From IMG/VR virus record IMGVR_UViG_3300014205_000174: 64,000 nucleotides of DNA, one strand, 5' to 3'. Of this stretch, positions 1 to 64,000 are shown one piece after another. The notes beneath the pieces were generated by a model. The model was not told where the DNA came from and ran no database searches. It saw nothing but the letters and a program-made list of their open reading frames with translations. The first letter of the stretch is position 1; each line of letters begins with the position of its first letter. Both the position numbers and the translations under genes were made by a program. Origin of the DNA: a virus (lineage: Duplodnaviria > Caudoviricetes).

Positions 1-740
1 ATGTGTGGGGGTGGGTATGCTTGTGAATGTCTATACTAATTATTATTCGTACCACCAAATATTTATTTAACTTTCTTTCCGACGAGCCTGTCGGAAATAT
101 TTACTGGCGGCCCAGGAGTTAACTGAGTGACATCCATGTCACTCAGTTGGTGTGCGCATGCAATAGTAAATATTATTCAGACCACCAAATATTTACGATA
201 CGCAAAATACCCGAAATGCACCAAAGTGTATTTTGGGTATTTTGCGTATCATACTGCCGGCCATCCAATGCCTTGCAACCATTATCACCATTATCACCCA
301 GCGCCGGCCCTGGTAGCTGCGGAGCTAGGAGCCAAGAGAAATGTAGTTTTTGTAGTCTAATCTTCGAATGTTTAATATGTTTGGTTTAAAAGCATGTCAA
401 TGCCTTGAATAACTAATGCCTTGTCCCCCTACGCGGGCCAGCGCCAAGCATCAGCTCACACACCGGGGAACTCTCCCACCTATCATCCAGTGGCCGCCCA
501 TGTAGCTGCGGAGCTAGGAGCCAGAGCTCTCACAACTCTCACAACTCTCACCTCTCACCTCTCACAAAAAGGAAAGTACGGAAGGTTAGGAAAGTAAAAA
601 TGCTTATAGGGTCAGCGTAATGTAGTTTTTGTAGTGGGAATGTAGTTTTTGTAGTCTAATCTCCGAATGTTTAATATGTTTGGTTTAAAACCAGAATAAG
701 GCATTGGCTCAAATGCCTTATTCTCACAGCGGGAGCCTGC
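1..740. repeat. Repeat- and palindrome-rich non-coding region A
   Basis: Direct repeats TATTATTCnnACCACCAAATATTTA (41-65, 171-195), GTAGCTGCGGAGCTAGGAGCCA (from 313 and 502) and a ~52-nt AATGTAGTTTTTGTAGTCTAATC..TTTAAAA block (~340-391, 639-690); CTCTCAC stutter 527-565; inverted repeats 121-148, 197-250, 693-724. Confidence 0.85.
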
Positions 741-746
741 GGGGAA

Positions 747-1307
747 TTACTGGGCGAGAATTGGAATAGGCTTTACGGCCACTGCGGGCTTGCCTACGTA
801 TATATCTGGTGCCGGCTGGGGAGATGGTAGGCCGAGGAACTGCTTCGCCTTCTTGTTAATCGCGTCGTGGTTATTGGCGTATATGGCCAGCGAGATGCCT
901 AGCACAGCCCCGGCAATCAATGATGTACTGGGAGACTTGCCAAATAAGGTTCTGGCAGCCAGGTACCCGACGCCACCACCGAATGCCACTTCAGATATAG
1001 CCAACAGGGCTTTAGCTACAGGATTATTGTTGTTGCCGCCGCCCAAAGCCATGCCTATTGATATCCCCATGGTCATGACTGCACCAGCACCTATAGCTAT
1101 TCCAGTGCCTATACGCTCTCCTTTAATGTAATCCGGCAACTTACCCAGCTTATACAGACCATACGCCGGTATTGCCGCCCCTATCGCAAACGGAACCACG
1201 GCACTGAGCCTTTCCATCCGGGACTGCAAGGACAGCTCCTCCCGAGCCTGGGCATCCGGAGCATATACTGGCTTCATTGGCCCTGTTATCTTTTCACCTG
1301 GTATCAT
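747..1307 (-). CDS. Gly/Ala-rich multi-pass membrane protein, unknown function
   Basis: 186-aa ORF with about four hydrophobic GxxxG-rich segments; 13-bp-stem hairpin just downstream (693-724). Confidence 0.6.
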   Translation of the reverse strand: MIPGEKITGPMKPVYAPDAQAREELSLQSRMERLSAVVPFAIGAAIPAYGLYKLGKLPDYIKGERIGTGIAIGAGAVMTMGISIGMALGGGNNNNPVAKALLAISEVAFGGGVGYLAARTLFGKSPSTSLIAGAVLGISLAIYANNHDAINKKAKQFLGLPSPQPAPDIYVGKPAVAVKPIPILAQ

Positions 1308-1395
1308 TACACAGATATAATAAATGATATAAACTGATTCAAATGCCTTGGTAATCTAAGGTCTTGTCCCACCGCATGCATAATATGCCTGACCT

Positions 1396-1851
1396 TCACC
1401 TCTTTAAAACATACTCATAATTCACATTAAATACAAGATTCCACGTAAACCCTGTAATGCTCCACCAAAGGGCTTTATCCCAAAAAACGTTACCTTTTAT
1501 AATCGGATGTGTACGGTGCATAAGTTCGGCTACAGGGACAAACAATGCACCAACCATAATGCTCTTTTCGATATGCCACGCGTCAATGTGGTATCCTGCA
1601 ACTGTCTTACTTGTTGCCCAGCTTACATTTGGATTCCAAAAGTTAGGGTCTGCATTTTTGAATACAGATACACCGTAATGGTCTTTTTGCGTATCCATTA
1701 GTGCGTTCATACCTGCCGCAAGCGTTACCGCCCCTAATGAATTACGAAGGCTCCTGTCTTTCTTTTGCGCAAAGCAGGAAAGGCAAGCCGCCAAACACAG
1801 TAGCAGAAATAGCCAATTTAATTTTTCGGGGTTTTCTATTATCTTTCTCAT
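1396..1851 (-). CDS. Hypothetical membrane protein
   Basis: 151-aa ORF, hydrophobic N-terminus, Trp-rich; follows the fibre-like gene. Confidence 0.6.
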   Translation of the reverse strand: MRKIIENPEKLNWLFLLLCLAACLSCFAQKKDRSLRNSLGAVTLAAGMNALMDTQKDHYGVSVFKNADPNFWNPNVSWATSKTVAGYHIDAWHIEKSIMVGALFVPVAELMHRTHPIIKGNVFWDKALWWSITGFTWNLVFNVNYEYVLKR

Positions 1852-1869
1852 GGTTTAAATGTTTCTTCA

Positions 1870-3865
1870 TTATAATGATGTTATTGTTTCCCATGCACTT
1901 CCGGTATAAAGGCATAGTTTATGCAACGTTAAATCGTAAACTATTAATCCCTCCGCAGGTGAACTAATTGCATCCTTTTGAGTGGTAGTCATTCTTGGCG
2001 GAAGCAGTCCTTGTGTTGTTGATGATACCGTTAATACAGAAGATGCAACGGGTGTTGTTTCTTGTATAAGAACTCCTCCTCCGGTAGGGTTTAATTGAAC
2101 TGGATATGTATCTGCATATCCCCTTAATACTGTTGCTGCATTTGGCTGCGCAAAGAATGTATAAGTAACATTGTTGGTTTTAATTCCAAAATTGTAAGGG
2201 TTGGCAATATCAACATTATTGTTCCCGCAATCAATGTTACCCGTTATGTTAATTGATGTTGGAGTACCTACAGCCGTTAAATTCGTTAGTTTTAATGAAC
2301 CTGCAAAACTTCCTGCCGCACCTGTTCCTACACCAATTACACCATCGGAAATCCTCGAAATAGCTGCATTAGGTGCTCCAACTGATGGTGAAGCAGCAAA
2401 TCCAAATACAACTCCGTTAGGCACATTTAATCCAAGATTCCCTGCCGATGCAACCAGCGTCCCCCCTTGTAGAAACGACAATCCTTCTACACCACCAGTA
2501 TTTGTTGAAATCCCATTTCGAAGATTCTCTTATCAACCATTGGCCAAATGAAAATGGGCCCAATGTTCCGCCTGATACATTTATAGTTTTAGTTGTAAGT
2601 GACCCATTGAATGACATACTCATCAACGTGTTTGCCCCATTATTGCCACCTGTCCACACATAGGCATCGCCACTTGTCTGATTACCTGTTGTAGACTTAA
2701 AAGTAAGTACATCACTTGCCCCTGTACCACCGACAATCGTTGATGCCATTAGTGAACCTGAAAAATTACCAGCAGTTCCATTGCCTACACTAATAACTCC
2801 TGCTGAAATTCGGGATATAGCAGCATCGGGTAAAGTTCCGTAGCAATTATTTGAAGAGGTAAACCCCCATGTTGCATCAGAACGAGTATAATTACCATAA
2901 GCCCCGCCGCTAAAAACAATTGCATTTGATGTATTCAATTTAACAACTATTGAAGGCACGGACAAGCAAGGGAAACAATAATCAAAGCCTGTAACAGTAT
3001 TTGAATTAGCAACATCATTAAATGCGAAATTAGGGCCTGTGCTTGTAGAGGTTGAAGCAGGGGCTAACACCCGACTGTCTGATATAACTAATCCCTTAGT
3101 GGCATTACTTGTAGATGATAATGTAAGATTCTCACTCGCCCCTGTACCACCAATAACCGTTGATACCATTAAAGAACCTGCATAACTTCCTACTGCACCC
3201 GTTCCCACACCTAATACTCCTGCTGAAATACGAGTAAGTGAAGCATCGGCAGCTACAGCTGATGTAGTCGCGCTACAAAAACCAAGTGTACCAAAAATAC
3301 TAAGCATTTCTTGTCCTGCTGAAGTACCCCAAGTTTCATAAGCTGTACCTGCTATTACTTTATCTATCGAATTACCTGACCTTCCAAAAAAACCACTTGT
3401 TCCATCAGCACTTAATGCAAATAAAGATGTTCCACTCTCAACTATAAGTTTACCCTTAGTCCCATTACTTGTACTCGACAATGTAAGATTCTCACCCGCC
3501 CCCGTACCACCGATACCCGCTTGCCCTCCGGAAACACCCGTAGATAAATGAGCGGATATCGCATTTGCCGCAGATATTGCTATACCCGTAGATGCCGTAT
3601 ATGCACCACCACCCTGGCCTCCCACCGCCTCCCAGTATGTGCCATTGTACACGTATACATCAAAGGTACCTGGCTGCATGGTTATGCTACCCGCCCTGGT
3701 ACTGTCCGTAAGCATGGTAGTATCCTTCAATGGCATCAAAAATGATGTAGATGCAGCCAAACGCTGGAACGCATTACCATAGTTGTATATCGTATAATAC
3801 GGCTGACTCTGGCCTAATGCCTTAATACTCAAAAATAATAAACAGATAAAAAATATCTTCTTCAT
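1870..3865 (-). CDS. Repetitive fibre/adhesin-like protein split by an apparent +1 frameshift near 2530
   Basis: Signal peptide MKKIFFICLLFLSIKALGQ; three modules of (A/S)(I/L)(S/T)RIS(A/D)GV.GVG.G..G...GSL; C-terminal Bacteroidota-type motif SSTTQGLLPPRMTTTQKDAISSPAEGLIVYD lies in a second frame (open 2529-1870). Confidence 0.7.
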
Positions 3866-4800
3866 GTTTATGGATTTTTATATGTCGTTTAAAACGGCAC
3901 AAAAGCATCGCCCCTTTTACACTAAGAATCAGACGTTTACCGAAAATTGTTCGGTTTTTTGCATTATGCGCTAATATAAAGAATTATATTGTATTCATTT
4001 CGGCCATTTCAACCACTTCGCCTTCATCGGCATAAACCATACGTGGGTCGTTTGCAAGAGCGCATTGTTCCTCCCTTATATATTTCACAGTATCACTACG
4101 CAAATATAATAAATAATTACTTACCAATTCAAATGCCTTGTTTCCCTCACCAGTAAGGGAAACATCTCTCTGCGCCGGCTCCAGCCACCATTAGTATTAA
4201 ATCCCATTGAGCCTACCGGCTTTTATAAATCTGCGCATGCATAATATGTTTGAGTTAAAACAACCTCAATGCCTTGCCACCCTGCCGGGGCCATCACCGA
4301 ACCACATAAACCACATAAACCACGTAAACCACATCCGGCTATTCTCAAAAATTGCAATGTTTGATTTATGATGCCTTACTCCATTCCAGAGACCATCACC
4401 AAACTTTCCTTACTTTCCTTTTCTGCCAGTTAGGAAAGTAAAGAAAGTTTTTTTACGTATAGCCTGGGTAGTGGTGAAGCCAGGAACCAGGCTGGAAATG
4501 TAGTTTTTGTAGTCTGATTTTATAATGCCTAATATGTTGGTTTTAAAAGCAGGTGTAATGAGATGAAACGCAAGCTGGACAAGGGGTTCACTAATTTCAC
4601 CTTTTATTCACCAATTTCACCTTTCCTATCCGCCATTCGCTATTTTTTTTACCGGCGAAACGCAAGCTGGACAAGGAGTTCATGAATTTCATAAAAATCA
4701 TGTTTTTATTCACCAATATCACTTCTTAACTTCGCGGCCCAGCAGGTACCCTTCTACCGAAATTTCCACGCCAGCGATACTTGAATGCCTTGTTTCATAT
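3866..4800. repeat. Repeat-rich non-coding region B sharing motifs with region A
   Basis: AACCAC(A/G)TAA tandem ~4300-4334; GAAACGCAAGCTGGACAAGG twice (from 4565 and 4657); AATGTAGTTTTTGTAGTCT at 4497; AATGCCTTG at 4132, 4268, 4784. Confidence 0.8.
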
Positions 4801-4828
4801 GCGGAATTTCTTTTGTAATTTCGTATGC

Positions 4829-5437
4829 ATGGATATTAATTGCTTCTTAATCGTTCCGGATGGCACCACGCACCGATATATCTCCATGCAGGGCCATAAC
4901 CCCGATGCCTGTTACGGACACCCACACAGGGCTTCTATTCGCCTTGCTGATGGACTTGTTACCGACAATGAATCTTCCTGGCATATGCGGACGCCACACA
5001 CAATGCCGCCATCCTCATTCCCGGTAAAATGCGACGCCTGCGACTATATGTTTCAGTGGGATAATGATACCTATATACTCGATATCCGGCATGTATGGGT
5101 GCGGAATGATAGCAGGGAGTTCTGTTGCGATTCCATACACTCAGCTCCGCCTGGAGCCATGTGGTTCGCCGACTGGATGGAAGATATGCTCAACTACTGC
5201 GGCCCTGACGGAAAATGCCTGTGCGTAATGACACCAGGAGGCATATGGCATATCGACAGCAGGGCCTCCAACTGTGGCCTGCCTGAAGATAATATCCATA
5301 AATGCTGGGTGCGACACGGAGACGCGCCGGATATCACCGTGGATAAGGCAGGCAACACCTGTAATGCTGGGGCTGGCAGTATTTCACTTCCAGGTTATCA
5401 TGGATTCCTGCGGGCCGGGAAGCTAGTGGATGCGTAA
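4829..5437 (+). CDS. Cys/His-rich conserved phage protein (possible metal binding)
   Basis: CDAC; PGAMW..GPDG.CL.V.TPGG.WHID.RASNC; CWVRHG; YHGFL..G.L; ATG 4829 preferred. Confidence 0.65.
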   Translation: MDINCFLIVPDGTTHRYISMQGHNPDACYGHPHRASIRLADGLVTDNESSWHMRTPHTMPPSSFPVKCDACDYMFQWDNDTYILDIRHVWVRNDSREFCCDSIHSAPPGAMWFADWMEDMLNYCGPDGKCLCVMTPGGIWHIDSRASNCGLPEDNIHKCWVRHGDAPDITVDKAGNTCNAGAGSISLPGYHGFLRAGKLVDA

Positions 5438-5684
5438 GACGCGCATTGGCTTTTGCAAAATGGTCGAAAAATATTCCGCAAAATCATCAAAAAATATTCC
5501 TGAGCTATCACCAAAAAAGAAAAAGCCTGGTGTTGCCCCCAGACTTTTCCCCCGTGAAAGGAAACTATATGCAATAAACAGTGACTACAAAGATAGTAAC
5601 TCATTCGATATTACCAAAGAAAAAGGCCTGGACCTGCTCCTTGAGCCACCAGACCTCTTCCTTGACTGTAAACAACTAGCTTAA
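5430..5684 (+). CDS. Hypothetical basic protein
   Basis: 84-aa ORF overlapping the upstream stop. Confidence 0.4.
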   Translation: MRKTRIGFCKMVEKYSAKSSKNIPELSPKKKKPGVAPRLFPRERKLYAINSDYKDSNSFDITKEKGLDLLLEPPDLFLDCKQLA

Positions 5685-5733
5685 CTGTAGCGTAAATGTA
5701 CGAAAATTTTGTTACGCCACTTTTATTTTCTAC

Positions 5734-5973
5734 TCAACTGACAATGCCACGCCACTCTGCGCATATGACTGTTTCACCAATCAGCTTGCCATTACTACCA
5801 TGGTCGGAAACCGGCGTCACAAACCAATCAAAGGTATTCTCCATCCAGCCTTGGCGTACCATCAACTTTTCTTTACCCTTGGTTAGGTTATAAGCGCCTG
5901 GCTGCACTCCTGATTTTTTACAGGTATACCATTTGTTTATCATGTCGAATAAATAACCGTCAATCTGCTTCAT
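5734..5973 (-). CDS. Hypothetical protein
   Basis: ORF in tight - strand operon. Confidence 0.6.
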   Translation of the reverse strand: MKQIDGYLFDMINKWYTCKKSGVQPGAYNLTKGKEKLMVRQGWMENTFDWFVTPVSDHGSNGKLIGETVICAEWRGIVS

Positions 5974-5980
5974 AACTTGT

Positions 5981-6508
5981 TTATAGTTTTATGAAATTCC
6001 TAACGAACATTCTAACTGGCACATACTCATCTATGTTTTTTAGCTTAAGATAAATATGTCCATTGTCCATCAAATATATGCCAGCCACGTTATGTTCGGT
6101 AAGTGCTTGCCAATCCTGGAATGGAACGTGATTAGGATATGTAGTAAAAGCAACTGCATCCCCTTTCCTGACTTCAAACGTATTTATTTCTACCAAGGGG
6201 AGCTCCTTCTCTATCTTAGGTGGTATACGCCAGTCCTTAATCTGATGGCAATTCCCAGTATTTTTACTCTTAGCAAATCTTGGCAGGTGGTCTGGTATTT
6301 TCCCATTATTACTTTTAAAACGCCTGCCACAAGCTGGGCACTCTACTATATATTTTTTACCGGGGGTGGCTTTGGGGGAATCCGAAAAGGTAGATTCAAG
6401 TCTTTTTATGGTAGAATTCATGCGGCCCGAGGCGGTATAGCCCAGCTTACCTGGTCTAAGGATATCTTCGCCTACTTTTACCCGCTTTATGCCGTTCTTG
6501 GTTTTCAT
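5981..6508 (-). CDS. Hypothetical protein with Zn-ribbon-like motif
   Basis: CPACGR...H...C. Confidence 0.6.
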   Translation of the reverse strand: MKTKNGIKRVKVGEDILRPGKLGYTASGRMNSTIKRLESTFSDSPKATPGKKYIVECPACGRRFKSNNGKIPDHLPRFAKSKNTGNCHQIKDWRIPPKIEKELPLVEINTFEVRKGDAVAFTTYPNHVPFQDWQALTEHNVAGIYLMDNGHIYLKLKNIDEYVPVRMFVRNFIKL

Positions 6509-6516
6509 AGCATTAT

Positions 6517-7023
6517 TTAAAAAGAATAATCGTGATATTCGTCTTTGACGCCCCAGAGGATATTTACTTTGCTGTATTGTTTCCTGATTTCAGTCTTACC
6601 GGGGATAACCACAGTCAACTCAACCCCGTCATTAGGGTAAAGCAGCTTATGGTCATCTGAATCGAACCATTTCGGGCCAATAGTTTTCGCATACTCTTCG
6701 GTGAACATAATTTTACTCACCTCTTTCCTCCAGGCACCCCATTTCCAAACTATAATTTCGTTGAACCCGTTCAGGATGGTGTATGCATAGTTTTGTGTTT
6801 CTGACATCCCGTTATTGTCAGTACGAACTGGCTGGTATTGCTGAATTACAACACGCTTTTTATCTTCAGACGCGCTAATAACCTCATATGCATGCCTGTC
6901 AGTCCATGACAACATAGTGCAGCCTGCACCAACCTGGGGCAATGTAGCATTATTGCCCATCATATAATTCATGAAAGAACCTGTTGTTGTGCCCGCTACT
7001 GACTTCTGCTGAAACTGTTTCAT
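6517..7023 (-). CDS. Conserved phage hypothetical protein
   Basis: P.VG.G.T...WTDR.AYEV motif; directly behind a sigma-54-type motif. Confidence 0.65.
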   Translation of the reverse strand: MKQFQQKSVAGTTTGSFMNYMMGNNATLPQVGAGCTMLSWTDRHAYEVISASEDKKRVVIQQYQPVRTDNNGMSETQNYAYTILNGFNEIIVWKWGAWRKEVSKIMFTEEYAKTIGPKWFDSDDHKLLYPNDGVELTVVIPGKTEIRKQYSKVNILWGVKDEYHDYSF

Positions 7024-7044
7024 ATATTCTGTTTCAATTGGTAG

Positions 7045-7060
7045 TGCAATTTACGTGCCA
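7045..7060 (-). promoter_or_regulatory. Sigma-54-type -24/-12 promoter
   Basis: TGGCACG-TAAA-TTGCA, ~22 nt before ATG 7023. Confidence 0.75.
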
Positions 7061-7134
7061 GAAATGTAAAAAAGGCCAGTCGGCACGCCTCTCGACTACC
7101 CGCACTATCATCACGCGCAATGTAATATATGGTT

Positions 7135-7752
7135 TTAATCCAATCCGAAAAACGTTTTGAAAACAAATGCAATAACACAAGTTATCAAGAGTACTAAAAT
7201 AACATGGAAGTTAATAAAAGGCAATTGAGCAATGAACATACCCAGAAACAAACTTATTGCAATGCAAAAACCCATAATCAACCGAAACTTGCTCCGGGTA
7301 TACACCACGCTGTCTGCGGGGACACCACCATCCTTAGAGGAAGATGGCAATGCCGGGGTGGCTGAGGCTGCTATCAATGTCTTTTCTTCTTCCGGCACCA
7401 GTAGGTCTAACGCATTGCCATAAGCATTGCGCTGCCCCTCGTAATACCAAGTATCGTCATTCCGACCAGTACCTTCTTTTTTAGCGCTTTCAAGCGCTTG
7501 ATTATATGAGGTACATGCCTCCAGCCATAATTGCGTCACCGCATCTCGCACTCCAGGCTCTGCGCTCCCCACAATCACTACGGAATCCATAACCATCAAT
7601 GGCCGTACCCACCACTTACTTAAATACTCTTGGTCACCCTGCGCAATGTCATCTATGCATTTCTGGGCAGCATCCTTTGTTAACCAACACTGGTTTGACC
7701 ACGCCAGTATATTACCGGTGCCCTTTTGCATTATCACATAAACTTGCTTCAT
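7135..7752 (-). CDS. Hypothetical protein with two C-terminal TM helices
   Basis: 205-aa ORF, hydrophobic C-terminus. Confidence 0.6.
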   Translation of the reverse strand: MKQVYVIMQKGTGNILAWSNQCWLTKDAAQKCIDDIAQGDQEYLSKWWVRPLMVMDSVVIVGSAEPGVRDAVTQLWLEACTSYNQALESAKKEGTGRNDDTWYYEGQRNAYGNALDLLVPEEEKTLIAASATPALPSSSKDGGVPADSVVYTRSKFRLIMGFCIAISLFLGMFIAQLPFINFHVILVLLITCVIAFVFKTFFGLD

Positions 7753-8657
7753 GTTGTCGGTGTGTTTTTATTTAAAAGATTAATGAGCGTTTGTTCCGGC
7801 AAATAGTGTGTGCACATAAATTCCTCCCCAGTATAATCCTGGCAAACGACCTTAATACGCCCATGACGTATCAACCTGCCAATATTAATATTATCACGGT
7901 TATCTATATTTATAGCCAAAACAATACCGACTGGCATGTTGCTTTTGTCTATTTCCAGCCAATTTATTTCTTTGTTTTGCCTGTACCATTCTACACCCTT
8001 TTCAAACCCGAGCCTTACGCAAGCCTTTTCATCGCCAGATATATGCCCTTGTATACTTTCCGCAAAATCGTTGCCTGCCCGAAGCACCTCTTTAAAGAAG
8101 GAATCCGCCACCTCATTCACTTCAGCAACCTTCTTCGGCTCTATTCGCAACACTATATCGGTTCCCGATAGCTTGGGCAGGTCTGCGTAATAATCGCCAT
8201 AGGATGGGAAAGCTCGGGCCACCATAACCCGGCAATCACCCTGGCAGTCTGCCCATTCTTCAATAAATTCCTTAGATATAGTCGGTATATTTTTCAGCGT
8301 ATTCAACGTGCTGTCATTAGTAGCTAATATTCTCTTATACGCAACGTAATTTTTGTGCAGAATAAAACTGCGGTCTTTTGAATAAAACCTATCATCTATC
8401 GGAAATTTTTTACCTACCTGAACTATCGTAGGTATGGTTTTGATTGTTTTTGAAGTGGGTATATAAACCCAGTCATTCTCCCGTATACTGCCATCATCGA
8501 CAATATACATAGTCAGTGGCTGCCATCCATCGTTAATAAAACTACTGGTAACGTTCCCGACAAAAACACCACATACGTTACGCACCAAATCGCCTATCTG
8601 CGGCAACTTTTTATTCTGCGGTTCCGTTATTACATCGACTGATTTATATAGCTCCAT
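7749..8657 (-). CDS. Phage hypothetical protein (paralogue family D)
   Basis: RILAT...IPTIS.EFIEEW resembles 32991, 34285 and 35207 ORFs. Confidence 0.6.
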   Translation of the reverse strand: MELYKSVDVITEPQNKKLPQIGDLVRNVCGVFVGNVTSSFINDGWQPLTMYIVDDGSIRENDWVYIPTSKTIKTIPTIVQVGKKFPIDDRFYSKDRSFILHKNYVAYKRILATNDSTLNTLKNIPTISKEFIEEWADCQGDCRVMVARAFPSYGDYYADLPKLSGTDIVLRIEPKKVAEVNEVADSFFKEVLRAGNDFAESIQGHISGDEKACVRLGFEKGVEWYRQNKEINWLEIDKSNMPVGIVLAINIDNRDNINIGRLIRHGRIKVVCQDYTGEEFMCTHYLPEQTLINLLNKNTPTT

Positions 8658-8659
8658 AA

Positions 8660-9172
8660 CTATGCTTTTTTGGGTATTCTTTTCCTTTTAGGTTTGCCGC
8701 TGGAAAATAGCATCTCGCTATCCGGTATCTTTTCCGGCTCCAGCATTTCAGACGCTGCAATCATTTCTTCAATTGGCGGCTCCTCATATTCCACAACCTC
8801 AATGGCCGCCAAAATATACACCCGCTTTTTTGTCCCCAGCGCCAACTGCTCTGCCTGCTTCTTTGCCGACTGACGAGAACCATGCTTGGCTGTAGGCGCA
8901 GAACCCCCTTCCACAAAAAGCATATGAAAGCTATCGCCTTCTATTTTCTCAATTGGCAAATCATGAGAACATACCGTGCCGACATACTGCTTATCAAATA
9001 CACGCGGTTGCCCTGCCTCCGCTTTGCCTGGCGCATGAAATAACAAGTGCGTTACAGTCCCGCGCGGCTCTTTCAATTTAACCATTTTAAGTGCAACAAA
9101 ATCATTTCCCTTGTCGGTGTGATTTACTTTGCTCTGGTCAATCTGTTTTAAGTTAATCAGTACGTTCTTCAT
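8660..9172 (-). CDS. Hypothetical protein
   Basis: 170-aa ORF in operon. Confidence 0.6.
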   Translation of the reverse strand: MKNVLINLKQIDQSKVNHTDKGNDFVALKMVKLKEPRGTVTHLLFHAPGKAEAGQPRVFDKQYVGTVCSHDLPIEKIEGDSFHMLFVEGGSAPTAKHGSRQSAKKQAEQLALGTKKRVYILAAIEVVEYEEPPIEEMIAASEMLEPEKIPDSEMLFSSGKPKRKRIPKKA

Positions 9173-9187
9173 TTCCTGTTTTTTTAT

Positions 9188-9424
9188 TTATTTTTTAGAT
9201 AATAATACTTTTTCAAAACAAAAGTCATTTAGCGCAGCTTGTATGGCCATATTCTTGGCTTCAAACTTATTACTGCCTCGCCCTGAATACTTTATGGCAC
9301 CCGGCAACACCAAATCAATGGTTATTGTGGGCGCATGCGACACACCCTCGCTATTGCAGTTAGCAAAAGTAATGTTCTCCTTGGTCAGCTTCTGTATTTG
9401 CTGAGAAAATTCCGCTATAGTCAT
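9188..9424 (-). CDS. Stand-alone double-stranded RNA-binding motif (dsRBD)-like protein
   Basis: EGVSHAPTIT...YSGRGSNKFEAKNMAIQAAL fits dsRBD consensus G.H.P.F...G.G.SKK.A...AA..AL; ATG 9424. Confidence 0.6.
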   Translation of the reverse strand: MTIAEFSQQIQKLTKENITFANCNSEGVSHAPTITIDLVLPGAIKYSGRGSNKFEAKNMAIQAALNDFCFEKVLLSKK

Positions 9425-9434
9425 GTTTACCTGA

Positions 9435-9743
9435 TTATTCTCCAGTAATAGTTTGTAACCCGTCATCATTAACAGTAAGGCGCAAGGCACTCACCCATTC
9501 ACCCCATTTGTTTTTTGTCTGTCTTTCCAAGACAACATCATATGCATGCCGGTATGAAATAATTCCTGTTTCAGGGTTTCTGTACCATCCAGTCCGGACA
9601 GATTCCACCGTAGCCCATTCCCAGGCGTTAGCGTCAATCATATTGCCATTCGCATCTTTTTTCTTCTTTTTATAGTTATGCACAAATACCCTGTCGTCAT
9701 TAAAGGCTTTGGGCATCTGCTGTCTGGTTAATCCTTCTATCAT
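9435..9743 (-). CDS. Hypothetical protein
   Basis: ORF in operon. Confidence 0.55.
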   Translation of the reverse strand: MIEGLTRQQMPKAFNDDRVFVHNYKKKKKDANGNMIDANAWEWATVESVRTGWYRNPETGIISYRHAYDVVLERQTKNKWGEWVSALRLTVNDDGLQTITGE

Positions 9744-9913
9744 GATGGTATTGGTTTTACAAATATTTCTTTAATTTCTTTTTCCTGGACTTCAGTGCCT
9801 TTGAAGCAGTACTCTTCAGTTCACCACTGTAAGTATTCCTACTAACGGCTATCACCTCATCTGTCGACATATGCCAGATATCCGATGTGTCAATAAACTT
9901 TACTTTTGAATAA

Positions 9914-10318
9914 TCACGCTTCATGTTGTTCGTGTTTTAGTGAATCAAGTACTTTGGTTAAAAACGCGGATTCAGCCAGTTCGTATGTAGCAAATCTGCC
10001 GAAATCCGACCGTCTTGTTACCACAGTTGGTGAGATTGTTCTGTGAGTAGAAAATATATAGTGCGTTGACGCAATACTGGGCTCTAGTCGAATTACTACA
10101 TGCACGCCCATAACATCCCTGAGCCACTTCAAAGCCAAGGCGACTGTTGGCCTGGAAATATCGAGCGGCCCTTCCCATTTCTGGGTTCTGGTATCAGGGC
10201 CAGCAAAAGTTATATTCCAGGAATTGTTGAAATAACTCCAGCCGTCGGCTGTCTTCCAGTCAAAACCAAGTTTTTTCAGCAACTGGGCTTGTTCAAAATC
10301 TACTAATTGAAGTTCCAT
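9914..10318 (-). CDS. Phage hypothetical protein (paralogue family A)
   Basis: LVDFEQA.LLK..GFDW...PTVALALKWLR shared with 15385 and 16363. Confidence 0.7.
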   Translation of the reverse strand: MELQLVDFEQAQLLKKLGFDWKTADGWSYFNNSWNITFAGPDTRTQKWEGPLDISRPTVALALKWLRDVMGVHVVIRLEPSIASTHYIFSTHRTISPTVVTRRSDFGRFATYELAESAFLTKVLDSLKHEQHEA

Positions 10319-10325
10319 TTCGTTT

Positions 10326-10961
10326 TTATGATTTATGTTTTACTACCCTCTCTACTGCTATACCGGCATCAATCAAAGAACTGTATTCCCCACACCCACA
10401 GTCATACGCCTGCTTAGCAGAGCCGTCTGGCCGCACACTGGAGCGCAGGAAATCTATAATCTTCCGGAAGAAGGAGGGGCTTACAAACGATATGGCACTC
10501 CGGCTTTTAGAGTTATCGCACTCGGGGAATCGGGCATTGATTTCATCGGCCCAAGGTGAAACAACACATAGGTGAAACAACACAATCCCTTTACCTATAT
10601 AAATTTGTACATCCCTGGGCTGACCACCTAAATAAAGTTTTTCTATCTTTTCGTTATCGATACCGCAAATTTTAGCTACTTCAATGGCATCCTCATCGTC
10701 AATAGAGGTGAGTCGTGACAGTATCGGCCTTAATATACTCTTTGTGGGATGACCCTCCGGAAATGCATCCTTATTTTTCCCATGATACTCCGTATACGCA
10801 TCATTCAGATTACCAACGGTGCCACCTCCACTATATAAGTCAACATACCACACCCCATTGGTGCCCACTCGCTCTAGCACCCCTTGCCCGGAATAGGTGT
10901 ATACCTCGCATCCTAAATACGCACCGGCAGCCTGAGCTGTAAATCTGTTTTCTGTGTTCAT
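10326..10961 (-). CDS. Phage hypothetical protein (paralogue family B)
   Basis: AGAYL...IDFLR...YDCG...SLIDAGIA shared with the C-half of 15385. Confidence 0.7.
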   Translation of the reverse strand: MNTENRFTAQAAGAYLGCEVYTYSGQGVLERVGTNGVWYVDLYSGGGTVGNLNDAYTEYHGKNKDAFPEGHPTKSILRPILSRLTSIDDEDAIEVAKICGIDNEKIEKLYLGGQPRDVQIYIGKGIVLFHLCVVSPWADEINARFPECDNSKSRSAISFVSPSFFRKIIDFLRSSVRPDGSAKQAYDCGCGEYSSLIDAGIAVERVVKHKS

Positions 10962-11078
10962 TTTTTTTTACTGTTTGTAGGAACCGCTAAACGGGCTGTG
11001 TTTTTCCCTATCATGACTTATTTGACCTTCTAATAAAAAGGCTTTACTATGGTTTGCTGTTTCCATTTTACTTAATAA

Positions 11079-11094
11079 AGCAAATTACGTGCCA
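11079..11094 (-). promoter_or_regulatory. Sigma-54-type promoter
   Basis: TGGCACG-TAAT-TTGCT, intergenic, facing the - strand operon. Confidence 0.75.
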
Positions 11095-11098
11095 AATT

Positions 11099-11124
11099 AA
11101 AAAACCCCACCTTTCGGCGGGGTT
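11099..11124 (-). terminator. Intrinsic terminator
   Basis: AACCCCGCC-GAAA-GGTGGGGTT followed by a T-run on the - strand. Confidence 0.65.
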
Positions 11125-11265
11125 AAGTGCTGCTGAGCAGCAAGACGGAGCACTCGTATAGTTACCTAAAAATAAGTTTCGTTTTTCCAATAAAGGATGA
11201 GTAGTAAAACAAATATAGTTAAACATTACGAAACTAATTCAATAAAATGTATTAAATTTGGTAAC

Positions 11266-12459
11266 ATGCAATTAGTTGAGCGACATATTTTTGTAGGCAA
11301 TAAGGCGATGGAGCAAATCTGTCACAATGCCGGTTTGTTGCAAAACTTCACTAATTACCATATCAAGCAAGCGGTCTTAGGTTACCAGGAGCGCTTTTCG
11401 GAATATGAGTTTACGGGACTATGCGCTGAGTTCAGCCAACCGGACTACAAGAATCTACCCGCACAAACTGCGCAGCAGGTTGTAAAGAAGGTATTTAAGA
11501 ATTGGAAAGGTTTTTTTGCGGCAATGAAAGCCCGTACAAAAGACCCTTCTAAATTCAAAGGAAAGCCTAAGTACCCCGGATATAAGAAGGGTAAAAAGCT
11601 GGCCCTTGTTACGTTCACGAGCCAGCAGATAAAAATAAAAGACGGATATATTCATTTCCCTAAAGCCACGAATATAGAGCCTGTCAAGACGCTGCATGAC
11701 AACATAGCGCAGGTGCGATTAAGTCCGCAAACAGGATGCATCATTGCCGAAGTTGTCTACGAGCAGCAAGAAGTTAAAGCCCCTGCCGATGAAAAGCTTT
11801 TTTTAAGTATAGATTTGGGGGTAAACAATTTAGCTACCGCAATCAGTAATACAGGCTTACCGCCTTTTATTATCAACGGGAAGCAGCTAAAATCAGTTAA
11901 TCAGTTCTATAACAAGAAGAAAGCAGAACTACAAACCCATATAGGCGGCAAAGGCGCATCCCGCCGCATTAATTTACTTACGTTCAGGCGTAACAAAATA
12001 GTTGAAGATTACCTGCATAAGACCAGTAGCTATATTGTTGACTACTGCGTAAAGAACAAAATCAGCATTATCGTCGTAGGGAAAAATAAACAGTGGAAAA
12101 CGAACATAAATATTGGTAAGGTAAACAACCAGAATTTTGTTCAGATTCCGCATGCGAAGCTAATTGGTAAATTAGCATACAAAGCGCAACTGGTGGGTAT
12201 AAAAATCGTGGAGCAGGAGGAGAGCTACACTAGTAAGGTAGACCATTTGGCGGGAGAAAAGATGGAGCATCACGAAAGGTATTCAGGGACAAGGGTGTCG
12301 CGCGGTCTGTTTAAAAGCGCTACAGGCAAAGTGCTGAATGCGGACGTAAATGGGGCCATAGGCATAGCGTTAAAATCAAATGTAGCTGACGAGTCATTCG
12401 TAAAAATGATAGTTAGTAGAGGCCTTGCGTTTAGGCCATGCAAAATTTGCTTTTGCTAA
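11266..12459 (+). CDS. tnpB: IS200/IS605-family RNA-guided endonuclease TnpB (no tnpA adjacent)
   Basis: MQLVERH start, RuvC-I SIDLGVNN, VVGKNKQWK, EESYTSK, RuvC-III NADVNGA; TAAATTTG -7 element at 11253-11260. Confidence 0.92.
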   Translation: MQLVERHIFVGNKAMEQICHNAGLLQNFTNYHIKQAVLGYQERFSEYEFTGLCAEFSQPDYKNLPAQTAQQVVKKVFKNWKGFFAAMKARTKDPSKFKGKPKYPGYKKGKKLALVTFTSQQIKIKDGYIHFPKATNIEPVKTLHDNIAQVRLSPQTGCIIAEVVYEQQEVKAPADEKLFLSIDLGVNNLATAISNTGLPPFIINGKQLKSVNQFYNKKKAELQTHIGGKGASRRINLLTFRRNKIVEDYLHKTSSYIVDYCVKNKISIIVVGKNKQWKTNINIGKVNNQNFVQIPHAKLIGKLAYKAQLVGIKIVEQEESYTSKVDHLAGEKMEHHERYSGTRVSRGLFKSATGKVLNADVNGAIGIALKSNVADESFVKMIVSRGLAFRPCKICFC

Positions 12460-12507
12460 ATAAATTTGTAACATATTTTACGATTTGATACATTTTTAAT
12501 AACGTAC

Positions 12508-12523
12508 AACAAATTGCGTGCCA
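12508..12523 (-). promoter_or_regulatory. Sigma-54-type promoter (near consensus), antisense to tnpB
   Basis: TGGCACG-CAAT-TTGTT. Confidence 0.55.
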
Positions 12524-12540
12524 AAAAATTGATGAACTAC

Positions 12541-12753
12541 TTAGAAATGAATATTGGCAATGGAGGCCCAAAGTCCGAATACTTTCAACAACCACACGAT
12601 TAACCCTACCACCACAACGCAATTGAGTATCTTCTTAATTGATTCAGCCATTGGAATATATGAATTGACCGCCCACAAAAGGATGCCAACTACTATAATA
12701 ACAATAATGATTTTCACTACCGGGCCTGAAGAGAGAGTTGCAGCTAGAAGCAT
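12541..12753 (-). CDS. Small two-TM membrane protein (Thivi_2564-like)
   Basis: IIVVGILLWAVNSYIPM..SIKKILN.VVVV..IVWLL.VFG pattern. Confidence 0.65.
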   Translation of the reverse strand: MLLAATLSSGPVVKIIIVIIVVGILLWAVNSYIPMAESIKKILNCVVVVGLIVWLLKVFGLWASIANIHF

Positions 12754-12801
12754 GATGATTATGGTTGATTTACCTTATATAATGAAAACCGTGCCACGAA
12801 A

Positions 12802-13011
12802 TTACGCTTGTTTGACCACATTACCATCTGCATCGTAATTAACCTTGCCATGCAGGGCCATCTGTATGCCGATATGCACCGCGTCTTCTATTATCCCTTG
12901 CATCTCGTAATAATAACCAGAGCCAGGTGCAAATTGGCCCGTTACGCCATTCCATTTGTCAAGTTCATTAAGCGCAAACCTTTCGGCATCTGCTATTTTC
13001 CCCCTTTCCAT
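12802..13011 (-). CDS. Hypothetical protein
   Basis: Start overlaps the upstream stop. Confidence 0.6.
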   Translation of the reverse strand: MERGKIADAERFALNELDKWNGVTGQFAPGSGYYYEMQGIIEDAVHIGIQMALHGKVNYDADGNVVKQA

Positions 13012-13454
13012 TACTTGCTGGATTTAAAATCATAAACAATAGTATCCCCGTCATAGTAGGTTGTCTCCCAGGTAGGATGCACATTGCATACCGATGCACC
13101 CATGAGCACGTTCAAATTACAATGGCAGTTTCCGCCCACTACATACCCTAATTTGCCAGCAACATCTACCACCATGCCCAGCCTTAGAGCGGGAATCCCT
13201 CTCTTTTCGCAGATTCGCGCAAACATATCTGCATCCTCAAAGAAATGTTCCGGCTTCACCTCACCCAATGACTTTGACTTAATATGCGAAAGACACTTCT
13301 CGTAAGGAGCAAGGGAATCGCAATGATGCTGCCAGAACCTATACCTTGCCTGTGAGCTACTTGACGCTATATGCGTACTTACGAGGTCAAAACCTTCAAA
13401 ATAATTTTCTATCCTGCATTCGTATGTTCTTATTTTAGCTGCTTGCTTCTTCAT
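13011..13454 (-). CDS. Hypothetical protein
   Basis: ORF in operon. Confidence 0.6.
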   Translation of the reverse strand: MKKQAAKIRTYECRIENYFEGFDLVSTHIASSSSQARYRFWQHHCDSLAPYEKCLSHIKSKSLGEVKPEHFFEDADMFARICEKRGIPALRLGMVVDVAGKLGYVVGGNCHCNLNVLMGASVCNVHPTWETTYYDGDTIVYDFKSSK

Positions 13455-13455
13455 G

Positions 13456-13992
13456 TTATTCTGGTTTTCTATCTGTTAGTACTGCTGGCGCTGCCGGGAG
13501 TGATTGCCATAACGTTGCTTTAAATCCTATGCCCGGAACAGCAAATTCGTGGTACGCTACTCCTCCTCTCCTACCCTGATAAGTACCGCCAAAAATTCGG
13601 CCATTGTAATGCTCATCGCGCGATTCAACAATAAACGCACATGGTTGGTGCTCAACAGGCGGATTCACATCTGCGTCTATCCATTCTAATTGACCACTCC
13701 TCCCTATAGCATACCACTTCCTGGCTATTCCCTTAAAATGGCCCTGCACATCATTTAACCAGGATATTTCAGCACTGCCGTCATTATGCAATGTAGAGTA
13801 CTCCGCTTCAATTGCTTGCTCAACTTTATCCGGCGTCTGTGATTTTATCCGGTATTCAACATACTGATTCAGCATATCAATGCAGTCTTCGTGGCTCGGC
13901 TGCTCAAACTGGGTATCTGTCCTGTATTTGCTGTACTTTTTATACATGTAATCATGCATAAATTCACCTGCTGTCATTATCTTACTTTCCAT
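13456..13992 (-). CDS. Hypothetical protein
   Basis: ATG 13992 preferred; W...PP...WQSLPAAP C-terminal module common in phages. Confidence 0.55.
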   Translation of the reverse strand: MESKIMTAGEFMHDYMYKKYSKYRTDTQFEQPSHEDCIDMLNQYVEYRIKSQTPDKVEQAIEAEYSTLHNDGSAEISWLNDVQGHFKGIARKWYAIGRSGQLEWIDADVNPPVEHQPCAFIVESRDEHYNGRIFGGTYQGRRGGVAYHEFAVPGIGFKATLWQSLPAAPAVLTDRKPE

Positions 13993-13993
13993 T

Positions 13994-14422
13994 CTATTTC
14001 TTGTTTTTAATATCGTAAAGCTGAGAGGTAGTGAAGTACTCACTACCGGCCCCGTAATGTATTTTAGTGGAAATCCAAACTAAATTATGCGGGTCTTGGA
14101 CACCTTTATGCTCACCATAAGGCACATCACCAAGATACCTTACGAACTGGTTATTATGCAGCCACTGGGCAAAATCTCTTGCAGCGTCATCAGAGACAAC
14201 CATGTTATCCATTCTGTAACGATGATACGCCTCACAATATGCGATAACATCTTCCTTGCCAAACGGAAGGGTAAAATCCTGTTCCTTGATTAGCCACGCT
14301 CGGGCTGTTAATGTCTCACTCATATTGACCATGTATTGCTTGTTTGTATTTTTCTTTTCTATAAATAACCGCCCGCTGAAGAGACTGCCTGACGCTATCG
14401 AATGCTTCCACATTATACCCAC
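13994..14422 (-). CDS. Hypothetical protein (true start probably ~14332)
   Basis: ORF in operon. Confidence 0.5.
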   Translation of the reverse strand: MGIMWKHSIASGSLFSGRLFIEKKNTNKQYMVNMSETLTARAWLIKEQDFTLPFGKEDVIAYCEAYHRYRMDNMVVSDDAARDFAQWLHNNQFVRYLGDVPYGEHKGVQDPHNLVWISTKIHYGAGSEYFTTSQLYDIKNKK

Positions 14423-14702
14423 GCTCCAAGCATAAGTATAGATGGTTTATAAGCTCATCCTGGGCTTTTATCAGAGCGTGTGTGGCGGAAAATATCGACA
14501 GAAAGTCTATATCTTTATCTCCTTCTGGCAGATAAATAACATAACTGGTCGCTGTTGGTGGCTGCGCCGTTATTCTTATCTGAGCTTTCATCTGAAAGCA
14601 CGAAACAACTAGTAGTAGTGTGATGATTGTTTTCATTTTTCTGTTTTTGAACCGACTGTACATATCCCACAAAGGAGAAGAACTACAACTATTATTATGC
14701 AA
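14316..14702 (-). CDS. Putative exported protein (true start probably MKTII)
   Basis: Signal-peptide-like MKTIITLLLVVSCFQMKAQ; immediately downstream of the endolysin. Confidence 0.5.
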   Translation of the reverse strand: MHNNSCSSSPLWDMYSRFKNRKMKTIITLLLVVSCFQMKAQIRITAQPPTATSYVIYLPEGDKDIDFLSIFSATHALIKAQDELINHLYLCLERGYNVEAFDSVRQSLQRAVIYRKEKYKQAIHGQYE

Positions 14703-14733
14703 ATAAATCTAAATTCCATACTTAATGTTTTTA

Positions 14734-15381
14734 CTACCCACACAGGGCGTTATATATTCTCTGCGTATGCTCCGCCCTTTCCTTAAGGCCTAGAAGCCCG
14801 GCATTTATTTTTCTTGTCACGCCTGTAACGGATATCCGGTCAACGCCCTTGTCGCACAACGCCCATATCTTATTGGCAGTAAAGAACCATGCACCGCTAA
14901 GCAGGTTGTACGGAGCTGTCGCTACCAGGTCGGGATTACCCATGATATCAACCGGAACAGGATTGTTCTTATTCAGCCAGTTATGAAAAGCCTGGTAATT
15001 AGATTTACCTGTTAGTTGGATGTATCCACGCCCCCTGTATTTCCAGCCATCCCCGGACGCCTCGTCACCATTACCATTGCGGTTGGCATACACCCTATTG
15101 GCTATTTTCTCTGGCTTACGCACATATGGAGTGGCGTCTTCAATGGAAGTAAAGTACTTCCTCCATAAAGCTGGTTTCTCCGGGTCTGTAGAAAACAAGG
15201 CCGGCAACTTATAATGCAAGTCCTCCGACATTAGTTTAAAGTTTCCGGATTCAGTGGCCGCCTGGCCAAGGAAATTGGACAGCCTCCTAGGGCCATCTAT
15301 GCCGGCTTTACTAAGAAAGTCCGGGGTGAGCGCTAAGCGTACATTGTCTGGGATTACACCAGTGAGTTTGTTTATGTCCAT
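14734..15381 (-). CDS. Glycoside hydrolase family 19 endolysin
   Basis: FLGQ...ES, ANRVYA.R.GNG, GDGWKYRGRGYIQLTGKSNY, TRKINAG..GL.ER. Confidence 0.9.
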   Translation of the reverse strand: MDINKLTGVIPDNVRLALTPDFLSKAGIDGPRRLSNFLGQAATESGNFKLMSEDLHYKLPALFSTDPEKPALWRKYFTSIEDATPYVRKPEKIANRVYANRNGNGDEASGDGWKYRGRGYIQLTGKSNYQAFHNWLNKNNPVPVDIMGNPDLVATAPYNLLSGAWFFTANKIWALCDKGVDRISVTGVTRKINAGLLGLKERAEHTQRIYNALCG

Positions 15382-15384
15382 TGT

Positions 15385-16353
15385 TTATGATTTTATACTG
15401 TTACTATTAATGGCAATTCCTGCGTCTATCAAACTGGGTATATGCGCATAACCGCAGTCGTAATTCTTCTGGCGTAAGTGGTCGATTGCATAATGCGGTA
15501 GATAAACTGTCGGCTGGGCACTTACGCCCTCATCCTCCCCGGTAAAGTACATACTGCCGTCATGCCGCAGGTTAAACGAGCCTTCAAAACAAATGCAGGT
15601 GTGCTTTACCTCTACTCTGTCTGGATGCCTGATGATGTCGTCCACACGGAAATCAGCGATGATATTATCCCAGTCCTCTTTGAAGTCCGGGTGATAACTG
15701 GCCAGCTTCGCAGCCTGTACAATATGCTCATCCGTTATTTCAGGAATAGGGGTAAGAATTAGCTTGCAGGCACCTATTTTAGCAGTACGAAATATCTTAT
15801 ACTGTTGGTGACACAAAATAATACCATTTGAAATGCCCGAATCTAAGCTAGTCCCTACTATATTGTATACGCCTTTGCGCATTATCATCTGAGCATTCAA
15901 ATAAGCTCCTGCAATCTGGATTGTTAGTCTCTGCTTCACTGTTGGTCGTTTTTTATTATTTAATAATATTTTAAGCACATGCGTTAGCCCTGCGGATTCA
16001 GCTTCGGCAGATGTATCATATGTCTCTGTAGCCTTTGCTAAGTAAAACTTATTTTCTCTGGAAATAGTCCATTGCCATCTTTTTTCACATATACCAAACA
16101 GAAAAATTCTCTTCTCCTCGCGAAGCCATGAAATCGCCATTAATAAAGGAGGGCGGCTAACCCATTGCGCTCCTATATCATTATGCTTTTTTAAAACACG
16201 CGACACTTCTTCATTGTATCTCTTTAGTTTTTTTGTCTTAAACTTAAACAGATGATATGTAGTCCAATTGAATCCTACTTCTTTAAGCATCTTTGCCTGC
16301 TCAAATGATACAAGCGGCAACTCTATTTCTGTATGCATTAACCCCTGTCCCAT
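15385..16353 (-). CDS. Fusion of paralogue families A and B
   Basis: N-half like 9914/16363, C-half like 10326. Confidence 0.7.
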   Translation of the reverse strand: MGQGLMHTEIELPLVSFEQAKMLKEVGFNWTTYHLFKFKTKKLKRYNEEVSRVLKKHNDIGAQWVSRPPLLMAISWLREEKRIFLFGICEKRWQWTISRENKFYLAKATETYDTSAEAESAGLTHVLKILLNNKKRPTVKQRLTIQIAGAYLNAQMIMRKGVYNIVGTSLDSGISNGIILCHQQYKIFRTAKIGACKLILTPIPEITDEHIVQAAKLASYHPDFKEDWDNIIADFRVDDIIRHPDRVEVKHTCICFEGSFNLRHDGSMYFTGEDEGVSAQPTVYLPHYAIDHLRQKNYDCGYAHIPSLIDAGIAINSNSIKS

Positions 16354-16362
16354 TGTTATCTA

Positions 16363-16755
16363 CTATTTATTGGTCAATAATTCAAGCGCCTTTGTCAACC
16401 CATCGGATTCGGCAAAGGTGCCGGATTCTGTTATGCCGTCTCCTTGTATTTCTGTAATTGCACCCGCAATAAATTGCTGAATGAAAAAACAATAATACAA
16501 ACCCGCGACCGTTGGGCGCATCTTTACGTACACATGCACCCGACGCTCTTCGCGCAGCCACTGCAATGCCAGCGCCACCGTAGGGCAAGAAATCCACTGC
16601 GCTCCTGTAGCATTGTGATTTTTAAGCACACCGATAGTTTCGGTAAAGTTTTTTAATGCTTTGGTCTTAAACATATATAGTTTATACGTAGGCCAGTCAA
16701 ACCCTGCCTCTTTCAGCATCTTAGCTTGTTCGAAATCCACTAATAATAGCTCCAT
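16363..16755 (-). CDS. Phage hypothetical protein (family A)
   Basis: LVDFEQAKMLKEAGFDW; PTVALALQWLR. Confidence 0.7.
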   Translation of the reverse strand: MELLLVDFEQAKMLKEAGFDWPTYKLYMFKTKALKNFTETIGVLKNHNATGAQWISCPTVALALQWLREERRVHVYVKMRPTVAGLYYCFFIQQFIAGAITEIQGDGITESGTFAESDGLTKALELLTNK

Positions 16756-17178
16756 ACTATTTTTTATTTTTTAACCAGGTTTCACTCATTTGTCGGCCGC
16801 GTTGGCCACCATTACTTTGAACCAGTACACGGCAATTACTTTCCGGACACTCCACTACTACCATTGGCGATATTGACGTCCGGCCCTGCTTTGTATAGAT
16901 GTGGCACAAACTTTCATATACACTCACATGCAGCCTTATCCAGCCACTACCGACACGCTGGAAATACTGCCTCTCCTTTGGTTTGTTCTCCATTTTACTT
17001 TTTGATTTTGTGCATAACGACAACATCCTCATGGATGGCATCTATCCAATACCCGGCACTTACTATTTGAAATAACTTAAACCACATCCTTTGTTCTGGA
17101 TTAAAATTCAACCCTAATCGACTTATTTCCGGCTTGGCATTAGTGTCTAATACTATTTGTATTTGATTCTCCATTGAT

Positions 17179-17415
17179 TTACTTTTTATAGTCTACAGAT
17201 TTCGGATGATATGCCTCATTTATCAGGCTGTCTGCCTGATGAGCATAATAGCTAGCGCTATCAATGTTCCCGGAAGCTTCAAATATCACACTTTTATGCC
17301 GGCACGACTGCGCTGCATGTAGCTTCTGCCGGTCTTTATAATCCATGTAAAAAACATAGAACGTAAATGTGCAAATTAAGGCACCGAGTAGCGAACTATA
17401 TATTATGTTTTTCAT
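17179..17415 (-). CDS. Small membrane-anchored protein
   Basis: N-terminal TM segment. Confidence 0.5.
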   Translation of the reverse strand: MKNIIYSSLLGALICTFTFYVFYMDYKDRQKLHAAQSCRHKSVIFEASGNIDSASYYAHQADSLINEAYHPKSVDYKK

Positions 17416-17433
17416 TTGATTTTATTAAATAGG

Positions 17434-17913
17434 TTAATTTTTAAAGCAGATAATTTTTATAGCCGTCGTTGTCCCGTCTGAATTAGTAGACCAGTTTTCT
17501 ATTGGCCAAGTTGAGTGGGGCACACCTGGGTAGTAATCAGCCGGAACAATCATGACTATTTTTCTACCGAGCATAACAACGCTTCTTATTTTATCGACAT
17601 GCGCCTGCAAGTCTATTCCATTACCGAATGGCGGATTTGATATACACCCATGATAATCGTCATCATGAAAAGAAAGCAAGAAATCGCCTATTTCATAATT
17701 TTCAGCAACGCTCCTTAAATCGTCCTCGTATTCCGGATTTATCTCCACCGCATAAACACCAACATTTTTGTTCCGATTTTTTACAGCCCGCACTAACGCT
17801 CCACGGCCTGCGCTAGGCTCCAGAATTACATCTCCCGCCCTCGCGTCTAGTATATCCGCCATCTGCGCAGCTACATGTTCTGGAGTAAAGAACTTTTCGT
17901 AATTTCTATTCAT
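17434..17913 (-). CDS. Small N6-adenine DNA methyltransferase-like protein
   Basis: FFTP, motif I LEPSAGRG, motif IV NPPF. Confidence 0.8.
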   Translation of the reverse strand: MNRNYEKFFTPEHVAAQMADILDARAGDVILEPSAGRGALVRAVKNRNKNVGVYAVEINPEYEDDLRSVAENYEIGDFLLSFHDDDYHGCISNPPFGNGIDLQAHVDKIRSVVMLGRKIVMIVPADYYPGVPHSTWPIENWSTNSDGTTTAIKIICFKN

Positions 17914-17938
17914 TATAGTTCTGTTTTATATTTATTTA

Positions 17939-19645
17939 TTAAAAAGGGGCATCTTCATCCAAACTTTTGTTCCGCTTGGTATCCGGTTTATCTTCCCATC
18001 CGGGAACCTTACCTACAGTATCATCATCCCAGTTTACGTTATTGCGATTATGCGTCTGAAATCCCCCAGGTATAAACATTTTTGAGCCACTAAAGTCGCT
18101 GTAATCACGTTTTATACCAGCATGCGGGTTAGGCGTTGGCCCGCTATTATGTGACCCTGCGGCATAATTACCCGAAGGTGGCGTATTCCCACCCCCGCCA
18201 GGGCCGGCATAAGCGGCACTGCCAAACGGGTTGTACTCCATATCCACGAACTTCTGGTATTCCTTGATAAACCTTACCTTTTCCATACCAGTACTGCCAT
18301 TACGATGCTTGGCAATATAGATATGTGTTTCCCCCTCAATGGTCTCGCCCATTGCATCACTGGTAATGCCGTGGTACTCTGGGCGGTAAAGGAACATGAC
18401 CATATCTGCATCCTGCTCTATAGCTCCGGACTCACGAAGGTCACTTAACTGCGGTATCTTGGATTCTTTACGAGTCTCCACGGAACGATTTAATTGGGAG
18501 AGGGCTATAATAGGTACTTCCAGTTCTTTGGCCAGGGCCTTCAGGTCACGGGATATCTTACTTATTTCCTGCTCCCTGTTCCCGTTTTTGTTTTCTGAAC
18601 TACCGTGCATCAACTGGAGGTAATCAATCAGTATAAGCTCTATTTTATGTTTTTGCTTTAATCTTCTGGCCTTGGCTCTGAGCTCAAACATATTCAGGGC
18701 CGCCTGGTCATCAATAAATATTTTGGCCTTGGCGAGTTTTGACATGCGCTGTGACATCTGCGCAAATTCGCTTTCATCCATTCTTCCGCGTGTAATACTT
18801 TCCATGTTCACCTCACTTACAGCGCTAAGCATCCTCTTTACTATTTGCCCCGCCCCCATCTCAAGGGAGAATACCGCCACGGGAAATTCTCGGCCAGCGT
18901 TCATAGAGGCATTCATAGCAAGATTCAGGGCAAATGCGGTTTTACCGACGGACGGACGGGCAGCAAGGATTATCAGGTCGGTTTTTTGCCAACCCGAAGT
19001 AATTCTGTCGAGGGCCGTAAATCCGGATGGAACACCGGTAATATCATCTGTCTTTTTTCTGTTCTCATCGATTTCATTCATGGTTCTGACGAGAACATCC
19101 TGCAAACTTCTAAAATTTTTGCGCAGATGCTTGTCGGTAATTTCATAAAGGCCGGACTCAGCCTTATCAAGCAGGTCAAAAACATCGGAGCTATCTTCGT
19201 AAGCATCGGCAATAACACTCCCGCTGATACGAATAAGTTCCCGCTGTATGAACTTCTCCATGACTATACGCGCATGGGCCTCTACGTGAGCACTGGAAAG
19301 TACGCTCATGGTAAGCCTGGTAAGATAGTACGCCCCGCCTATTAGCTCCAATTCACTTGTCCTTCGCAGCTCCTGAGTAATGGTCAGCAGGTCTATTGGG
19401 GTTCCTTTTTCAAACAAGTTCCGCATCGCTGCATATATCTTCTGGTGAGCGTCTACATAAAAACACTCCTCACTCTGTATTATCTCCAGTACCTGGGCGA
19501 AGGTATCTTTCTCCAGCATTGATGCCCCGAGTACGGCTTCTTCCAGTTCCGGGGCCTGCGGTGGCACTTTTCCGTAAACCATTGTAGTCAGGTCTGGTTT
19601 CCTGCTCCTTGTGCTGCCAAAATCTTTCTTAATATTTACCGACAT
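17939..19645 (-). CDS. dnaB: Replicative DNA helicase DnaB (host-like, Bacteroidota type)
   Basis: GKVPPQA.ELEEAVLG, Walker A AARPSVGKT, FSLEM, IDYLQL, SQLNR, DLRESGAIEQDAD, IAKHRNG. Confidence 0.97.
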   Translation of the reverse strand: MSVNIKKDFGSTRSRKPDLTTMVYGKVPPQAPELEEAVLGASMLEKDTFAQVLEIIQSEECFYVDAHQKIYAAMRNLFEKGTPIDLLTITQELRRTSELELIGGAYYLTRLTMSVLSSAHVEAHARIVMEKFIQRELIRISGSVIADAYEDSSDVFDLLDKAESGLYEITDKHLRKNFRSLQDVLVRTMNEIDENRKKTDDITGVPSGFTALDRITSGWQKTDLIILAARPSVGKTAFALNLAMNASMNAGREFPVAVFSLEMGAGQIVKRMLSAVSEVNMESITRGRMDESEFAQMSQRMSKLAKAKIFIDDQAALNMFELRAKARRLKQKHKIELILIDYLQLMHGSSENKNGNREQEISKISRDLKALAKELEVPIIALSQLNRSVETRKESKIPQLSDLRESGAIEQDADMVMFLYRPEYHGITSDAMGETIEGETHIYIAKHRNGSTGMEKVRFIKEYQKFVDMEYNPFGSAAYAGPGGGGNTPPSGNYAAGSHNSGPTPNPHAGIKRDYSDFSGSKMFIPGGFQTHNRNNVNWDDDTVGKVPGWEDKPDTKRNKSLDEDAPF

Positions 19646-19760
19646 CTCTATACATTTAAAACCCAACCACTAATAAACGAAAACCAAAAACTAAATTTCT
19701 CCTATTTCAAAAACAACCGGACTGAGAACAGTCCAGTCCCATTTACTAACCTAAAAAAAC

Positions 19761-20309
19761 CTAAAACGGCACGTGCACATCATCCTCTGGTGGAGGCGGA
19801 ATATCCAGCCCTTTATTCTTTTCTTCATTTTCCATTTCTTCTATGTACCCAGCCACTCTCATTTCCATCGATATATTACTAAACGATTCCTCCAGCGCAA
19901 TCCAGTACGGGATATATCTTTTTCTAAGGTTGGTGACCTGCTCAAGTATTTGTAAATTTCCTTCCACATACCCCTCTTCCTCCCTCATGCGGTCTATGGT
20001 AATGCTCCCCTTAAAACGTCCGCGCCGTTCCATATAATTATTGTCAATGTAGAACTGCTTAAAGTATTTATACGATATCTTAAACTCTTTTTTTCTCCTT
20101 TTTGCATTTTGTTTTAAAGTATGGTACACATAGTTTATTGGAGATTTTTCTTTACTGTATTCCTTTCTATGCTTGAGGCAATATGGAGATTTTGTGCTTG
20201 ATTTCTCCCCTCTATATATATACGCATTATCATTGCAGCCCCTAACAACGCAAATGCACTTCGCTCTTTTTTCTTCCAACTTTTTACCGGTCTCTAGCTT
20301 TAGCGCCAT
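19761..20309 (-). CDS. HNH-like endonuclease domain protein
   Basis: NAKRRKKEF.I...TIDR....GYVEGNLQIL; N-terminal C/H cluster. Confidence 0.55.
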   Translation of the reverse strand: MALKLETGKKLEEKRAKCICVVRGCNDNAYIYRGEKSSTKSPYCLKHRKEYSKEKSPINYVYHTLKQNAKRRKKEFKISYKYFKQFYIDNNYMERRGRFKGSITIDRMREEEGYVEGNLQILEQVTNLRKRYIPYWIALEESFSNISMEMRVAGYIEEMENEEKNKGLDIPPPPEDDVHVPF

Positions 20310-20993
20310 TTAAAAATTGAATTTATTTTTAGGTTTGTACTGCTCCATCAACAACTCCTGATACCTCGTTGTATTTCCTCGTCCCGTATGCACCTGCCGG
20401 ACGCCGCTCCAAATCATTGCACAAAACTGTCGTGGCTGCAATCCCATGATACGCGCATTCTCCTGAATCCACTTTTCAATGATAGAGTACTGCCGGTCTG
20501 TGGCTCCGCCGCTTAACGGTTTCATGTTGGCGGAGCGTACATATTTCCTATCCTGTCCAAAGGCCCTGAGAATCCAGATATCTACCACTACCGCATCTTT
20601 ATCGCCCGCGATTGCATTAGCGAATTTACGAATTTTTTGACCTGATAAATCTTTGCCCTGCCTTATTAATTCAAGGTTTGCTTTTACATTTGGCAGATAC
20701 CCCTCAATGGCCGCGCCGGTATCTAATTGCACCTTCGCCCGCCTGGCTTGCGACAAATTGCTCTTCAGGGTACTGTGGATGCTGGTGGCAGCCAATATTC
20801 TAGCAAACCTAAGCAGCTCCGCTCTCCCAAATATACTAACAATAACATTTTCCACCTCTTCATACCATGTCATATCCGCACGGCCTATCCACATATACTT
20901 GGCAATATTGCTCAAGTCAAGCTCTATAGCCGCGCCTTTGACGCGTACTGGATTTAATGGTTTTGCTGGCTGGCCGAAGATGTCCACAAACAT
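20310..20993 (-). CDS. Phage protein with possible HhH-GPD/DNA glycosylase-like fold
   Basis: LAATS..., GQKIRKF, AVVVDIWILRAFG, P..FCAMIW. Confidence 0.45.
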   Translation of the reverse strand: MFVDIFGQPAKPLNPVRVKGAAIELDLSNIAKYMWIGRADMTWYEEVENVIVSIFGRAELLRFARILAATSIHSTLKSNLSQARRAKVQLDTGAAIEGYLPNVKANLELIRQGKDLSGQKIRKFANAIAGDKDAVVVDIWILRAFGQDRKYVRSANMKPLSGGATDRQYSIIEKWIQENARIMGLQPRQFCAMIWSGVRQVHTGRGNTTRYQELLMEQYKPKNKFNF

Positions 20994-21222
20994 AAAACTA
21001 ACTTTTATTTCCCTATTTTATTAATTGCTTTTATTTTCTTTTCAAGCACTATGGTTAACTCCGGGTTCATATTTGCGCCTACTAAAATGGCCAGCTTATT
21101 CGCTCTTCCAACAATCTTGTAATCCCGCTTCAGGTGTTCGTATTTAATAGGTAGTGTCTTAAAGGTTTCCGCAAGCACCACGACCTTAAGGTCTTCCTCA
21201 ATAAACAAGTAGTCCCCGAATT

Positions 21223-21705
21223 CTACCATCTGCAATCAATGATTTTTATTTTCTTCATTTCCTCATCTGGCACAAAGCCAATGCCCTGCTTCCCTAACTC
21301 CCAGGGAATCGGGTCTATGCACTGCACGTTCTCAAAATGCAGGCCCCACTGTATTTTTGTTACCGGCACTCCTTTTATTATTTCGGTTTTCCTGCCGACA
21401 AATTTCACAAATGTATTTGGCGTCTCTGCGGTCAGGTGACGAACAGCAACAAGGTCACCTATACCAATAGCATACCTGTTTAACCTGTCGGTTGCGTCAC
21501 TCTTGAGCGTGTCTTTTATATGCTCAGCTATATCCGGGCCGCACCAGTCCAAAAGCATACTGCTATTACATGGAGTCATAGTTGTATAGAAAAGGTACTT
21601 ACCCAATGGGAATGGTGCATTTCTACCCTCACGCACCCAGCGGGTCTCTACTTTGCCGTGCAGCATCAGGGAGCCGAATGGCTGAAAGAATCCAAGTGTG
21701 CGCAT
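21223..21705 (-). CDS. ASCH/PUA-like domain protein
   Basis: QPFGSLMLHGKVETR.W and G.QG motifs. Confidence 0.7.
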   Translation of the reverse strand: MRTLGFFQPFGSLMLHGKVETRWVREGRNAPFPLGKYLFYTTMTPCNSSMLLDWCGPDIAEHIKDTLKSDATDRLNRYAIGIGDLVAVRHLTAETPNTFVKFVGRKTEIIKGVPVTKIQWGLHFENVQCIDPIPWELGKQGIGFVPDEEMKKIKIIDCRW

Positions 21706-21739
21706 TTTTTCACCTTGTAGTAATTCCATAGTTATTTTT

Positions 21740-22219
21740 TTATGCCGCCTTGGCAAATCGCAAATTGCATTCCTCGGCTGTGATAAAATTGTTTTCGATA
21801 AGATAAATAAGCATTATGGCCCTTGACTCCGCTTCGTGCCCGCCAGCCATAATTGGTATAAGTTCCTTATTTAGTTTATGTGCTGGCGTATGCTCATGCT
21901 CTTCGCCCCCATCCATCAGCGGGAACGTATCAACGCGATAATTTTCACAATGAGAAAATCGGTAGTTTTCATGCACAAATGTTGGAAAGAATGGAGGAAG
22001 TAGTATTCCCAATTCAGATGCGGTAAAAGCTGCAAATGTACGACCGTCGCCCGCAGAAAATTGTCCGTGGTCATAAACCCTGTAAACCGAATTACACTCA
22101 TACCCGCCTCTTGGATGTTCATGCTCATTAGTCCATTTAAATAATGATACTTGCGCTATACCCAGCTTCTTTAACCGCCTTGCCGACTTCAGGCTGCAAA
22201 CTTGTAGTTCTATTCTCAT
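21740..22219 (-). CDS. Phage hypothetical protein (paralogue of 23165)
   Basis: QVCSL..A..L.KLGI; AFT..ELG.LLP; EA..R..MLIYL.EN. Confidence 0.65.
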   Translation of the reverse strand: MRIELQVCSLKSARRLKKLGIAQVSLFKWTNEHEHPRGGYECNSVYRVYDHGQFSAGDGRTFAAFTASELGILLPPFFPTFVHENYRFSHCENYRVDTFPLMDGGEEHEHTPAHKLNKELIPIMAGGHEAESRAIMLIYLIENNFITAEECNLRFAKAA

Positions 22220-22228
22220 TGCTTTTGC

Positions 22229-22675
22229 TTATTTTACAGTTGAACTTGTCCGCCAGTTTACCAACTCAGGATTTTCATAAATATTACCGACAACCTCAAA
22301 AGAGCTAATGATATGTTTGTGAAACAATGTTTGGCCCGCTTCGTTTTCCAGACAGTAGGCAGCATACCCATCGCAATACTCAACTACGCCCATGGTTGGT
22401 AATCTCCCTTCTGTATTCGGATAAATAAGGTCACCTTTTACAATATCGCCACGAAATATTTCTTTTCCGTTTTTGTCTGGTAACCCAGTAGACGGCATGA
22501 CAGAAAAATCACACACGCTGCTTGGCTCAAACCCATGTACGCTGAATAAAACGAGTGAGCCGTAAAACAGCACGGCATACTCCTTAGCGCCACTCCCCGC
22601 GCCATCAAACGGAAATTCTGGCGTAATCATCTTGCTTTGGGTTTTATCCCATGCCCTAAACTTAAATGCATTCAT
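22229..22675 (-). CDS. YopX family protein
   Basis: KFRAWD, STGL.DKNGKEIF.GDIV, EVVGNIYENPEL. Confidence 0.88.
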   Translation of the reverse strand: MNAFKFRAWDKTQSKMITPEFPFDGAGSGAKEYAVLFYGSLVLFSVHGFEPSSVCDFSVMPSTGLPDKNGKEIFRGDIVKGDLIYPNTEGRLPTMGVVEYCDGYAAYCLENEAGQTLFHKHIISSFEVVGNIYENPELVNWRTSSTVK

Positions 22676-22703
22676 GTTTTGTCGTTTTTATGGTTTTCAA
22701 TTT

Positions 22704-23162
22704 TTATGCTCTTTTTATCAACTCAGGATTTTCATAAATATTACCGACAACCTCGATATCATTATCCTCACCAAATAACAGCACGTTTTCTTCAATCCTG
22801 GTTATATCTTGGGAAAACTCTTCACCACCACCCTCATTGAAATACATTGAGTTCCCATATCCATTTATTTGAAAGCAGGCCTTTTTATTATTCCATTCGC
22901 AAAGACAGTATTCAAAATCATCTGATGGGCTTTTGATTAAATCGCCATCATAAATATCTTTCCCGTTTTTGTCTGGCAAGCCGACGGATAGCATCATTAT
23001 GGCATCAACCACTACGGGCCAACTCTCATCAACCGGCTGCATTAGCTTAAACTCGGAGCCACTAAAGTCAAAGTAAAATTCAGATAAGCCGCTTCTTTCT
23101 TCGGCGTATATCATTTCTTCGCACTCTTTATTCCAGGCCCTAATTTTTATTATTTTGCTCAT
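22704..23162 (-). CDS. YopX family protein
   Basis: KIRAWN, GLPDKNGKDIYDGD, EVVGNIYENPEL. Confidence 0.88.
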   Translation of the reverse strand: MSKIIKIRAWNKECEEMIYAEERSGLSEFYFDFSGSEFKLMQPVDESWPVVVDAIMMLSVGLPDKNGKDIYDGDLIKSPSDDFEYCLCEWNNKKACFQINGYGNSMYFNEGGGEEFSQDITRIEENVLLFGEDNDIEVVGNIYENPELIKRA

Positions 23163-23164
23163 TG

Positions 23165-23581
23165 TTATTGCATTAACCGTTGATTGCACTCTTCGGCGGT
23201 GACTATATCGTTTTCCAACATGTAAATTAAAATCATAGTCCGGCCAATAGCCTCTGTAGGTACTGCGCCAAACTCCCTCCCCATTATCTGAACACGCCAT
23301 TGCTTGTCTGATTCATGGTAATATGTCTCCCAATTATAGTTAGGGAATGCAGGTAGCATAACGCCCACCTCAGTACCTGAATATGCATTATACCTGCTAT
23401 CGGCCAAGGCATACTTAATATCATCAGGCTGCTCCTGAAATTGCGCCAAGACTTTTGTTTGCCACTGATTAACCGCCTCATCCAGGTACTCAACCCAGAT
23501 AAAAAAAGCAGGTGCGGTTATACCCAACTCTGAAAGTTTTTTCGCCTGCTCTAAAGAGCATATTTGATTTGCAATATCCAT
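23165..23581 (-). CDS. Phage hypothetical protein (paralogue of 21740)
   Basis: QICSLEQAKKLSELG; TAEECN.R. Confidence 0.65.
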   Translation of the reverse strand: MDIANQICSLEQAKKLSELGITAPAFFIWVEYLDEAVNQWQTKVLAQFQEQPDDIKYALADSRYNAYSGTEVGVMLPAFPNYNWETYYHESDKQWRVQIMGREFGAVPTEAIGRTMILIYMLENDIVTAEECNQRLMQ

Positions 23582-23588
23582 GTCTATT

Positions 23589-24299
23589 TTAATTATAATT
23601 TACCAATTGTGTTGTCCCTTTCAAATACAACGGATGCTTTGGGTGTCCCTTCTTCGTCAGGCCAAAGCACATACAGTTCTTATCAAATTTATTTTCTACA
23701 AACTTTTTAGCGGCAATTATTTCCCAGAAGTCATTCGCACCCCAGCAAAACACAAAAAACGATACGCGGCTTCTCATCACTATCAAATAAGCTAAGTTTT
23801 CCTGGAACATAGATGATAGCTCCTGCTGGCTATACTCACTAAGGGCCTGCTTTAATACTTTCGGGCTTTTTGTTCTTATTGGCACCAGGTTACCGACATA
23901 AAACCCTCCATACCCGAAAGACTTAGTAAAAGCAATAAGCCGGTTTATGGTGGCGTCGTTAACATTCTCATCGGCAGTAGACGGATTGAGGCCGATATAC
24001 CCTATAAGAGGTAAACTTCTGTCCCAGACCCGAATAAGCAAATACCGGTACTTCCCGCAGTCGCTTATGATAGCTTCCTTGTTCATTGTTTTAGTCTCTG
24101 ACAAAGTTTTTATTATTTGCTCATCAGACGCTGGCTCGTTTTCAAATTCCGCCATGCGAGCAAATAATTCAGCGGGATTAATCTTTTCCGCTGTAAGCTT
24201 GACGTTTTTTAAGAAGCTATACGCGACTTCATTATTAGCAAGGATATCGCGCCTCACCGCTGCTATAACCCGCTCTATTCTTTTTGCTTCCTCAGACAT
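23589..24299 (-). CDS. DUF1643 domain protein
   Basis: CGKYRY.L.R.W, IGLNPSTAD, CWG, TKKGHPKHPLY. Confidence 0.85.
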   Translation of the reverse strand: MSEEAKRIERVIAAVRRDILANNEVAYSFLKNVKLTAEKINPAELFARMAEFENEPASDEQIIKTLSETKTMNKEAIISDCGKYRYLLIRVWDRSLPLIGYIGLNPSTADENVNDATINRLIAFTKSFGYGGFYVGNLVPIRTKSPKVLKQALSEYSQQELSSMFQENLAYLIVMRSRVSFFVFCWGANDFWEIIAAKKFVENKFDKNCMCFGLTKKGHPKHPLYLKGTTQLVNYN

Positions 24300-24301
24300 G
24301 G

Positions 24302-24559
24302 TTAATTAAGGTTAGATTTTGATTCAATTATCAATTGACCTGTTGCTGGCTTTATTGGTGCCCGCAGCTCTGTGCTGTCTACGCTTAATCGGGGCTCATA
24401 AAACGAAAAACCACCGGGAATGCCAACAAACTCAAACGGCTGACCACATTCGGCACAGTTTATTCTTATATCCGCAAAGAATCCAGTAATAGCCGTACTT
24501 CCCTCGGAGGTCAATCGCGCCACCTTAATATCACCCCTAAAATCTTTATGTTCACACAT
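24302..24559 (-). CDS. Small Zn-binding hypothetical protein
   Basis: C.H...CAECG. Confidence 0.6.
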   Translation of the reverse strand: MCEHKDFRGDIKVARLTSEGSTAITGFFADIRINCAECGQPFEFVGIPGGFSFYEPRLSVDSTELRAPIKPATGQLIIESKSNLN

Positions 24560-24872
24560 GCTACACGTTTATAAACTTTATACATCTGATTTTTTATTCA
24601 TAGAATTCACATGGGTATTTATCTTTTTAAGCAACTTCTTACGCGCACCAGACGCAGACGCAGAAGATATATAGGAGTATATATGGAGATACGATATAGA
24701 ATCGTCTGTGCGCTGAAGGCCAGAAACAGTTTTCTTATCAAAAAGTAATTTTTGTTTCTTTAATTGCTTAGCTATACCCTCAGACATCGCACCTAACCTC
24801 ATTTCGAAATTCATTGCTTGTGTTTTTATGTGAAAAATAAAATCAATATCCAAACTGTGATTTGCTATTTTG

Positions 24873-25217
24873 CTATTGATTATTCCTGCTTTTGCATTTT
24901 ATATCTCCAGATACCGTATTTATGTTTCCGCCAACATCATCGCACATTATATCTCCAGATACCGTATTAATAGCGCCCTGCACATTTCCGCAGGCCACAT
25001 ATCCGGAAGTCGTCTTAACCGTACCGACATTCCCATTAATGTCAATTTTATCGCAGACATCTACATCAAGTTTGTCAAGGTTCCCTTCCACGACAATTGA
25101 TATGTTTCTTTCGTCACCATCCTGCTCCTGAAGTTTACCATCAATGTAAACTTTGTTGTTTGATACAACAATATTGTTTCCCTGGAAGGTTTTGTTGTTT
25201 ATTCTTATTGTACTCAT
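24873..25217 (-). CDS. Beta-strand repeat protein (DUF4097-like)
   Basis: Repeats G.(I/V).T.SG.(I/V).C. Confidence 0.65.
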   Translation of the reverse strand: MSTIRINNKTFQGNNIVVSNNKVYIDGKLQEQDGDERNISIVVEGNLDKLDVDVCDKIDINGNVGTVKTTSGYVACGNVQGAINTVSGDIMCDDVGGNINTVSGDIKCKSRNNQ

Positions 25218-25843
25218 GAAAAATTTAATTAAAAAGTGAACCTTTAACGGAGCCGCAACGATACTAAATAGCAGCATTAGCCTCTACCCCGAAAATTTCT
25301 TTTATTATTATTTCTCCTACCCTGTAATGCAACTTTTCTCCTTTTTCGTTATACACCTGATACCAACCATCATAGCATTCCCTAAACTTACTTCCTGGCT
25401 GCAATGGCCCTATTCTTCCAGGAGGAAACCATACTTCTTTTAGTTCATGTTCAATGCCGCGCTTAATTTCCTGCGCACGTGTGCTGTTAAATATATATTC
25501 TGGTACTTCTTGTTTTATGGCTGGGTTAAAGAAATTTTTTGTTTCAGGATTGTCTGATGTTTGGGTTTTCTTTTTAGATACAGAGGCCATGTTTTCATTT
25601 TTTATTTTCAATAGTCCACTTCAATAGTAACCTCAGTAAACCGCTTCTTCTGCACTATGCTTTTTATACTGGTAAACTGTTTCATTGCCAATCCAAAATG
25701 CACTCTCCAGTCCGTACAGCCTTTTTGGTATTTCTTCCAGCGTACCGGGTCTCTAAAAGACACCACCAGCGTACCATGCAGAACCGACTCGGTAAGTTCT
25801 ATGTCATATGCGCCTTTGCAGAGTCGAAGCACTACCGTTGCTT

Positions 25844-26641
25844 TCACAGAAATGGGTTTTTATCGGTTGGGAATGGTTTAATTTTATGGATTGCGGCCCA
25901 TACCTTTGGCAGCAGTTTTTTTTCTTTTACCTGGGTGAAAAATTCCTTATCAATTAAGAAAAGTGCATTATTTAAGTTACCCACATCGACACCGCTGTCA
26001 CGAATAACAGCCATCTTCTGGTATGAACTAAGCGCTAAAAATGCCGAGATAGTGGATTGAATAGGCGTGTTCACTTCCGCTTTATCCGCACCCTCCTTCA
26101 GGCCCTCTTGCTCCTCCTTCATTCTACGACAAATCTCATCAAAGCCATCGAAAACACACTTCAACCATGTGGTTAGTTCTTTACATAGCGGCACATTTTC
26201 ATGGTCTTGGAATCTGCCTACATTTTGGCGATGAGCTACAATGGTGTAATCAAATTCACCTGCATCTACTGCACTTAAGCAGTCGTTCAAGTATTCAATC
26301 TCCTCTTCAGTTAAATCCTCTTCTTCTGCTAATAGCCTTTTTATTTCTTCTTCGGTTTCTGTTGGCGAGAAATCAGAACAAGTCTGAGTAGATGCGCTCC
26401 TTAGTTTTTCGCACCAATACCCATCACTTACATGCCCTTCCGCAGATGGATGGAATTCACGGCAAAATATCCAGTTTCCAAAATCACCGGTAACAGCCAG
26501 GATACCGTTAGTGTTTATGTATTTAATCGAATTACATATAGTTCCCGGCTTCTTCAGGTAATGGATAAGCAACCCCTCTTGTTCGGTCACCAAGACCTCG
26601 TGCTTACTAAAATCTACATCAGTGCGCTTATCTCCTTGCAT
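25844..26641 (-). CDS. Conserved phage hypothetical protein
   Basis: L.VTGDFG.WIF...Y..EKL motif. Confidence 0.6.
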   Translation of the reverse strand: MQGDKRTDVDFSKHEVLVTEQEGLLIHYLKKPGTICNSIKYINTNGILAVTGDFGNWIFCREFHPSAEGHVSDGYWCEKLRSASTQTCSDFSPTETEEEIKRLLAEEEDLTEEEIEYLNDCLSAVDAGEFDYTIVAHRQNVGRFQDHENVPLCKELTTWLKCVFDGFDEICRRMKEEQEGLKEGADKAEVNTPIQSTISAFLALSSYQKMAVIRDSGVDVGNLNNALFLIDKEFFTQVKEKKLLPKVWAAIHKIKPFPTDKNPFL

Positions 26642-27018
26642 ATTAGTTATTTAAAGTACGATTATTTTTTTACCATGTGTGATAGTGCGCATCATGCCTT
26701 AGTCCCACATTGGCATTAATTTTCTGCTGCAACACCCTTGTCAAAAACTTTTTTTCAACCATAGCATACGTCGCTGGCGATATACAAAAGTGCTCATTCT
26801 CATTCAGGGCTTTTTGCAGCAGCTCGTCATCGGTCAATGGCGTTAACTCCCTTTCCTGCCATTCAGGAACCGCTATAGGCCCTATCGGTGTTTTTGCTGT
26901 CAGCATTGCTTATAGTTGCTACTTCGTTGAAAATAAATAATGTTCTTTAGCTTATACACAATGCACCATCCAGATTCTGCATGTCCACGTGGTAACTCTT
27001 TTTGCTGTCTACATGCTA

Positions 27019-28035
27019 CTACGATGAAAAATACCGGAATCCACCCTCTGCATGCTTATTATCCCGGAACCACTCTTCCACCTGGTCGGTGAGGCCCTGT
27101 AGAGTAGTTGCATCGAGCGTACTGTACTGGCTCCAATCGGTCATGGCCATCATAGCGGACATGATAAGGTTTTTCACCTCTACTTCATGGAACCGCTCTG
27201 ATTTTCCTTTATCCTTGGCAAGTTTTTTGGCTGTAATTCTTATCGCAGGGCCGCTATCCGAAGAAATATCCATACCGGATGGGCCGGACGTCTTTGTGTT
27301 GTCTTTGCGGGTTGGGATATCATCATCGGCACCAAACAACATGAGCGCAGCAGATACGTTACCCGGCTTTCCTGCGGCTATCTTTTCTTTTTCAAAGTCG
27401 ATAGCATCCACTATCATCTTTTCAACCTCCGCAGGGGTATTGTTTTTCAGCATTTTTATTATCTGCGTTTCCGCTACCACATCCTCAATTATAAGGTTGC
27501 GCAATGCAGGCCCGGCAGTAAGCAGGCTAAAGCAATTCCTAACGTGCGTAATTGACTTTTTGCGCTTGTGGGCGATATCTTCCTGGCTATAACCCATTTC
27601 ACTAAGACGCGCATATACAACCGCCTCCTCAAGTATAGTATTAGGGACACCGCCGGTGTTTTCCTCCAACTGGCTAAACAGCCTTTCATCTTCACTCTCG
27701 GGATTATCAACGATTACACGGATGCGAAAGGTATCGGGATTAAGCAGCAGCCTCTCTATACCCAACTTAACGGCCAGGTAGCGCCTGTTCCCCTGCTTTA
27801 CCTTGAAGTTTTCCGAACCTCTTACGCGGTATACAGAAAGTGGCTTTAAAACTTTCCCGGCAGCAACAATGGAATACATCAACTCTTCTATATCCTTATA
27901 CTTTATGCGGATATTGTCTTCAGGGGCAAATATCAATTGCTTAAAAAGCACGTGCCATACATCCGTTCTTGGCGTTTTGGTTATTACGGCGGCAGTAGCC
28001 TGCTCTTCCGGTATCGTAGTTTGCATTTCCGACAT
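27019..28035 (-). CDS. ParB/Srx N-terminal domain protein with HTH
   Basis: NIR...IEELM.SI...G.VLKPL.V, G.RRY.A, EEA..Y.RL...G.SQEDIA. Confidence 0.8.
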   Translation of the reverse strand: MSEMQTTIPEEQATAAVITKTPRTDVWHVLFKQLIFAPEDNIRIKYKDIEELMYSIVAAGKVLKPLSVYRVRGSENFKVKQGNRRYLAVKLGIERLLLNPDTFRIRVIVDNPESEDERLFSQLEENTGGVPNTILEEAVVYARLSEMGYSQEDIAHKRKKSITHVRNCFSLLTAGPALRNLIIEDVVAETQIIKMLKNNTPAEVEKMIVDAIDFEKEKIAAGKPGNVSAALMLFGADDDIPTRKDNTKTSGPSGMDISSDSGPAIRITAKKLAKDKGKSERFHEVEVKNLIMSAMMAMTDWSQYSTLDATTLQGLTDQVEEWFRDNKHAEGGFRYFSS

Positions 28036-28076
28036 AAACTTGGTTTTGAATTTTTCGTTTGATTTTACTTAACATG

Positions 28077-28092
28077 CGCAAATAGCGTGCCA
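28077..28092 (-). promoter_or_regulatory. Sigma-54-type promoter
   Basis: TGGCACG-CTAT-TTGCG upstream of the parB-like gene. Confidence 0.75.
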
Positions 28093-28137
28093 TATTTTAA
28101 AATAACGTAAATAAATATTTATAGCCCTTTTGATGTT

Positions 28138-28153
28138 TGGCATAGAAATTGAC
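28138..28153 (+). promoter_or_regulatory. Sigma-54-type promoter (degenerate), divergent partner
   Basis: TGGCATA-GAAA-TTGAC upstream of ATG 28189. Confidence 0.45.
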
Positions 28154-28188
28154 ATGTTTATGATTATGAATCAATTTTCACAGTTTTT

Positions 28189-28431
28189 ATGGAACAGACA
28201 ATAGTAAATAACAACCAGAGTGCACCCAGCACTGAATTAATGAAAGCAAGGCTGGTTATGATAAATCAACTTAGTGCCGCCCAGGAGTGCACTGAGCGGT
28301 CGATAGCGCTTAATAAAATGGAATTCGTGAAGTACCTGCTTCAGAAGTTCCCGGACACAGGGGCCAGGATAAACGAAAGCGAAGAGTACAGCGAGTTTCT
28401 TACCAAACAACAGACTAACAACGGACAATAA
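28189..28431 (+). CDS. Hypothetical protein
   Basis: First gene of a three-gene + strand operon. Confidence 0.6.
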   Translation: MEQTIVNNNQSAPSTELMKARLVMINQLSAAQECTERSIALNKMEFVKYLLQKFPDTGARINESEEYSEFLTKQQTNNGQ

Positions 28432-28432
28432 T

Positions 28433-28705
28433 ATGGGCTTTATAATTAAATACCTGCCTGGTGGTGAACCGCTCCCGGATAAAGGAAAGGATTTTGTCTT
28501 AATGCAGAAAGCCTCTGGCCGGATTATTAATCCACCCGATGAATTCCAGGAAGGCCTGGTATGTATCCTGCATGACGAAGATACCGATAAAGCGGTATTC
28601 TGCTTCTCGGAAGGAGAGATGGCCTATTACCTTGAATACGTACACAAGCAAAAAACATGGTTAATCGTCCCTGATGCCGCTGAAATAGCCGTGGCTGGGT
28701 CATAA
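28433..28705 (+). CDS. Hypothetical protein
   Basis: Tightly spaced ORF. Confidence 0.6.
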   Translation: MGFIIKYLPGGEPLPDKGKDFVLMQKASGRIINPPDEFQEGLVCILHDEDTDKAVFCFSEGEMAYYLEYVHKQKTWLIVPDAAEIAVAGS

Positions 28706-28714
28706 TATTGCAGC

Positions 28715-29059
28715 ATGGCTACAGAAAGAAACATCATCGGTTATAAGTACAAGGTCATCGGCTCTGATGGACTGATTCCCGTTAACGCGAAGTACCTGCA
28801 TGAAGAGACAACCCGCAGGGATATAGACCTTGTGTCTATTGAATTCCTGGTAGGCCATGCTATTCTCGAGCCTGTATACGATACTTCCAACGAGAAAAAG
28901 GTCGAACCAGACGAAGAGCTTGTCATCCTAAAGGCAAAGCATGATATCTTGTGTGAACTCTGGGTTCCAGAGAGCTCCCATGATACCCATATCAAAATAG
29001 GCGAACTGGTTAGAAAATACGCATCCCAGATACTAGACAGAGGCGGCTCCATTATATAA
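28715..29059 (+). CDS. Hypothetical protein
   Basis: Ends 5 nt from the convergent tRNA-Tyr. Confidence 0.6.
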   Translation: MATERNIIGYKYKVIGSDGLIPVNAKYLHEETTRRDIDLVSIEFLVGHAILEPVYDTSNEKKVEPDEELVILKAKHDILCELWVPESSHDTHIKIGELVRKYASQILDRGGSII

Positions 29060-29063
29060 GTTG

Positions 29064-29149
29064 TGGGTGTGGCGAGATTCGAACTCGCTGTGTTTCTTAT
29101 GTACCGGTGTTACAGACCGGCGCAACTCCCCCGTCGTTGCCGCACACCC
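29064..29149 (-). tRNA. tRNA-Tyr (GUA)
   Basis: GGGTGTG/CACACCC acceptor, CCGGT-CTGTAAC-ACCGG, long variable region, TTCGAAT; CCA not encoded. Confidence 0.9.
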
Positions 29150-29176
29150 ATTTTTTTACATCATTCACTTACTTAC

Positions 29177-29267
29177 TGGCGGAAAGCAGTGCGCACGATG
29201 CACATTGACCAGCGGCCAACCATCAGTTTAGCAAACTGAGCCACCCCCTCCGGGTGATTTACTTTCC
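29177..29267 (-). tRNA. tRNA-Ser (GCU), 8/4-type cloverleaf
   Basis: GGAAAGTA/TGCTTTCC 8-bp acceptor, TCAGT-TTGCTAA-ACTGA, long variable arm, 4-bp T-stem GTGC/GCAC, ends GCCA. Confidence 0.8.
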
Positions 29268-29274
29268 TTACCTG

Positions 29275-29363
29275 CGGAAACGACGAGAATCCAACTCGTA
29301 CATCAACTCATCGCTGACCTCATGGTTTTCAAGACCACGTACCTCAGCCCATTGGGCGTTTCC
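29275..29363 (-). tRNA. tRNA-Ser (UGA), atypical D-arm and T-loop
   Basis: GGAAACG/CGTTTCC, GTGGT-CTTGAAA-ACCAT, ACGAG-TTGGATT-CTCGT, G73; D-stem does not fold canonically. Confidence 0.7.
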
Positions 29364-29373
29364 ATTTTTACTG

Positions 29374-29460
29374 TACCTGGGGCCGGCTTCGAACCGGCAC
29401 GACCATTACTGGTCACTGAGTTTTAAGCCCAGCGCGTGCTGCCAATTTCGCCACCCAGGC
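29374..29460 (-). tRNA. tRNA-Leu (UAA)
   Basis: CTGGG-CTTAAAA-CTCAG, long variable arm, GCCGG-TTCGAAG-CCGGC, A73. Confidence 0.92.
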
Positions 29461-29473
29461 AAATTATTCACTG

Positions 29474-29555
29474 TGGCAATTAAAGGATTCGAACCTCTAC
29501 ACCTCTCGGTACCGCTTTTTGAGTGCGGCGCGTCTACCAATTTCGCCAAACTGCC
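29474..29555 (-). tRNA. tRNA-Leu (CAA)
   Basis: CCGCA-CTCAAAA-AGCGG, TGGCGAAATTGGTAGACGC D-arm, TTCGAAT. Confidence 0.92.
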
Positions 29556-29563
29556 TATTTACG

Positions 29564-29645
29564 TGCCCTCCGAGGGGGTCGAACCCTCATGACCGAAGTC
29601 GCTGGAACCTAAATCCAGTGTGTCTCCCAGTTCCACCAGGAGGGC
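29564..29645 (-). tRNA. tRNA-Leu (UAG)
   Basis: GCCCTCC/GGAGGGC, CTGGA-TTTAGGT-TCCAG, GAGGG-TTCGACC-CCCTC. Confidence 0.93.
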
Positions 29646-29654
29646 ATAACCCAT

Positions 29655-29695
29655 AAACAAAAATCCCCGCTCGGAAGGAGCAGGGATTTTTGTTT
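29655..29695 (-). terminator. Attenuator terminator upstream of the Leu/Ser/Tyr tRNA cluster
   Basis: ATCCCTGCTC-CTTCC-GAGCGGGGAT then TTTTGTTT, between leader ORF and first tRNA. Confidence 0.85.
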
Positions 29696-29713
29696 TAATT
29701 GTATATTTTAGTT

Positions 29714-29788
29714 CTATACAGTCATAACATACCCTGCTCGTTCCGACAACGAGAGATATAATGAACTATATAGAGTTACTTGTTTCAT
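29714..29788 (-). CDS. 24-aa attenuator leader peptide MKQVTLYSSLYLSLSERAGYVMTV
   Basis: Codons 6-15 CTA TAT AGT TCA TTA TAT CTC TCG TTG TCG; contains antiterminator 29732-29746. Confidence 0.85.
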   Translation of the reverse strand: MKQVTLYSSLYLSLSERAGYVMTV

Positions 29789-29792
29789 CCTG

Positions 29793-29800
29793 CAAATGTA
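29793..29800 (-). promoter_or_regulatory. Bacteroidota housekeeping-sigma -7 element
   Basis: TACATTTG (TAnnTTTG), 4 nt before the leader ATG; context AAAAAGTATTACTACATTTGCA resembles that at 30265. Confidence 0.75.
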
Positions 29801-29839
29801 GTAATACTTTTTAAACGAAAAAACTTTATTTTACTATTG

Positions 29840-29915
29840 AGGCCAGGGAGAGAATTCAACTCTCGTTATATGCGTTTTGCAGACGCACCCCTATCACAAC
29901 ATTGGGTACCTGGCC
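29840..29915 (-). tRNA. tRNA-Cys (GCA)
   Basis: GGCCAGG/CCTGGCC, TGCGT-CTGCAAA-ACGCA, U73; T-loop TTGAATT atypical. Confidence 0.85.
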
Positions 29916-29926
29916 ATTATTATGTG

Positions 29927-29997
29927 CACGGGCGATAAGAATCGAACTTACCACAAACGGTTTTGGAGACCGCTTCGCCGCCTTAGCATGCGCCCGT
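29927..29997 (-). tRNA. tRNA-Trp (CCA)
   Basis: ACGGGCG/CGCCCGT, GCGGT-CTCCAAA-ACCGT, TTCGATT, G73. Confidence 0.88.
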
Positions 29998-30000
29998 ATG

Positions 30001-30071
30001 TGGTGCGTACAAGAATCGAACTTGTGTAGCTGGGTCTTCAAGCCAGTGACTAACCATTCATCCAACGCACC
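30001..30071 (-). tRNA. tRNA-Phe (GAA)
   Basis: GGTGCGT/ACGCACC, loop TTGAAGA, ACAAG-TTCGATT-CTTGT, A73. Confidence 0.85.
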
Positions 30072-30079
30072 ATGTAAAC

Positions 30080-30112
30080 AAAAAAAATCCCGCCGTGGTA
30101 TACCAGGCGGGA
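30080..30112 (-). terminator. Attenuator terminator upstream of the Phe/Trp/Cys tRNA cluster
   Basis: TCCCGCC-TGGTATACCAC-GGCGGGA then T8. Confidence 0.88.
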
Positions 30113-30134
30113 GGAGTATTAAACGAATACGCTT

Positions 30135-30209
30135 TTACACAATGATTCGCCCGCTGGTTACGTTACTAAACCAACAGAAAGTCGAAGTCATTGTTACAGT
30201 GTATCTCAT
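30135..30209 (-). CDS. 24-aa attenuator leader peptide MRYTVTMTSTFCWFSNVTSGRIIV
   Basis: Codons 11-14 TTC TGT TGG TTT; contains antiterminator ACCAGCGGG 30150-30158. Confidence 0.85.
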   Translation of the reverse strand: MRYTVTMTSTFCWFSNVTSGRIIV

Positions 30210-30264
30210 GATTTTTAAAAATTAAAGAAAATGCTCACAATAGCTGTGCTCAAATTCTCCAGTG

Positions 30265-30272
30265 CAAAAGTA
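30265..30272 (-). promoter_or_regulatory. Bacteroidota housekeeping-sigma -7 element
   Basis: TACTTTTG in AAAAAACATTACTACTTTTGCA. Confidence 0.75.
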
Positions 30273-30426
30273 GTAATGTTTTTTAATCAATCAACTATTT
30301 CACCAAATTTTATTTTTAAGCCGGATTTTTCTGAAATAAATTCACGCATCAACTCCCAAGACGACAACGCCCTCACCTTACCGTTTCGCTCTTTTCTTAT
30401 CCACTTAATTGTTGCAGGAATGAAGA

Positions 30427-30570
30427 CCGTTCTACAAAACCTATCCAAATCTATCCAAAGACAGGTTTGGTGTTTGTTTACTGTTTCACAGCGGGGCTAT
30501 GTAGCATTTCTGCTACAGAACTCCACGCTCCACAGTCTTTCACGGCAGAACTTGCCGCATAACCGCCTAT
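30427..30570 (-). mobile_element. Putative tnpB right end / omegaRNA region (IS607-like, ends ...GTAGAACGG)
   Basis: Follows and overlaps the tnpB 3' end; TGTAGCA-GAAA-TGCTACA hairpin; TTTGGATAG repeat; terminal GG. Confidence 0.5.
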
Positions 30571-31320
30571 CGGTTGTTTATCTTGTTTTTCTTTTTTCTC
30601 GTATTTATGCGCGTGCTTTACCGGGTACTGTTCCAGGTTCACGCTCGCAGTATTGTCTCGCTGGTGGTGGGTGTTGCATATATCGCAGTCCCACTCACGG
30701 TCGCTTAGCTTAAGGTTCTGGTTTATATGCCCGCAGTGGCTGCATAGTTTACTGCTTGGGAAGAACCTGTCGACTACCGTTATTTTACACCCATACCATA
30801 GTCCCTTGTATTCCAATTGCCTGCGGAACTCGTAGAAGCTCCCGTTGGCTATGTGTTTACTGAGGTTATGGTTCTTCAGCATGCCAGAGACATTCAAATT
30901 CTCAATAACTACCTCGCTGTGGTTTTTAGCAAGGTAGGTAGTCAGTTTATGAAGGCCGTCAAGGCGATGGTCGGAGATGTGCTTATGTATTTTAGCTATT
31001 TTATTGCACTGCTTCTTGTAGTTGCTACTCCTCGGCGCTTTATCGTCCTTGAGCAGCTTCCATACTTCCACTACCTCCCAGTCCATAATATCAGACGGAT
31101 ATATACCCATTGGCATCGGGTACAGACGCCTGCTTCCTGGTTGCCCAGGCGCATCCGGAGAAACCCACCAGTCGCCCATCATAGAACCAACAAGCCACAC
31201 CTGTTTTTCTACAGGCCCTGGGTGCATGCAATAGTCGATATAAAGCTGGTGGACTACGTCTGGCAGCTCCACCTTTATGGCTTTGAGATTCGTTTCTTCA
31301 GGTAGTTCTTTTACGAGCAT
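30478..31320 (-). CDS. Chimera: unrelated ~90-aa N-terminus fused to C-terminal half of TnpB
   Basis: Retains VVIENLNV (RuvC-II), FPSSKLCSHC..CDIC Zn finger and RDNTAS (RuvC-III); lacks N-terminal lobes and RuvC-I. Confidence 0.8.
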   Translation of the reverse strand: MLVKELPEETNLKAIKVELPDVVHQLYIDYCMHPGPVEKQVWLVGSMMGDWWVSPDAPGQPGSRRLYPMPMGIYPSDIMDWEVVEVWKLLKDDKAPRSSNYKKQCNKIAKIHKHISDHRLDGLHKLTTYLAKNHSEVVIENLNVSGMLKNHNLSKHIANGSFYEFRRQLEYKGLWYGCKITVVDRFFPSSKLCSHCGHINQNLKLSDREWDCDICNTHHQRDNTASVNLEQYPVKHAHKYEKKEKQDKQPIGGYAASSAVKDCGAWSSVAEMLHSPAVKQ

Positions 31321-31339
31321 GTTTTTATCTTATTAATTA

Positions 31340-31981
31340 CTACCGTCTTTTTTTTATTTTGGAAACTTCTATTTTAACCAAATCAAAGTTGTCGTCTTGC
31401 ATAAATAATGAATTTGCTTTAAACGCTTTTTTCATCATCGCTATATCAATGTAGTCCCAGTTAATATTTTCTAACTTATTTAGTATTATTACCGACTTTC
31501 CGGTAATTTTTTCTTTTACCGCTCTTTCGCACATGCCATTGAATATTACAGGCGCGCCCATTCTGGGGTCTCCACACAACGGGATAAGGGAAGAGGTGGC
31601 GTAAATCTCATCTGCATCTTTTACCGCCTGCCAGGTGCTTTCCAAGTTATGCCATGCGCGGTCAAGCACCTTGGAAAATACCCTGTCGACACATTCCAGC
31701 CCCTGCTCTTTTGCGAAATCCAACACCTCCCTTTGTGCGCTCCTGAACTCACTGGCATGTAAAATGTCTGATTCGATGTATATTCTTATTTTGATGCCGC
31801 TTTTAGCTTCGCTGGTATCGGCCTTATATTCACTGGTTGCCAGACATTCTTTACAGTTTGCCAGTTCGGGGGATACTGAGATTTCTTCATTGTCCTTATG
31901 CGTGTGAACGTTCTTGCCACATACTGATGTGTAAGTGTAATCGCCGTTGTAGCCAGTTCTTGAATAGTGTACGATTTTCAT
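31340..31981 (-). CDS. Hypothetical protein with N-terminal C/H motif
   Basis: H...CG...CKEC. Confidence 0.6.
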   Translation of the reverse strand: MKIVHYSRTGYNGDYTYTSVCGKNVHTHKDNEEISVSPELANCKECLATSEYKADTSEAKSGIKIRIYIESDILHASEFRSAQREVLDFAKEQGLECVDRVFSKVLDRAWHNLESTWQAVKDADEIYATSSLIPLCGDPRMGAPVIFNGMCERAVKEKITGKSVIILNKLENINWDYIDIAMMKKAFKANSLFMQDDNFDLVKIEVSKIKKRR

Positions 31982-32012
31982 GTTTTATTTTTATTACGCT
32001 TTATGTATACAG

Positions 32013-32792
32013 TTAGCTTATTCCATTTTGATAAAACACATGGTCTCTTGGCCATACCTGGTGGAATGATATGCGACCATCCTGATTCAACACGTTCACA
32101 TTTACATATCCAGGCAAGTCGCAGGTTGCTATATGATATTCTGCACCGTCTATGGCGTAGGCCTTACCTTTTATCAGGTAAATGTTTGCCGGTCTTATTT
32201 TTGTACGCCCAGCTCCTTTCCTGTAATAGCCATTGCCTATTTTGACCCTGTTAGCAATATCCTTCGCGGTAACCGCATCGGACATTGGCTCATGGCTAGC
32301 CTCCGTATACATCTCATGCATATCACGTATGCACTGGTGAAATTCCATTTTCCCTTTATTATTTATTGCGTTTATATTCACAAACCCAGGCAGTGAGCAG
32401 GAAACTCTATTGTATCTAGTTAAATCTTTAGCGTACAGTTTACCCTTTATCATATAAACACCCTTCTGTACAGAATCAACGGATTCCCTGCTGTTGCTTA
32501 TTGGGAAATAAGTACTCCCTACTTTTATTTTATTAGCTATATCCTGTTCCGTTACATTAACAGGCGCAGCTATTGAATTGTATTTATCTACGGCCTCCTT
32601 TCTCTGCATGTAATTAAATGGATACGCTTCAGGATTCGAGCTATTATGCACTACAACCTCAAGGTAGCATGTACCCTTCCATGGATTAGCAACAACGCAC
32701 AAATCCTTGTTTACCAACCCACGTGCAGATTGTATATAAGTGCGTACTTCTCCGGGGATATCGGTTATGTCTATTTTTTTTGGTGACGACAT
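32013..32792 (-). CDS. Hypothetical protein with internal duplication
   Basis: Two copies of DIAN..K.G..Y...Y.IKGK.YA.D...C.LPG.VN.N..N..G...FHQ. Confidence 0.7.
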   Translation of the reverse strand: MSSPKKIDITDIPGEVRTYIQSARGLVNKDLCVVANPWKGTCYLEVVVHNSSNPEAYPFNYMQRKEAVDKYNSIAAPVNVTEQDIANKIKVGSTYFPISNSRESVDSVQKGVYMIKGKLYAKDLTRYNRVSCSLPGFVNINAINNKGKMEFHQCIRDMHEMYTEASHEPMSDAVTAKDIANRVKIGNGYYRKGAGRTKIRPANIYLIKGKAYAIDGAEYHIATCDLPGYVNVNVLNQDGRISFHQVWPRDHVFYQNGIS

Positions 32793-32990
32793 TATTTTTG
32801 ATTTTTATCTGTATCAGGAATTACTTTTTCTACTTTAATGATGGAGCAACCGGTATTGAATCTCTTAAACTTACTTCTGGCCCAGTTTTCGGATGTGGCC
32901 GCAATCCGGTAAGGCTTAACCGCAGGCACACCGTATTTTTTATAAAACACGTCGTAATCCGGGTAGGTATTCTCTTTCTTTTCAGGAGCT

Positions 32991-33572
32991 TTATTTTGCA
33001 TGCTTTTCTTTTATCGCACGAATTGCCATATCCCTTAGCTGGTCTAAAATGACGCTGGTCTTATACTTGCCGCCAGATAGTACTCCCACTTCAGTCAAGG
33101 CATCCTGGTATATCTGCTCTACTTCAGCGAGCTCCTTATTCATGGCGGCAACATCATCGGGCAATTCACTTAAATCTTCACACCCCACCTCTACTTCAAT
33201 AGTATCCCCATAGTTGCCGCCTCTGGCAATCCACGATTCTACATCACGTAAACTTATTGGAGACAAATCCTTATGTATAAACCCGTATGACGCCACTACT
33301 TTTTCCCACGCTGCATATATTATAGGTAGATGCCCACCTACTCGCACACGCTTCTTTACGGTCAAAACACCATTCTGCATGCCATAATACCAGTGACCTT
33401 CCATCACCTGGGCCTCTATATCAACTAGCACCATATTCATAGCCTGGTTACCAAGGTCATGCTTGCCAGCTATTGCCGGTTTACCTCCGACCATTATAAT
33501 ATCACCCGCCCTATTGGTAATATTCTCATAGCTCATAGGTACGAGCCGAACATAATACCTTTTTTTAGCCAT
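32991..33572 (-). CDS. Phage hypothetical protein (family D)
   Basis: KVVASY...LSPISLRDVESWI. Confidence 0.65.
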   Translation of the reverse strand: MAKKRYYVRLVPMSYENITNRAGDIIMVGGKPAIAGKHDLGNQAMNMVLVDIEAQVMEGHWYYGMQNGVLTVKKRVRVGGHLPIIYAAWEKVVASYGFIHKDLSPISLRDVESWIARGGNYGDTIEVEVGCEDLSELPDDVAAMNKELAEVEQIYQDALTEVGVLSGGKYKTSVILDQLRDMAIRAIKEKHAK

Positions 33573-33592
33573 TGCTTGTTTTTTACCTGTAG

Positions 33593-33608
33593 TGCAATTT
33601 GCGTGCCA
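33593..33608 (-). promoter_or_regulatory. Sigma-54-type promoter
   Basis: TGGCACG-CAAA-TTGCA ~21 nt before ATG 33572. Confidence 0.78.
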
Positions 33609-33622
33609 AATTAGTTTTGCAA

Positions 33623-33796
33623 TCAGTTAGTGAGCGAATATTCTACCGTAGCATATGGCCGGTCATTAGGCCCTATAATCAATGACCCAGAGACCATACC
33701 TGCATGTATCTGCTCTACGACAACCTTACATACGTTTTCTAAGGTCAAATCGCTACCAGGCTCAATATTCATTTTTATTGTTAAAATATTTTCCAT
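33623..33796 (-). CDS. 57-aa hypothetical protein (absent from the ORF track)
   Basis: MENILTIKMNIEPGSDL...EYSLTN, exactly fills the gap between two sigma-54 motifs. Confidence 0.55.
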   Translation of the reverse strand: MENILTIKMNIEPGSDLTLENVCKVVVEQIHAGMVSGSLIIGPNDRPYATVEYSLTN

Positions 33797-33821
33797 TATC
33801 TGTTATTCTTTCCCTATATAG

Positions 33822-33837
33822 AGCAATTCCCGTGCCA
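33822..33837 (-). promoter_or_regulatory. Sigma-54-type promoter
   Basis: TGGCACG-GGAA-TTGCT at the main strand switch. Confidence 0.78.
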
Positions 33838-33873
33838 AATAAAAAACTAAGTTTTTATTCTCTACCTATAATC

Positions 33874-33889
33874 TGGCATGCAAATTGCA
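33874..33889 (+). promoter_or_regulatory. Sigma-54-type promoter
   Basis: TGGCATG-CAAA-TTGCA, divergent partner of 33822. Confidence 0.75.
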
Positions 33890-33928
33890 TTACAGCCAAT
33901 ACATTCACAGTTTAGTAAATTTCATTTT

Positions 33929-34222
33929 ATGCCAGCATATGCATATCCAATAATAATTAAGAGGGAGCCGCAATTGGTTAGATTTCAGAAAGAAATAGAA
34001 CTAGGTAGCGGGAGCGATGGCGTGCTGACATTAGCCAAACTCCGTGAGTATGGCGTTACGGAAGAGCACGCATTTTGGACGCGCGAAACAGATGAAGGGC
34101 TGTATAGCACGACTCTTTTGATAATATCAGGGGCGAGGCTGGAAACACCCGAAGAGTTAAAAATAAGGGTTGAGAAAGAAGAGGCCTATATGGCTGAATA
34201 CAACAAGAGAAAGGCTATATAA
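33929..34222 (+). CDS. Hypothetical protein
   Basis: ATG 33929 lies downstream of the promoter motif. Confidence 0.6.
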   Translation: MPAYAYPIIIKREPQLVRFQKEIELGSGSDGVLTLAKLREYGVTEEHAFWTRETDEGLYSTTLLIISGARLETPEELKIRVEKEEAYMAEYNKRKAI

Positions 34223-34243
34223 AAAACGCGATAGTAAATATTT

Positions 34244-34259
34244 TGGCACGCAAATTGCA
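34244..34259 (+). promoter_or_regulatory. Sigma-54-type promoter
   Basis: TGGCACG-CAAA-TTGCA upstream of ATG 34285. Confidence 0.78.
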
Positions 34260-34284
34260 TTACAGGAAATATATCTCAAATCAA

Positions 34285-35205
34285 ATGCACGAATTTATTT
34301 TAATACCAAACGATGGTATGCTACCGGAAGTCAACGATATCGTCAAAAGGGTCAAGGCGACTGGTATCAAGCGTTTTGACAAAGAGTCGCCTGTGGACAC
34401 CGTATCTATATCTACATGGAGCGCCGAGGCCGACAGCGGCACCCACTCACCAATGAACCTGCTGATTGTAGATACAAATTCCGATATTCAGGAGGGGGAT
34501 GTTTGTATGGAGGCCAGAACTGGCTATATAGGCCGCGCGTTCTTGCCTAAAAATGACGGTACAGTATCTGACGAAGTGTACAAAACTCTTATAGAGATAC
34601 AGTATTATAGCCATTATACCAGTGCTGGCTTTATCGGCAAGGCCGACCACTTTAAAGTAATTGCATCTTACCAGCCCATTATTGTGGAAGACATGGTAAT
34701 AAACGACCTCCCATCAATCCGGCTATCTGATGTACGCACATGGATAGATGCCGGTTGCCCAAAAGAGGCGTCGCTAGAATGTTTGATTAGCCCGAATCCG
34801 GCAGAGGATTTTAAACTTCAACCGAAAATCACAGACGGTCATGTAACAATTATCTGGCCATTGGAAGTCATGTTTGGTGGGCCATTACCGGATAAGCTAA
34901 AAGACTCCGCCGGTGCACCGCGAGCAAATAACACAGCGCAAGCATTACAAAACCAGGCGCACAACAGAGCAGACAGGACACCACCAAATAAATTATACTG
35001 GCTACCCATACCCGCCGAAAGAAAGAGCAATGAGCTGGAGATAGTATTAGCAAAGGACTCTGCAACAAATGGTACGCTTGTAGGCCGCCTTAAAAAAGAT
35101 GGCAATAGCTGGTATTGCGATAGCGGCAACAGATGGATGCATGCAGATGTATATATTCCAATGGAATACCTCACCTCTTTACCAACAAAAGAAACACAAT
35201 CATAA
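34285..35205 (+). CDS. Phage hypothetical protein (family D)
   Basis: KVIASY.P...LPSIRLSDVRTWIDAGCP. Confidence 0.65.
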   Translation: MHEFILIPNDGMLPEVNDIVKRVKATGIKRFDKESPVDTVSISTWSAEADSGTHSPMNLLIVDTNSDIQEGDVCMEARTGYIGRAFLPKNDGTVSDEVYKTLIEIQYYSHYTSAGFIGKADHFKVIASYQPIIVEDMVINDLPSIRLSDVRTWIDAGCPKEASLECLISPNPAEDFKLQPKITDGHVTIIWPLEVMFGGPLPDKLKDSAGAPRANNTAQALQNQAHNRADRTPPNKLYWLPIPAERKSNELEIVLAKDSATNGTLVGRLKKDGNSWYCDSGNRWMHADVYIPMEYLTSLPTKETQS

Positions 35206-35206
35206 A

Positions 35207-35680
35207 ATGAACGAACAATACTCAATACAACCCATACCGATTGAACACAAATACTGTGCTATAGGGGAGCGGATATTTGCCTTTGACAAAACACTTGATA
35301 AGTGGGCATATAATTACCTCGACAAATTATCACATACTGAAATACCTCAGCGCTTTCTTGTGACGTCCGATGACCCGTTAGCCTTTGGCGGCTATGTATT
35401 GACGGAAAGCGGCGAGTTACATAAGCGCAGGCAATCTGACACCGATAGATTTGTCTTAGCTGCATACCCTGCATTACCAGGTATGCGCTTAATTAGCGAC
35501 TGGGATGTTAATAAGTGGATAGAGGAGGGCTGTCCCAAGAAAATACTTTTGGAGGTAAAAAGCCTGCATGTCCCAACCGATTCTGATACAGAATACGAAT
35601 CAGCAGACACCATGAAGAAATGGAATCGCATAACGCCAAAACTTAACCAAAATCACATCATCTGTATATGGATGCAATAG
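35207..35680 (+). CDS. Phage hypothetical protein (family D)
   Basis: VLAAYP...ISDWDVNKWIEEGCP. Confidence 0.65.
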   Translation: MNEQYSIQPIPIEHKYCAIGERIFAFDKTLDKWAYNYLDKLSHTEIPQRFLVTSDDPLAFGGYVLTESGELHKRRQSDTDRFVLAAYPALPGMRLISDWDVNKWIEEGCPKKILLEVKSLHVPTDSDTEYESADTMKKWNRITPKLNQNHIICIWMQ

Positions 35681-35886
35681 TTGTAACCTACCGTAATAAT
35701 GGCTCCAACAATGGAGCCGGCGACTACCACGCCTGTTTCGAAAACGATACCGCAACGTGGGAATGCGGAAGAACGTCCGACGAGACCATAGGGAAGCTAA
35801 TGCGGTCTACGCAGCAGAGAACCGGTATAAAAATAGTTGACGCAGGCCCATTGAAACGAATCCCGGAAAGTCTTTTTAAAAAATAA
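35668..35886 (+). CDS. Hypothetical protein
   Basis: ORF in operon. Confidence 0.55.
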   Translation: MDAIVVTYRNNGSNNGAGDYHACFENDTATWECGRTSDETIGKLMRSTQQRTGIKIVDAGPLKRIPESLFKK

Positions 35887-35913
35887 TATGTAAACCAATA
35901 AAAAACACTGAAA

Positions 35914-36240
35914 ATGGACGCTATATCTGAAGCTGAATTGAAAAACCTGAGAACACAAGTGACATTACTTACGGACATAAACAAATGCTACTCGGATGTA
36001 ATGTACTGTATTGTTACGGCAGCATCACAGGCGCTGTCGGGCGAAAACGGCATAAATTATGACGGCTTGTATATTTCTCAGGCAGATGGCGACATTTCTT
36101 TACCGGTGAAAGACTTCAAAAAAATGAAAATATTGCTTGAGATTTTAGCAACCCGTAAAAATCATGATGAAATACCTGGCGCAAAGAGCGAGATTACGAA
36201 AATAAACCTGCTCACAAAGGTACTTGCACAATTACAATAA
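35914..36240 (+). CDS. Hypothetical protein
   Basis: ORF in operon. Confidence 0.55.
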   Translation: MDAISEAELKNLRTQVTLLTDINKCYSDVMYCIVTAASQALSGENGINYDGLYISQADGDISLPVKDFKKMKILLEILATRKNHDEIPGAKSEITKINLLTKVLAQLQ

Positions 36241-36402
36241 CAAAATAAACACGCACATGAAACAATTCAAATTATTGCACGTCGCCTTATACGCAAAAGG
36301 CCATTATGCACTAAGATACATGGACATGACCGAACTGGGAATTACTGAATTCCCTAAACCATCAATACCAGCATTATTTATACCAAAGCACAACCAATAA
36401 TC

Positions 36403-37614
36403 ATGAACATAACCATATTCGGCAAAGAAATAATAGATGAATCGACCATCATCCAGTTGCAAAACTGCATGGTAGATAATGCAATAGGCGTAATTACCGC
36501 CGACGCCCATAAGGGCTACTCCATGCCGGTTGGCGGGTGCATAGCCTACAAGGATATGATATCCCCGTCAGGCGTCGGATATGATATCGCATGTGGAAAT
36601 ATGGCCGTGCAAACCAATGTACTGGCCTCAGACATTAATGCCAGCCATGTAATGAATGAGATTGCACGACTTATATCTTTTGGTGTGGGCCGCCCAAACA
36701 ATGAGCCGGTAGACCATGAGGTGCTTGATAAGATATCTCAATCGAACTTTGCACCACAGCGCAAAATGGCACAGTTGGCCAAGAGCCAGTTGGGTACCGT
36801 CGGAAGCGGGAATCATTTCGTAGATATTTTCAAAGACGAAAATGGCTTAATCTGGATAGGCGTACACTTCGGCTCCCGTGGCTTCGGCCATAAGACAGCG
36901 TCAGGGTTTATGTCCATGGCCCAGGGGCTTGATTTCGATGAACGTGCCAAAGGCGAGTCCATGGATGCGCCACCTACGCTTTTCGCCACCAATACAGAAC
37001 TGGGGCAAGCTTATATAGACGCTATGAACCTTTGCGGGGAATACGCCTATGCGGGCCGGGAGACCGTTATCAATAAAGTATTGGGCATACTGGGTAATCC
37101 GGAAGTTACTTTCTCCGTACACAACCACCATAATTTCGCATGGAAGGAAAACCACTTTGGTGAAGACTACTGGGTAGTACGAAAAGGATGCACACCTGCC
37201 TTTCCAGGCCAACGAGGTTTTATCGGGGCCAACATGCGCGACATATCCGTTATCGTGGAAGGTGTAGATACGGAACAATCCCGTAATGGCCTGTATTCTA
37301 CCGTACACGGAGCGGGCCGCATTTTATCGCGCACACAGGCTGCCGGAAAGAAGAAGTGGGTCAAGGGGGCGGATGGCAAAAAAAAGCCCGTAACGGTTGG
37401 CAAGGGCGTTATTGACTTTGACCAGGTACGTCACGAACTCACAGAACGCAATGTTGAATTACGCGGAGCTGGTGCCGATGAGGCCCCCGGATGTTACAAG
37501 AACCTGTCAGACGTCTTAGCCTACCAAGGAGACACAATCAAGATACTGCATAAGCTTACGCCAATTGGCGTGGCCATGGCCGGAGGTAATGAATTTGACC
37601 CTTATAAAGACTAA
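36403..37614 (+). CDS. rtcB: RtcB family RNA ligase
   Basis: DAH.GY..PVG, VGYDIACG, QLGTVGSGNHF, HFGSRG.G, HHN, RKG.T, HGAGR..SR, DEAP.CYK. Confidence 0.95.
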   Translation: MNITIFGKEIIDESTIIQLQNCMVDNAIGVITADAHKGYSMPVGGCIAYKDMISPSGVGYDIACGNMAVQTNVLASDINASHVMNEIARLISFGVGRPNNEPVDHEVLDKISQSNFAPQRKMAQLAKSQLGTVGSGNHFVDIFKDENGLIWIGVHFGSRGFGHKTASGFMSMAQGLDFDERAKGESMDAPPTLFATNTELGQAYIDAMNLCGEYAYAGRETVINKVLGILGNPEVTFSVHNHHNFAWKENHFGEDYWVVRKGCTPAFPGQRGFIGANMRDISVIVEGVDTEQSRNGLYSTVHGAGRILSRTQAAGKKKWVKGADGKKKPVTVGKGVIDFDQVRHELTERNVELRGAGADEAPGCYKNLSDVLAYQGDTIKILHKLTPIGVAMAGGNEFDPYKD

Positions 37615-38035
37615 GATATGCCTTACAAAGAACCATTAACGATAACAATCAAAGAGCTACATGATAACTTCAGGAAGTTAATTCTTGAGGACAGGGCCAA
37701 AGGATTTAAAATAGGTGGGTTTGGGGAATTATATTGGAATGCATTTCCTGTCAGCAAGCTTAAATATGCTTCATATATCTCCGCTTCTATAAAAAAGAAC
37801 TGTAAAAGCCTTTATTGTTGCAGGTCACGCAGGAATTATAAAGGGAAATATGACCCTATTTTTATAAACAAAAACCAGAAGGTAACAATATACTATTACA
37901 AAAGAGTATCAAAAAAGATAGATTCCTTGTTTGAAAGAAAGATAGCTTTATACGATATGCCGCCTTTTCTGGCTATGGGCGTACTTGCGCTATTAGGTCT
38001 GGGTCATTTTATGAAGTTAAAAAACAAAGCAATCA

Positions 38036-38416
38036 ATGAGCCATCAGGACTTTAAGTTAGCGCAGGATATACAATCCGCATTCATGTCTATAGGCCACTC
38101 AGCTATTAACGCTGATTTTGCCTGCAAGCTGCTTGCCTATACATATGTAATGGGTGGCGGCAACAAAGCAGTTGTATTAAACCCTGCAATGAATGCTGGC
38201 ATAGGTATGGCCACGCAGCTATTGAACCTGAAAGGTGGCGAAATCCCCAACGCTGATTTATTGCCTAATTTGCAGCAACGAATTGCCGAACTGGAGGAAG
38301 ATATGGAGAATACTGCCTGGCTGCCTGAAATAGGCGAGCGATATCACCTGACTATAAAATACGGCACCTATGTTAAACCAGTAAAGAAACCAAATGACAA
38401 AGAAAACCGAAAATAA
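38036..38416 (+). CDS. Hypothetical protein
   Basis: ORF in operon. Confidence 0.55.
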   Translation: MSHQDFKLAQDIQSAFMSIGHSAINADFACKLLAYTYVMGGGNKAVVLNPAMNAGIGMATQLLNLKGGEIPNADLLPNLQQRIAELEEDMENTAWLPEIGERYHLTIKYGTYVKPVKKPNDKENRK

Positions 38417-38741
38417 AATTAATGAAATAATTACCCAGGTAACAGGGAAGATTTCCAGGCTCGAATGCGATGGCGCTACCAGAGTGCTTGCCCACCTGCT
38501 GACAAGGAATGAGATACAGCATTCAGTCATGGTTGGCAGTGCCTCTATGGGTGAAATCCACATCCCCGTACACTACTGGATTGTCATCGATGGTAAAATA
38601 TTGGACTTAAAAGCGAAAATGTGGTTTGGAGATAAGGCTACCGAAGGTATCTTTGCAGGCAGCCCGGTACAATATAATGGGCGAGCTATAGAGATGAAGA
38701 CGTCTGAGACTGTTTTTAATATTTTAATGAGAAATAGTTAA
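38394..38741 (+). CDS. Small transglutaminase/papain-like fold protein (tentative)
   Basis: ECDG...HYWI....I.D spacing of a possible C-H-D triad. Confidence 0.4.
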   Translation: MTKKTENKINEIITQVTGKISRLECDGATRVLAHLLTRNEIQHSVMVGSASMGEIHIPVHYWIVIDGKILDLKAKMWFGDKATEGIFAGSPVQYNGRAIEMKTSETVFNILMRNS

Positions 38742-38954
38742 ACAAAACCAACATGCAAATAAAATTCAAAGAATACAATGAGGGCAATAAGCCGCAAAGA
38801 GGGGACATCTGCCTGTGCAAATGTCCTGGCTTTTGTGAAGAGGGCGTAATCACAGCCGAGTACACTAGAGATGGCTTTGTGTTTTCCGGACACGGGAACA
38901 TTGACAGGTACGTTACCGCTTACGTTGTTTTAGACCTTTAAAACCAACAATAAC

Positions 38955-39650
38955 TTGACCGACACAAGCACATACCCTGCGCATAGCGCCTACCAGAACC
39001 TCAGTCCCGATACCATGCCGGGAGAGGTATGGCATCACATGCGCACAGCACGGCTGTACAAGTTGTTTGACAAGCTGAATGTCGAAGTATATATTTCTAG
39101 CTATGGCCGTGTAAAGCAGGATAAAAAAGGGAAAGCCACCATACTGAAGCAAAAAACAAACAGCGACAAGTATTTATATGTCGTAATCGGCGCAACAAAG
39201 ATAGACATCACGCAAATGGTGGCAATAGCCTACGTGGCCAACCCGTTCGACCTTCCGGAAAGAACCCACATCAATGGGGTAAAAACAGACAACCGGAGAG
39301 ACAATATCCAATGGTGCGCCAGTAATTCGGACGACATCCTGCAACCGTACATTACCGGGCAGTATAAGAAGATACCGGTGATATCGAAAGGCACGGCAGT
39401 TGTAAAACTTGGTTATTACCGGGCAGAGCACCATCGCCTTGCTGTATATAAAACTATAAAAGAAGCCGCCGAGGCCAACAGGCTACCTGATAATAAAATA
39501 TCTGGCGCATGTTTGTCCGGGAAAACGCATGAAGGTTTCTACTGGATGCACCTGCGGGATTACCTTACCGGTAATGCGACATTTATCAGGCAGGCAAAGT
39601 ATATTACCAACGAGAACAAGCATATTTGGTTAAAAGTTGCCGGGGAATAG
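38955..39650 (+). CDS. NUMOD4/HNH/NUMOD1-type homing endonuclease-like protein
   Basis: EVW, YISSYGRVK, HINGVKTDNRRDNIQWC, Y.TIKEAA...I..AC. Confidence 0.78.
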   Translation: MTDTSTYPAHSAYQNLSPDTMPGEVWHHMRTARLYKLFDKLNVEVYISSYGRVKQDKKGKATILKQKTNSDKYLYVVIGATKIDITQMVAIAYVANPFDLPERTHINGVKTDNRRDNIQWCASNSDDILQPYITGQYKKIPVISKGTAVVKLGYYRAEHHRLAVYKTIKEAAEANRLPDNKISGACLSGKTHEGFYWMHLRDYLTGNATFIRQAKYITNENKHIWLKVAGE

Positions 39651-39970
39651 CCAGTGGAAATAGACATAACTCCTCATCAAAGCCTGATAGGCAGAATTGC
39701 GAAACTGACGAAATATGGTGCGTTGTTGAGTAAAGAATATGAGGAATTATTTAAAATTGGAAACCCTGATTCAGATTACCGGGTTTATCAATATTGCCAC
39801 ATGGGCGGCAGATACGAAATGAGCCTTATGTTTATAGATGAACCGTCGTTTAAAATATCTGGCGTTACATTTTTTTGTTTGAAGGAAATTGGAGTGCAGG
39901 CATGCGGAGACTGGCACTGGTACTCGTTAAATCAACTTATTTTTTGTAAAGAATAAACAATTAAGAAACT

Positions 39971-40462
39971 ATGATACTGGCAAGCGATTTAAGAGTAGGC
40001 AATAAATTCAGGGGCGTGGCGGGCGTACAAACCGTTTTGTCCATTGAGGATAACACCAACAGGAATACCCTCACCTATGTGGATGAAAACCATAAATTAA
40101 TGTACTCCCACCTTATCCTGTGTCTGGAGAACGAAAACCAATATAAGCCCTGCGAGATAGAGGGTATTGAGCTTACTGATGAAATATTGATGCAATATGG
40201 GTTTATAGGCGGTGGGCTGCATTCGTTTACTGGCATGTATCTCGAATGTAGTGACCATCCGAGAATATACAAGCATATTAGTATTAACTACAACAATGAC
40301 AAAAGCTATCCGCAGTATTATGCTTTCATGCGCGAAGGCAGAAAGGATGAGCCAAGAGAAAGCGATGGGGTGGTTTGTCTGCGAAGTGATTTAAGGTACT
40401 TACACCAGCTTCAAAACCTTTTTTACACCATTAATGGGACTGAATTACAAATCAAACTATAA
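39971..40462 (+). CDS. Phage hypothetical protein (family C)
   Basis: LRVGN...IELT.E.L...YLHQLQNL.Y...G.EL, shared with 44028 and 44417. Confidence 0.7.
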   Translation: MILASDLRVGNKFRGVAGVQTVLSIEDNTNRNTLTYVDENHKLMYSHLILCLENENQYKPCEIEGIELTDEILMQYGFIGGGLHSFTGMYLECSDHPRIYKHISINYNNDKSYPQYYAFMREGRKDEPRESDGVVCLRSDLRYLHQLQNLFYTINGTELQIKL

Positions 40463-41022
40463 TTATGAAATACATTGCTACAATAATAAGATTGCTTGGC
40501 GCTGTAGCTTCTTTGTTTTTGCTTCATTTGGTATGGCTGAGCAATAAAGAATGCAGAATAACGTACCAGGAAATACACAAGGTCTATAAAGGGCATTATG
40601 ACTCTACGAAAAACACCCCTATGCAAATAAGAAGTGGGTATTTCAAATAACTCAACCTATACCATGCCTGACATCAAACCTGTACTAATTGGAAGCGGGA
40701 AAGGTACTTCGGTGGCCACGCTCGGGCCACAGGCTCCATTTATGGACGCTCATGGTGTACCGAGTGGCATACTGGAACGAGGCATACTACTAATTGAGGG
40801 GCCTGATTTCCCTGATTCGCAAATAATGACAGCAGGCTGCCTGAATTTAATGCTGGGTTCTATTGAGCACATAAACCCATCCAGGGTAGTAATGCCTAAC
40901 CCGCTCCCTGCAATTGAGATACAGGATAGTAAAACAACAAAAGCTCGTTATCCGCCATTCATTGACACCGTGCCTGGCGCATTCAAAAAGAAAAACCAGC
41001 GGCAAAAACGAAAGAGAAACAA

Positions 41023-41904
41023 ATGGTAAACAAAGAGGCATTCAAATATAAAAACCGCATTACTTCCTTATTCGGCATTATCATTCCGCCACGGAAGAAA
41101 AAAGTATACAAGGGATACCTGACCGTGCATTTTGTGCTAGAGAACACCCTGCCCAGTAAAAAGAATCAGTGGATAGCCGGCAACAACTTTAAGTTTCTCA
41201 AGTCAAAGGTAGACAAGACGAAGCCCGTCGAGGAGGTATTACAGCTTATAGAAGATAATTTAAAGGCATACATACGCCCTAACAACAACTACCTTGCTTT
41301 TGTCGCACGGACTATTCCCATCCTGGTAGAACAGGCAAGCTATTGGCACAAGAAATATGCTAAGTACGGATTGTCATTCCCTATAGACGCCTGCACCAGC
41401 TCCATATATTTCTACTGGGGCAACAACATGGGCCGCGATAGTACAAATAAGGCGGAAACAATTCATGACCTTTTAGTGGATTCCGGTATCATAAAAGATG
41501 ATACCTGGCAGAAATTAACACCTATTCACCTTGACGGTGAAGACTACCACGGCACCGTACTAAATAACATCATCTGCATTGACCTGACAGTAAAATTTGA
41601 TAAATCACTGAAGGAACTGGCCGAAATACATAAACACACCCAGCCGCAAGAGACTACCATAACTCCAAAGGTGAAAAAGTCAAAGAGAAAGAAAAAATCA
41701 CAATACGGCATTGAGAATCCAGACCTGATTACACTCGGTTGGTATGGATACACCTATTCTGAGATAGATGACGGGGAAACCGCCATAGATTGCACCCCAG
41801 ACCCTAAAGAATGGACGCTTGCACAGAAAGAAGCATTACGCGCAATGGGGTACAACACGGATATATTAGAAACATTTTACCTAAAAAAGGGTTTGAAGGA
41901 GTAA
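41023..41904 (+). CDS. RusA-like Holliday junction resolvase domain protein
   Basis: PSKKN, RD.TNK..TI.DLLV..GII.DD. Confidence 0.65.
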   Translation: MVNKEAFKYKNRITSLFGIIIPPRKKKVYKGYLTVHFVLENTLPSKKNQWIAGNNFKFLKSKVDKTKPVEEVLQLIEDNLKAYIRPNNNYLAFVARTIPILVEQASYWHKKYAKYGLSFPIDACTSSIYFYWGNNMGRDSTNKAETIHDLLVDSGIIKDDTWQKLTPIHLDGEDYHGTVLNNIICIDLTVKFDKSLKELAEIHKHTQPQETTITPKVKKSKRKKKSQYGIENPDLITLGWYGYTYSEIDDGETAIDCTPDPKEWTLAQKEALRAMGYNTDILETFYLKKGLKE

Positions 41905-41936
41905 AATCAAAAAAAACTTAGTTTACCTTGCTAATT

Positions 41937-41952
41937 TGGCACGCCATTTGCT
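41937..41952 (+). promoter_or_regulatory. Sigma-54-type promoter
   Basis: TGGCACG-CCAT-TTGCT, facing the 3' end of the second tnpB. Confidence 0.72.
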
Positions 41953-42129
41953 TTACAGTATCCAAACAAGCATTTATGGCTATATTATTCTTTTTTGCAC
42001 TTATAGCATCGGTATTAACAATTTATATAACAATCGAGCTCATTTTTCAAAAAAAATGCACCTTGGTGGGAGCTGGCCATAGTTCACTAATTCACAGAAA
42101 AGTATAGAAATCCACTTTTCCCATGTTTA

Positions 42130-43407
42130 TTAGCTTTTGGAGAGCGGGTTTAGGTTAGAGACCCTCCTTGGACGAACTACAACGCCCTGTATCCCATCGG
42201 CAAATGCGTTAGGGAATACCTTTCTGATAATATTGCCACTGCCATTACAGTCGGCATTAATCAACAAGCCATCTTTGCTCACAAACAAACCGCGCTTCAC
42301 CCGCTTACCAAGGTATTTATCCTGATGTTGTACCGGTTCATTGTCGATGAAGCTGCATTTGCTGGTGTGTGACTCTTCAACAAGAATCACGTCTATACCA
42401 ACCATATCAGCCTTGTACTGCAACATACCGACGAATCTCGCATGCGGAATCTGCACGAAGTTCTGGTTGTTTTTATCGCCGAGGTTGATTTGCTGCTTCC
42501 AGCCGATGTTCTTGCCAATAACCAGCGTTCCGATGTCGTTACTCACCAGGTGCTGCACAATGTACTTGCTTGCGCAATGCAGGTAATGGTCAATCTTGCT
42601 GTTGCGCTTTTCGGTCATCCGTCTGATTCTCTTTGATGTGCCAGTGCCAATAAGCGATTTCAGTCTTGCCAGTTTTTTGTTATAATAAGCGTTGATGCTC
42701 TTTAGCGCCCTGCCGTTAATGAGTAAGGGTGTCACCCCCTCTGCATTTGATGTTACAGCCGCAAGGTTGTCTACGCCGATATCTATGCCCGCTATGTTTT
42801 GTTTGAGCAGGCTTCGTATTACCTCCTTTGGTTTAATGTATACTATTTCTATTGTATAAAACCCGCATTCAGGCACTATGCGTACCTGCTGTATATTCTT
42901 TTGCTTTGTTGGTATTCTTATCATAGTGCCCGATAAGGATACGATGCTTTTCTCTAACGCCGTCTTTGATATAGCCTGTATGGTATAGGTGAGCACGTTG
43001 CGCCCATGGGCTTTGTCCTTATACTTAGGCAGGGCTGGCTGTCCGGTAAACTTATCCTTATTGGCCGACCATACCTTAATGGCGGTAAAGAATGACTTCC
43101 AGTTTTTATCAAGCAGCATTAATACCTGCTGGCTGACCTTGGCGGGGAGCGCCGTGTAGTCCGATTGCTTCTCATTCTGTAGCTGCTTTTGCAGGTCGCT
43201 GTACCGGAGCCAGAGCGCATGCTCCCGCTTGCCTTCCAGTTTCTCTTTACCGCTATCAATAAACAACTGACGGATACGGTAATTAGCGGCATTATACAGA
43301 TTCTTGGACAGAAAGCACAACCTGTCTATTTCTTCGAAATGAACATGACCGGCACCTATCTTATGCCGCTCAACCAATGTTATGCTATTCCCGCTTTTAT
43401 CCTTCAT
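42130..43407 (-). CDS. tnpB: IS200/IS605-family TnpB (no tnpA adjacent)
   Basis: LVERH, SKNLYNAANY, GIDIGVDN, VIGKNIGWKQ, EESHTSK, NADCNG; TATATTTG -7 element at ~43420. Confidence 0.92.
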   Translation of the reverse strand: MKDKSGNSITLVERHKIGAGHVHFEEIDRLCFLSKNLYNAANYRIRQLFIDSGKEKLEGKREHALWLRYSDLQKQLQNEKQSDYTALPAKVSQQVLMLLDKNWKSFFTAIKVWSANKDKFTGQPALPKYKDKAHGRNVLTYTIQAISKTALEKSIVSLSGTMIRIPTKQKNIQQVRIVPECGFYTIEIVYIKPKEVIRSLLKQNIAGIDIGVDNLAAVTSNAEGVTPLLINGRALKSINAYYNKKLARLKSLIGTGTSKRIRRMTEKRNSKIDHYLHCASKYIVQHLVSNDIGTLVIGKNIGWKQQINLGDKNNQNFVQIPHARFVGMLQYKADMVGIDVILVEESHTSKCSFIDNEPVQHQDKYLGKRVKRGLFVSKDGLLINADCNGSGNIIRKVFPNAFADGIQGVVVRPRRVSNLNPLSKS

Positions 43408-43434
43408 GTTGCAATACATCAAATATACAAAATC

Positions 43435-43450
43435 CGGCACGATTGTTGCA
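43435..43450 (+). promoter_or_regulatory. Sigma-54-type promoter
   Basis: CGGCACG-ATTG-TTGCA, restarting the + strand operon after tnpB. Confidence 0.65.
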
Positions 43451-44027
43451 GATTTATACTAAAAGAATTCGTTTAATTACTTTGCTATTATTTTCTATAA
43501 ATATGTTTAATGGATGCAGGACTATGTTTTACAAACCGATATACCGGAAGTCGAATTACAGGGTAAAGGAAAAATTTGCATGGCTACCTACGCAGGCTTA
43601 TGAAAAGCTTAATGATGACTCCGGGCAGCCTGGCAAGTGGGTGCATATATGGTTCAAGCCGTACTACATTATCCAGCAGCAAAAGAAATCCCTGTTTGGC
43701 GATATGACATGGGCGTACAAGACCGGGGATTACCTGCATAAAGCAGATGCCGAGGCGACCATGGCAACCATTATTGACAATAAAAACGTGTAACTGATGG
43801 AATTACTCCCGGAAATATTACTTCGCATCTGCTTTGGGGCGTGCTTGTACCTGATGCTCAATACAGCGGTTAAGCAGCATCTTGCAGCAGGTACCATACC
43901 TACATATTACAAGCTGGTATTCACTTCGACGAAGTTGTTTTGCCTGCATCTATTGCTTGTGGGGTTGTCGGTGTATTGCGCGGTTACTATCGATATTATT
44001 AATTAAATCATAATTCAAACAAAACTA

Positions 44028-44420
44028 ATGATAGTCGCAAAAGAACTGAGAATAGGGAATAAGATATTTAACGGAACTGTTGTAGCGACAGGGCCTGACT
44101 ACTTTATTTTTGACGATGGCTTTACTAAGTGGGATAGTCGAAAACTGACAGATGGCAGCATTGAGCCTATTGAGCTAACACCTGAACTACTGCGAAATTG
44201 TCCGCAAGCATACGGTAAAAACTTTTTTGAATTAACGTCACTTGGAGAGGGCATCTATCTGTGTGTTGAGGAAGAGGGCATTTATTTTCAGTCGGAGCCG
44301 GCAGACTCTGTAGAGACGCACAGAACCAAGATAGATATTAAGTACCTGCATCAGTTCCAGAATCTTTACTTTGCACTTACCGGTACAGAGCTGGAGGTGG
44401 TTTTTAATAAAACACCATGA
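44028..44420 (+). CDS. Phage hypothetical protein (family C)
   Basis: ELRIGN...YLHQFQNLYF. Confidence 0.7.
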   Translation: MIVAKELRIGNKIFNGTVVATGPDYFIFDDGFTKWDSRKLTDGSIEPIELTPELLRNCPQAYGKNFFELTSLGEGIYLCVEEEGIYFQSEPADSVETHRTKIDIKYLHQFQNLYFALTGTELEVVFNKTP

Positions 44421-44800
44421 AAAAAGAAGAATTAAGGGTAGGCAACAAGGTGCTTTATAAGGGCCGAAAAAACATACTCATAGATGAGGTGAAGGAAATT
44501 CACACCGCATCTGTGCGCTTGTGCATGAATCCGCTTGCCATTTATAGTTATGCTGACCTTAAACCGATACGGCTTACAAACAAACTACTGAAGAAATGCG
44601 GATTCTGGAGACAGTTTACCGGTGAGTACGTCTTCCTGGGGGATGGGCCGATGGAATTCTATTTTCACAATAAGGAGTTTTTTATTTCCGGAAGCGGGAA
44701 TTTTGATGAAAAAAAATACAAAGTAAACATTCAATATCTGCACCAGCTACAGAATCTATATTATATGCTTTGCGGAACAGAATTGGAGGTAAAGTTTTAA
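44417..44800 (+). CDS. Phage hypothetical protein (family C)
   Basis: ELRVGN...YLHQLQNLYY. Confidence 0.7.
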   Translation: MKKEELRVGNKVLYKGRKNILIDEVKEIHTASVRLCMNPLAIYSYADLKPIRLTNKLLKKCGFWRQFTGEYVFLGDGPMEFYFHNKEFFISGSGNFDEKKYKVNIQYLHQLQNLYYMLCGTELEVKF

Positions 44801-45001
44801 TAAACCATTACATTATGAAAAATATACCGCAGTATATTGCATATACAATAGTGGATGGAGAAAAGAGATACTTCCTGGAATCTTTAAGAACGGAAGAGGC
44901 TGATGTTATTTACTGGATAAACGACATGTACGACTACCAAGTAGAGCCAGTTTTAGTTACGATAAAGCCACAAAAGAAATCATAATTTCTAATTTTATAC
45001 T

Positions 45002-47099
45002 ATGAAAGCAATATACAAAGACGCGAACGGATTAAACATGACCGTGAATATCCTGCAAATAGATTCGTTTGATGCCGTTTTTTTTGAAATTGAAATGGAA
45101 CCGCAGCAATTAGCGCAGGCCCATATAGAGGCCTTGCCTATGGGAGCATCGTTGCGCAAAGACAGCAACATTCTTATTTTACCAAAATCATATCTAATAC
45201 GAGTACTAAGATATAACTAACATGATGGAAGCTGCCGCCAGAGACAGAACATTACGCACACTGCTCAAATGGGTAAAGAGCGGAGAGACTTACAGAATGT
45301 CAAATACTATGGCCATTAAGTTGTTTCCTGCTATCATTGATTTACCAAATCGTATAGTAATTTCTGTGCCAGACAGGCTGAATGAGTTTGCAATATACAA
45401 TGATATAGAATGCGAATGGGACAACCAATTTATGGAGTATCATTTTAAAATATCAGAGGAAAAATGAGAAAACCAGTAGTCCTGAAATTAAAAAATTGCC
45501 GAACTTGCGGTGGGTGCTGGGCCTATGACGATAGCGCCGGTAATAAATTCAGCGCTAATTGCGTTTTAGGATTTAAGGTTGAGCAGCTACCGCCAGGTAA
45601 TCGGCCATCGGCCAGAATGGGAGGAGGAGATTACTGGACTTTCATTTGCAAGCCAGCAGAGCCCTGCCTGAAGCCATTAACCAGCAGGGAATATGTAGCG
45701 GCCATGAATTTTAAAATCGCCCAAAATAAGGAAAATAGCAAATTACCAACATCATGAAAAAATATAAGGAACCAACCGAATACAGGAATACCGGAGGTGA
45801 CAAACAGTCATTTGTAGTTGGTTACATTGGCCTCCCGGATATGCAATACCGGGATGTTCCCGTTTTGGCGTTCGACACAATAGAAGCCCGTAGCCTTGCG
45901 GATATAGAGTTGTTGGGTATTTATGGCATGGATAACTTCGACTGCCTTGGCGTTTGGGAAGGACTTACACATAATTTATTAGCCACATTACCAGACCAAC
46001 AGAACTAACAATGAAACTACTAAGCAAAGAGAGCAACTTCGTTATTTTTATCCGCCAATTGTACCTGCGCCTGCATATTGGGCTGGGCATTATCTTTGGC
46101 CGTAAAAATAATTTCTTCATCTGCTCAATCTCCCAGGACAACTTGGAGAACATGATAAAAGCCGACATGGCCGGCGATGGAGATTATAGTAAAGTTGAAA
46201 TCGAATTCACCTACCATAGGCTCCAGCCGTACAACGTCTATAAGATGGTGGAAATAATTTACGACCAAAGTGACGAAATCGATATGGCCCTGCATAAAGC
46301 TGAATACGAGGCAAATGCGGAGTTAAGAAAAAGACCATAGTATAAAAGCGAAAACAATTATGAAAACAGCGATAGAGCAATGCATTGATAAAATTAAGGA
46401 AAGGCAGTCGCAGTGCGATGGTAAGCCTAATGCGTATTCTGAATTGCAATTTGTTTTGGATATACTAACCGAACTGCTGAGTGTCGAAAAGGGGCAGATT
46501 TTAAACGCCTTTAACGCAGGTAGCGATAATGCATCGTGTGACGGAGATGGGTGTAAGGTCGCGGCGGATAGTTGGGACTTCGATAATTACTTCACGGAAA
46601 CATACGCTATAAAATAGCGATAGATAAAAACAACCATCATGAAAACAGCATTACAGACACTAAAATCAGAGTGTACAGAAACAGTGAATTCAGGTGCTGC
46701 TTCCACAGCATACAGAAATGCCATGCAGGATATCGTCAATAGAATTAACCAGCTTCTCCCAGTAGAGCAAGACCAAATTGAGTCGGCTTTTTTAACTGGA
46801 TGCACGGAATGGACAGGCATTAATTCCCTTGACATACCCGCTTCGAAGGATTACTATATAGACAATTTCATTACGCCAAATATCGAAAACCCATCCGCAT
46901 GATTCATTATAACCAACAGCAGCAGCACCTATTTGATACCGGCCAGTTTGTACCTATATCGGACGAATACGGTCGGGTAATAAGGTTTGAGCAAAGGGGA
47001 GAGCCCATAATTCTCAATGGCAGGTTACAGGGGCATAGGGTACACGTCTTCGACAAGCCTATTATACATAACGGCAGATGTCTAGGATTCCGGGAGTAG
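45002..47099 (+). other. Run of eight small hypothetical ORFs (45002, 45222, 45464, 45754, 46011, 46360, 46639, 46899)
   Basis: Tightly packed co-oriented ORFs; 46360 and 46639 are paralogues (MKTA...E..QI..AF..G). Confidence 0.6.
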
Positions 47100-47105
47100 T
47101 GACCT

Positions 47106-47501
47106 TTAGAAAAAACAACTCTTCAGCGGCCCGAAAGCAGCATCTATAATATCCTTGCATGCATCAAAGCCATAACCCACCTGCGCATCCTGGCCATTGT
47201 TTATCAGGCCCGATATCCAACCTTCCTGTTCTTTTGACAATTCACCGGTAATAGTCTTCACCTCCAGGTATAACACCTCCCCTTTATAAACAAAGTAAAA
47301 ATCCGGGAATCCCTTACTTAGATTAAGGCCCAGCTTCTTGGCTTTATACTTTTCGAAATCGCTTCTTTTCCCCTCCAGCGGCGCGTGCATAATCAGTATG
47401 CCTGGGTAAGCAAGGCCCACATACGTAATAATGCTCGAATGAATTATATCTTCTTCGGAAAGAAACTTGTCGTATGGATTTACCCTTGTTGCCCGTCTCA
47501 T
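47106..47501 (-). CDS. VRR-NUC domain nuclease
   Basis: G.PD...LEVKT..G.LS.EQ..W. Confidence 0.82.
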   Translation of the reverse strand: MRRATRVNPYDKFLSEEDIIHSSIITYVGLAYPGILIMHAPLEGKRSDFEKYKAKKLGLNLSKGFPDFYFVYKGEVLYLEVKTITGELSKEQEGWISGLINNGQDAQVGYGFDACKDIIDAAFGPLKSCFF

Positions 47502-47506
47502 GTAAC

Positions 47507-47854
47507 CTATGCCAATTCTTTATTCCTTGTGAAAATTAGGTTTATCCTGCTCTGTGTTATTAATATGTCGGCTCCGAACTCCTGCTCGAACTTATAGTAA
47601 TGCCCGCACACCGTCCCAGCAAACTTAACGGGCCTGCGGAAATATTCATACGACGTATTCTCATCAAAATATTCCGGCAAAGTGCAATGTACTGTTGCGT
47701 AATCAATATCACACTTGGCCCTGTCGTACTCATCCTTCATTTCCCGAAAGTCTGCATCAGAGCCTCCAACGTCCGGGTGTAGCCTTTTAGACCAGTGCCG
47801 ATATTCGCTTTGCAACTGGTCGTGCGTATGGCAGTTTGCGAAGTACTTGCCCAT
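47507..47854 (-). CDS. Minimal J-domain protein
   Basis: YR....LHPD.GGS...F.EM..EY. Confidence 0.75.
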   Translation of the reverse strand: MGKYFANCHTHDQLQSEYRHWSKRLHPDVGGSDADFREMKDEYDRAKCDIDYATVHCTLPEYFDENTSYEYFRRPVKFAGTVCGHYYKFEQEFGADILITQSRINLIFTRNKELA

Positions 47855-48303
47855 TACCCGTAAATATGCTTCAATAATACATCAACATGGCAAGGGAAAT
47901 GATTGCCAGCGTCATCCGTCAACTTACACCAGCACGCAAGATTATAGCCTTCCAGTTCATCTATCATATCCTGCACAGTAAACGGACATGGGATTACATT
48001 GTATGGATTTTTACCGGCAATCCAGTCCGCGTATAGTTCAATGGCGCGTTTCTGCGCCGCATCGCTACTTACAGCGTCTTCAAGAAAAAGAAACGGCTCC
48101 CCGCGATGGGAGGCATCACCATATATTTTCCCTTTAAATAACCTGAATGGATTGCCGAACTTAGTGGGTCGGCCAACGTACACTGTATTAGGCGGTTTCT
48201 TCCAGCCGCTCTTCCTGCTCCTTACTTCCCTTATTCCTTTCTGCATTTCCTGTTCTCTATTTTTTTGGCAACTACCGACCTGTTTTAGGTCAGTAGGTAC
48301 CAT
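47854..48303 (-). CDS. DUF4326 domain protein
   Basis: VYVGRPTKFGNPF, L.G.NLACWC, CH.DVL. Confidence 0.85.
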   Translation of the reverse strand: MVPTDLKQVGSCQKNREQEMQKGIREVRSRKSGWKKPPNTVYVGRPTKFGNPFRLFKGKIYGDASHRGEPFLFLEDAVSSDAAQKRAIELYADWIAGKNPYNVIPCPFTVQDMIDELEGYNLACWCKLTDDAGNHFPCHVDVLLKHIYG

Positions 48304-48312
48304 TGTTTTTTA

Positions 48313-49095
48313 TCAAATAACCAACCACCCTTCACAATACATATCCTGCGCAGATAGCACGCACTGAGGCATGAACCACTTTTCTGGCGCTATTACCTTT
48401 TTGTTTTGATTAGCATTAAACCATGCCCCCCACCAGGAAAAGGCACTGTTTGCTATGATATTATTGGCTCCCATCGTAAGCAAGGTCAGGTCATCTAGCT
48501 CCTCTGTAAATGGCGAGTAAAATATATTATCTCCGGAAAAGTTCTCTTTAACCCAGTCCATGTCTTTGTCGTATGCAACAAAAACAAAATTATTACCCGG
48601 CAATAATGCCATTGCCCTTTCGTAATAGTCTTTGTCGCAGATATAATAGATATCAGGAAACTGTAAATAATCTCCACGGCGGATATGAACGGTAGTAATT
48701 GGCTTATCTGTACCCACTGAATCAAAGTACTGCTGAATCTTCGTCTTAGTCTCCGGGTCAAAGTAAAACAAATTCCTGATATGCTCTTTGCAGTCACTGA
48801 AGTATTTTTCCGACTGGAAATACCCTTCCAGCACGATGTTATCCAAAAAAGGAATAGCATCATACGTGAATTTAGGCTCCTTGTAGATATTAGCACCGTC
48901 CAGCGAAATAGATGCGGACTTTATATTCAGATAAAAATTGTCCCTGTACTTCTCTGCCGCGTTGCCCTGGAGCTCCGTGCTGCATTTTTCAAGGTCAAAT
49001 ACCGCTTCTGTATTATTCCTTAATGCAAGTGCAATCGCGGCGGCCATCATGAAAATCTGGTTTCCAAGTCCGCCCATTAGTTTTGCCGATGTCAT
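48313..49095 (-). CDS. Alpha-1,2-fucosyltransferase (GT11)
   Basis: GGLGNQ.F, GYFQSEKYF, VHIRRGDY, IIANS.FSWWGAW. Confidence 0.92.
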   Translation of the reverse strand: MTSAKLMGGLGNQIFMMAAAIALALRNNTEAVFDLEKCSTELQGNAAEKYRDNFYLNIKSASISLDGANIYKEPKFTYDAIPFLDNIVLEGYFQSEKYFSDCKEHIRNLFYFDPETKTKIQQYFDSVGTDKPITTVHIRRGDYLQFPDIYYICDKDYYERAMALLPGNNFVFVAYDKDMDWVKENFSGDNIFYSPFTEELDDLTLLTMGANNIIANSAFSWWGAWFNANQNKKVIAPEKWFMPQCVLSAQDMYCEGWLVI

Positions 49096-49097
49096 TC

Positions 49098-50006
49098 TTA
49101 AATTTTTGTTTGACTTTTTATTATTTCAGTTAATCCTTGCTTCAGTGTATATGCTGGTTTCCACCCCATTTTCATAATACGGGTATTATCCATTATCTTT
49201 CTCATCGTCCCGTCCGGCTTAGTGGTATCGTATTGTATCTTACAATCGTCCATGCCTAATATATTAAGTATCATTTCCGCAAGGCCCGTTATTGATATCT
49301 CGCAACCGGTGCCTACATTTATATGGCCGGGGTCATTATAATTTTTCATTAAAAACACGCACGCCGATGCCAAATCATCCACATGCATAAATTCCCGGTA
49401 TGGCCGTCCGCTCCCCCACAATACATAATCCCCGCCCAGAAACTTTTTAATAAGCGCCGGTATAACATGTGAATTTTGCAAATGATAGGTGTCGCCAGGG
49501 CCATATAGATTACAGGGCATTGCTGATATAAAGTTGCTTTTGTATTGCGCCCTGTAGGCGTCACACATTTTAATACCCGCTATTTTCGCTATCGCATAGG
49601 TGTCATTAGTTGGTTCAAGAGGCCCGGTAAGCAGGTATTCCTCTTTGATAGGCTGTGGACAATCTTTGGGATATATGCAGCTACTCCCTAAAAACAATAG
49701 CTTTTTTACACCGTACAACCTCGATGCCTCGATAATATTGGCCTGTATCATAAGGTTATCATACAAAAAATCAGCCTTATATGTACTATTAGCAAGTATG
49801 CCTCCGACCTTTGCCGCCGCTAAGAATACATACTCATACCCCCCTGAATCAAAAGCGTCATTCACATCAGCTTGCTTTCTAAGGTCTAGCTCTTTACTGG
49901 AGAACCCAAATATATTAGTATACCCCTCACTGGTAAGATGCCGCTTTATTGCAGCGCCCACCATGCCATTTATCCCGGCTATGTATATCCGGCTATCCTT
50001 TTCCAT
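49098..50006 (-). CDS. fcl: GDP-L-fucose synthase
   Basis: [39 protein letters not shown]. Confidence 0.95.
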
Positions 50007-51033
50007 AAATTTTCATATCACTTTGAACCATTTCTTTTATAATACCAGCAAGGTCATACGCTGGTTTCCATCCCAGCACTTTCCTTGCTTTAGTTGAATC
50101 ACCAATAAGTAAGTCTACCTCCGCCGGCCTAAAATAACGCGGGTCTACTTCCACGACCGATTTACCCGTATTTATATCTACACCTACTTCATTTAGGCCC
50201 TCGTCACTGAATGCCAGCTTTATGCCAGCTTGACCAAATGCCATTATAGCAAAGTCCCTTACCGATGTAGTTATACCAGTGGATATCACATAATCGTCGG
50301 CTATATCCTGCTGAAGCATCAGCCACATGGCCATTACATAGTCTTTTGCGTGTCCCCAGTCCCTCTTTGCGTCAAGATTGCCCAGCCATAACTTCTCTTC
50401 TATACCTAATGCAATCTTTGCTGCCGCTATGGTTATTTTACGGGTAACGAAGGTTTCCCCTCGTCTAGGGGATTCATGGTTAAATAATATCCCATTACAT
50501 GCAAACAGGCCGTAAGACTCTCTATAATTAACCGTTAGCTGGTGAGCAAAGACCTTCGCAACAGCATATGGTGACCTCGGATAAAATGGAGTATTTTCAG
50601 TCTGTGGTGTTTGTTGTACTTTCCCATACTGCTCTGAAGACGATGCCTGGTAATACTTGATTTCATTCATTCTTCCGGAATTCCTGATAGCCTCCAATAG
50701 GCGCAATGTACCCATTGCCGCAACATCTGCCGTATACTCCGGAATCTCAAAACTAACTTTAACGTGACTCATTGCCGCCAGATTATATACCTCATCCGGC
50801 TTTAATTCTGTTATAAGCCGGAATAAGCTTGCGCCATCTGTCATGTCGCCGTAATGCATATGAAAATCACCCGCCTGGTGCGGGTCTATATATACCTGGT
50901 CAATACGCTCTGTATTTATTAAAGATGTCCTCCTCTTAAGGCCATGTACAGTGTATCCCTTACTTAATAAAAGCTCCACAAGATAACTTGCGGTTTGTCC
51001 CGTAACACCTGTAATAAATGCTATTTTGCCCAT
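49993..51033 (-). CDS. gmd: GDP-mannose 4,6-dehydratase
   Basis: [55 protein letters not shown]. Confidence 0.96.
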
Positions 51034-51055
51034 GCGCCGTATTTGTTTTTTAAAC

Positions 51056-52469
51056 TTATAAAATCAAATCCTCGTCTTTGTTGTACATTAAATTCGGTCG
51101 TTTGTTGTATGTATCCGAACTGTGCTTGTCCGGAAAACTACTTTTTTGTTCCCCACCTGGCCTCTTACTATCCCGCCTATCTACCCACCTCGTCTCGTCA
51201 ATTTCCTGCGCAATGCCGGCCCTGAATAAGTCCAGCCCGAATACTGGCACATGGAAGAACTCTTTGCGCAGATAATCAACAATTACGTAGGAAGCCATGT
51301 CTATATGCTCTATCAGGTGCTGGATATACTCATCGAGCTTAAAGTCACCATCCTCTTCAAATTTCTCACCCATAAGAGAAAACAACCGCTTCACAATATC
51401 TATGTCAATTTTAGTCAGCGGTTTCATGAACATCACACACTGCCTGTCAATAACCGCATGCATGGTCTTCAGGCCCACGCGGCCTATACGCCAGCCTCCA
51501 TCCTTTGCCTTATACTTACACGGACACCCCCAATACTTGCCGTATATCTTCTCCAGCGTGAATGGGTATATTTTTTCGCTTATGTTGGTTATCATTGACG
51601 ATTGTATATTTAATTGAAAACTTTTCTCATGGGTGTGGTATTGAATTTGCGAGGTTTAGTAAGTTTTTTCTATATTTCTCAAGTGCGCGACAAAGTGCCA
51701 CGAGTGCATTATCTTCTTTGTGCTCGTAAGCGTAGATTTCATACTGCGGGTTCATGGCATTGGTATTGGCGCTGTGGCAAATATTAAGTTTTCCAATATC
51801 GCCGAAAGATACCGACTTCCCATTATCAACTGCGTCAAGGCAGTATCCGGAGCGGCTTTTAAATCTTACCGACTTTCTTTTTATCTTCTTGTCACCCATG
51901 ATGTACGAAAACTTAACTAGGCAAATATCTACCGGTATGCGCCTATTATCTAGCTTGCGGTCTATAGTGAACTCTGTAAAATCTGTTACCTGTGCGCTAT
52001 TTTCCATATCTTATGCTTTTTTGTTTTTTTATAATCCACCATCCCTTGCATTGCGCCTTGCTCTATAACCTCCGTCAAGCGGGTGTAGCATTCGCTCATA
52101 CCTTCTATGCATGGCACCGGCGTCAACACGCTTCCCTTTCGGCTCTGTAATGATGGGTGCAATATTTGTTGGAATGGCAAACCCATTGTACAGAGCAAAT
52201 TCAATTTTCCCATCCTCTTCAGGGAAAGCCCAGTACAATCCCGGATGAATTGGAATAACCTTGGCAAATTTCCAAGCTAATTCAGCATCCCACCAAGCGT
52301 TCCACATAAGGTTACCACCAGCGTGACGCATTGCGTATGTCATTTTAAAGGGTGGCCGGACATCACCTTCCCGTATTTCTTTTACACCGTTAATGCTTCT
52401 TATAAGATATCCCTTGTTTGCCATACTAAAACATAATTCTGGTAAAATATTAAACTCCCTGTTTTCCAA
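51056..52469 (-). other. Three unrelated phage hypothetical ORFs (51056-51595, 51627-52007, 52029-52469) inside the glycan cluster
   Basis: No sugar-enzyme motifs; 51056 resembles family B (DYLR...AGIA). Confidence 0.6.
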
Positions 52470-52473
52470 CTTG

Positions 52474-53343
52474 TTAAGTTTCTAACATCATTTTTGCCAA
52501 ATCCCTGAATGAAGTTTTTGGTTTCCATCCTAAAGAAAAAATTAATGACGGGTCTGAAATAAGAATTTTATAATCTGAAGTAGGGTTTTCCTCCGGCAAA
52601 TAATAATCCTGCCAATTCTTACCAATCAAATCAAAACATGTAATCAGCCATTCTTTTATCGAAAAAACTTCCCCGGAACTTATGTTTGCTTCAAAGATGT
52701 TGTCCTGGTGCACCAATGTAAATATACCTTCTACTATATCACCAGCAAACGTCCATTCCTTTTTAACCTCTATATCTCTTATTACTATTTTTTCATCGCT
52801 CCCTTTAGCAATTCTCTGCACTGCATTGGTTATTTTTTTACTGATGAACCGTTCTTGCCGCAAAGGGCTTTCATGATGAAAAAAATAGCCGAAATAAACC
52901 TTTATCCCCAACGTTCTATAATACCTTGCAATATAAGCAGATTGTATTCTATTGACACAATAATTATTGGTTGGCATAAAAGAATCTGTTTCTTTTATGG
53001 GCAATCCCTTATTTACAAATTGCAGCCCGCTCCCGGAAAAAAAGACCTTAGTATTTGGTGATATGTTTTTTACTGCTTCTAATATATTCAGCGAGCCTGC
53101 GCTTATTGTATTGTGGTTTTCAAACAATGCTTCATGAACCATAGATGAGTTTGCAGCAAAATTGAATATATAGTCTGGTTTATATTGGTTTATTAAATCA
53201 GCAACTTCATCGTATTTGCTTATATCAGTATGCAGCCAATCACCAGAACGCGACACGCCTATCACCTCTATGTTTTTGGTTTTTAATAAGGCATTCATAT
53301 AAAAACCATCTTGCCCGTTGATACCGATAATTATAGCATTCAT
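52474..53343 (-). CDS. Gmd-like NAD-dependent epimerase/dehydratase or reductase
   Basis: GINGQDG, HESPLR...F...KI; YxxxR in place of YxxxK. Confidence 0.8.
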   Translation of the reverse strand: MNAIIIGINGQDGFYMNALLKTKNIEVIGVSRSGDWLHTDISKYDEVADLINQYKPDYIFNFAANSSMVHEALFENHNTISAGSLNILEAVKNISPNTKVFFSGSGLQFVNKGLPIKETDSFMPTNNYCVNRIQSAYIARYYRTLGIKVYFGYFFHHESPLRQERFISKKITNAVQRIAKGSDEKIVIRDIEVKKEWTFAGDIVEGIFTLVHQDNIFEANISSGEVFSIKEWLITCFDLIGKNWQDYYLPEENPTSDYKILISDPSLIFSLGWKPKTSFRDLAKMMLET

Positions 53344-54332
53344 TACTTTACATTAATAAGTTTTAATATTTCTTCTATCCTGTTCAGATAAGTGTGGTGC
53401 GTTTTGACATAATTTATCTGTTCTGAAAGCAAATCATTGTGTTTATCTGAAAAGATAGCCTGTCTCCCAAGGTCAAACAATGCACTTTCATCATTTGAAT
53501 AAATCACTAAATCACCAAATATCATTTTTATTTCCGCTGAATTTGTTATACCTAAATTCCCATAACTAATGTTTTTGAAAATCCTGCATGGTACATATCC
53601 GTTTTCTTTTTGCCAGGTGCCTACTATAGCTGGTGCCAGATAGGATTCGCTTATCAAGCTCATATTTTCTTCTTCGCTGACATTGGCGTGATGCTTGAAT
53701 TCTATCCCATTATTATTACAAGCATCAATAAATGGCTGTAATTCATTTCTGTTACCAAATAAACCGTCACCGATGGTGCCAATCCAATTACTGATATTTT
53801 TTTTGCTCTGCCATGGCCTTGTGTTTATCTGGTGCGGCAAAAGATTTGTAGCCCATGGCATATATAAAGTAGTCCTCGGTATTGATTCATATTCCGGATT
53901 CCTGATAGTTTCATATACCCCACTCCTGTCTATATAGACGTAGTTGTTTATTTTTTCTATACCTTCTATTTTTGGCGTTTTATTCGAATATGTCTGTAAA
54001 GTGATAGAGGTATCTTTTACAGCATCGTATTTTTTATCATAGCAATTGTGGAGTATATAATGGCAATCTTGTCTTATCGGTATGTTTTTATCCACCTGCC
54101 CCTCTGTAATAAAAAGTGAATTTTCGAAATCAAACGACTCAGATAGGGCCGGCGAATCTTCCGGGCGCTCTATTGTTTGTTGCGCCTGAGCATCTATAAC
54201 CATATCACTATCATCAAACCAGTGTACTTCGTAGCCCAAATATTCAAATGCTTTGTAAAATGCACTATGCACATACGAACTCGTATGCGAATGCAGCTTA
54301 TGGCCCCAGATAATTACTTTTTTAAATGTCAT
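53343..54332 (-). CDS. Putative glycosyltransferase (paralogue of 60045)
   Basis: IWG.KL.SHT, PWATNLLP, CRIFKNISYG, HTY.NRI. Confidence 0.6.
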   Translation of the reverse strand: MTFKKVIIWGHKLHSHTSSYVHSAFYKAFEYLGYEVHWFDDSDMVIDAQAQQTIERPEDSPALSESFDFENSLFITEGQVDKNIPIRQDCHYILHNCYDKKYDAVKDTSITLQTYSNKTPKIEGIEKINNYVYIDRSGVYETIRNPEYESIPRTTLYMPWATNLLPHQINTRPWQSKKNISNWIGTIGDGLFGNRNELQPFIDACNNNGIEFKHHANVSEEENMSLISESYLAPAIVGTWQKENGYVPCRIFKNISYGNLGITNSAEIKMIFGDLVIYSNDESALFDLGRQAIFSDKHNDLLSEQINYVKTHHTYLNRIEEILKLINVK

Positions 54333-54997
54333 ATACCTTCTATTTTATATTGTTCACTTAGTACTATATAACCAAATATTCGCTCCAGGGCATGTATCTT
54401 ACCACCGTTTGAATAGGGCTCCAGCTCTTCGACTATCATCAATATATCTACGTCTTCAAATACTTTTTTATATATTGATGACCTGACAAAAAACATAGTG
54501 CCGCCTATGAAGCCGAAGGAATTAGTCTCGAAATTGTTTAGCTTCAGTATATCACAATAATAATCGCAATAATGAATAGGGTTGCCGTGCTCAACGCCGG
54601 GGTACAGGTTCCATTCCTTAACGCCGACCATGCCGGTCTTTTCGTTCCTGAATGCTTCTTCAACAAGAGGATACTTCTGCGGCGATATGATGCTTGAAAA
54701 CAAAGCCCTCAGCGTATCATCTTTCTTTGTTTGTATGAAAGCAATAAACTCTTCATTATGGCCGTGTTTCAGCCAATAATTCAGGGTTCTCAGTTGCCCG
54801 CCGCAATCCATCCCCTGGTTGGGCGATATGTTGATTATTGCGCCGGGAAATTCCGATAATATTTTGTTTGCCAAATGGTCGCTAACACCATCAACCAGGT
54901 TAACGTAAAGATTAAAAGCAAAGGGTGCTTTTTTAAACCGCTCAATCATATCATCGCATAAAAATGGATAATAGATATGTGCAAAAAGTGCTATCAT
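54329..54997 (-). CDS. RgpF (rhamnan synthesis F)-like protein
   Basis: HIYY, N.G.D, TK, F.GGTMF, HALER.FG. Confidence 0.75.
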   Translation of the reverse strand: MIALFAHIYYPFLCDDMIERFKKAPFAFNLYVNLVDGVSDHLANKILSEFPGAIINISPNQGMDCGGQLRTLNYWLKHGHNEEFIAFIQTKKDDTLRALFSSIISPQKYPLVEEAFRNEKTGMVGVKEWNLYPGVEHGNPIHYCDYYCDILKLNNFETNSFGFIGGTMFFVRSSIYKKVFEDVDILMIVEELEPYSNGGKIHALERIFGYIVLSEQYKIEGI

Positions 54998-55596
54998 GAG
55001 AATTTGCTTATTATTTGGTCAGGATACAAATTATTGCCGCCTTTTATTTTTTCAATGTCCGGGATTACAAAATCCTTATGCACCCACCAATCTTCAAAAG
55101 AGCAATCCGGTTTTGTATCATGCGTTATAGGAACCAGCACATCTTCAAACAACAATATATAGCCAGAAGCAGCAAGCAGCTTGCGCTGGGCATCCCTGTA
55201 TATGCCCCCATGTATGTAATAGTCATGCTCAATAGTTATTACATTGAACCTGTAATCATCCAAAGGTAGCCTTTCAAGAACTATGGTACTCAGATGGTCT
55301 ATATCAAGTGATAAATAATCTATGGTTTTGGGGGCGTTACTTTCTGCCAGTATGTGGCTATAATCCAATTTCGTTGCATCATCATTGATGTATTTGCATG
55401 TCCTTTTGCTATAACTATTATTATGAGCACCGTCTATTTCTATGCATATGCCCTTCCAGCCAAGGCCTTCAAAACAGAAGGTATTGTTGGTGGATATTGC
55501 ATCGCAGCTCCCAATATCCAAATAATAGCCGTCTCTCTTGAATTTGGTTATATTAGCTACAAACCTGTCCTGTAAAGCCTGTGATTGATAATTCAT
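54994..55596 (-). CDS. FkbM-family methyltransferase
   Basis: SQ..QD, YLDIG, NNT, GW.GICIE, IDYLSLDID, IEH. Confidence 0.82.
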   Translation of the reverse strand: MNYQSQALQDRFVANITKFKRDGYYLDIGSCDAISTNNTFCFEGLGWKGICIEIDGAHNNSYSKRTCKYINDDATKLDYSHILAESNAPKTIDYLSLDIDHLSTIVLERLPLDDYRFNVITIEHDYYIHGGIYRDAQRKLLAASGYILLFEDVLVPITHDTKPDCSFEDWWVHKDFVIPDIEKIKGGNNLYPDQIISKFS

Positions 55597-56348
55597 AATT
55601 CCATTTGGCGGTTTAAAATTGTCAGCAATTGGTGTTTCTTTAAATTATATAAATCCTTGTCAGTACGCGCCCAGTTAGACCCGTTCCTGAAATGAATTAA
55701 AAAATCTTCACAAAGCTGGAACGGGTCTGCTTCGTTATATTGACCAGCTATTTGTTCTGTCAAAATATCCATATTGCCATGCTCCTGAGCTATGTTCACC
55801 AGGTTAAATGCCTTTATTTTAAGCTCGGGGTGCGCGGCAATATAATGATACCAGTTGCCACCCGAATCGCAGTCCGTGCCATATATTTTTTCTCCAACAA
55901 AATCAACAGTTTGCCGGTCTTTAAGTGTATTATTGATAATCATAAACCCCGGATGGAAGTATTGTATTTCTTCGCCACCCTGCCCAATCCTCGCCTGCAT
56001 GATACCACTAATGTCATGTTGCAAATCACAGCAAAATTCTTTAATCGGAAACATATCGTGGTCAATGATGATGTTTATGTCGTTGCTGCCTGCAATATAA
56101 TTTTTCCATATCCAATTAAGGGCCGTCTGGTGTGCATGGCCGCCTTGCCTGAAATCTGTTGGTGGAACCAGGTAATCAATACCAAGCTCTCTGGCCTTCC
56201 GCTCTATTGCTTCTTTTTCGGAAATATTATCAAAGGCATTATTGACACATATCAGCTTGTGCTCTTCCTTTAAAAATCTGCCGAAGGTCACAAATTGATA
56301 GTGCAGAAAATCAGCGTCATTAAATTGTATAGTGTAGATGTTCACCAT
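55593..56348 (-). CDS. Putative GT-A glycosyltransferase
   Basis: IIDHDMF DxD motif, DSGG; cluster context. Confidence 0.5.
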   Translation of the reverse strand: MVNIYTIQFNDADFLHYQFVTFGRFLKEEHKLICVNNAFDNISEKEAIERKARELGIDYLVPPTDFRQGGHAHQTALNWIWKNYIAGSNDINIIIDHDMFPIKEFCCDLQHDISGIMQARIGQGGEEIQYFHPGFMIINNTLKDRQTVDFVGEKIYGTDCDSGGNWYHYIAAHPELKIKAFNLVNIAQEHGNMDILTEQIAGQYNEADPFQLCEDFLIHFRNGSNWARTDKDLYNLKKHQLLTILNRQMEL

Positions 56349-56983
56349 CAGGTATAAATTATTTTAGTTTTAAACAATTCACGGTGCAGGGCTGTTTTTT
56401 TATTGCTTATAAAGTCCTTATGAAACAACTCTAAATTCTCCTGCTCAAAATAGATACTGTCTATCTGGGATTTGAAAGAGGCCCGAAGTGTATTTATTTT
56501 TTCAGCATAGTAGCCGTCTATATCGATAAACACATCCGGCACCCAACTATGTAAAGAGCTTGATGTCCTGTATTCAAACACGGATATGGGCTTATTCCTC
56601 ACTAATGCCATAGAGGTATCATTTACAAGCCGGTGCTCGTAGTGTGAATCTTCACCGGACGGCACAAATATCGCATCGTATTTGTGTTTTCTTATTGTTA
56701 TGTTTTCAATAAGTGTTATTAGCTGCGCCTGATTCAGATTATCAAGCGACATGTTTTCCGGCATAATAAGGTTTATGTTTTTCATCCCGGATGTTTCCCA
56801 GAATAGCTGGACTTCTTTAATCCGTTCGTATGATGAGCTTATATCCGTAGACGTTCCGCAAGACAAACAAAATATATCAAAGGCTGTGCCCTTAAACCTG
56901 TTGATGGTGCCGGACATAGAATATTCCACGTCATCCGGATGTGGTGACAAACAAAGTACCCTATCAAACCCAAATAGTTTCAT
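56348..56983 (-). CDS. PIG-L/LmbE family de-N-acetylase
   Basis: SPHPDD.E, R..E, D.H..H, SQ. Confidence 0.85.
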   Translation of the reverse strand: MKLFGFDRVLCLSPHPDDVEYSMSGTINRFKGTAFDIFCLSCGTSTDISSSYERIKEVQLFWETSGMKNINLIMPENMSLDNLNQAQLITLIENITIRKHKYDAIFVPSGEDSHYEHRLVNDTSMALVRNKPISVFEYRTSSSLHSWVPDVFIDIDGYYAEKINTLRASFKSQIDSIYFEQENLELFHKDFISNKKTALHRELFKTKIIYT

Positions 56984-56988
56984 TATGC

Positions 56989-57834
56989 CTATTTTCTGTT
57001 TAAGTTAAAAATAAACCCCTGGGGGGCATAAATCCTGATACCGTATCTCCTTAAAAAATCCCTGAAAGCATCAGTCACCTTATCATGATTGCCAGAATAG
57101 GTAAACTTTTCTATATCTACAGTAAGTTCATTTATTCTTATAACCGGATACTGAAAATCAATTACACATTCGGCATCATAAAAGCACATCAGCTCTTTGA
57201 ATTCCTGAACAATTTTACTGCTTATTCCTATTTTTTCATGCAGTGTCGGTTCTTCAATAAGCCTGATAAGTTTTGCCGGCGTACCGCCATAGATACCGCT
57301 TGCTGTTATATTTTTTACGACTGTTGCATTTGCGCCAATAACCACGTTATCCGTTATCTGCACTCCTGCCATCACCGTAGATTTCCAGCCCAGTATGACG
57401 TTATTGCCAAGCTTAATGCCCTCAAAGATAGCCGGATACCCTTGCAGGACGGAGTACCAGAACCCGTGTGTGATTAAATCTACATCGTGCGATAGCCCTA
57501 CATCATTACCTATTTCTACACCCCTGGCTAGATTTATCTGACCGGTATGGCATACGCACCTGTCTCCAATAGTTAACCTTGAAAATGGAAGGTTACTGCC
57601 GCCGCCGCCGATGTTCATACCGCCGTTATCTGTTGGCTTATTGTAAAAATAATCCCCAATAGTTAACTGTTCGCAATTTGCCTTAAACCTATCCCCGATA
57701 TAGCTATTGTGGCCTATCGAAAACAATCCCCGCACTTTGATATTTATATCAGTACCAAACTTTACATTGTTGCCTATGTTTATTTCATCGGCTTCAATGT
57801 TTACATTTTTTTCAGGTATAGTATACGTTTTCAT
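56989..57834 (-). CDS. Hexapeptide-repeat acyltransferase
   Basis: Left-handed beta-helix repeats, VIGANATV.K, G.PAK.I. Confidence 0.85.
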   Translation of the reverse strand: MKTYTIPEKNVNIEADEINIGNNVKFGTDINIKVRGLFSIGHNSYIGDRFKANCEQLTIGDYFYNKPTDNGGMNIGGGGSNLPFSRLTIGDRCVCHTGQINLARGVEIGNDVGLSHDVDLITHGFWYSVLQGYPAIFEGIKLGNNVILGWKSTVMAGVQITDNVVIGANATVVKNITASGIYGGTPAKLIRLIEEPTLHEKIGISSKIVQEFKELMCFYDAECVIDFQYPVIRINELTVDIEKFTYSGNHDKVTDAFRDFLRRYGIRIYAPQGFIFNLNRK

Positions 57835-58478
57835 AATCCGCCGCTTATTTCTATGTTTTGACCAGTGATGTATTCGTTGTTGATAAGGTATTCTATGGTT
57901 GAATACAGTTCAGTTATCTCACCGAAACGCTTCAACGGTATTGAATCTTTTATGGCGTCCCTGTTCTGCGGTGACATGCTGTTACACATGCCGCCCCCAA
58001 AATAACCAAGCTGAATGCTGTTGCAGGTAATCCCTTTGGCAATATTTTCCGCACTGGCCGTTTTTATAATATTATCTATGAAAGCTTTAGAAGCGCTATA
58101 TACCGATGTGCCAACCACCGTCTTCCTGGCAAGTACTGAGGATACCAGTATTATCCTTCCGTAATTCTGTTGCCGCATTTTTTTCAGTGCACAAGCGATG
58201 ATATTTAAAGAACCGATAGCATTGACATTGATTACCTTAAGTATATTTTCTATGTTCTCCTGCCCGATTTTATGCAGAAAAGAATCATGATTAAATCCGG
58301 CAAGCCCTATAACAACTCCGGGGTTCGTAGTTGCGAAAAAATCCGCTACTTCTTTAAATTTTGTCACATCAACCTGTTGTGATGATGGGCAGACAACATC
58401 ATATTTGCCCGCCATCAGCTTTACAAGCTCTGTCCCAAGCCCGCCGGAGCCACCGAATACTACTGTTTTATTATCCAT
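57831..58478 (-). CDS. SDR family oxidoreductase (FabG-like)
   Basis: GGSGGLG, VSS, YSASK, IPLKRFG, YITGQ. Confidence 0.88.
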   Translation of the reverse strand: MDNKTVVFGGSGGLGTELVKLMAGKYDVVCPSSQQVDVTKFKEVADFFATTNPGVVIGLAGFNHDSFLHKIGQENIENILKVINVNAIGSLNIIACALKKMRQQNYGRIILVSSVLARKTVVGTSVYSASKAFIDNIIKTASAENIAKGITCNSIQLGYFGGGMCNSMSPQNRDAIKDSIPLKRFGEITELYSTIEYLINNEYITGQNIEISGGL

Positions 58479-59448
58479 TTAGGCAACTAAAATTATTATT
58501 AAAAATCATTTCTATCAAGTCATCCTTTCTCAGGCGTGCATTATATTCCGGGCCGCCCGTATCAGGGCAGGCATTAATCATCCAATATTTTGCTTTTTCA
58601 ATATCTATATCGCACCCATGGCCAAACTGGTACATCCATGATAGGTACAGCGAATTTAAACAAAAATCATTTGGATTTTTATCACTGTTCAGAAAAAAGT
58701 CAAAAGTATCTTTTGGGGACTTCATAAACATACCCAGAAACCCTTTTATGAATGACCCACCACAACTGCCTACAGAGCTGTCTTTGTTGGCGTAGATGAG
58801 ATTGCCTTCCGTTGGGTTCAGGAAGTCTATATACCAGTCAAGATGCCTTGCTGCATACGGAGCCATTACCCTTATAGTGCTCATTTGCAGCCTTTTAAAT
58901 TCAGGGCTTCTTGGAAACAATACAAACGTAGTGTCTATAGCATCAGAGGAATAAAATATATCATCCCTGTGATGCGTCATCCTGCGTTTATATAAAATCC
59001 TGCTTTCGGTTATCATCATACGCGACCTCAGTGCGTAATTTTCAGGAATATTTATGGCATAATGCGGGCCAACAGCATAATTATACCTGTCACACAATTC
59101 AATGAAGACCTCCAGTGTGTCGTGTTTAGCTATATCCATACAACAGTCACAATCAGATACAACAAAATAAGGTGTGCTATGATTGTCGAAATAATTTTTA
59201 ACCGCATTATTTATATTCTGCGTCAATTCATCCATTGTGAAAATCTTGGGGCCGGTAAATATTTTATATTCTTTCCCAAGCTCTTCAAGCAGCGCTACGC
59301 ATTTTTCATTATCAGTACCGTTATCAACTATTACCACATCATAGTCACCGGTAAAATGCTTATAGGATTCCAGTGTTTCGCTTAAAACTTCCAGTCTGTT
59401 AAATGTCACAACAAAAATGGCGACTCTTGGATTGCTTGGATTAAACAT
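58471..59448 (-). CDS. Glycosyltransferase family 2
   Basis: VTFNR, VIVDNGTD, SDCD. Confidence 0.75.
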   Translation of the reverse strand: MFNPSNPRVAIFVVTFNRLEVLSETLESYKHFTGDYDVVIVDNGTDNEKCVALLEELGKEYKIFTGPKIFTMDELTQNINNAVKNYFDNHSTPYFVVSDCDCCMDIAKHDTLEVFIELCDRYNYAVGPHYAINIPENYALRSRMMITESRILYKRRMTHHRDDIFYSSDAIDTTFVLFPRSPEFKRLQMSTIRVMAPYAARHLDWYIDFLNPTEGNLIYANKDSSVGSCGGSFIKGFLGMFMKSPKDTFDFFLNSDKNPNDFCLNSLYLSWMYQFGHGCDIDIEKAKYWMINACPDTGGPEYNARLRKDDLIEMIFNNNFSCLNG

Positions 59449-59503
59449 GCTTTGGTTTTATTTTGGTTTTTAAAGAAGATGTTGACGATAAACAGATTTC
59501 AAG

Positions 59504-60061
59504 TTATTTTCTGAATATTAAAATCCGGTTATCATCCACATTATCGTATGGGCAAAATTTAACCAATGTATATGGGATACCAAGCGCATCAAAATGTGGC
59601 CGCTGTCCAGTCACAACGTCTTCAACAACCAGGATACCGCCCGGAACCATTCTTGGGTATACCATTTTGACAAAATCCACCTGCCTGAGCACATCATGCG
59701 GGCCGTCATCAATAGCTATGGTGAGTTCAGGTAATTCATCTGGATTAATATTATAAAAGTCCTTGACAATTACTGTCGCCCTGTCAAATTTTATTTCAGG
59801 GGGGACTATATCATACCCTATGATATTTGCATTAACGAAGTAGTCCTCAAATAATTTGATTGACCCGCCTTTCGCAGTGCCAACCTCCAGGATATTTATG
59901 GGGCTATTCTCCCATTTACTAAATAGCTCACCATATGTTGTTAAGTAATTATGGTGCGTGTCTTTGTCTGTTGGATAATAACCGAATCCCTTTGACCAAA
60001 ATAATTCTTTTAAACTCATGCTATTTTTTCCCATTTTTTTATTTTTAAGGTAAGTATTCAA
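59504..60061 (-). CDS. Class I SAM-dependent (sugar O-)methyltransferase
   Basis: TDK...H.Y, ILEVG...GGS, IDDG.H, PGG..VVED. Confidence 0.82.
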   Translation of the reverse strand: MNTYLKNKKMGKNSMSLKELFWSKGFGYYPTDKDTHHNYLTTYGELFSKWENSPINILEVGTAKGGSIKLFEDYFVNANIIGYDIVPPEIKFDRATVIVKDFYNINPDELPELTIAIDDGPHDVLRQVDFVKMVYPRMVPGGILVVEDVVTGQRPHFDALGIPYTLVKFCPYDNVDDNRILIFRK

Positions 60062-60959
60062 AAATAAGATTTATCCTGTTTATGTAAGTGTGATTGTTTT
60101 TTACTTCCTCCATTGCAGACAATATGTTTTCATTGACACTATCGCTATTAGCTGCCTCGATTGATTTATTGAATAAGTCAATGCTGTCTGGTGCATAAAT
60201 TATCTGGCCATCAAATATTCCATCGACGGTCTTACTGTTTGTTATACCAAGATTGCCATAGCTTATATTCTTAAAAATCCTGCACGTCACGTACTGATTG
60301 GTAACCTGCCATTCACCCTGAATAGTTGGCGCTAATTTTGAAGACCTGACCAAATCATAATTTTCTTCAAATGATACAGGCGAGCCCCACGGGTCAATTT
60401 TTATAACAGGAATACCCTTTGCAGTACACTGGTCAAAAAATGGCTGTAACTGTCTGCCATTCTGGAATGTTCCTGTGAAATCACCAAAAGTTCCTATCCA
60501 CACACACTGGTTAAATCTTGTTTTTGGTAAATCAAAATTAAATTCTCCCGGCAATAAGTTTGTTGCCCAGGGCATAAATACTATATCAGAGATTTCACCC
60601 TTCAGGTATCCGGTACAATTACTAAGCTTGATTATATTGTCGTAGGCGAATACATCCTTATTAAAAGTCTGTATTGAAAGTACTTTACAGCCCGCATCAA
60701 TATACTTTGCCGGATTTATATTATGCAAAATATATCGTGATGTTTTGTTAAGGGGGATATTTCGCTCCTGCCCTTCGAATGCAAAAAACAAACAGTCATT
60801 GAAATTTTCCGCACTATGGTCTTCCTCATCGAAATACCATTTCGCATCATAACCCATATGCTCAAATGCCTTTTTGAACCCGGCATAAATGAATGAATTA
60901 GTGTGCGAGTATAGTTTATAGCCCCACAGTATAATTTTATTGAATTTTCGCATTATCAA
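60045..60959 (-). CDS. Putative glycosyltransferase (paralogue of 53343)
   Basis: Same motif set as 53343. Confidence 0.6.
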   Translation of the reverse strand: MIMRKFNKIILWGYKLYSHTNSFIYAGFKKAFEHMGYDAKWYFDEEDHSAENFNDCLFFAFEGQERNIPLNKTSRYILHNINPAKYIDAGCKVLSIQTFNKDVFAYDNIIKLSNCTGYLKGEISDIVFMPWATNLLPGEFNFDLPKTRFNQCVWIGTFGDFTGTFQNGRQLQPFFDQCTAKGIPVIKIDPWGSPVSFEENYDLVRSSKLAPTIQGEWQVTNQYVTCRIFKNISYGNLGITNSKTVDGIFDGQIIYAPDSIDLFNKSIEAANSDSVNENILSAMEEVKNNHTYINRINLIFEYLP

Positions 60960-61561
60960 CCTTTTGTTTTTAAACTACTTAATCTGTAATAAAATAAAAT
61001 TTCTGGCAGTATTTTAAATGAAGCCTTTTTTTCCCTGATTCTTTTCCACAATGCAAAATCATCTTTCGGTATTTCATGTGACTTTAATTTATCGCGATAT
61101 TCCAGAAACTTTTTCGTATATCCACAAGCAGGATGCGCTATTATATTGTGATTTTTAGCAAACTCCGTGTCTATATTTAATAAATGAAATGCTGTACAAT
61201 AATCACTATCCAGTATTTGGTAATTACCGGATATTATTGGTATGTTAGCATCAAAAGCTTTTATTTGCAAATCAACTCTTTCGGGAAAATAAACATCATC
61301 AACATTACTATTCAATACAAAATCATAACCCATTCTGAATGCTATATCAACCAGCCGATTATGGGCCTGCGCATGGTCTGTTAGATATACAGAGCTAAAT
61401 ATAGAATTTTCAAAAATCCGCTCTTTACCACCACCATAATTCAACTCTAATATATCAAAATTAGTATACGTTTGGCTAAGTATCGATTTCTTATACGAAT
61501 ATATCCAATCTTCTGGATATCTGTTTATATTTTTATGAAACGATATTATGGCTGTTTTCAT
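60956..61561 (-). CDS. GT2-like glycosyltransferase
   Basis: SILSQTY.NF, DD...P.R...Q, IAHP, D..LW, L.YYR. Confidence 0.65.
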   Translation of the reverse strand: MKTAIISFHKNINRYPEDWIYSYKKSILSQTYTNFDILELNYGGGKERIFENSIFSSVYLTDHAQAHNRLVDIAFRMGYDFVLNSNVDDVYFPERVDLQIKAFDANIPIISGNYQILDSDYCTAFHLLNIDTEFAKNHNIIAHPACGYTKKFLEYRDKLKSHEIPKDDFALWKRIREKKASFKILPEILFYYRLSSLKTKG

Positions 61562-62316
61562 TTACGCATTTCTTCATGATTCTTACTCAATAAAAGTATC
61601 TTGCATTCATATCCTACACCATTCCATAAACTATATATATGTGGGTTGTTTTCTGGATAATGATACCCTGGACTAAGCACAACACTTGGTGGATTGTCTA
61701 TCATATATTTGTTCATCATCGATTCATCATGCCATACGGGTATTATACCATTTGATTCATCAATATCTATTAACCTACTACACTCGGCAGACATTTTGAA
61801 AAACTCATTATTGCTGAATGAATAAAAGCCACCTCCGAAATAATTCCTTTCCGTTCCTGGCACAACATACGCCTTTGATTCAGGTCTTGTTTCAAAAGAC
61901 CCCATGTTATTTACAAAACCACAATGCTGCACTACGGTTCTTTCACTTAAAACCTCAGTCCCTACCGGACTTTTTATTAATGTATCCGCATCTATATAAA
62001 TTATCTGATTCTGGGTTAGGCTTTCTTTGTATTTATTAAAATAGTGGAATCTATATAAGGTGGGGTATGGGAAAGGTTTATGCGCTACATTATGAAATGA
62101 ATAGTTATCTCCTATGCCATCTACGACCCATGATTTATCGCTAAATATGTGATAATGCTTTTTATTGTTTGGCAGGAAATATTTTTCTATAGAATTTATC
62201 AAGGGCTGTATATATATACTGTATTTCCCGGTAGCAACCAACACAAATCCTATAGATATATTATACTTATCGACCTTTTCTTCCCTTTCGTCAACAAGAG
62301 GATAATAATTATGCAT
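61558..62316 (-). CDS. Glycosyltransferase family 6 (ABO-type alpha-1,3-GalNAc/Gal transferase)
   Basis: ATGKY, S.EKYFLP, TL.RF, DAD, FETRPES.AY, YFGGGF, WHDES..NKY, VLSP.Y. Confidence 0.9.
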   Translation of the reverse strand: MHNYYPLVDEREEKVDKYNISIGFVLVATGKYSIYIQPLINSIEKYFLPNNKKHYHIFSDKSWVVDGIGDNYSFHNVAHKPFPYPTLYRFHYFNKYKESLTQNQIIYIDADTLIKSPVGTEVLSERTVVQHCGFVNNMGSFETRPESKAYVVPGTERNYFGGGFYSFSNNEFFKMSAECSRLIDIDESNGIIPVWHDESMMNKYMIDNPPSVVLSPGYHYPENNPHIYSLWNGVGYECKILLLSKNHEEMRK

Positions 62317-62356
62317 GTAGCGTGTTTTTTAGCGTTCTTCGGTAATTAAGGTAAAG

Positions 62357-62758
62357 TTAGTTTATGTGTTTTTTGCGTTCTTCCATCATTGCTTTGGCCG
62401 CCTTCCATGAATGCGCAACTATTTGGTCTGCCGTCAGTTTAGCGGCCAGTTTGTTAGCAAACATGCCTCGCATTGCATGTGCCGCCACAAAATCTAATGG
62501 CGTTATCCCAACATATCCACCGAAATGTAAATCTACTAATTCCCGCTCCGCCATCATTTTGTCGGCAACAGTATATGAATGCTTTACTATTTCCTGCATT
62601 TCTAATTCGTCGGCGCGGTTATTAGCGAACATACCGTCCATTGCGTGCGTTGCAAAGAAATCAAGTATCGACATGTAATCCCCGATGTTTGCCCAGTGCA
62701 TACCTCCGCCTGTTTTTTCTTTATTCATAAAAAATATGTTATCGCAATGTAATTGCAA
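62357..62758 (-). CDS. Phage hypothetical protein with tandem duplicated module
   Basis: Two copies of LDF.A.HAM.GMFAN...IV.HS...A..MM.ER. Confidence 0.65.
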   Translation of the reverse strand: MQLHCDNIFFMNKEKTGGGMHWANIGDYMSILDFFATHAMDGMFANNRADELEMQEIVKHSYTVADKMMAERELVDLHFGGYVGITPLDFVAAHAMRGMFANKLAAKLTADQIVAHSWKAAKAMMEERKKHIN

Positions 62759-63093
62759 ATCAAATGAAAAATATTGTCAACAATAATAAACAGCCAAGTA
62801 GACATCCAGACAGGCTTTGCATCACTGTATCCGTAATTACCACTACTCCAATTCCAGTTTACAAGTTTTATCCAGTATATAGGCAGCCTGTATTTGTCAA
62901 TGAGGAAGTGAGTACCGAAAATGATTGATGCAGCAGGTAATGATTGATAATAAAGTGCAAATGGTAGCGTGTAAGCCATGCAATGTACCATGCATGCAAT
63001 ATACCCACGCTCTGATTTTTGCGCTTTATTTACGGCCATCCAGTCATTCTGGAATAAGTAATCACCAATAAGATGCAGTAGTATCTGTATCAT
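62725..63093 (-). CDS. DUF3307 membrane protein
   Basis: HLIGDY.FQ.DWMA..K, H, THFLID, DN..H. Confidence 0.8.
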   Translation of the reverse strand: MIQILLHLIGDYLFQNDWMAVNKAQKSERGYIACMVHCMAYTLPFALYYQSLPAASIIFGTHFLIDKYRLPIYWIKLVNWNWSSGNYGYSDAKPVWMSTWLFIIVDNIFHLICNYIAITYFL

Positions 63094-63095
63094 AG

Positions 63096-63416
63096 TTACA
63101 AACCGAGTTTATATACCCATACGTTATGAAAATTGTCCATGAATTTCCTGCCATATCCGTACCTGCCGGTAAACAACCACCTTGCAGGAAGTACAATCAA
63201 TAACGATATCAGCCAGTAGATAAAGAAAAACAGCAACGTCAGTCTCCATGCAGGGTATTTCTGCGCCTCTTTTTCTTCGTAAAAGTAAAAAGGAGCCGAC
63301 CTGACCACCTCGTCGTTTTTCATTTTCTCTTTTTGATATGGCGTCAGGTCTAGGCTTTCGGCTAGCCATTTTTCGACATTGCCATCCCAGGCCTTCTTTA
63401 AGTTTGAAAATCTCAT
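63096..63416 (-). CDS. Hypothetical membrane protein
   Basis: One TM segment. Confidence 0.55.
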   Translation of the reverse strand: MRFSNLKKAWDGNVEKWLAESLDLTPYQKEKMKNDEVVRSAPFYFYEEKEAQKYPAWRLTLLFFFIYWLISLLIVLPARWLFTGRYGYGRKFMDNFHNVWVYKLGL

Positions 63417-63612
63417 GATTTTGGTTGTTTTACATCTATGGCATTCAAAGTTGATGCTACATAACTCCTAAAAGATAAGCTGGCTCCGGGGCTTATAGCG
63501 CCGAGAATTATATCAACAACGCCTACCAGCACTATTAATGCCGCCAGCAGAAAATATGCCACAAAAAGCAGGGCCGAAATCAATATCATTACTTTCAGAA
63601 ATCCTTCCATAA

Positions 63613-64000
63613 TTATTCTACATTGTATATTTCAAAAACTCTTTGCACTTCTATTACTTCCAGCAGGTTCTCTCCGGCCCACATTACCTTTTCCGGGTAC
63701 TTCCAGTTCTTATAATACTCCACTATCCTGTCAACACCAGCCTCTGTAAAGAAGCGCCTGGACGAATGGTTCCAGAGTTTTTTCTTGATGTCTTTTCTTA
63801 CAAAGGACAAATGGTGCATTTGGCACTCTTCCCTCGCGAATATACGATAGCCGCCGCCGTTGGCCACATTATTCGTCTTACGGGTTGGGTCTATAGGCAC
63901 CTCACACGCAATGTTATATATATACTGCGTGTCAGGTGTTATTTTCTCTATAGTGGCCACATATTCCTGCTCCGGATACTTTAGCCGGTATATTGAATCC
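63613..64000 (-). CDS. 3' part of a gene that probably begins beyond the window
   Basis: Frame stays open to the window edge; DPTR...MHHLSFVR motif. Confidence 0.5.
   Translation of the reverse strand, partial: DSIYRLKYPEQEYVATIEKITPDTQYIYNIACEVPIDPTRKTNNVANGGGYRIFAREECQMHHLSFVRKDIKKKLWNHSSRRFFTEAGVDRIVEYYKNWKYPEKVMWAGENLLEVIEVQRVFEIYNVE

Follow-up and report, generated by a model that had tools for sequence, protein, structure and literature searches.

Organization of the tRNA locus

The analyzed DNA, referred to here as the window, is a stretch of 64,000 nt from an uncultured large phage (Duplodnaviria; Caudoviricetes; IMG/VR record IMGVR_UViG_3300014205_000174). The region under study (positions 29,064-30,272) carries two neighboring tRNA units, both on the minus strand, as are all of their features described below. 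The two units follow one plan, in which a promoter core is succeeded by an open reading frame (ORF) of 24 codons, a hairpin with a U-run and a cluster of tRNA genes. An earlier sequence-only reading of this DNA had proposed this shared layout of promoter, 24-codon leader, terminator and tRNAs, and every one of its elements was located at the positions given there. The proposed regulatory element is small and measures about 190 nt. In both units, the end of the terminator is separated from the first tRNA by a gap of only 8-10 nt. This leaves no space for a downstream promoter, and synthesis of the tRNAs must therefore cross the terminator.

The cluster of unit 1 (29839-30071) encodes tRNA-Phe(GAA) (30000-30071), tRNA-Trp(CCA) (29926-29997) and tRNA-Cys(GCA) (29839-29915), all of which were called by ARAGORN. 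The Rfam tRNA model matched tRNA-Phe, tRNA-Trp was matched by the tRNA-Sec model only (28.6 bits) and no Rfam match was listed for tRNA-Cys. Unit 2 (cluster at 29063-29645) comprises three tRNAs for Leu, two of Ser type and one for Tyr. ARAGORN identified tRNA-Leu(UAG) (29563-29645), tRNA-Leu(CAA) (29473-29555), tRNA-Leu(UAA) (29373-29460) and tRNA-Tyr(GUA) (29063-29149). The two Ser-type molecules among the six are non-canonical. A Ser(UGA)-like tRNA (29276-29363) has a class II cloverleaf fold with UGA in its anticodon loop, and its only match was to the tRNA-Sec model (26 bits). A Ser(GCU)-like RNA (29177-29267) shows an 8/4 cloverleaf-like fold with a GCU loop and received no call from ARAGORN or Rfam; the stretch 29177-29279 is kept in contigs from four other metagenome runs, as seen at the DNA level. 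The codons read by the nine tRNAs make up about a quarter of the phage total, with no unusual bias.

Bacteroidota promoters recognized by the housekeeping sigma factor consist of TAnnTTTG at about -7 and TTTG near -33. By reading of the sequence, putative promoter cores of this Bacteroidota type were placed at 30263-30277 for unit 1 (TAnnTTTG box at 30265-30272) and at 29791-29805 for unit 2 (box at 29793-29800). They are identical at 14 of 15 bases. When the 15-nt core was searched in the 64 kb with one position left free and no mismatches, units 1 and 2 were the only sites found. Both units contain the -7 box; a well-spaced TTTG at -33 was not seen by eye. In unit 2, the ATG of the leader follows the TAnnTTTG box after 4 nt, so that the mRNA of this unit is probably leaderless or nearly so, with a putative translation start.

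Leader ORFs mirror the downstream tRNA sets

Leader ORF 1 (30135-30209) consists of 24 codons and a stop codon and is preceded by an A/U-rich stretch. Its codons 11-14 (30168-30179) read TTC, TGT, TGG and TTT and specify Phe-Cys-Trp-Phe (FCWF), and the peptide contains no F, C or W outside this block. Leader ORF 2 (29714-29788) is likewise 24 codons long plus a stop codon and contains ten consecutive Leu, Tyr or Ser codons at positions 6-15 (LYSSLYLSLS; 29744-29773), in which Leu is encoded by CTA, TTA, TTG and CTC, Tyr by TAT and Ser by AGT, TCA and TCG. For all 14 block codons, a tRNA for the encoded amino acid lies in the cluster that follows, and conversely each of the nine anticodons can read at least one codon in the block of its unit. 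The earlier claim that each block is read by exactly the tRNAs of its unit holds for the amino acids; at the codon level, AGT needs the uncalled Ser(GCU)-like RNA, and CTC depends on wobble reading by tRNA-Leu(UAG). The observation that the two leaders lack obvious common sequence was confirmed, with the promoter core as the only shared element.

The 665 ATG-initiated ORFs of 12-60 codons in the window were used to assess how often such blocks arise. Leader 1 is the only one of them with an F/C/W run of at least four codons that includes all three residues, and leader 2 is alone in having an L/S/Y run longer than six, its own run being ten. A six-frame count over the whole 64 kb yielded nine F/C/W sites of the leader-1 type and a single L/S/Y site of at least ten. 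The control blocks as chance products are excluded. The match in leader 1 comprises four codons only, and the overall composition of this leader is not enriched (z = 0.9).

Predicted mutually exclusive pairings in the leader transcripts

Intrinsic terminators had been proposed at 30080-30112 and 29655-29695, and hairpins predicted to be stable, followed by U-runs, are indeed located there. The terminator of unit 1 (30079-30112) consists of a GC-rich hairpin (30090-30112) and a run of eight U residues, with segment 3 formed by the 5' arm. In unit 2 (29656-29695) an 18-bp hairpin runs into the U-run with its 3' arm, and the 5' arm and loop represent segment 3. A simple terminator pattern scan missed both hairpins due to a bulge in one and pairing of the U-run in the other. 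Upstream of each terminator, a leader hairpin (1:2) was predicted. In the minimum-free-energy fold of unit 1 (30139-30194), the 5' arm contains the control codons and the 3' arm represents segment 2 (core at 30150-30158); the corresponding fold in unit 2 spans 29713-29774 (segment 2 core at 29732-29746). Compared with shuffled sequences, the leader-region folds reached z-scores of -3.7 (unit 1) and -7.3 (unit 2).

Complementarity between the segment behind the codon block and the 5' arm of the terminator was part of the initial proposal and stood up to comparison with dinucleotide shuffles. The segment 2:3 duplex amounts to -16.2 kcal/mol in unit 1, a value reached by 1.2% of the shuffles (p about 0.01), and to -18.2 kcal/mol in unit 2, reached by 0.05% (p about 0.0005), so that the duplexes beat 98.8% and 99.95% of the shuffles, respectively. 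In both units, this pairing is the best available partner anywhere in the leader.

Equilibrium folding with the full terminator present let the terminator win in nearly every masked-ribosome state. This dominance means that a switch would have to operate kinetically, during transcription, as the trp attenuator does. Because the antiterminator almost never appeared under these conditions, transcripts ending before the 3' arm of the terminator were folded with a masked ribosome as a model of the co-transcriptional state. In these folds, a ribosomal A site on codons 9-14 allows the antiterminator to form in unit 1, and one on codons 1-13 does so in unit 2. Once the masked ribosome is placed further along, both units lose this structure and the terminator remains. 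The terminator also remains in the modeled unit 1 transcript without a ribosome, and the same outcome would be expected for unit 2. The shortened unit 2 transcript favors the 2:3 pairing even without a ribosome, and default termination in this unit would thus hinge on the 1:2 hairpin forming first. Within this co-transcriptional model, the mutually exclusive 1:2, 2:3 and 3:4 pairings would follow the logic of a classical attenuator.

Conservation and occurrence in other phages

Relatives were seen in metagenome runs X2-X5, which include sediment and wastewater. A relative's contig from run X5 covers positions 30024-30234 and differs from the window by nine substitutions and one deletion. All of these changes lie outside the FCWF block, the core of segment 2, the terminator stem and the tRNA. 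The leader ORF remains uninterrupted, and two of the differences are synonymous. No close relatives were detected in IMG/VR with the ParB-like neighbor protein, the exact leader-1 stretch or the 5' halves of tRNA-Phe and tRNA-Leu(UAG) as queries. A metagenome scan with the adjacent protein of 114 amino acids retrieved a single contig of 1003 nt, which ends before the tRNAs, and a search of 5.8 billion proteins with the same query returned the same single homolog. Among GenBank phages, similarity to this DNA was found at the level of tRNAs only.

The sequence-only reading had suggested scanning other phage tRNA clusters for short ORFs with matching codons, and the outcome was mixed. Four units that combine a leader ORF, a terminator and matched tRNAs were found in LR756501.1, a 735-kb genome of an unrelated uncultured phage. 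One of them contains a run of 14 residues drawn exclusively from the five amino acids served by its downstream tRNAs; no longer run of this kind occurs in 46 kb. When the leaders and tRNA sets of all six units from the two phages were permuted, the true pairing achieved the top score of all 720 permutations. An assignment of LR756501.1 to the Lak phages was considered and rejected, as all that it shares with Lak-A1 records is short similarity at the level of tRNAs, covering 6% of the query. A weaker case is Caulobacter phage phiCbK, in which a leader rich in Gln, Phe, Val and Ile and an annotated terminator precede a Phe-Val-Ile-Ile-Val-Gln-Gln tRNA array. Codon-matched leaders were absent from a tRNA region of Lak-A1, and neither a codon-matched leader nor a terminator pair was seen in that of T5. 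The T5 tRNA set is likewise clustered, with annotated promoters and ordinary small genes among its tRNAs. The codon-matched leader design is therefore not universal among phage tRNA regions.

Comparison with known attenuators

The leaders trpL, hisL, leuL, pheL, thrL and ilvL share a translated ORF with regulatory codons, mutually exclusive 1:2, 2:3 and 3:4 hairpins and a terminator just before the controlled genes. Multivalent leaders such as thrL (Thr and Ile) and ilvL (Ile, Leu and Val) sense more than one amino acid, as the phage units would do. The classical attenuators gate biosynthetic enzymes, whereas the phage units gate tRNAs, i.e. the sensed molecule itself, which would create direct feedback. 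Further differences are the phage setting and the putative Bacteroidota-type promoter. A parallel within the translation apparatus is the pheM leader, which attenuates the pheST operon for phenylalanyl-tRNA synthetase in E. coli; it gates a synthetase and not tRNA genes. An attenuator-like leader at the E. coli tRNA-Phe genes was also considered and rejected for pheV, which has a plain promoter directly upstream and no leader ORF or terminator.

None of the Rfam leader families scored above threshold. The only match, to Thr_leader (31.7 bits versus a cut-off of 55), spans 29656-29813 and is driven by the terminator. T-box riboswitches likewise monitor a specific tRNA pool and switch between a terminator and an antiterminator according to its state. 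They bind uncharged tRNA directly through a specifier loop and without translation, whereas the phage units have an ORF instead, and the T-box covariance model gave no match at E-values up to 1 within positions 28000-32000. The proposed logic of trp/his/pheST-type attenuation was borne out in each part that can be computed, namely control codons in the 5' arm of the 1:2 hairpin, an antiterminator, a terminator and recurrence. A literature search found no published account of leader-peptide attenuation of tRNA genes.

Proposed mechanism and alternative explanations

The prediction of an attenuator is based on the anatomy of the units, on statistical tests, on alternative pairings modeled in silico and on the recurrence in other phages. 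Both units are likely to be ribosome-mediated transcription attenuators of the leader-peptide type that stand before tRNA genes and sense the supply of charged cognate tRNA. Translation of the leaders, as well as termination and read-through, are predicted from the sequence. Host RNA polymerase would begin at the TAnnTTTG promoter and a ribosome would translate the 24-codon leader during transcription. With plentiful charged tRNAs for Phe, Cys and Trp (unit 1) or Leu, Ser and Tyr (unit 2), the ribosome would pass the control block and reach the stop codon. Segment 2 would then be covered or re-paired with segment 1, the terminator would form and transcription would end 8-10 nt ahead of the first tRNA. 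Slow decoding of the control codons would instead leave the ribosome stalled on segment 1, allow segment 2 to pair with the 5' arm of the terminator, and thereby block termination so that the polymerase continues into the tRNA cluster. RNase P would cut the leader off the tRNA precursor. As the products are the sensed tRNAs themselves, the loop would be self-limiting, with tRNA supply following demand. Production of either tRNA set is probably restricted to times when ribosomes read its codons slowly.

The same switch could serve specifically as a counter-defense, in which host tRNAs are lost to host anticodon nucleases or to degradation triggered by infection, and phage tRNAs are switched on as replacements. 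It is known from the T5 and T4 systems that phage tRNAs can rescue from tRNA-targeting defenses, and a gene for the RNA ligase RtcB, which seals the type of break left by anticodon nucleases, is located 6 kb away (36403-37614). Yet no sequence feature points to the cause of depletion, and the same response would be expected from amino-acid starvation or from heavy codon demand late in infection. About a quarter of the phage codons are read by the nine tRNAs, without unusual bias. The four units of LR756501.1 together cover tRNAs for roughly 15-17 amino acids, which agrees better with general supply on demand than with a response to a single nuclease. A specifically defensive purpose is a plausible but tentative proposal and less likely than not; slow decoding may have several causes, among them tRNA cleavage by a defense nuclease.

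It is improbable that the units provide a global read-out, in which any slowing of translation, or uncoupling sensed via Rho or RNA decay, opens them and the codon block merely tunes sensitivity. In the six units of the two phages, the block varies along with the tRNAs behind it, which a global sensor would not require. The blocks are also found at the 3' end of the range of ribosome positions that permit the antiterminator, as is the case for the regulatory codons of classical attenuators. The breadth of ribosome positions at which the antiterminator is allowed (codons 3-15 in unit 1 and 1-13 in unit 2) is the observation that speaks for it.

Even less credit can be given to a constitutive arrangement, in which the promoter, an irrelevant or untranslated small ORF and a leaky terminator fix a low tRNA level and the codon match reflects chance or composition. 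The match in leader 1 is indeed just four codons, and AU-rich hairpin arms alone can encode Leu, Tyr and Ser, but the control blocks are unique among the 665 small ORFs, the match occurs twice here in non-homologous leaders and again in two other phage lineages, each time with different amino-acid sets that track the tRNAs, and the specific pairing potential between segment 2 and the terminator arm would serve no purpose. Finally, functional small peptides of 24 residues with ordinary terminators behind their genes would agree with two intact ORFs of exactly 24 codons, but this is highly implausible given that the tRNAs lie 8-10 nt behind these terminators without their own promoter, that the two peptides have no common sequence and that peptide composition follows the tRNAs.

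Implications for phage tRNA supply

Control of tRNA genes is by textbook account exerted at the promoter (growth-rate and stringent control), and leader-peptide attenuation has been linked with amino-acid biosynthesis and with a small number of synthetase genes. The new part of the architecture described here is that a classical leader-peptide attenuator layout is applied to tRNA genes, with nine tRNAs downstream. There is reasonable, if not strong, ground to propose that attenuation in front of tRNA genes is a widespread and undescribed class in large phages of several host phyla. These phages would continuously probe the decoding capacity of the cell, one set of codons after another, transcribe only those tRNA blocks that are in short supply and thereby combine supply on demand with an automatic answer to destruction of tRNAs by the host. 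If true, this would be a new minimal feedback circuit in which a leader senses the very tRNAs that it gates, and the element is modular, with possible reuse as a codon-specific sensor of translation. It would also explain how large phages dose their many tRNAs and would provide a direct read-out of the codons that a phage expects to be limiting in its host, be it through defense nucleases, host shut-off or codon mismatch.

Organization of the two tRNA units

Two units are arranged head to tail on the minus strand, from 30277 to 29063 of the window, and both contain the elements that a sequence-only reading had claimed to be shared: a TAnnTTTG box, a leader ORF of 24 codons, a terminator and a tRNA cluster. 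In unit 1 the box (a predicted promoter, 30265-30272, -) is followed by the leader ORF (30209-30135, -) and by a GC-rich predicted terminator hairpin with eight U residues behind it (30112-30090, -). The genes for tRNA-Phe(GAA), tRNA-Trp(CCA) and tRNA-Cys(GCA) start 8 nt past this terminator. Unit 2 has the same predicted promoter box (29793-29800, -), a leader ORF at 29788-29714 (-) and a predicted 18-bp terminator hairpin extending into the U-run (29695-29656, -); 9-10 nt further on begin the genes for Leu(UAG), Leu(CAA), Leu(UAA), two Ser-type tRNAs and Tyr(GUA). With only 8-10 nt between the end of each terminator and its first tRNA, there is no space for a promoter belonging to the tRNAs, and tRNA synthesis must therefore proceed via terminator read-through. 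A 15-nt promoter core, whose only exact occurrences in the window are these two sites, is common to both units. Outside this core a comparison of the two leaders found no common sequence, in line with the earlier claim that they are not alike. No terminator is visible at 29805-29838 (-), between tRNA-Cys and the promoter and leader of unit 2, so read-through RNA from unit 1 may run into the second leader, where a second checkpoint would still apply.

The window belongs to a large phage genome, probably from a landfill metagenome; the record of the adjacent gene lists a contig of 211 kb. Its products include a DnaB helicase, a ParB-like protein, RtcB and three copies of TnpB. One TnpB of 280 aa (30478-31320, -) is N-terminally short and contains OrfB_IS605 and Cas12f-like TNB domains. 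It lies upstream of unit 1, with approximately 200 nt between its end and the promoter, and its guide RNA would be expected in 30290-30480. The other copies (11197-12459, +; 42130-43440, -) are both full-length.

Control codons and their tRNAs

Codons 11-14 of leader 1 encode Phe-Cys-Trp-Phe, the only F, C or W residues of the peptide, and codons 6-15 of leader 2 are ten consecutive Leu, Tyr or Ser codons. The window has 665 ATG-ORFs of 12-60 codons. Leader 1 is the only one of them with four F/C/W residues in a row that include all three kinds, and after the run of leader 2 the longest L/S/Y run is 6. A six-frame count over 64 kb yielded nine F/C/W sites of that kind and a single L/S/Y site of at least ten. 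For unit 1, a site of this kind would fall within 150 nt before its matching cluster, on the correct strand, with a probability of about 0.01; for unit 2 the value is below 0.004. Both values leave out the ORF, the terminator and the complementarity. Codon usage of the phage has no special bias for the control-block codons.

The proposed match between block and tRNAs holds in both units; for two codons of block 2 it depends on wobble by the UAG anticodon (CTC) and on a GCU-loop RNA predicted from folding (AGT). Block 1 consists of TTC and TTT for Phe, TGT for Cys and TGG for Trp. In block 2, CTA, TTA and TTG provide one codon per Leu anticodon present, TCA and TCG correspond to Ser(UGA), and TAT to Tyr. 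Both Ser-type genes are non-canonical. The Ser(UGA)-like class II tRNA (29276-29363, -), with UGA in its anticodon loop and an extended variable arm, was matched by the tRNA-Sec model alone (26 bits). The second Ser-type RNA (29177-29267, -), predicted by eye and folding only, has an 8-bp acceptor stem, a 4-bp T stem, a loop able to present GCU and an encoded CCA end; neither ARAGORN nor Rfam made a call there. It is conserved in contigs of four other metagenome runs, and 29276-29363 is likewise conserved in contigs of other runs.

Together, the nine tRNAs (29063-30071, -) read all sense boxes of the UNN row (Phe UUY, Leu UUR, Ser UCN, Tyr UAY, Cys UGY, Trp UGG) and additionally Leu CUA and Ser AGY. 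Bacterial tRNAs for UNN codons have an i6A37-type modification in common.

Leader folding and a model of attenuation

The leader regions fold more stably than shuffled sequences (z = -3.7 for unit 1 and -7.3 for unit 2). Each forms a leader hairpin (segments 1:2) with the control codons in its 5' arm, followed by the terminator (3:4). The previously claimed segment complementary to the terminator 5' arm was recovered in both units at a level above shuffled leaders. This segment 2 is the best partner of that arm across the whole leader, with nine pairs and one bulge in unit 1 and an unbroken 8-bp core within a 12-bp duplex in unit 2. The 2:3 energies are -16.2 kcal/mol in unit 1 and -18.2 kcal/mol in unit 2; when the same stretch of leader was dinucleotide-shuffled, only 1.2% and 0.05% of the shuffles, respectively, reached these values.

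Co-transcriptional folding was modelled on RNA ending before the terminator 3' arm, with a 30-nt ribosome footprint masked. The antiterminator (2:3) forms in the model with the A site at codons 9-14 (unit 1) or 1-13 (unit 2) and is lost after the ribosome passes further along. Without a ribosome, segments 1 and 2 pair in the unit 1 model and segment 3 stays available to the terminator; the shortened unit 2 RNA favours 2:3 even then, so that default termination would depend on 1:2 forming first, which is the weak point of the model. With the complete terminator present, the terminator wins nearly always at equilibrium, so that the units, like the trp attenuator, must make their choice kinetically.

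Both units are most likely controlled by ribosome-mediated attenuation; leader translation, termination, read-through and the trigger are what we infer from these computations. If the block were decoded fast, transcription would terminate ahead of the tRNAs. Slow decoding would stall the ribosome on segment 1, the antiterminator would form and the tRNA block would be transcribed. Because the tRNA products would relieve the stall, the circuit would be self-limiting.

Conservation and matched leaders in other phages

Four other metagenome runs yielded short contigs that overlap the region in part. A relative's contig from run X5 is approximately 95% identical over 30024-30234, with nine substitutions and one deletion. 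Inside the ORF, two changes are synonymous (third position) and three are conservative replacements outside the block, and the FCWF codons, the segment 2 core, the terminator stem and tRNA-Phe are all unchanged. By our own estimate, the probability of this pattern is about 0.002 if changes were random over 210 nt.

Inspection upstream of other phages' tRNA clusters, as proposed earlier, uncovered matched leaders in LR756501.1 and in the Caulobacter phage phiCbK. This recurrence in unrelated genomes carries more weight than the X5 contig. LR756501.1, an uncultured 735-kb phage reached by a tRNA-Leu match, has four tRNA blocks, and upstream of each are a small ORF and a U-run hairpin. Met-Gln-Gln and a pair of unusual tRNA-like genes without an ARAGORN call follow a leader rich in Met and Gln that also contains Ile and Glu; five tRNA-Leu genes follow one with all six Leu codons; and an Arg/Thr/Val/Ala/Gly/Pro region follows one in which Thr, Pro, Ala, Val, Arg and Gly are abundant. 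The leader before Trp-His-His-Phe-Lys-Ser has 14 consecutive residues drawn only from Ser, Lys, His, Phe and Trp, the longest run of its kind in the 46 kb examined (the second is 9). All four leaders contain a stretch complementary to their own terminator 5' arm. When these four leaders and the two of the window were scored against the six tRNA sets, the true pairing was the best of 720 permutations. Three controls lack the design: the T5 tRNA region, an 18-kb tRNA region of Prevotella phage Lak-A1 and E. coli pheV.

Infernal identified 66 tRNAs in LR756501.1 and ARAGORN fewer. Several tRNA-like genes have long inserts, with a short A/C-rich motif recurring within or beside them, and two tRNAs of suppressor type (anticodon CUA) follow a plain promoter without a leader.

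Possible causes of tRNA shortage

Several causes could bring about the tRNA shortage, among them decay of host tRNAs, a gap in codon usage or high demand late in infection, each a case of general supply on demand. That the trigger is specifically tRNA cleavage by defence nucleases, as the sequence-only reading proposed, is plausible but less likely than not: an RtcB-family RNA ligase gene (36403-37614, +; Pfam E-value 3e-60), which lies 6 kb away from the units and may function in tRNA repair, is compatible with it, but the design in LR756501.1 spans nearly all amino acids, a breadth that points at least as much to general supply.

Known attenuators and phiCbK

The control logic of units 1 and 2 is familiar from the trp, his, leu, thr and ilv leaders and from pheM-pheST. 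What is new is the phage setting and the target, tRNA genes whose products are the sensed molecules. Neither unit matched Rfam leader families or T-box above threshold, and no account of leader-peptide attenuation of tRNA genes was found in the full-text collection searched, whose coverage leaves out most subscription journals.

In phiCbK, an ORF that includes a stretch rich in Gln, Phe, Val and Ile lies, together with an annotated terminator, ahead of Phe-Val-Ile-Ile-Val-Gln-Gln, and a 45-codon Ser/Leu/Pro/Lys-rich ORF and a terminator ahead of Pro-Pro-Lys-Lys-Leu-Leu-Leu-Ser-Ser. The 'hypothetical protein' gp335 and an unannotated 32-codon ORF (9541-9678 and 11342-11440) look like attenuator leaders of tRNA blocks, and phiCbK is a culturable system in which the attenuation model could be tested.

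Follow-up and report, generated by a model that had tools for sequence, protein, structure and literature searches.

A candidate leader-peptide attenuator in front of a phage tRNA operon

Results

The data suggest that a tRNA operon in a phage-like element is controlled by a leader-peptide transcription attenuator, in which translation of a short ORF would give feedback on the supply of the tRNAs encoded immediately downstream. We consider this reading, already put forward in the initial annotation, to be likely: every feature that it predicts at the sequence level (ORF, codon block, terminator and antiterminator) is present in the window, i.e. the whole 64,000-nt stretch of DNA that was analysed. 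It is similarly probable that the controlled genes are the six tRNA genes of the operon, which belongs to a ~211-kb phage-like element with Bacteroidota-type promoters. The promoter, leader and terminator together with the Leu, Ser and Tyr tRNA genes are referred to below as the LSY unit (Table 1).

Table 1. Features of the LSY unit and of the sister unit located directly upstream of it (positions in the window)
Feature	Position	Strand	Remarks
-33-like element TTTT	29820..29823	(-)	19 nt before the -7 box; assigned by comparison with the Bacteroidota sigma-A consensus (PMC7366714)
-7 box TACATTTG, Bacteroidota sigma-A type TAnnTTTG	29793..29800	(-)	Invariant in three lineages
Leader ORF, 24 codons + TAG, MKQVTLYSSLYLSLSERAGYVMTV	29714..29788	(-)	Start, frame and stop conserved in L013 and L005
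Control block, codons 6-15, ten consecutive Leu/Ser/Tyr codons	29744..29773	(-)	Region 1, 5' arm of the 1:2 hairpin
1:2 hairpin, control codons paired with the remaining ORF	29710..29780	(-)	MFE and centroid folds
Region 2, antiterminator segment TCGGAACGAGCAGGG	29732..29746	(-)	Inside the ORF; alternative partners are region 1 or the terminator 5' arm + loop
Intrinsic terminator, stem AAAATCCCTGCTC / GAGCGGGGATTTT, loop CTTCC (29690-29660), U-tract to 29655	29655..29690	(-)	-19.1 kcal/mol
tRNA-Leu (UAG)	29563..29645	(-)	ARAGORN; Rfam tRNA 46.6 bits; 9 nt past the U-tract
tRNA-Leu (CAA)	29473..29555	(-)	ARAGORN default; Rfam
tRNA-Leu (UAA)	29373..29460	(-)	ARAGORN default; Rfam
tRNA-Ser (UGA)	29276..29367	(-)	ARAGORN only at the 90% score threshold; weak Rfam tRNA-clan match
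tRNA-Ser (GCU), atypical	29177..29267	(-)	ARAGORN at the 90% threshold only
tRNA-Tyr (GUA)	29063..29149	(-)	ARAGORN default
Sister unit, directly upstream of the LSY unit	30080..30272	(-)	
Sister unit -7 box TACTTTTG	30272-30265	(-)	
Sister unit leader	30209-30135	(-)	Phe-Cys-Trp-Phe at 30179-30168
Sister unit antiterminator segment	30159-30149	(-)	
Sister unit terminator + U-tract	30112-30080	(-)	
tRNA-Phe, tRNA-Trp, tRNA-Cys, putatively gated by the sister unit	29839..30071	(-)	ARAGORN

The conceptual translation of the leader is M K Q V T L Y S S L Y L S L S E R A G Y V M T V stop and, as initially described, its codons 6-15 (CTA TAT AGT TCA TTA TAT CTC TCG TTG TCG) specify Leu, Ser and Tyr only. 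This control block lies 110 nt upstream of tRNA genes for exactly the same three amino acids. No other L/S/Y run among the 127,996 codons of the six frames of the window is as long as the encoded stretch, LYSSLYLSLS; only 0.023 runs of at least ten such residues are expected in the whole window, and such a block has P = 4e-6 for a 23-residue peptide. The match had also been claimed at the level of isoacceptors. This is consistent with the sequence, since all six anticodons have a cognate codon in the block, but it is not significant on its own because ten L/S/Y codons would hit all six anticodons by chance with a probability of ~0.3 (our estimate). Moreover, the CTC codon has no Watson-Crick or standard-wobble reader among the tRNAs of the cluster, and the relative L013 lacks tRNA-Leu(CAA) yet retains the TTG codon. 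Codons 13-15, TTG included, are probably too near the antiterminator segment (region 2) to act as sensors.

Three mutually exclusive pairings (1:2, 2:3 and 3:4) are available to the leader RNA, which is the classic attenuator logic, and the fold of the whole leader has a z score of -7.0. In the 1:2 form, the stop codon of the leader lies at the base of the stem; the CTCGTT/AACGAG hairpin reported at first is real, but it is part of this far longer structure. In the 2:3 form, region 2 pairs at 14 of 15 positions with CCCTGCTCCTTCCGA (29685-29671), which corresponds to the 5' arm and loop of the terminator. This pairing had been noted before and it withstood randomization: the duplex reaches -21.0 kcal/mol (RNAduplex) vs -7.5 +/- 2.1 in 300 dinucleotide shuffles, none of which (0/300) was as good, and the pairing of region 2 is specific for its own terminator. 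The 3:4 form is the intrinsic terminator, and the 9 nt left before tRNA-Leu (UAG) are too few for a further promoter. A consensus terminator scan missed both terminators of the window (those of the LSY and sister units), probably because an A/U extension of the stem consumes the T-run.

Folding with ribosome masks, as proposed in the initial annotation, changed the structure as expected of an attenuator: the 2:3 helix was obtained when the A site was placed at codons 6-12 and was absent when it was placed at codon 16 or beyond. L013 and the sister unit switch cleanly. In the LSY unit of the window, the 1:2 and 2:3 forms have nearly the same energy until the 3' arm has been synthesized and, as a consequence, the decision must be kinetic.

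All these pairings are kept across the three homologs: 91% of cells are paired in the 1:2 hairpin (39-52% in slid controls), 89% in the antiterminator (39-53%) and 93% in the terminator form (39-53%), the stem of which is conserved in both L013 and L005. In the two relatives the antiterminator is less stable: -12 kcal/mol in L013, which has one A-C mismatch, and -15.6 kcal/mol in L005. Covariation is limited to three pairs in which both partners differ, a result matched by 44-77 of 500 shuffles; this weak signal is explained by the fact that only three independent homologs of the LSY unit were found.

The -7 box of the LSY unit matches TAnnTTTG perfectly. At the aligned -33 position, L013 and L005 carry TTTG and the window an imperfect TTTT. 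The leader ATG does begin 4 nt past TACATTTG, as had been pointed out. In flavobacteria, the sigma-A TAnnTTTG box occupies positions -12 to -5 (PMC9723704), which would place +1 at the A of the ATG (29788); the mRNA is thus predicted to be leaderless, and the earlier proposal to this effect fits the published flavobacterial data (PMC9723704). Part of the leader RNA may nevertheless be a read-through product rather than a leaderless mRNA because no terminator lies between the LSY promoter and the Phe/Trp/Cys unit upstream of it. A sigma-70-type promoter match inside the leader (29725-29698) was set aside on two grounds: 9 matching positions out of 12 equal the background frequency, and promoters of this type are not used by Bacteroidota (PMC7366714).

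Default ARAGORN settings recovered Leu-tag, Leu-caa, Leu-taa and Tyr-gta, and the two Ser tRNAs were obtained at the 90% score threshold, one of them being also a weak Rfam tRNA-clan match. The sister unit shows the same layout as the LSY unit, an FCWF leader preceding the Phe, Trp and Cys tRNA genes. Farther upstream lies a 213-aa ORF that has no homology to the 232-aa ORF found between the tRNA units of L005. The window also harbours an RtcB gene, and in relatives an RNA ligase gene is located between the tRNA units.

L013 and L005 are diverged relatives (ParB only ~58% identical) and both retain the ATG, the frame, the TAG and the switch. In both, the ten-codon block consists purely of L, S and Y, but the order of the residues differs from that of the window, and the sole indel in the ORF among the homologs measures exactly 3 nt. 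The L005 genome contains four units with unrelated leaders, each with a terminator and with a region-2 segment inside the ORF. Three of these leaders are non-homologous to the LSY leader and each fits its own tRNA set: the leader-by-tRNA-set matrix is strictly diagonal (P from 4e-3 to 5e-10) and the four units jointly span all 20 amino acids. Other unit types encode hydrophilic blocks (e.g. NQQHTQNQQQPNPTQDT), again fitting their tRNAs. Lineages L010-L012 and L001, which are devoid of the Leu/Ser tRNA block, are also devoid of the LSY leader. The same design occurs in the cultured Caulobacter phage phiCbK, where gp335 is followed by an annotated terminator and where, beyond the initial MF, 41 of 43 residues belong to the downstream tRNA set. 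A 32-codon ORF at 51341-51439 of the same genome (NC_019405.1) is a further candidate.

A protein word search, profile run included, retrieved just 7 ParB relatives. No further relatives emerged from IMG/VR, which was scanned with the neighbouring ParB-like protein, with the terminator sequence and with two leader patterns; two matches to the FCWF pattern were discarded as chance matches within genes, with no tRNAs. A JGI/ENA metagenome scan with the ParB alignment and a GTDB genome scan for relatives returned nothing, and none of the 101 metagenome matches to TACATTTGCA-NN-ATGAAACAA had an L/S/Y leader. More distant ParB proteins were found by an exhaustive representative search, on contigs (L116 and L117) that have no tRNA-sized gaps between called genes, and the INPHARED phage collection contained no close relative, similarity being restricted to the tRNA level.

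Discussion

A mechanism for the LSY unit may be proposed from these features. Host RNA polymerase would initiate at or beside the A of the AUG and the 24-codon leader would be translated by a ribosome. If a Leu, Ser or Tyr aminoacyl-tRNA needed at codons 6-12 were scarce, the ribosome would pause on region 1, leaving region 2 free to pair with the emerging 5' arm of the terminator. The terminator would thus be blocked and transcription would read through into the genes for Leu-UAG, Leu-CAA, Leu-UAA, Ser-UGA, Ser-GCU and Tyr-GUA. Conversely, if decoding were fast or the leader remained untranslated, region 2 would be occupied by the ribosome moving past or would pair again with region 1, the terminator would form, and transcription would end 9 nt short of the first tRNA. 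As the tRNA products would relieve the slow decoding that acts as the signal, the unit may be viewed as a negative-feedback supply controller for type-II tRNAs.

The same hardware could respond to another signal, namely general amino-acid starvation, tRNA charging or overall translation capacity, or could simply time expression during infection, and not be a sensor of the abundance or damage of specific tRNAs. A missing charged tRNA pauses the ribosome regardless of the cause, classical attenuators react to charging, and the sequence cannot tell the two inputs apart. Nonetheless, we regard such a signal as rather unlikely: the regulated genes are tRNAs, which are unable to relieve amino-acid starvation, the four L005 units are each fitted to their own tRNA set and not to one common starvation signal, and genes for tRNA repair or ligation are found nearby (RtcB in the window, the RNA ligase between the tRNA units of the relatives).

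There is very little chance, in our opinion, that the region is unregulated, being a fixed leaky terminator or a processing/insulator element between tRNA blocks, and that the ORF is fortuitous. The upstream tRNA block indeed has no terminator of its own before the LSY region, and the TAnnTTTG motif is not enriched within the window. However, (i), the ORF, its frame and a codon block that is restricted to the set yet reordered are kept in three lineages, (ii), a run of this kind has a chance expectation of 0.023 per window, (iii), four unrelated leaders each fit their own tRNA set and, (iv), an unregulated element gives the antiterminator complementarity no role.

A translation-independent mechanism, in which the leader RNA would bind the tRNAs directly through codon-like triplets in T-box fashion, is highly improbable. 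It would account for the tRNA-related output, and alternative terminator and antiterminator folds are a T-box hallmark too, but Rfam gave no match to a T-box or other riboswitch even at E = 1 (for the T-box covariance model, positions 28000-31500 gave no match at E up to 1). Furthermore, the ten triplets are consecutive and share the frame of a conserved ATG and stop codon, the ORF indel is a multiple of three, and the control block is base-paired in the 1:2 hairpin instead of being displayed in a specifier loop. Finally, the idea that the ORF encodes a functional micropeptide, e.g. a small hydrophobic membrane peptide, whose composition matches the tRNAs incidentally can hardly be sustained: LYSSLYLSLS is fairly hydrophobic and weak sub-threshold Rfam matches to small toxin-antitoxin RNAs exist (ohsC, 40.4 bits for a gathering score of 50), but residue order is shuffled between lineages while set membership is kept, and the hydrophilic leaders of other unit types still fit their own tRNAs.

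One possibility, which we advance tentatively and do not favour strongly, is that the LSY unit is a tRNA-damage sensor: the leader would work as an OR-gate whose inputs are the Leu, Ser and Tyr isoacceptors read at the effective codons. Depletion of host tRNAs, be it through host shut-off or through anti-phage systems that cleave tRNAs, would thereby be sensed and exactly the missing set supplied when needed, in concert with the RtcB ligase encoded nearby. Four such gates in relatives jointly cover the 20 amino acids, and unrelated phages, of Bacteroidota-type hosts on the one hand and of Caulobacter on the other, may have come to the same principle. PtuAB of retron-Eco7, which degrades tRNA-Tyr, is an example of such an anti-phage system (PMC11555353).

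Our literature searches yielded no report of an attenuator preceding tRNA genes, and the words 'attenuat' and 'leader' are absent from the phiCbK genome paper. Phage tRNA genes are usually regarded either as constitutive aids to codon usage or as a means to counter defences that cleave tRNAs and, to our knowledge, the control of their expression has been little studied. If the attenuator reading is correct, a phage gauges decoding speed codon by codon and replenishes the matching tRNAs, which would bring the tRNA pool itself, and not only amino-acid biosynthesis, under classical attenuation. This would also explain why phage tRNA genes fall into amino-acid-specific blocks, each located behind a terminator. 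In practical terms, annotators would gain a rule for spotting unannotated leader ORFs, and synthetic biology would gain compact modular sensors of single tRNA pools.

The LSY unit resembles the enterobacterial attenuators of amino-acid biosynthesis (trpL, hisL, leuL, pheL, thrL and ilvL), with which it shares a short ORF, putatively translated, bearing a run of control codons, exclusive 1:2, 2:3 and 3:4 helices among which the position of the ribosome would select, and an intrinsic terminator ahead of the regulated genes. However, the biosynthesis attenuators regulate enzymes, whereas the LSY unit would regulate tRNA genes, whose product would act directly on the sensed step. The LSY unit also differs in that its control block mixes three amino acids, that it is borne by a phage, that its mRNA is predicted to be leaderless and driven by a Bacteroidota-type promoter, and that region 2 lies within the ORF, upstream of the stop codon and not after it. 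As predicted for the LSY unit, multivalent attenuators sense several amino acids with one leader (Leu, Val and Ile for ilvGMEDA; Thr and Ile for thr), but there is no sequence homology and both the codon set and the regulated genes are different. The Rfam Thr_leader model (RF00506) scores 31.7 bits (E = 0.003) at 29656-29813, far below its gathering score of 55.

The pheST operon of E. coli (pheM leader) encodes phenylalanyl-tRNA synthetase and its attenuator responds to the supply of the cognate aminoacyl-tRNA. As proposed for the LSY unit, a leader peptide exerts control over a component of the translation apparatus, but this component is a synthetase and not a set of tRNA genes, a single amino acid is involved, and the genome is cellular. 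T-box riboswitches similarly link tRNA status to translation-related genes by a choice between terminator and antiterminator; they bind one uncharged tRNA directly without translation, whereas the LSY unit implies an ORF and ribosome pausing. A parallel in layout is phiCbK: as in the LSY unit, a promoter is followed by a leader composed of the amino acids that the downstream tRNAs carry, a terminator and a tRNA block, although the phage lineage, the host, the promoter and the leader sequence are all different and unrelated. Since this phage is cultured and infects a model bacterium, Caulobacter, the proposed mechanism is directly testable.

The Leu/Ser/Tyr leader and its tRNA genes

The window is part of a 211,455-bp contig encoding DnaB, a ParB-like protein, RtcB and TnpB-like transposases, along with many small ORFs without family, a gene content typical of very large phages or phage-like elements. 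Two adjoining tRNA blocks occupy its minus strand, and the predicted attenuator lies on that strand between tRNA-Cys and tRNA-Leu(UAG). Default ARAGORN output shows no tRNA in the 223 nt between Leu-UAA and Tyr; all six anticodons listed by the initial annotation are present (6/6) because the 90% threshold places both tRNA-Ser genes in this gap. Its coordinates and sequence strings were likewise all correct when the minus strand was read again, including the 4-nt spacing between TACATTTG and the ATG.

Codons 6-15 of the leader read CTA TAT AGT TCA TTA TAT CTC TCG TTG TCG. A 23-nt A-rich spacer separates the ORF from the terminator hairpin, and tRNA-Leu(UAG) begins 9 nt past the end of the U-tract. 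Among the 127,996 codons of all six frames of the window (64 kb), no other run of Leu/Ser/Tyr codons is as long as that encoding LYSSLYLSLS; 0.023 runs of at least ten are expected in the window at its own frequency of these residues (0.217), and ~3e-5 within the ~150 nt ahead of the Leu/Ser/Tyr tRNA block; the probability of a ten-codon run in a 23-residue peptide is 4e-6. The whole leader folds at -51.7 kcal/mol versus -27.0 +/- 3.5 for shuffles (z = -7.0).

Coordinates and sequences of the features discussed
Feature	Contig	Position	Strand	Remark
tRNA-Phe, tRNA-Trp, tRNA-Cys	window	30071-29839	-	ARAGORN default
tRNA-Leu UAG, CAA, UAA	window	29645-29373	-	ARAGORN default
tRNA-Ser(UGA)	window	29276-29367	-	ARAGORN at 90% score threshold only; weak Rfam tRNA-clan match
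tRNA-Ser(GCU)	window	29177-29267	-	ARAGORN at 90% score threshold only; atypical-looking
tRNA-Tyr-GUA	window	29149-29063	-	ARAGORN default
-7 box	window	29800-29793	-	TACATTTG; four bases to ATG
Leader ORF, 24 codons	window	ATG at 29788, TAG 29716-29714	-	peptide MKQVTLYSSLYLSLSERAGYVMTV
Region 1 (control codons)	window	~29774-29748	-	
Region 2 (rest of ORF)	window	~29742-29713	-	
Antiterminator segment	window	29746-29732	-	TCGGAACGAGCAGGG
Terminator 5' arm and loop	window	29685-29671	-	
Terminator hairpin	window		-	downstream of spacer; AAAATCCCTGCTC-CTTCC-GAGCGGGGATTTT, then TGTTT
Sister unit	window	30080-30272	-	-7 box TACTTTTG, leader MRYTVTMTSTFCWFSNVTSGRIIV, antiterminator segment AACCAGCGGGC; ahead of tRNA-Phe, Trp, Cys
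Sister leader; FCWF; terminator	window	30209-30135; 30179-30168; 30112-30088	-	
ParB-like protein	window	27019-28035		
TnpB/Cas12f-like ORF	window	30478-31320	-	truncated, 280 aa
TnpB/Cas12f-like ORF	window	42130-43440	-	
RtcB tRNA-splicing ligase	window	36403-37614	+	
Four attenuator units	L005	1540-8850		
Unit a	L005			leader MQNRRNMIIMVEAGKPG...; tRNAs Lys Val Arg Met Arg Met Gly Gly Glu ... Ile Ala
Unit b	L005			leader MKFNQQHTQNQQQPNPTQDTG...; tRNAs Pro Asp Asn Thr Gln Gln His
Unit c	L005			leader ...NFTSFCWFGK...; tRNAs Trp Phe (Trp) Cys Cys
Unit d	L005			Leu/Ser/Tyr leader; tRNAs Leu Leu Leu Ser Ser Tyr
RNA ligase (PF09414)	L005	3534-4565		
AcrVA2-like protein (PF26125)	L005	11039-12256		
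RNA ligase (PF09414)	L010	1862-2899		
615-aa ORF region	L010	5900-8920		also L011, L012
DnaB	L001	19986 onward		
phiCbK leader candidates	L118	3541-3792; 5342-5520		gp335; 32-codon ORF

Leaders match their tRNA sets

The decisive comparison is provided by the related contig L005, in which four units (types a to d) share the same layout with unrelated leader sequences. Their tRNA sets (KVRMGEIA, PDNTQH, WFC and LSY) do not overlap and jointly cover all 20 amino acids, and tabulating the longest run of each leader for each tRNA set gives a strictly diagonal matrix: 9, 17, 4 and 10 versus at most 6 off the diagonal, with run probabilities of 4e-3, 5e-10, 3e-3 and 4e-6 for units a to d. Terminators of -17 to -23 kcal/mol occur in 13 of the 13 units examined, all of which also harbour, within the ORF and past the control block, a segment complementary to the terminator 5' arm. 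This complementarity is significant at <=3% for units a, b and d, and weaker for unit c in relatives (equalled by 17-38 of 300 shuffles). The sister unit of the window is a type-c homolog with the same folding behaviour. FCWF is not rare alone, there being 9 comparable runs in the window, and it is kept in relatives though the remaining leader residues differ. Of the two TnpB-like ORFs of the window (OrfB_IS605 and TNB domains), the truncated one ends ~200 nt upstream of the sister-unit promoter, so any guide-RNA remnant would adjoin that promoter.

The ParB-like protein, encoded 1 kb downstream, has only six relatives (55-59% identity) among 5.8 billion proteins; the contigs of its relatives (L001-L007, L010-L013 and L115) come from NCBI, JGI and Logan assemblies. 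In L013, the -7 box TACATTTG, four bases, an ATG, the leader MKQVVSLYSSLYLSLNKRAGYIVSV and a terminator precede Leu-UAG, Leu-UAA, Ser-UGA, Ser-GCU and Tyr; in L005 and L006, the leader MKQFVSLSSLSYLLLKWRAGNAISV and a terminator precede Leu-UAG, Leu-CAA, Leu-UAA, Ser-UGA, Ser-GCU and Tyr. The control block consists in 3/3 lineages of exactly ten codons, for Leu, Ser and Tyr only and in varying order; the ATG, the reading frame and the closing GTA TAG are kept, the sole indel within the ORF being of 3 nt. Such reordering in a kept frame points to selection on set membership in the translated frame, not on a specific peptide or RNA sequence. Where the Leu/Ser block is absent, the leader is absent too (L010-L012 and L001-L004); in L010, L011 and L012 a 615-aa ORF without known family replaces both, and tRNA-Tyr stays. 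Among other genes of these contigs, the 1303-aa DnaB of L001 contains intein and homing-endonuclease domains, and an AcrVA2-like protein follows ParB in L005.

The initial annotation went further and placed the match at the level of isoacceptors. Every anticodon of the cluster does have a readable codon in the block, but this coverage is not significant for the Leu/Ser/Tyr unit, since ten such codons would cover all six anticodons by chance in an estimated ~30% of cases. CTC has no standard reader among the cluster tRNAs, and L013 retains TTG with Leu-CAA gone. Units a and b of L005 sample both Arg, Gly, Ile and Gln codon families. Given the non-significant coverage, the readerless CTC and the TTG kept in L013, we regard the match as shown by the sequences at the amino-acid level and as suggestive at the isoacceptor level.

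A predicted RNA switch

The predicted antiterminator pairing (2:3) holds at sequence level: TCGGAACGAGCAGGG pairs at 14 of 15 positions with the terminator 5' arm and loop. This duplex reaches -21.0 kcal/mol, a value as low as which was found in 0/300 dinucleotide shuffles of the leader (-7.5 +/- 2.1), and pairing of TCGGAACGAGCAGGG with the terminators of six other units is far weaker (-8.5 to -12.1). In the MFE fold, regions 1 and 2 pair in a long 1:2 hairpin that has the leader stop codon at its base, and the terminator (3:4) forms downstream.

Ribosome positions were modelled, at equilibrium energies, by masking an assumed 30-nt footprint on a transcript cut before the terminator 3' arm. 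When one of codons 6-12 occupies the A site, the predicted fold is the 2:3 antiterminator (-22 to -27 kcal/mol); at codon 14 three of its pairs remain, and at codon 16 or 20 none. L013 and the sister unit behave in folding like a textbook attenuator: whether a ribosome has reached the stop codon or is absent altogether, the 1:2 hairpin is predicted with region 3 unpaired. In the Leu/Ser/Tyr unit of the window, 1:2 and 2:3 are nearly isoenergetic until the terminator 3' arm is made. The outcome must therefore rest on synthesis order: 1:2 would be made first unless a ribosome occupies region 1. Unlike in trpL, where region 2 comes after the stop codon, region 2 is here part of the ORF and precedes the stop by 15 nt. 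Codons 13-15, among them the TTG assigned to Leu-CAA, probably lie too near it for signalling.

Across homologs, pairing is retained in 92.6% of cells for 1:2 and the terminator and in 88.9% for the antiterminator, with 39-53% for slid partners. One antiterminator pair covaries, from A-U in the window to G-C in L005, with an A-C mismatch in L013; over the three independent homologs, 44-77 of 500 shuffles equal the covariation, which is not significant.

Promoter and transcription start

The primary sigma factor of Bacteroidota uses TAnnTTTG as its -7 box, together with TTTG around -33 (PMC7366714); in Flavobacterium psychrophilum the -7 box lies at -12 to -5 (PMC9723704). With this spacing, TACATTTG would set +1 on 29788, the A of the ATG, and we infer a leaderless mRNA. 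Every type-d and type-b unit has the four-base spacing; the 5' UTRs of types a and c are A-rich and lack a Shine-Dalgarno sequence, which is typical of Bacteroidota too. Leaderless mRNAs are a minority in the phylum (5.5% in F. psychrophilum, PMC9723704), and ~3.7% of 5' UTRs in B. thetaiotaomicron are <10 nt (PMC7366714). The -33 element of the window unit is TTTT, and TAnnTTTG is not enriched within the window. No terminator lies between the upstream tRNA-Cys and the promoter of the Leu/Ser/Tyr unit, so read-through transcripts may carry the leader too. Judged from promoter type only, the host would be of Bacteroidota type. In L015, L018, L024 and ~20 other human-gut metagenome contigs, a recurrent ten-codon mini-ORF, MKQQCFKISA, begins exactly 4 nt past a TACATTTGCA box; it may represent a further leaderless ORF with a regulatory role in gut Bacteroidota.

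Biological role and relation to known attenuators

Phage tRNAs can rescue infection after host tRNA destruction, as with T5 tRNA-Tyr versus the tRNA-Tyr-degrading PtuAB of retron-Eco7 (PMC11555353). An attenuator opening on slow Leu, Ser or Tyr decoding would supply replacement tRNAs only at need. RtcB, 7 kb from the tRNA blocks, and an RNA ligase between the attenuator-gated tRNA units of relatives may fit a theme of tRNA maintenance or repair. As the input, tRNA loss, tRNA charging and infection timing would look alike from sequence.

Similar arrangements appear in Caulobacter phage phiCbK (NC_019405.1), where the annotated 45-aa gp335 and an annotated rho-independent terminator precede tRNAs for Pro, Pro, Thr, Lys, Lys, Leu (three), His, Ala and Ser (three); past the initial MF, 41 of 43 residues of gp335 fall within this set. 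An unannotated 32-codon ORF (MSKTYRQFVRQIQVVRNIR...), also with an annotated terminator, lies ahead of Phe, Val, Ile, Ile, Val, Gln, Gln and further tRNAs. Both this ORF and gp335, annotated as a hypothetical protein, look like attenuator leader peptides; attenuation and leaders go unmentioned in the phiCbK genome paper (PMC3556154).

We found no description of leader-peptide attenuators ahead of tRNA genes in the full-text literature, in which subscription journals are partly covered, an absence that is not proof. In Rfam, no T-box matched, and the resemblance to Thr_leader stayed below threshold (31.7 bits versus a gathering score of 55). The predicted mechanism is the same as that of the classical attenuator; what is new are the tRNA products, the direct feedback, the block of several amino acids fitted to the genes behind it, the start predicted to be leaderless and the occurrence in a phage.

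Follow-up and report, generated by a model that had tools for sequence, protein, structure and literature searches.

A predicted ribosome-mediated attenuator with a Phe-Cys-Trp-Phe leader peptide ahead of phage genes for tRNA-Phe, tRNA-Trp and tRNA-Cys

In this study, we describe a short leader region of a phage in which ribosome-mediated attenuation probably turns on the tRNA operon that follows it when Phe, Cys or Trp codons are decoded slowly. The region lies on the minus strand of a 64-kb stretch of DNA, referred to here as the window, which was analysed as a whole. The elements of the attenuator, their geometry and their conservation in related phages are read directly from the sequence; from these we infer that the leader is translated, that transcription and translation are coupled in the host (probably a member of the Bacteroidota), that transcription terminates at a T8 run, that read-through responds to ribosome stalling, and that the circuit responds in this manner in vivo. 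The window comes from a 211-kb contig which carries genes for a DnaB-like helicase, ParB, RtcB, an endolysin, HNH and TnpB-family proteins, and the element is most likely a large phage that infects Bacteroidota.

The leader ORF and the codons within it carry the first part of the evidence. Between the promoter motif and the tRNA genes, the ORF at 30209-30135 (minus strand) is the sole ATG-started ORF on that strand, with 24 codons running from the ATG at 30209 to a TAA at 30137-30135. Its codons 11-14 (30179-30168) are TTC TGT TGG TTT, a Phe-Cys-Trp-Phe block which uses both Phe codons, one Cys codon and one Trp codon, and these three amino acids are encoded nowhere else in the ORF. The position of the leader, the composition of the block and its being the only source of Phe, Cys and Trp residues had been put forward in a first-pass annotation made from the sequence, and the sequence bears out all three together with every coordinate given there. 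Runs of four codons that specify only Phe, Cys and Trp and include all three occur 9 times among the 127,978 six-frame positions of the window; therefore, a chance occurrence of such a block on the right strand, in the ~40 codons (~120 positions) that precede the genes for just these three tRNAs, has a probability of ~0.01. This figure leaves aside that the block is in frame with an ATG, that the geometry fits, that a second matched leader lies 400 nt downstream and that relatives conserve the arrangement. Textbook attenuators contain 2 to 7 tandem regulatory codons. As Cys and Trp are each represented by one codon, the sensitivity of the Phe-Cys-Trp-Phe attenuator may be low.

The tRNA genes behind the terminator are tRNA-Phe (GAA; 30000-30071), tRNA-Trp (CCA; 29926-29997) and tRNA-Cys (GCA; 29839-29915), all on the minus strand, and their identity and order (Phe, Trp, Cys) are as had been annotated. 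The Rfam tRNA model finds tRNA-Phe with 53.3 bits, whereas tRNA-Trp has only a weak Rfam clan match and tRNA-Cys, which has an atypical T-loop, is not reported by this model at E values up to 1; the poor scores of the tRNA-Cys and tRNA-Trp genes count against the attenuator reading. Farther downstream, tRNA-Ser (UGA; 29276-29363) and tRNA-Ser (GCU; 29177-29267), both on the minus strand, were missed by ARAGORN and have unusual T-arms, and both align with tRNA-Ser genes which ARAGORN does call in two of the relatives described below (L005 and L011). The tRNA-Cys and tRNA-Ser(UGA) genes share a G at the usual conserved C of the T-loop. Altogether, the nine tRNAs of the window (29063-30071, minus strand) serve Phe, Cys, Trp, Leu, Ser and Tyr, which are exactly the six amino acids that have U-starting codons. 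The tRNAs for U-starting codons normally carry an i6A37-type modification.

The putative expression signals are of the Bacteroidota type. The primary sigma factor of this phylum has the consensus TAnnTTTG at -7 and TTTG near -33 (PMC7366714). A promoter-like motif is present at 30278-30265 on the minus strand, with an exact -7 element (TAnnTTTG at 30272-30265); the -33 position reads TTGA in the window and TTTG in the relatives. The motif lies within a block of 16 nt that recurs in the next unit (29806-29791), and of the three TAnnTTTG motifs found on the minus strand between 28900 and 30500, two precede the two leaders. No such motif was found between the terminator and the tRNA genes or within the tRNA cluster; constitutive expression of the tRNAs from an internal promoter had been named in the first-pass annotation as one finding that would refute attenuation. 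A sigma-70 or sigma-54 promoter was considered and rejected, as there is no -35/-10 match and no GG/GC spacing. The predicted 5' untranslated region (30262-30210, minus strand) is A/U-rich, ~53 nt long and lacks a Shine-Dalgarno sequence. Genes of Bacteroidota are without Shine-Dalgarno sequences and prefer A-rich leaders (PMC7366714). A Shine-Dalgarno-like motif precedes none of the 55 long ORFs of the window, and the regions upstream of these ORFs contain 44-67% A at positions -10 to -16. A leader without a ribosome-binding site is thus the norm in this genome and is no argument against its translation.

The RNA between the leader codons and tRNA-Phe can form three alternative pairings. The codon block overlaps region 1 (30178-30169), which is the 5' arm of a 1:2 hairpin formed with region 2 (30159-30150, minus strand) through 10 bp including three G-U pairs (-11.3 kcal/mol); the earlier proposal that the Trp/Phe codons take part in such a hairpin holds, but it understated the size of the helix. 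Region 2 can pair instead with the 5' arm of the terminator (region 3, 30112-30103, minus strand) in an antiterminator of 8-9 bp with one bulge, the 9-nt segment 30158-30150 being complementary to 30112-30103 with one bulged C, just as had been anticipated. Folding places the 3' arm of the terminator (region 4) at 30098-30088 on the minus strand, and the terminator hairpin (30112-30088; -17.6 kcal/mol, z = -4.25 versus shuffles) consists of a 7-bp G+C-rich outer stem and a 3-bp inner stem with one bulge. It is followed by the T8 run (30087-30080, minus strand), which ends 8 nt before tRNA-Phe (30071); the outer stem, the T run and this spacing had been described in the same terms. The leader as a whole, from the ORF to the terminator, is also more stable than its shuffles (z = -4.8), and in its free state the leader RNA adopts the 1:2 hairpin together with the terminator. 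In these folding models the 1:2, 2:3 and 3:4 pairings are mutually exclusive, which is the classical attenuator layout. When the complete RNA is folded, the terminator belongs to the most stable structure wherever the ribosome is placed. As in the trp attenuator, a kinetic switch is therefore required, and antitermination would depend on kinetic coupling of ribosome and polymerase, which is presumed for this host group; this dependence weighs against the attenuator reading.

The effect of ribosome position was modelled by folding the transcript cut just before region 4, with the ribosome footprint masked and the RNA 5' of the ribosome masked as well. A variant of the mask that let the RNA behind the ribosome re-pair produced spurious long-range pairings in the relatives' version and was replaced. 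With the A site at Phe11, Cys12, Trp13 or Phe14, 8 of the 10 nucleotides of the terminator arm are paired with region 2; this falls to 6/10 at codon 15, 4/10 at codon 16, and 0/10 at every position from codon 17 to the stop. The suggestion that one leader acts as an OR gate over three tRNA species is thus reproduced in silico, as a ribosome on any one of the four codons has the same predicted effect. Among 300 dinucleotide-shuffled versions of the upstream RNA, not one showed an on/off contrast as large as that of the window's leader, while the same shuffle test on the relatives' version of the Phe/Cys/Trp attenuator gave 58 of 300, which is not significant. In six further attenuators from the window and its relatives, loss of the antiterminator coincides with the end of the matched codon block.

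On this basis we propose the following course of events. Transcription would start from the TAnnTTTG promoter, and the 24-codon leader would be translated while RNA polymerase advances. When Phe-, Cys- and Trp-tRNA are plentiful, the ribosome would pass codon 14 and cover region 2, allowing the terminator with its T8 run to form, so that transcription would stop short of tRNA-Phe. When at least one of these tRNAs is in short supply or uncharged, the ribosome would stall on the Phe-Cys-Trp-Phe block; because this block is itself region 1, the stall would melt the 1:2 hairpin and leave region 2 free. Region 2 would then pair with the 5' arm of the terminator once that arm is made, the terminator would be blocked, and the polymerase would read into tRNA-Phe, tRNA-Trp and tRNA-Cys. 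Since the products are the tRNAs themselves, the circuit would be a negative feedback that matches tRNA supply to decoding demand, and since the tRNAs made would relieve the stall, it would amount to a homeostat for decoding capacity. Candidate natural triggers are amino-acid starvation, decay of host tRNAs after shut-off, and cleavage by tRNA-targeting defences.

The relatives of this phage were reached through protein similarity. Public phage and plasmid records contain no close relatives by DNA, and by protein they yield only distant DnaB and ParB matches. No relatives were returned by scans of IMG/VR for ParB and for the leader, the latter both as its exact sequence and as a degenerate pattern, nor by scans of metagenomes and species genomes with a ParB profile; the degenerate pattern gave two matches in metagenome contigs, both of which were rejected as chance because they lie inside coding sequence and are without tRNAs. 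The relatives used here are metagenomic contigs with ParB homologues of 55-59% identity (about 57%; L001-L011), to which two contigs reached via a neighbouring protein were added (L015 and L016). Three distant ParB representatives (P0011-P0013) are uninformative on attenuators because their contigs are without tRNA genes. A homologous attenuator is found ahead of tRNA-Trp, Phe, Cys and Cys in L005, ahead of tRNA-Phe, Trp and Cys in L008, and ahead of tRNA-Trp and Phe in L001. In an alignment of the Phe/Cys/Trp leaders, conservation is seen at the opening codons, at the regulatory block together with region 2, and in both arms of the terminator; within the leader, the four-codon block is conserved best. 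The peptide otherwise differs between the relatives and the window, as do the order and the copy number of the tRNA genes; the leader ORF has 27 codons in the relatives versus 24 in the window, the 5' region after the promoter motif is 17 nt versus 53 nt, and the terminator stem is 13 bp versus 9 bp. The relatives keep the antiterminator in another register, and in L005 it is a helix of 9-13 bp which is gone one or two codons past the last Phe codon. Few compensatory changes can be seen because only two diverged lineages of the Phe/Cys/Trp attenuator were found. In L001, L002 and L003 the Cys codon is kept and no tRNA-Cys gene was found behind the leader, which counts against the proposed match of codons and tRNAs. 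The proteins encoded upstream are not homologous, being of 213 aa in the window and 232 aa in the relatives.

The Phe/Cys/Trp attenuator does not stand alone. A sister unit lies 400 nt downstream on the same strand (29806-29063), in which the same promoter block (29806-29791) is followed by a leader, a terminator and genes for three tRNA-Leu, two tRNA-Ser and tRNA-Tyr. The sister leader (29788-29714) is a 24-codon ORF with ten consecutive Leu, Tyr or Ser codons, and runs of eight or more such codons occur only three times in the whole window. These two are the only units of this kind within the 64 kb. The sister attenuator (29813-29656, minus strand) gives a sub-threshold match to the Rfam Thr_leader family (31.7 bits, with a cut-off of 55; E = 0.007), and an ORF of 103 aa downstream of tRNA-Tyr has no database match.

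In the relatives there are three further tRNA operons, each with a promoter motif, a short ORF and a terminator. The operon for Pro, Asp, Asn, Thr, Gln, Gln and His is preceded by a leader with 17 consecutive codons drawn from exactly these six amino acids, a set whose frequency is 0.268, so that such a run has a probability of ~2e-10 per position. The relatives' operon for three Leu, two Ser and Tyr has a leader with a run of 10 (set frequency 0.183), and between lineages these Leu/Ser/Tyr leaders vary in the order of their residues and keep their composition. The operon for Lys, Val, Arg, Met, Arg, Met, Gly, Gly, Glu, (Met), Ile and Ala has a leader with a run of 9, in which codons and anticodons match nearly one to one. 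Between them, the four tRNA sets of the relatives serve every one of the 20 amino acids. The ATG stands exactly 2 nt after TAnnTTTG-CA in three of the four leader types (L001, L005, L008 and L011), a spacing that suggests leaderless translation of these three; the Phe/Cys/Trp leader is the only type with a 5' region. In L008 a 615-aa ORF takes the place of the Leu/Ser/Tyr unit, together with ~770 nt of sequence that is non-coding and looks structured (6291-8912); of the tRNA genes of this unit only tRNA-Tyr remains, with no leader seen.

Other explanations of the same elements have to be weighed. It is rather unlikely that the hairpin is simply a leaky terminator of fixed strength, with a constant ratio of leader RNA to tRNA precursor and with translation of the ORF having no effect on termination. 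The folding of the whole RNA to the terminator minimum whatever the position of the ribosome is what such a terminator would give, yet this would leave unexplained why codons and tRNAs match in seven attenuators of four kinds, why the block ends exactly where the ribosome begins to cover region 2, and why both region 1 and region 3 find a complement in region 2. It is distinctly improbable that stalling is sensed and the output is something other than intrinsic termination, for instance protection from RNase or Rho, or a leader RNA acting in trans. The terminated leader RNA would be ~180 nt long and well structured, as its z-score given above indicates, and there is a precedent in the trans-acting small RNA rnTrpL, which derives from an attenuator (PMC6614838); the simplest reading is nevertheless termination, given the canonical terminator, its T8 run and the conservation of a pairing that competes with it, and the sequence indicates no other effector.

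The remaining two possibilities concern the origin of the elements. A short TnpB / Cas12f-like ORF (280 aa, with OrfB_IS605 and TNB domains; 31320-30478, minus strand) lies 270 nt upstream on the same strand, and another TAnnTTTG motif is located after its stop codon, so that the hairpin could be thought to end a unit made of this gene and its RNA, with the tRNAs transcribed from a constitutive promoter of their own. We regard this as very unlikely, since the gap between the T run and tRNA-Phe is just 8 nt and neither this gap nor the cluster contains a promoter motif, since relatives without the TnpB gene retain the promoter motif, the leader and the terminator, and since every tRNA operon is preceded by the same layout. 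It is scarcely credible, finally, that the ORF arose by chance and that the reading Phe-Cys-Trp-Phe only reflects an RNA hairpin arm under conservation. The block does form the 5' arm of the 1:2 hairpin, so that RNA structure alone could conserve it; against this stand the low chance expectation calculated above for the Phe/Cys/Trp block alone, the fit between each of the other three leader types and the tRNAs behind it, for which the chance probability falls as low as ~1e-10, and the sister Leu/Ser/Tyr leaders, which reorder their residues and keep their amino-acid composition. Ribosome-mediated attenuation of the tRNA operon remains the reading that we favour.

Among known systems, the element resembles the E. 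coli leaders trpL, hisL, pheL and leuL, with which it shares a short leader ORF with regulatory codons in region 1, competing 1:2, 2:3 and 3:4 hairpins, an intrinsic terminator with a U run, and the principle that region 2 is freed when the ribosome stalls and covered once it has moved on. The translatable ORF, the codon cluster, the adjacent terminator and, in silico, the exclusive pairings and the stall geometry that define the trpL/hisL/pheL/thrL class are all present, whereas the target genes are not those for biosynthetic enzymes or aminoacyl-tRNA synthetases typical of the class but for tRNA-Phe, tRNA-Trp and tRNA-Cys. The trpL class regulates biosynthetic enzymes; here the regulated genes are tRNAs. 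The phage leader also differs from this class in sensing three amino acids through one or two codons each, and in being located in a phage with putative promoter and translation signals of the Bacteroidota type. None of the Rfam leader families for Trp, Phe, His, Thr and Leu matches 30080-30272 at E values up to 1.

Leaders that mix the codons of several amino acids are well established: in thrL (Thr and Ile codons) and in the ilvGMEDA and ilvBN leaders (Leu, Val and Ile) shortage of any one amino acid relieves termination. The OR-gate logic is the same, but thrL and the ilv leaders combine the amino acids of one pathway, whereas in the phage leader the set follows from which tRNA genes the operon contains; for the sister units, leader and tRNAs correspond down to the isoacceptor level. 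In the E. coli pheST attenuator, the pheM leader with its Phe codons controls a synthetase gene; this is the closest case with respect to regulating a component of the translation apparatus, except that the output there is the synthetase and in the phage it is the tRNA itself, which would close the feedback loop on tRNA abundance. Attenuation of operons for amino-acid and aminoacyl-tRNA synthesis has been surveyed (Lopatovskaya et al. 2010, cited in PMC4833913). T-boxes are likewise transcription antitermination devices that respond to the state of a specific tRNA, but they bind uncharged tRNA directly, without translation, and control synthetase or amino-acid genes, whereas in the phage the signal would be read by the ribosome. 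A T-box or other riboswitch was rejected as an explanation, as there is no T-box Rfam match at E values up to 1 in 26000-34000. In mycobacteria, leaderless short ORFs encoding poly-Cys are reported to be Cys-responsive attenuators (bioRxiv 10.1101/834739). They share with the phage group a short sensing ORF and the leaderless translation suggested for three of its leader types; the output there is Cys metabolism genes, and the Phe/Cys/Trp leader of the window differs in having a 5' region of ~50 nt.

No description of leader-peptide control of tRNA genes was found in the literature, in which coverage of subscription journals was incomplete. A leader-peptide switch on tRNA genes would be the first classical attenuation of the adaptor molecules themselves, and its feedback would close on decoding capacity and not on amino-acid supply. 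It would also show regulatory coupling of transcription and translation in a phylum without Shine-Dalgarno-led initiation, and it offers compact, programmable "codon sensors" for Bacteroidota. To our knowledge, nothing is known of how phage tRNA expression is matched to need. Phage tRNA genes are usually viewed as constitutive helpers in codon usage or as replacements for tRNAs cut by defence systems (PMC11555353, PMC12409363). A wider idea, which we put forward only tentatively and hold to be doubtful, is that the attenuators together form an array of sensors for tRNA depletion, with each operon on only when its own codons are decoded slowly, and that RtcB and RNA ligases belong to the same module. 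If this were true, the four gated operons of the relatives would partition the tRNAs for all amino acids among themselves, the array might respond to decay of host tRNAs or to anticodon-nuclease defences, for example, and RtcB (36403-37614, plus strand) with the relatives' RNA ligases would make up a demand-driven module that sustains translation against host defence.

Several genes near these operons deserve mention. The relatives have genes between or inside their tRNA operons (L005 3534-4565 and 2795-3292, L008 1862-2899, L015 1391-2888), of types that include RNA ligase, RNase H, HNH endonuclease and an HTH protein, and the RNA ligase genes together with the RtcB of the window look like a tRNA repair theme. 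In the window, the TnpB-like gene directly upstream of the attenuator is an insertion absent from the relatives, and its guide RNA may be encoded in the 200 nt that follow its stop codon. The window has two TnpB-family genes of full length, at 11197-12459 (plus strand) and 43440-42130 (minus strand). The DnaB of the relatives (L001 from 19986 onward; L005 11039-12256) is 1303 aa long and includes intein and LAGLIDADG domains, and in L005 and L006 an AcrVA2-like protein is encoded beside ParB.
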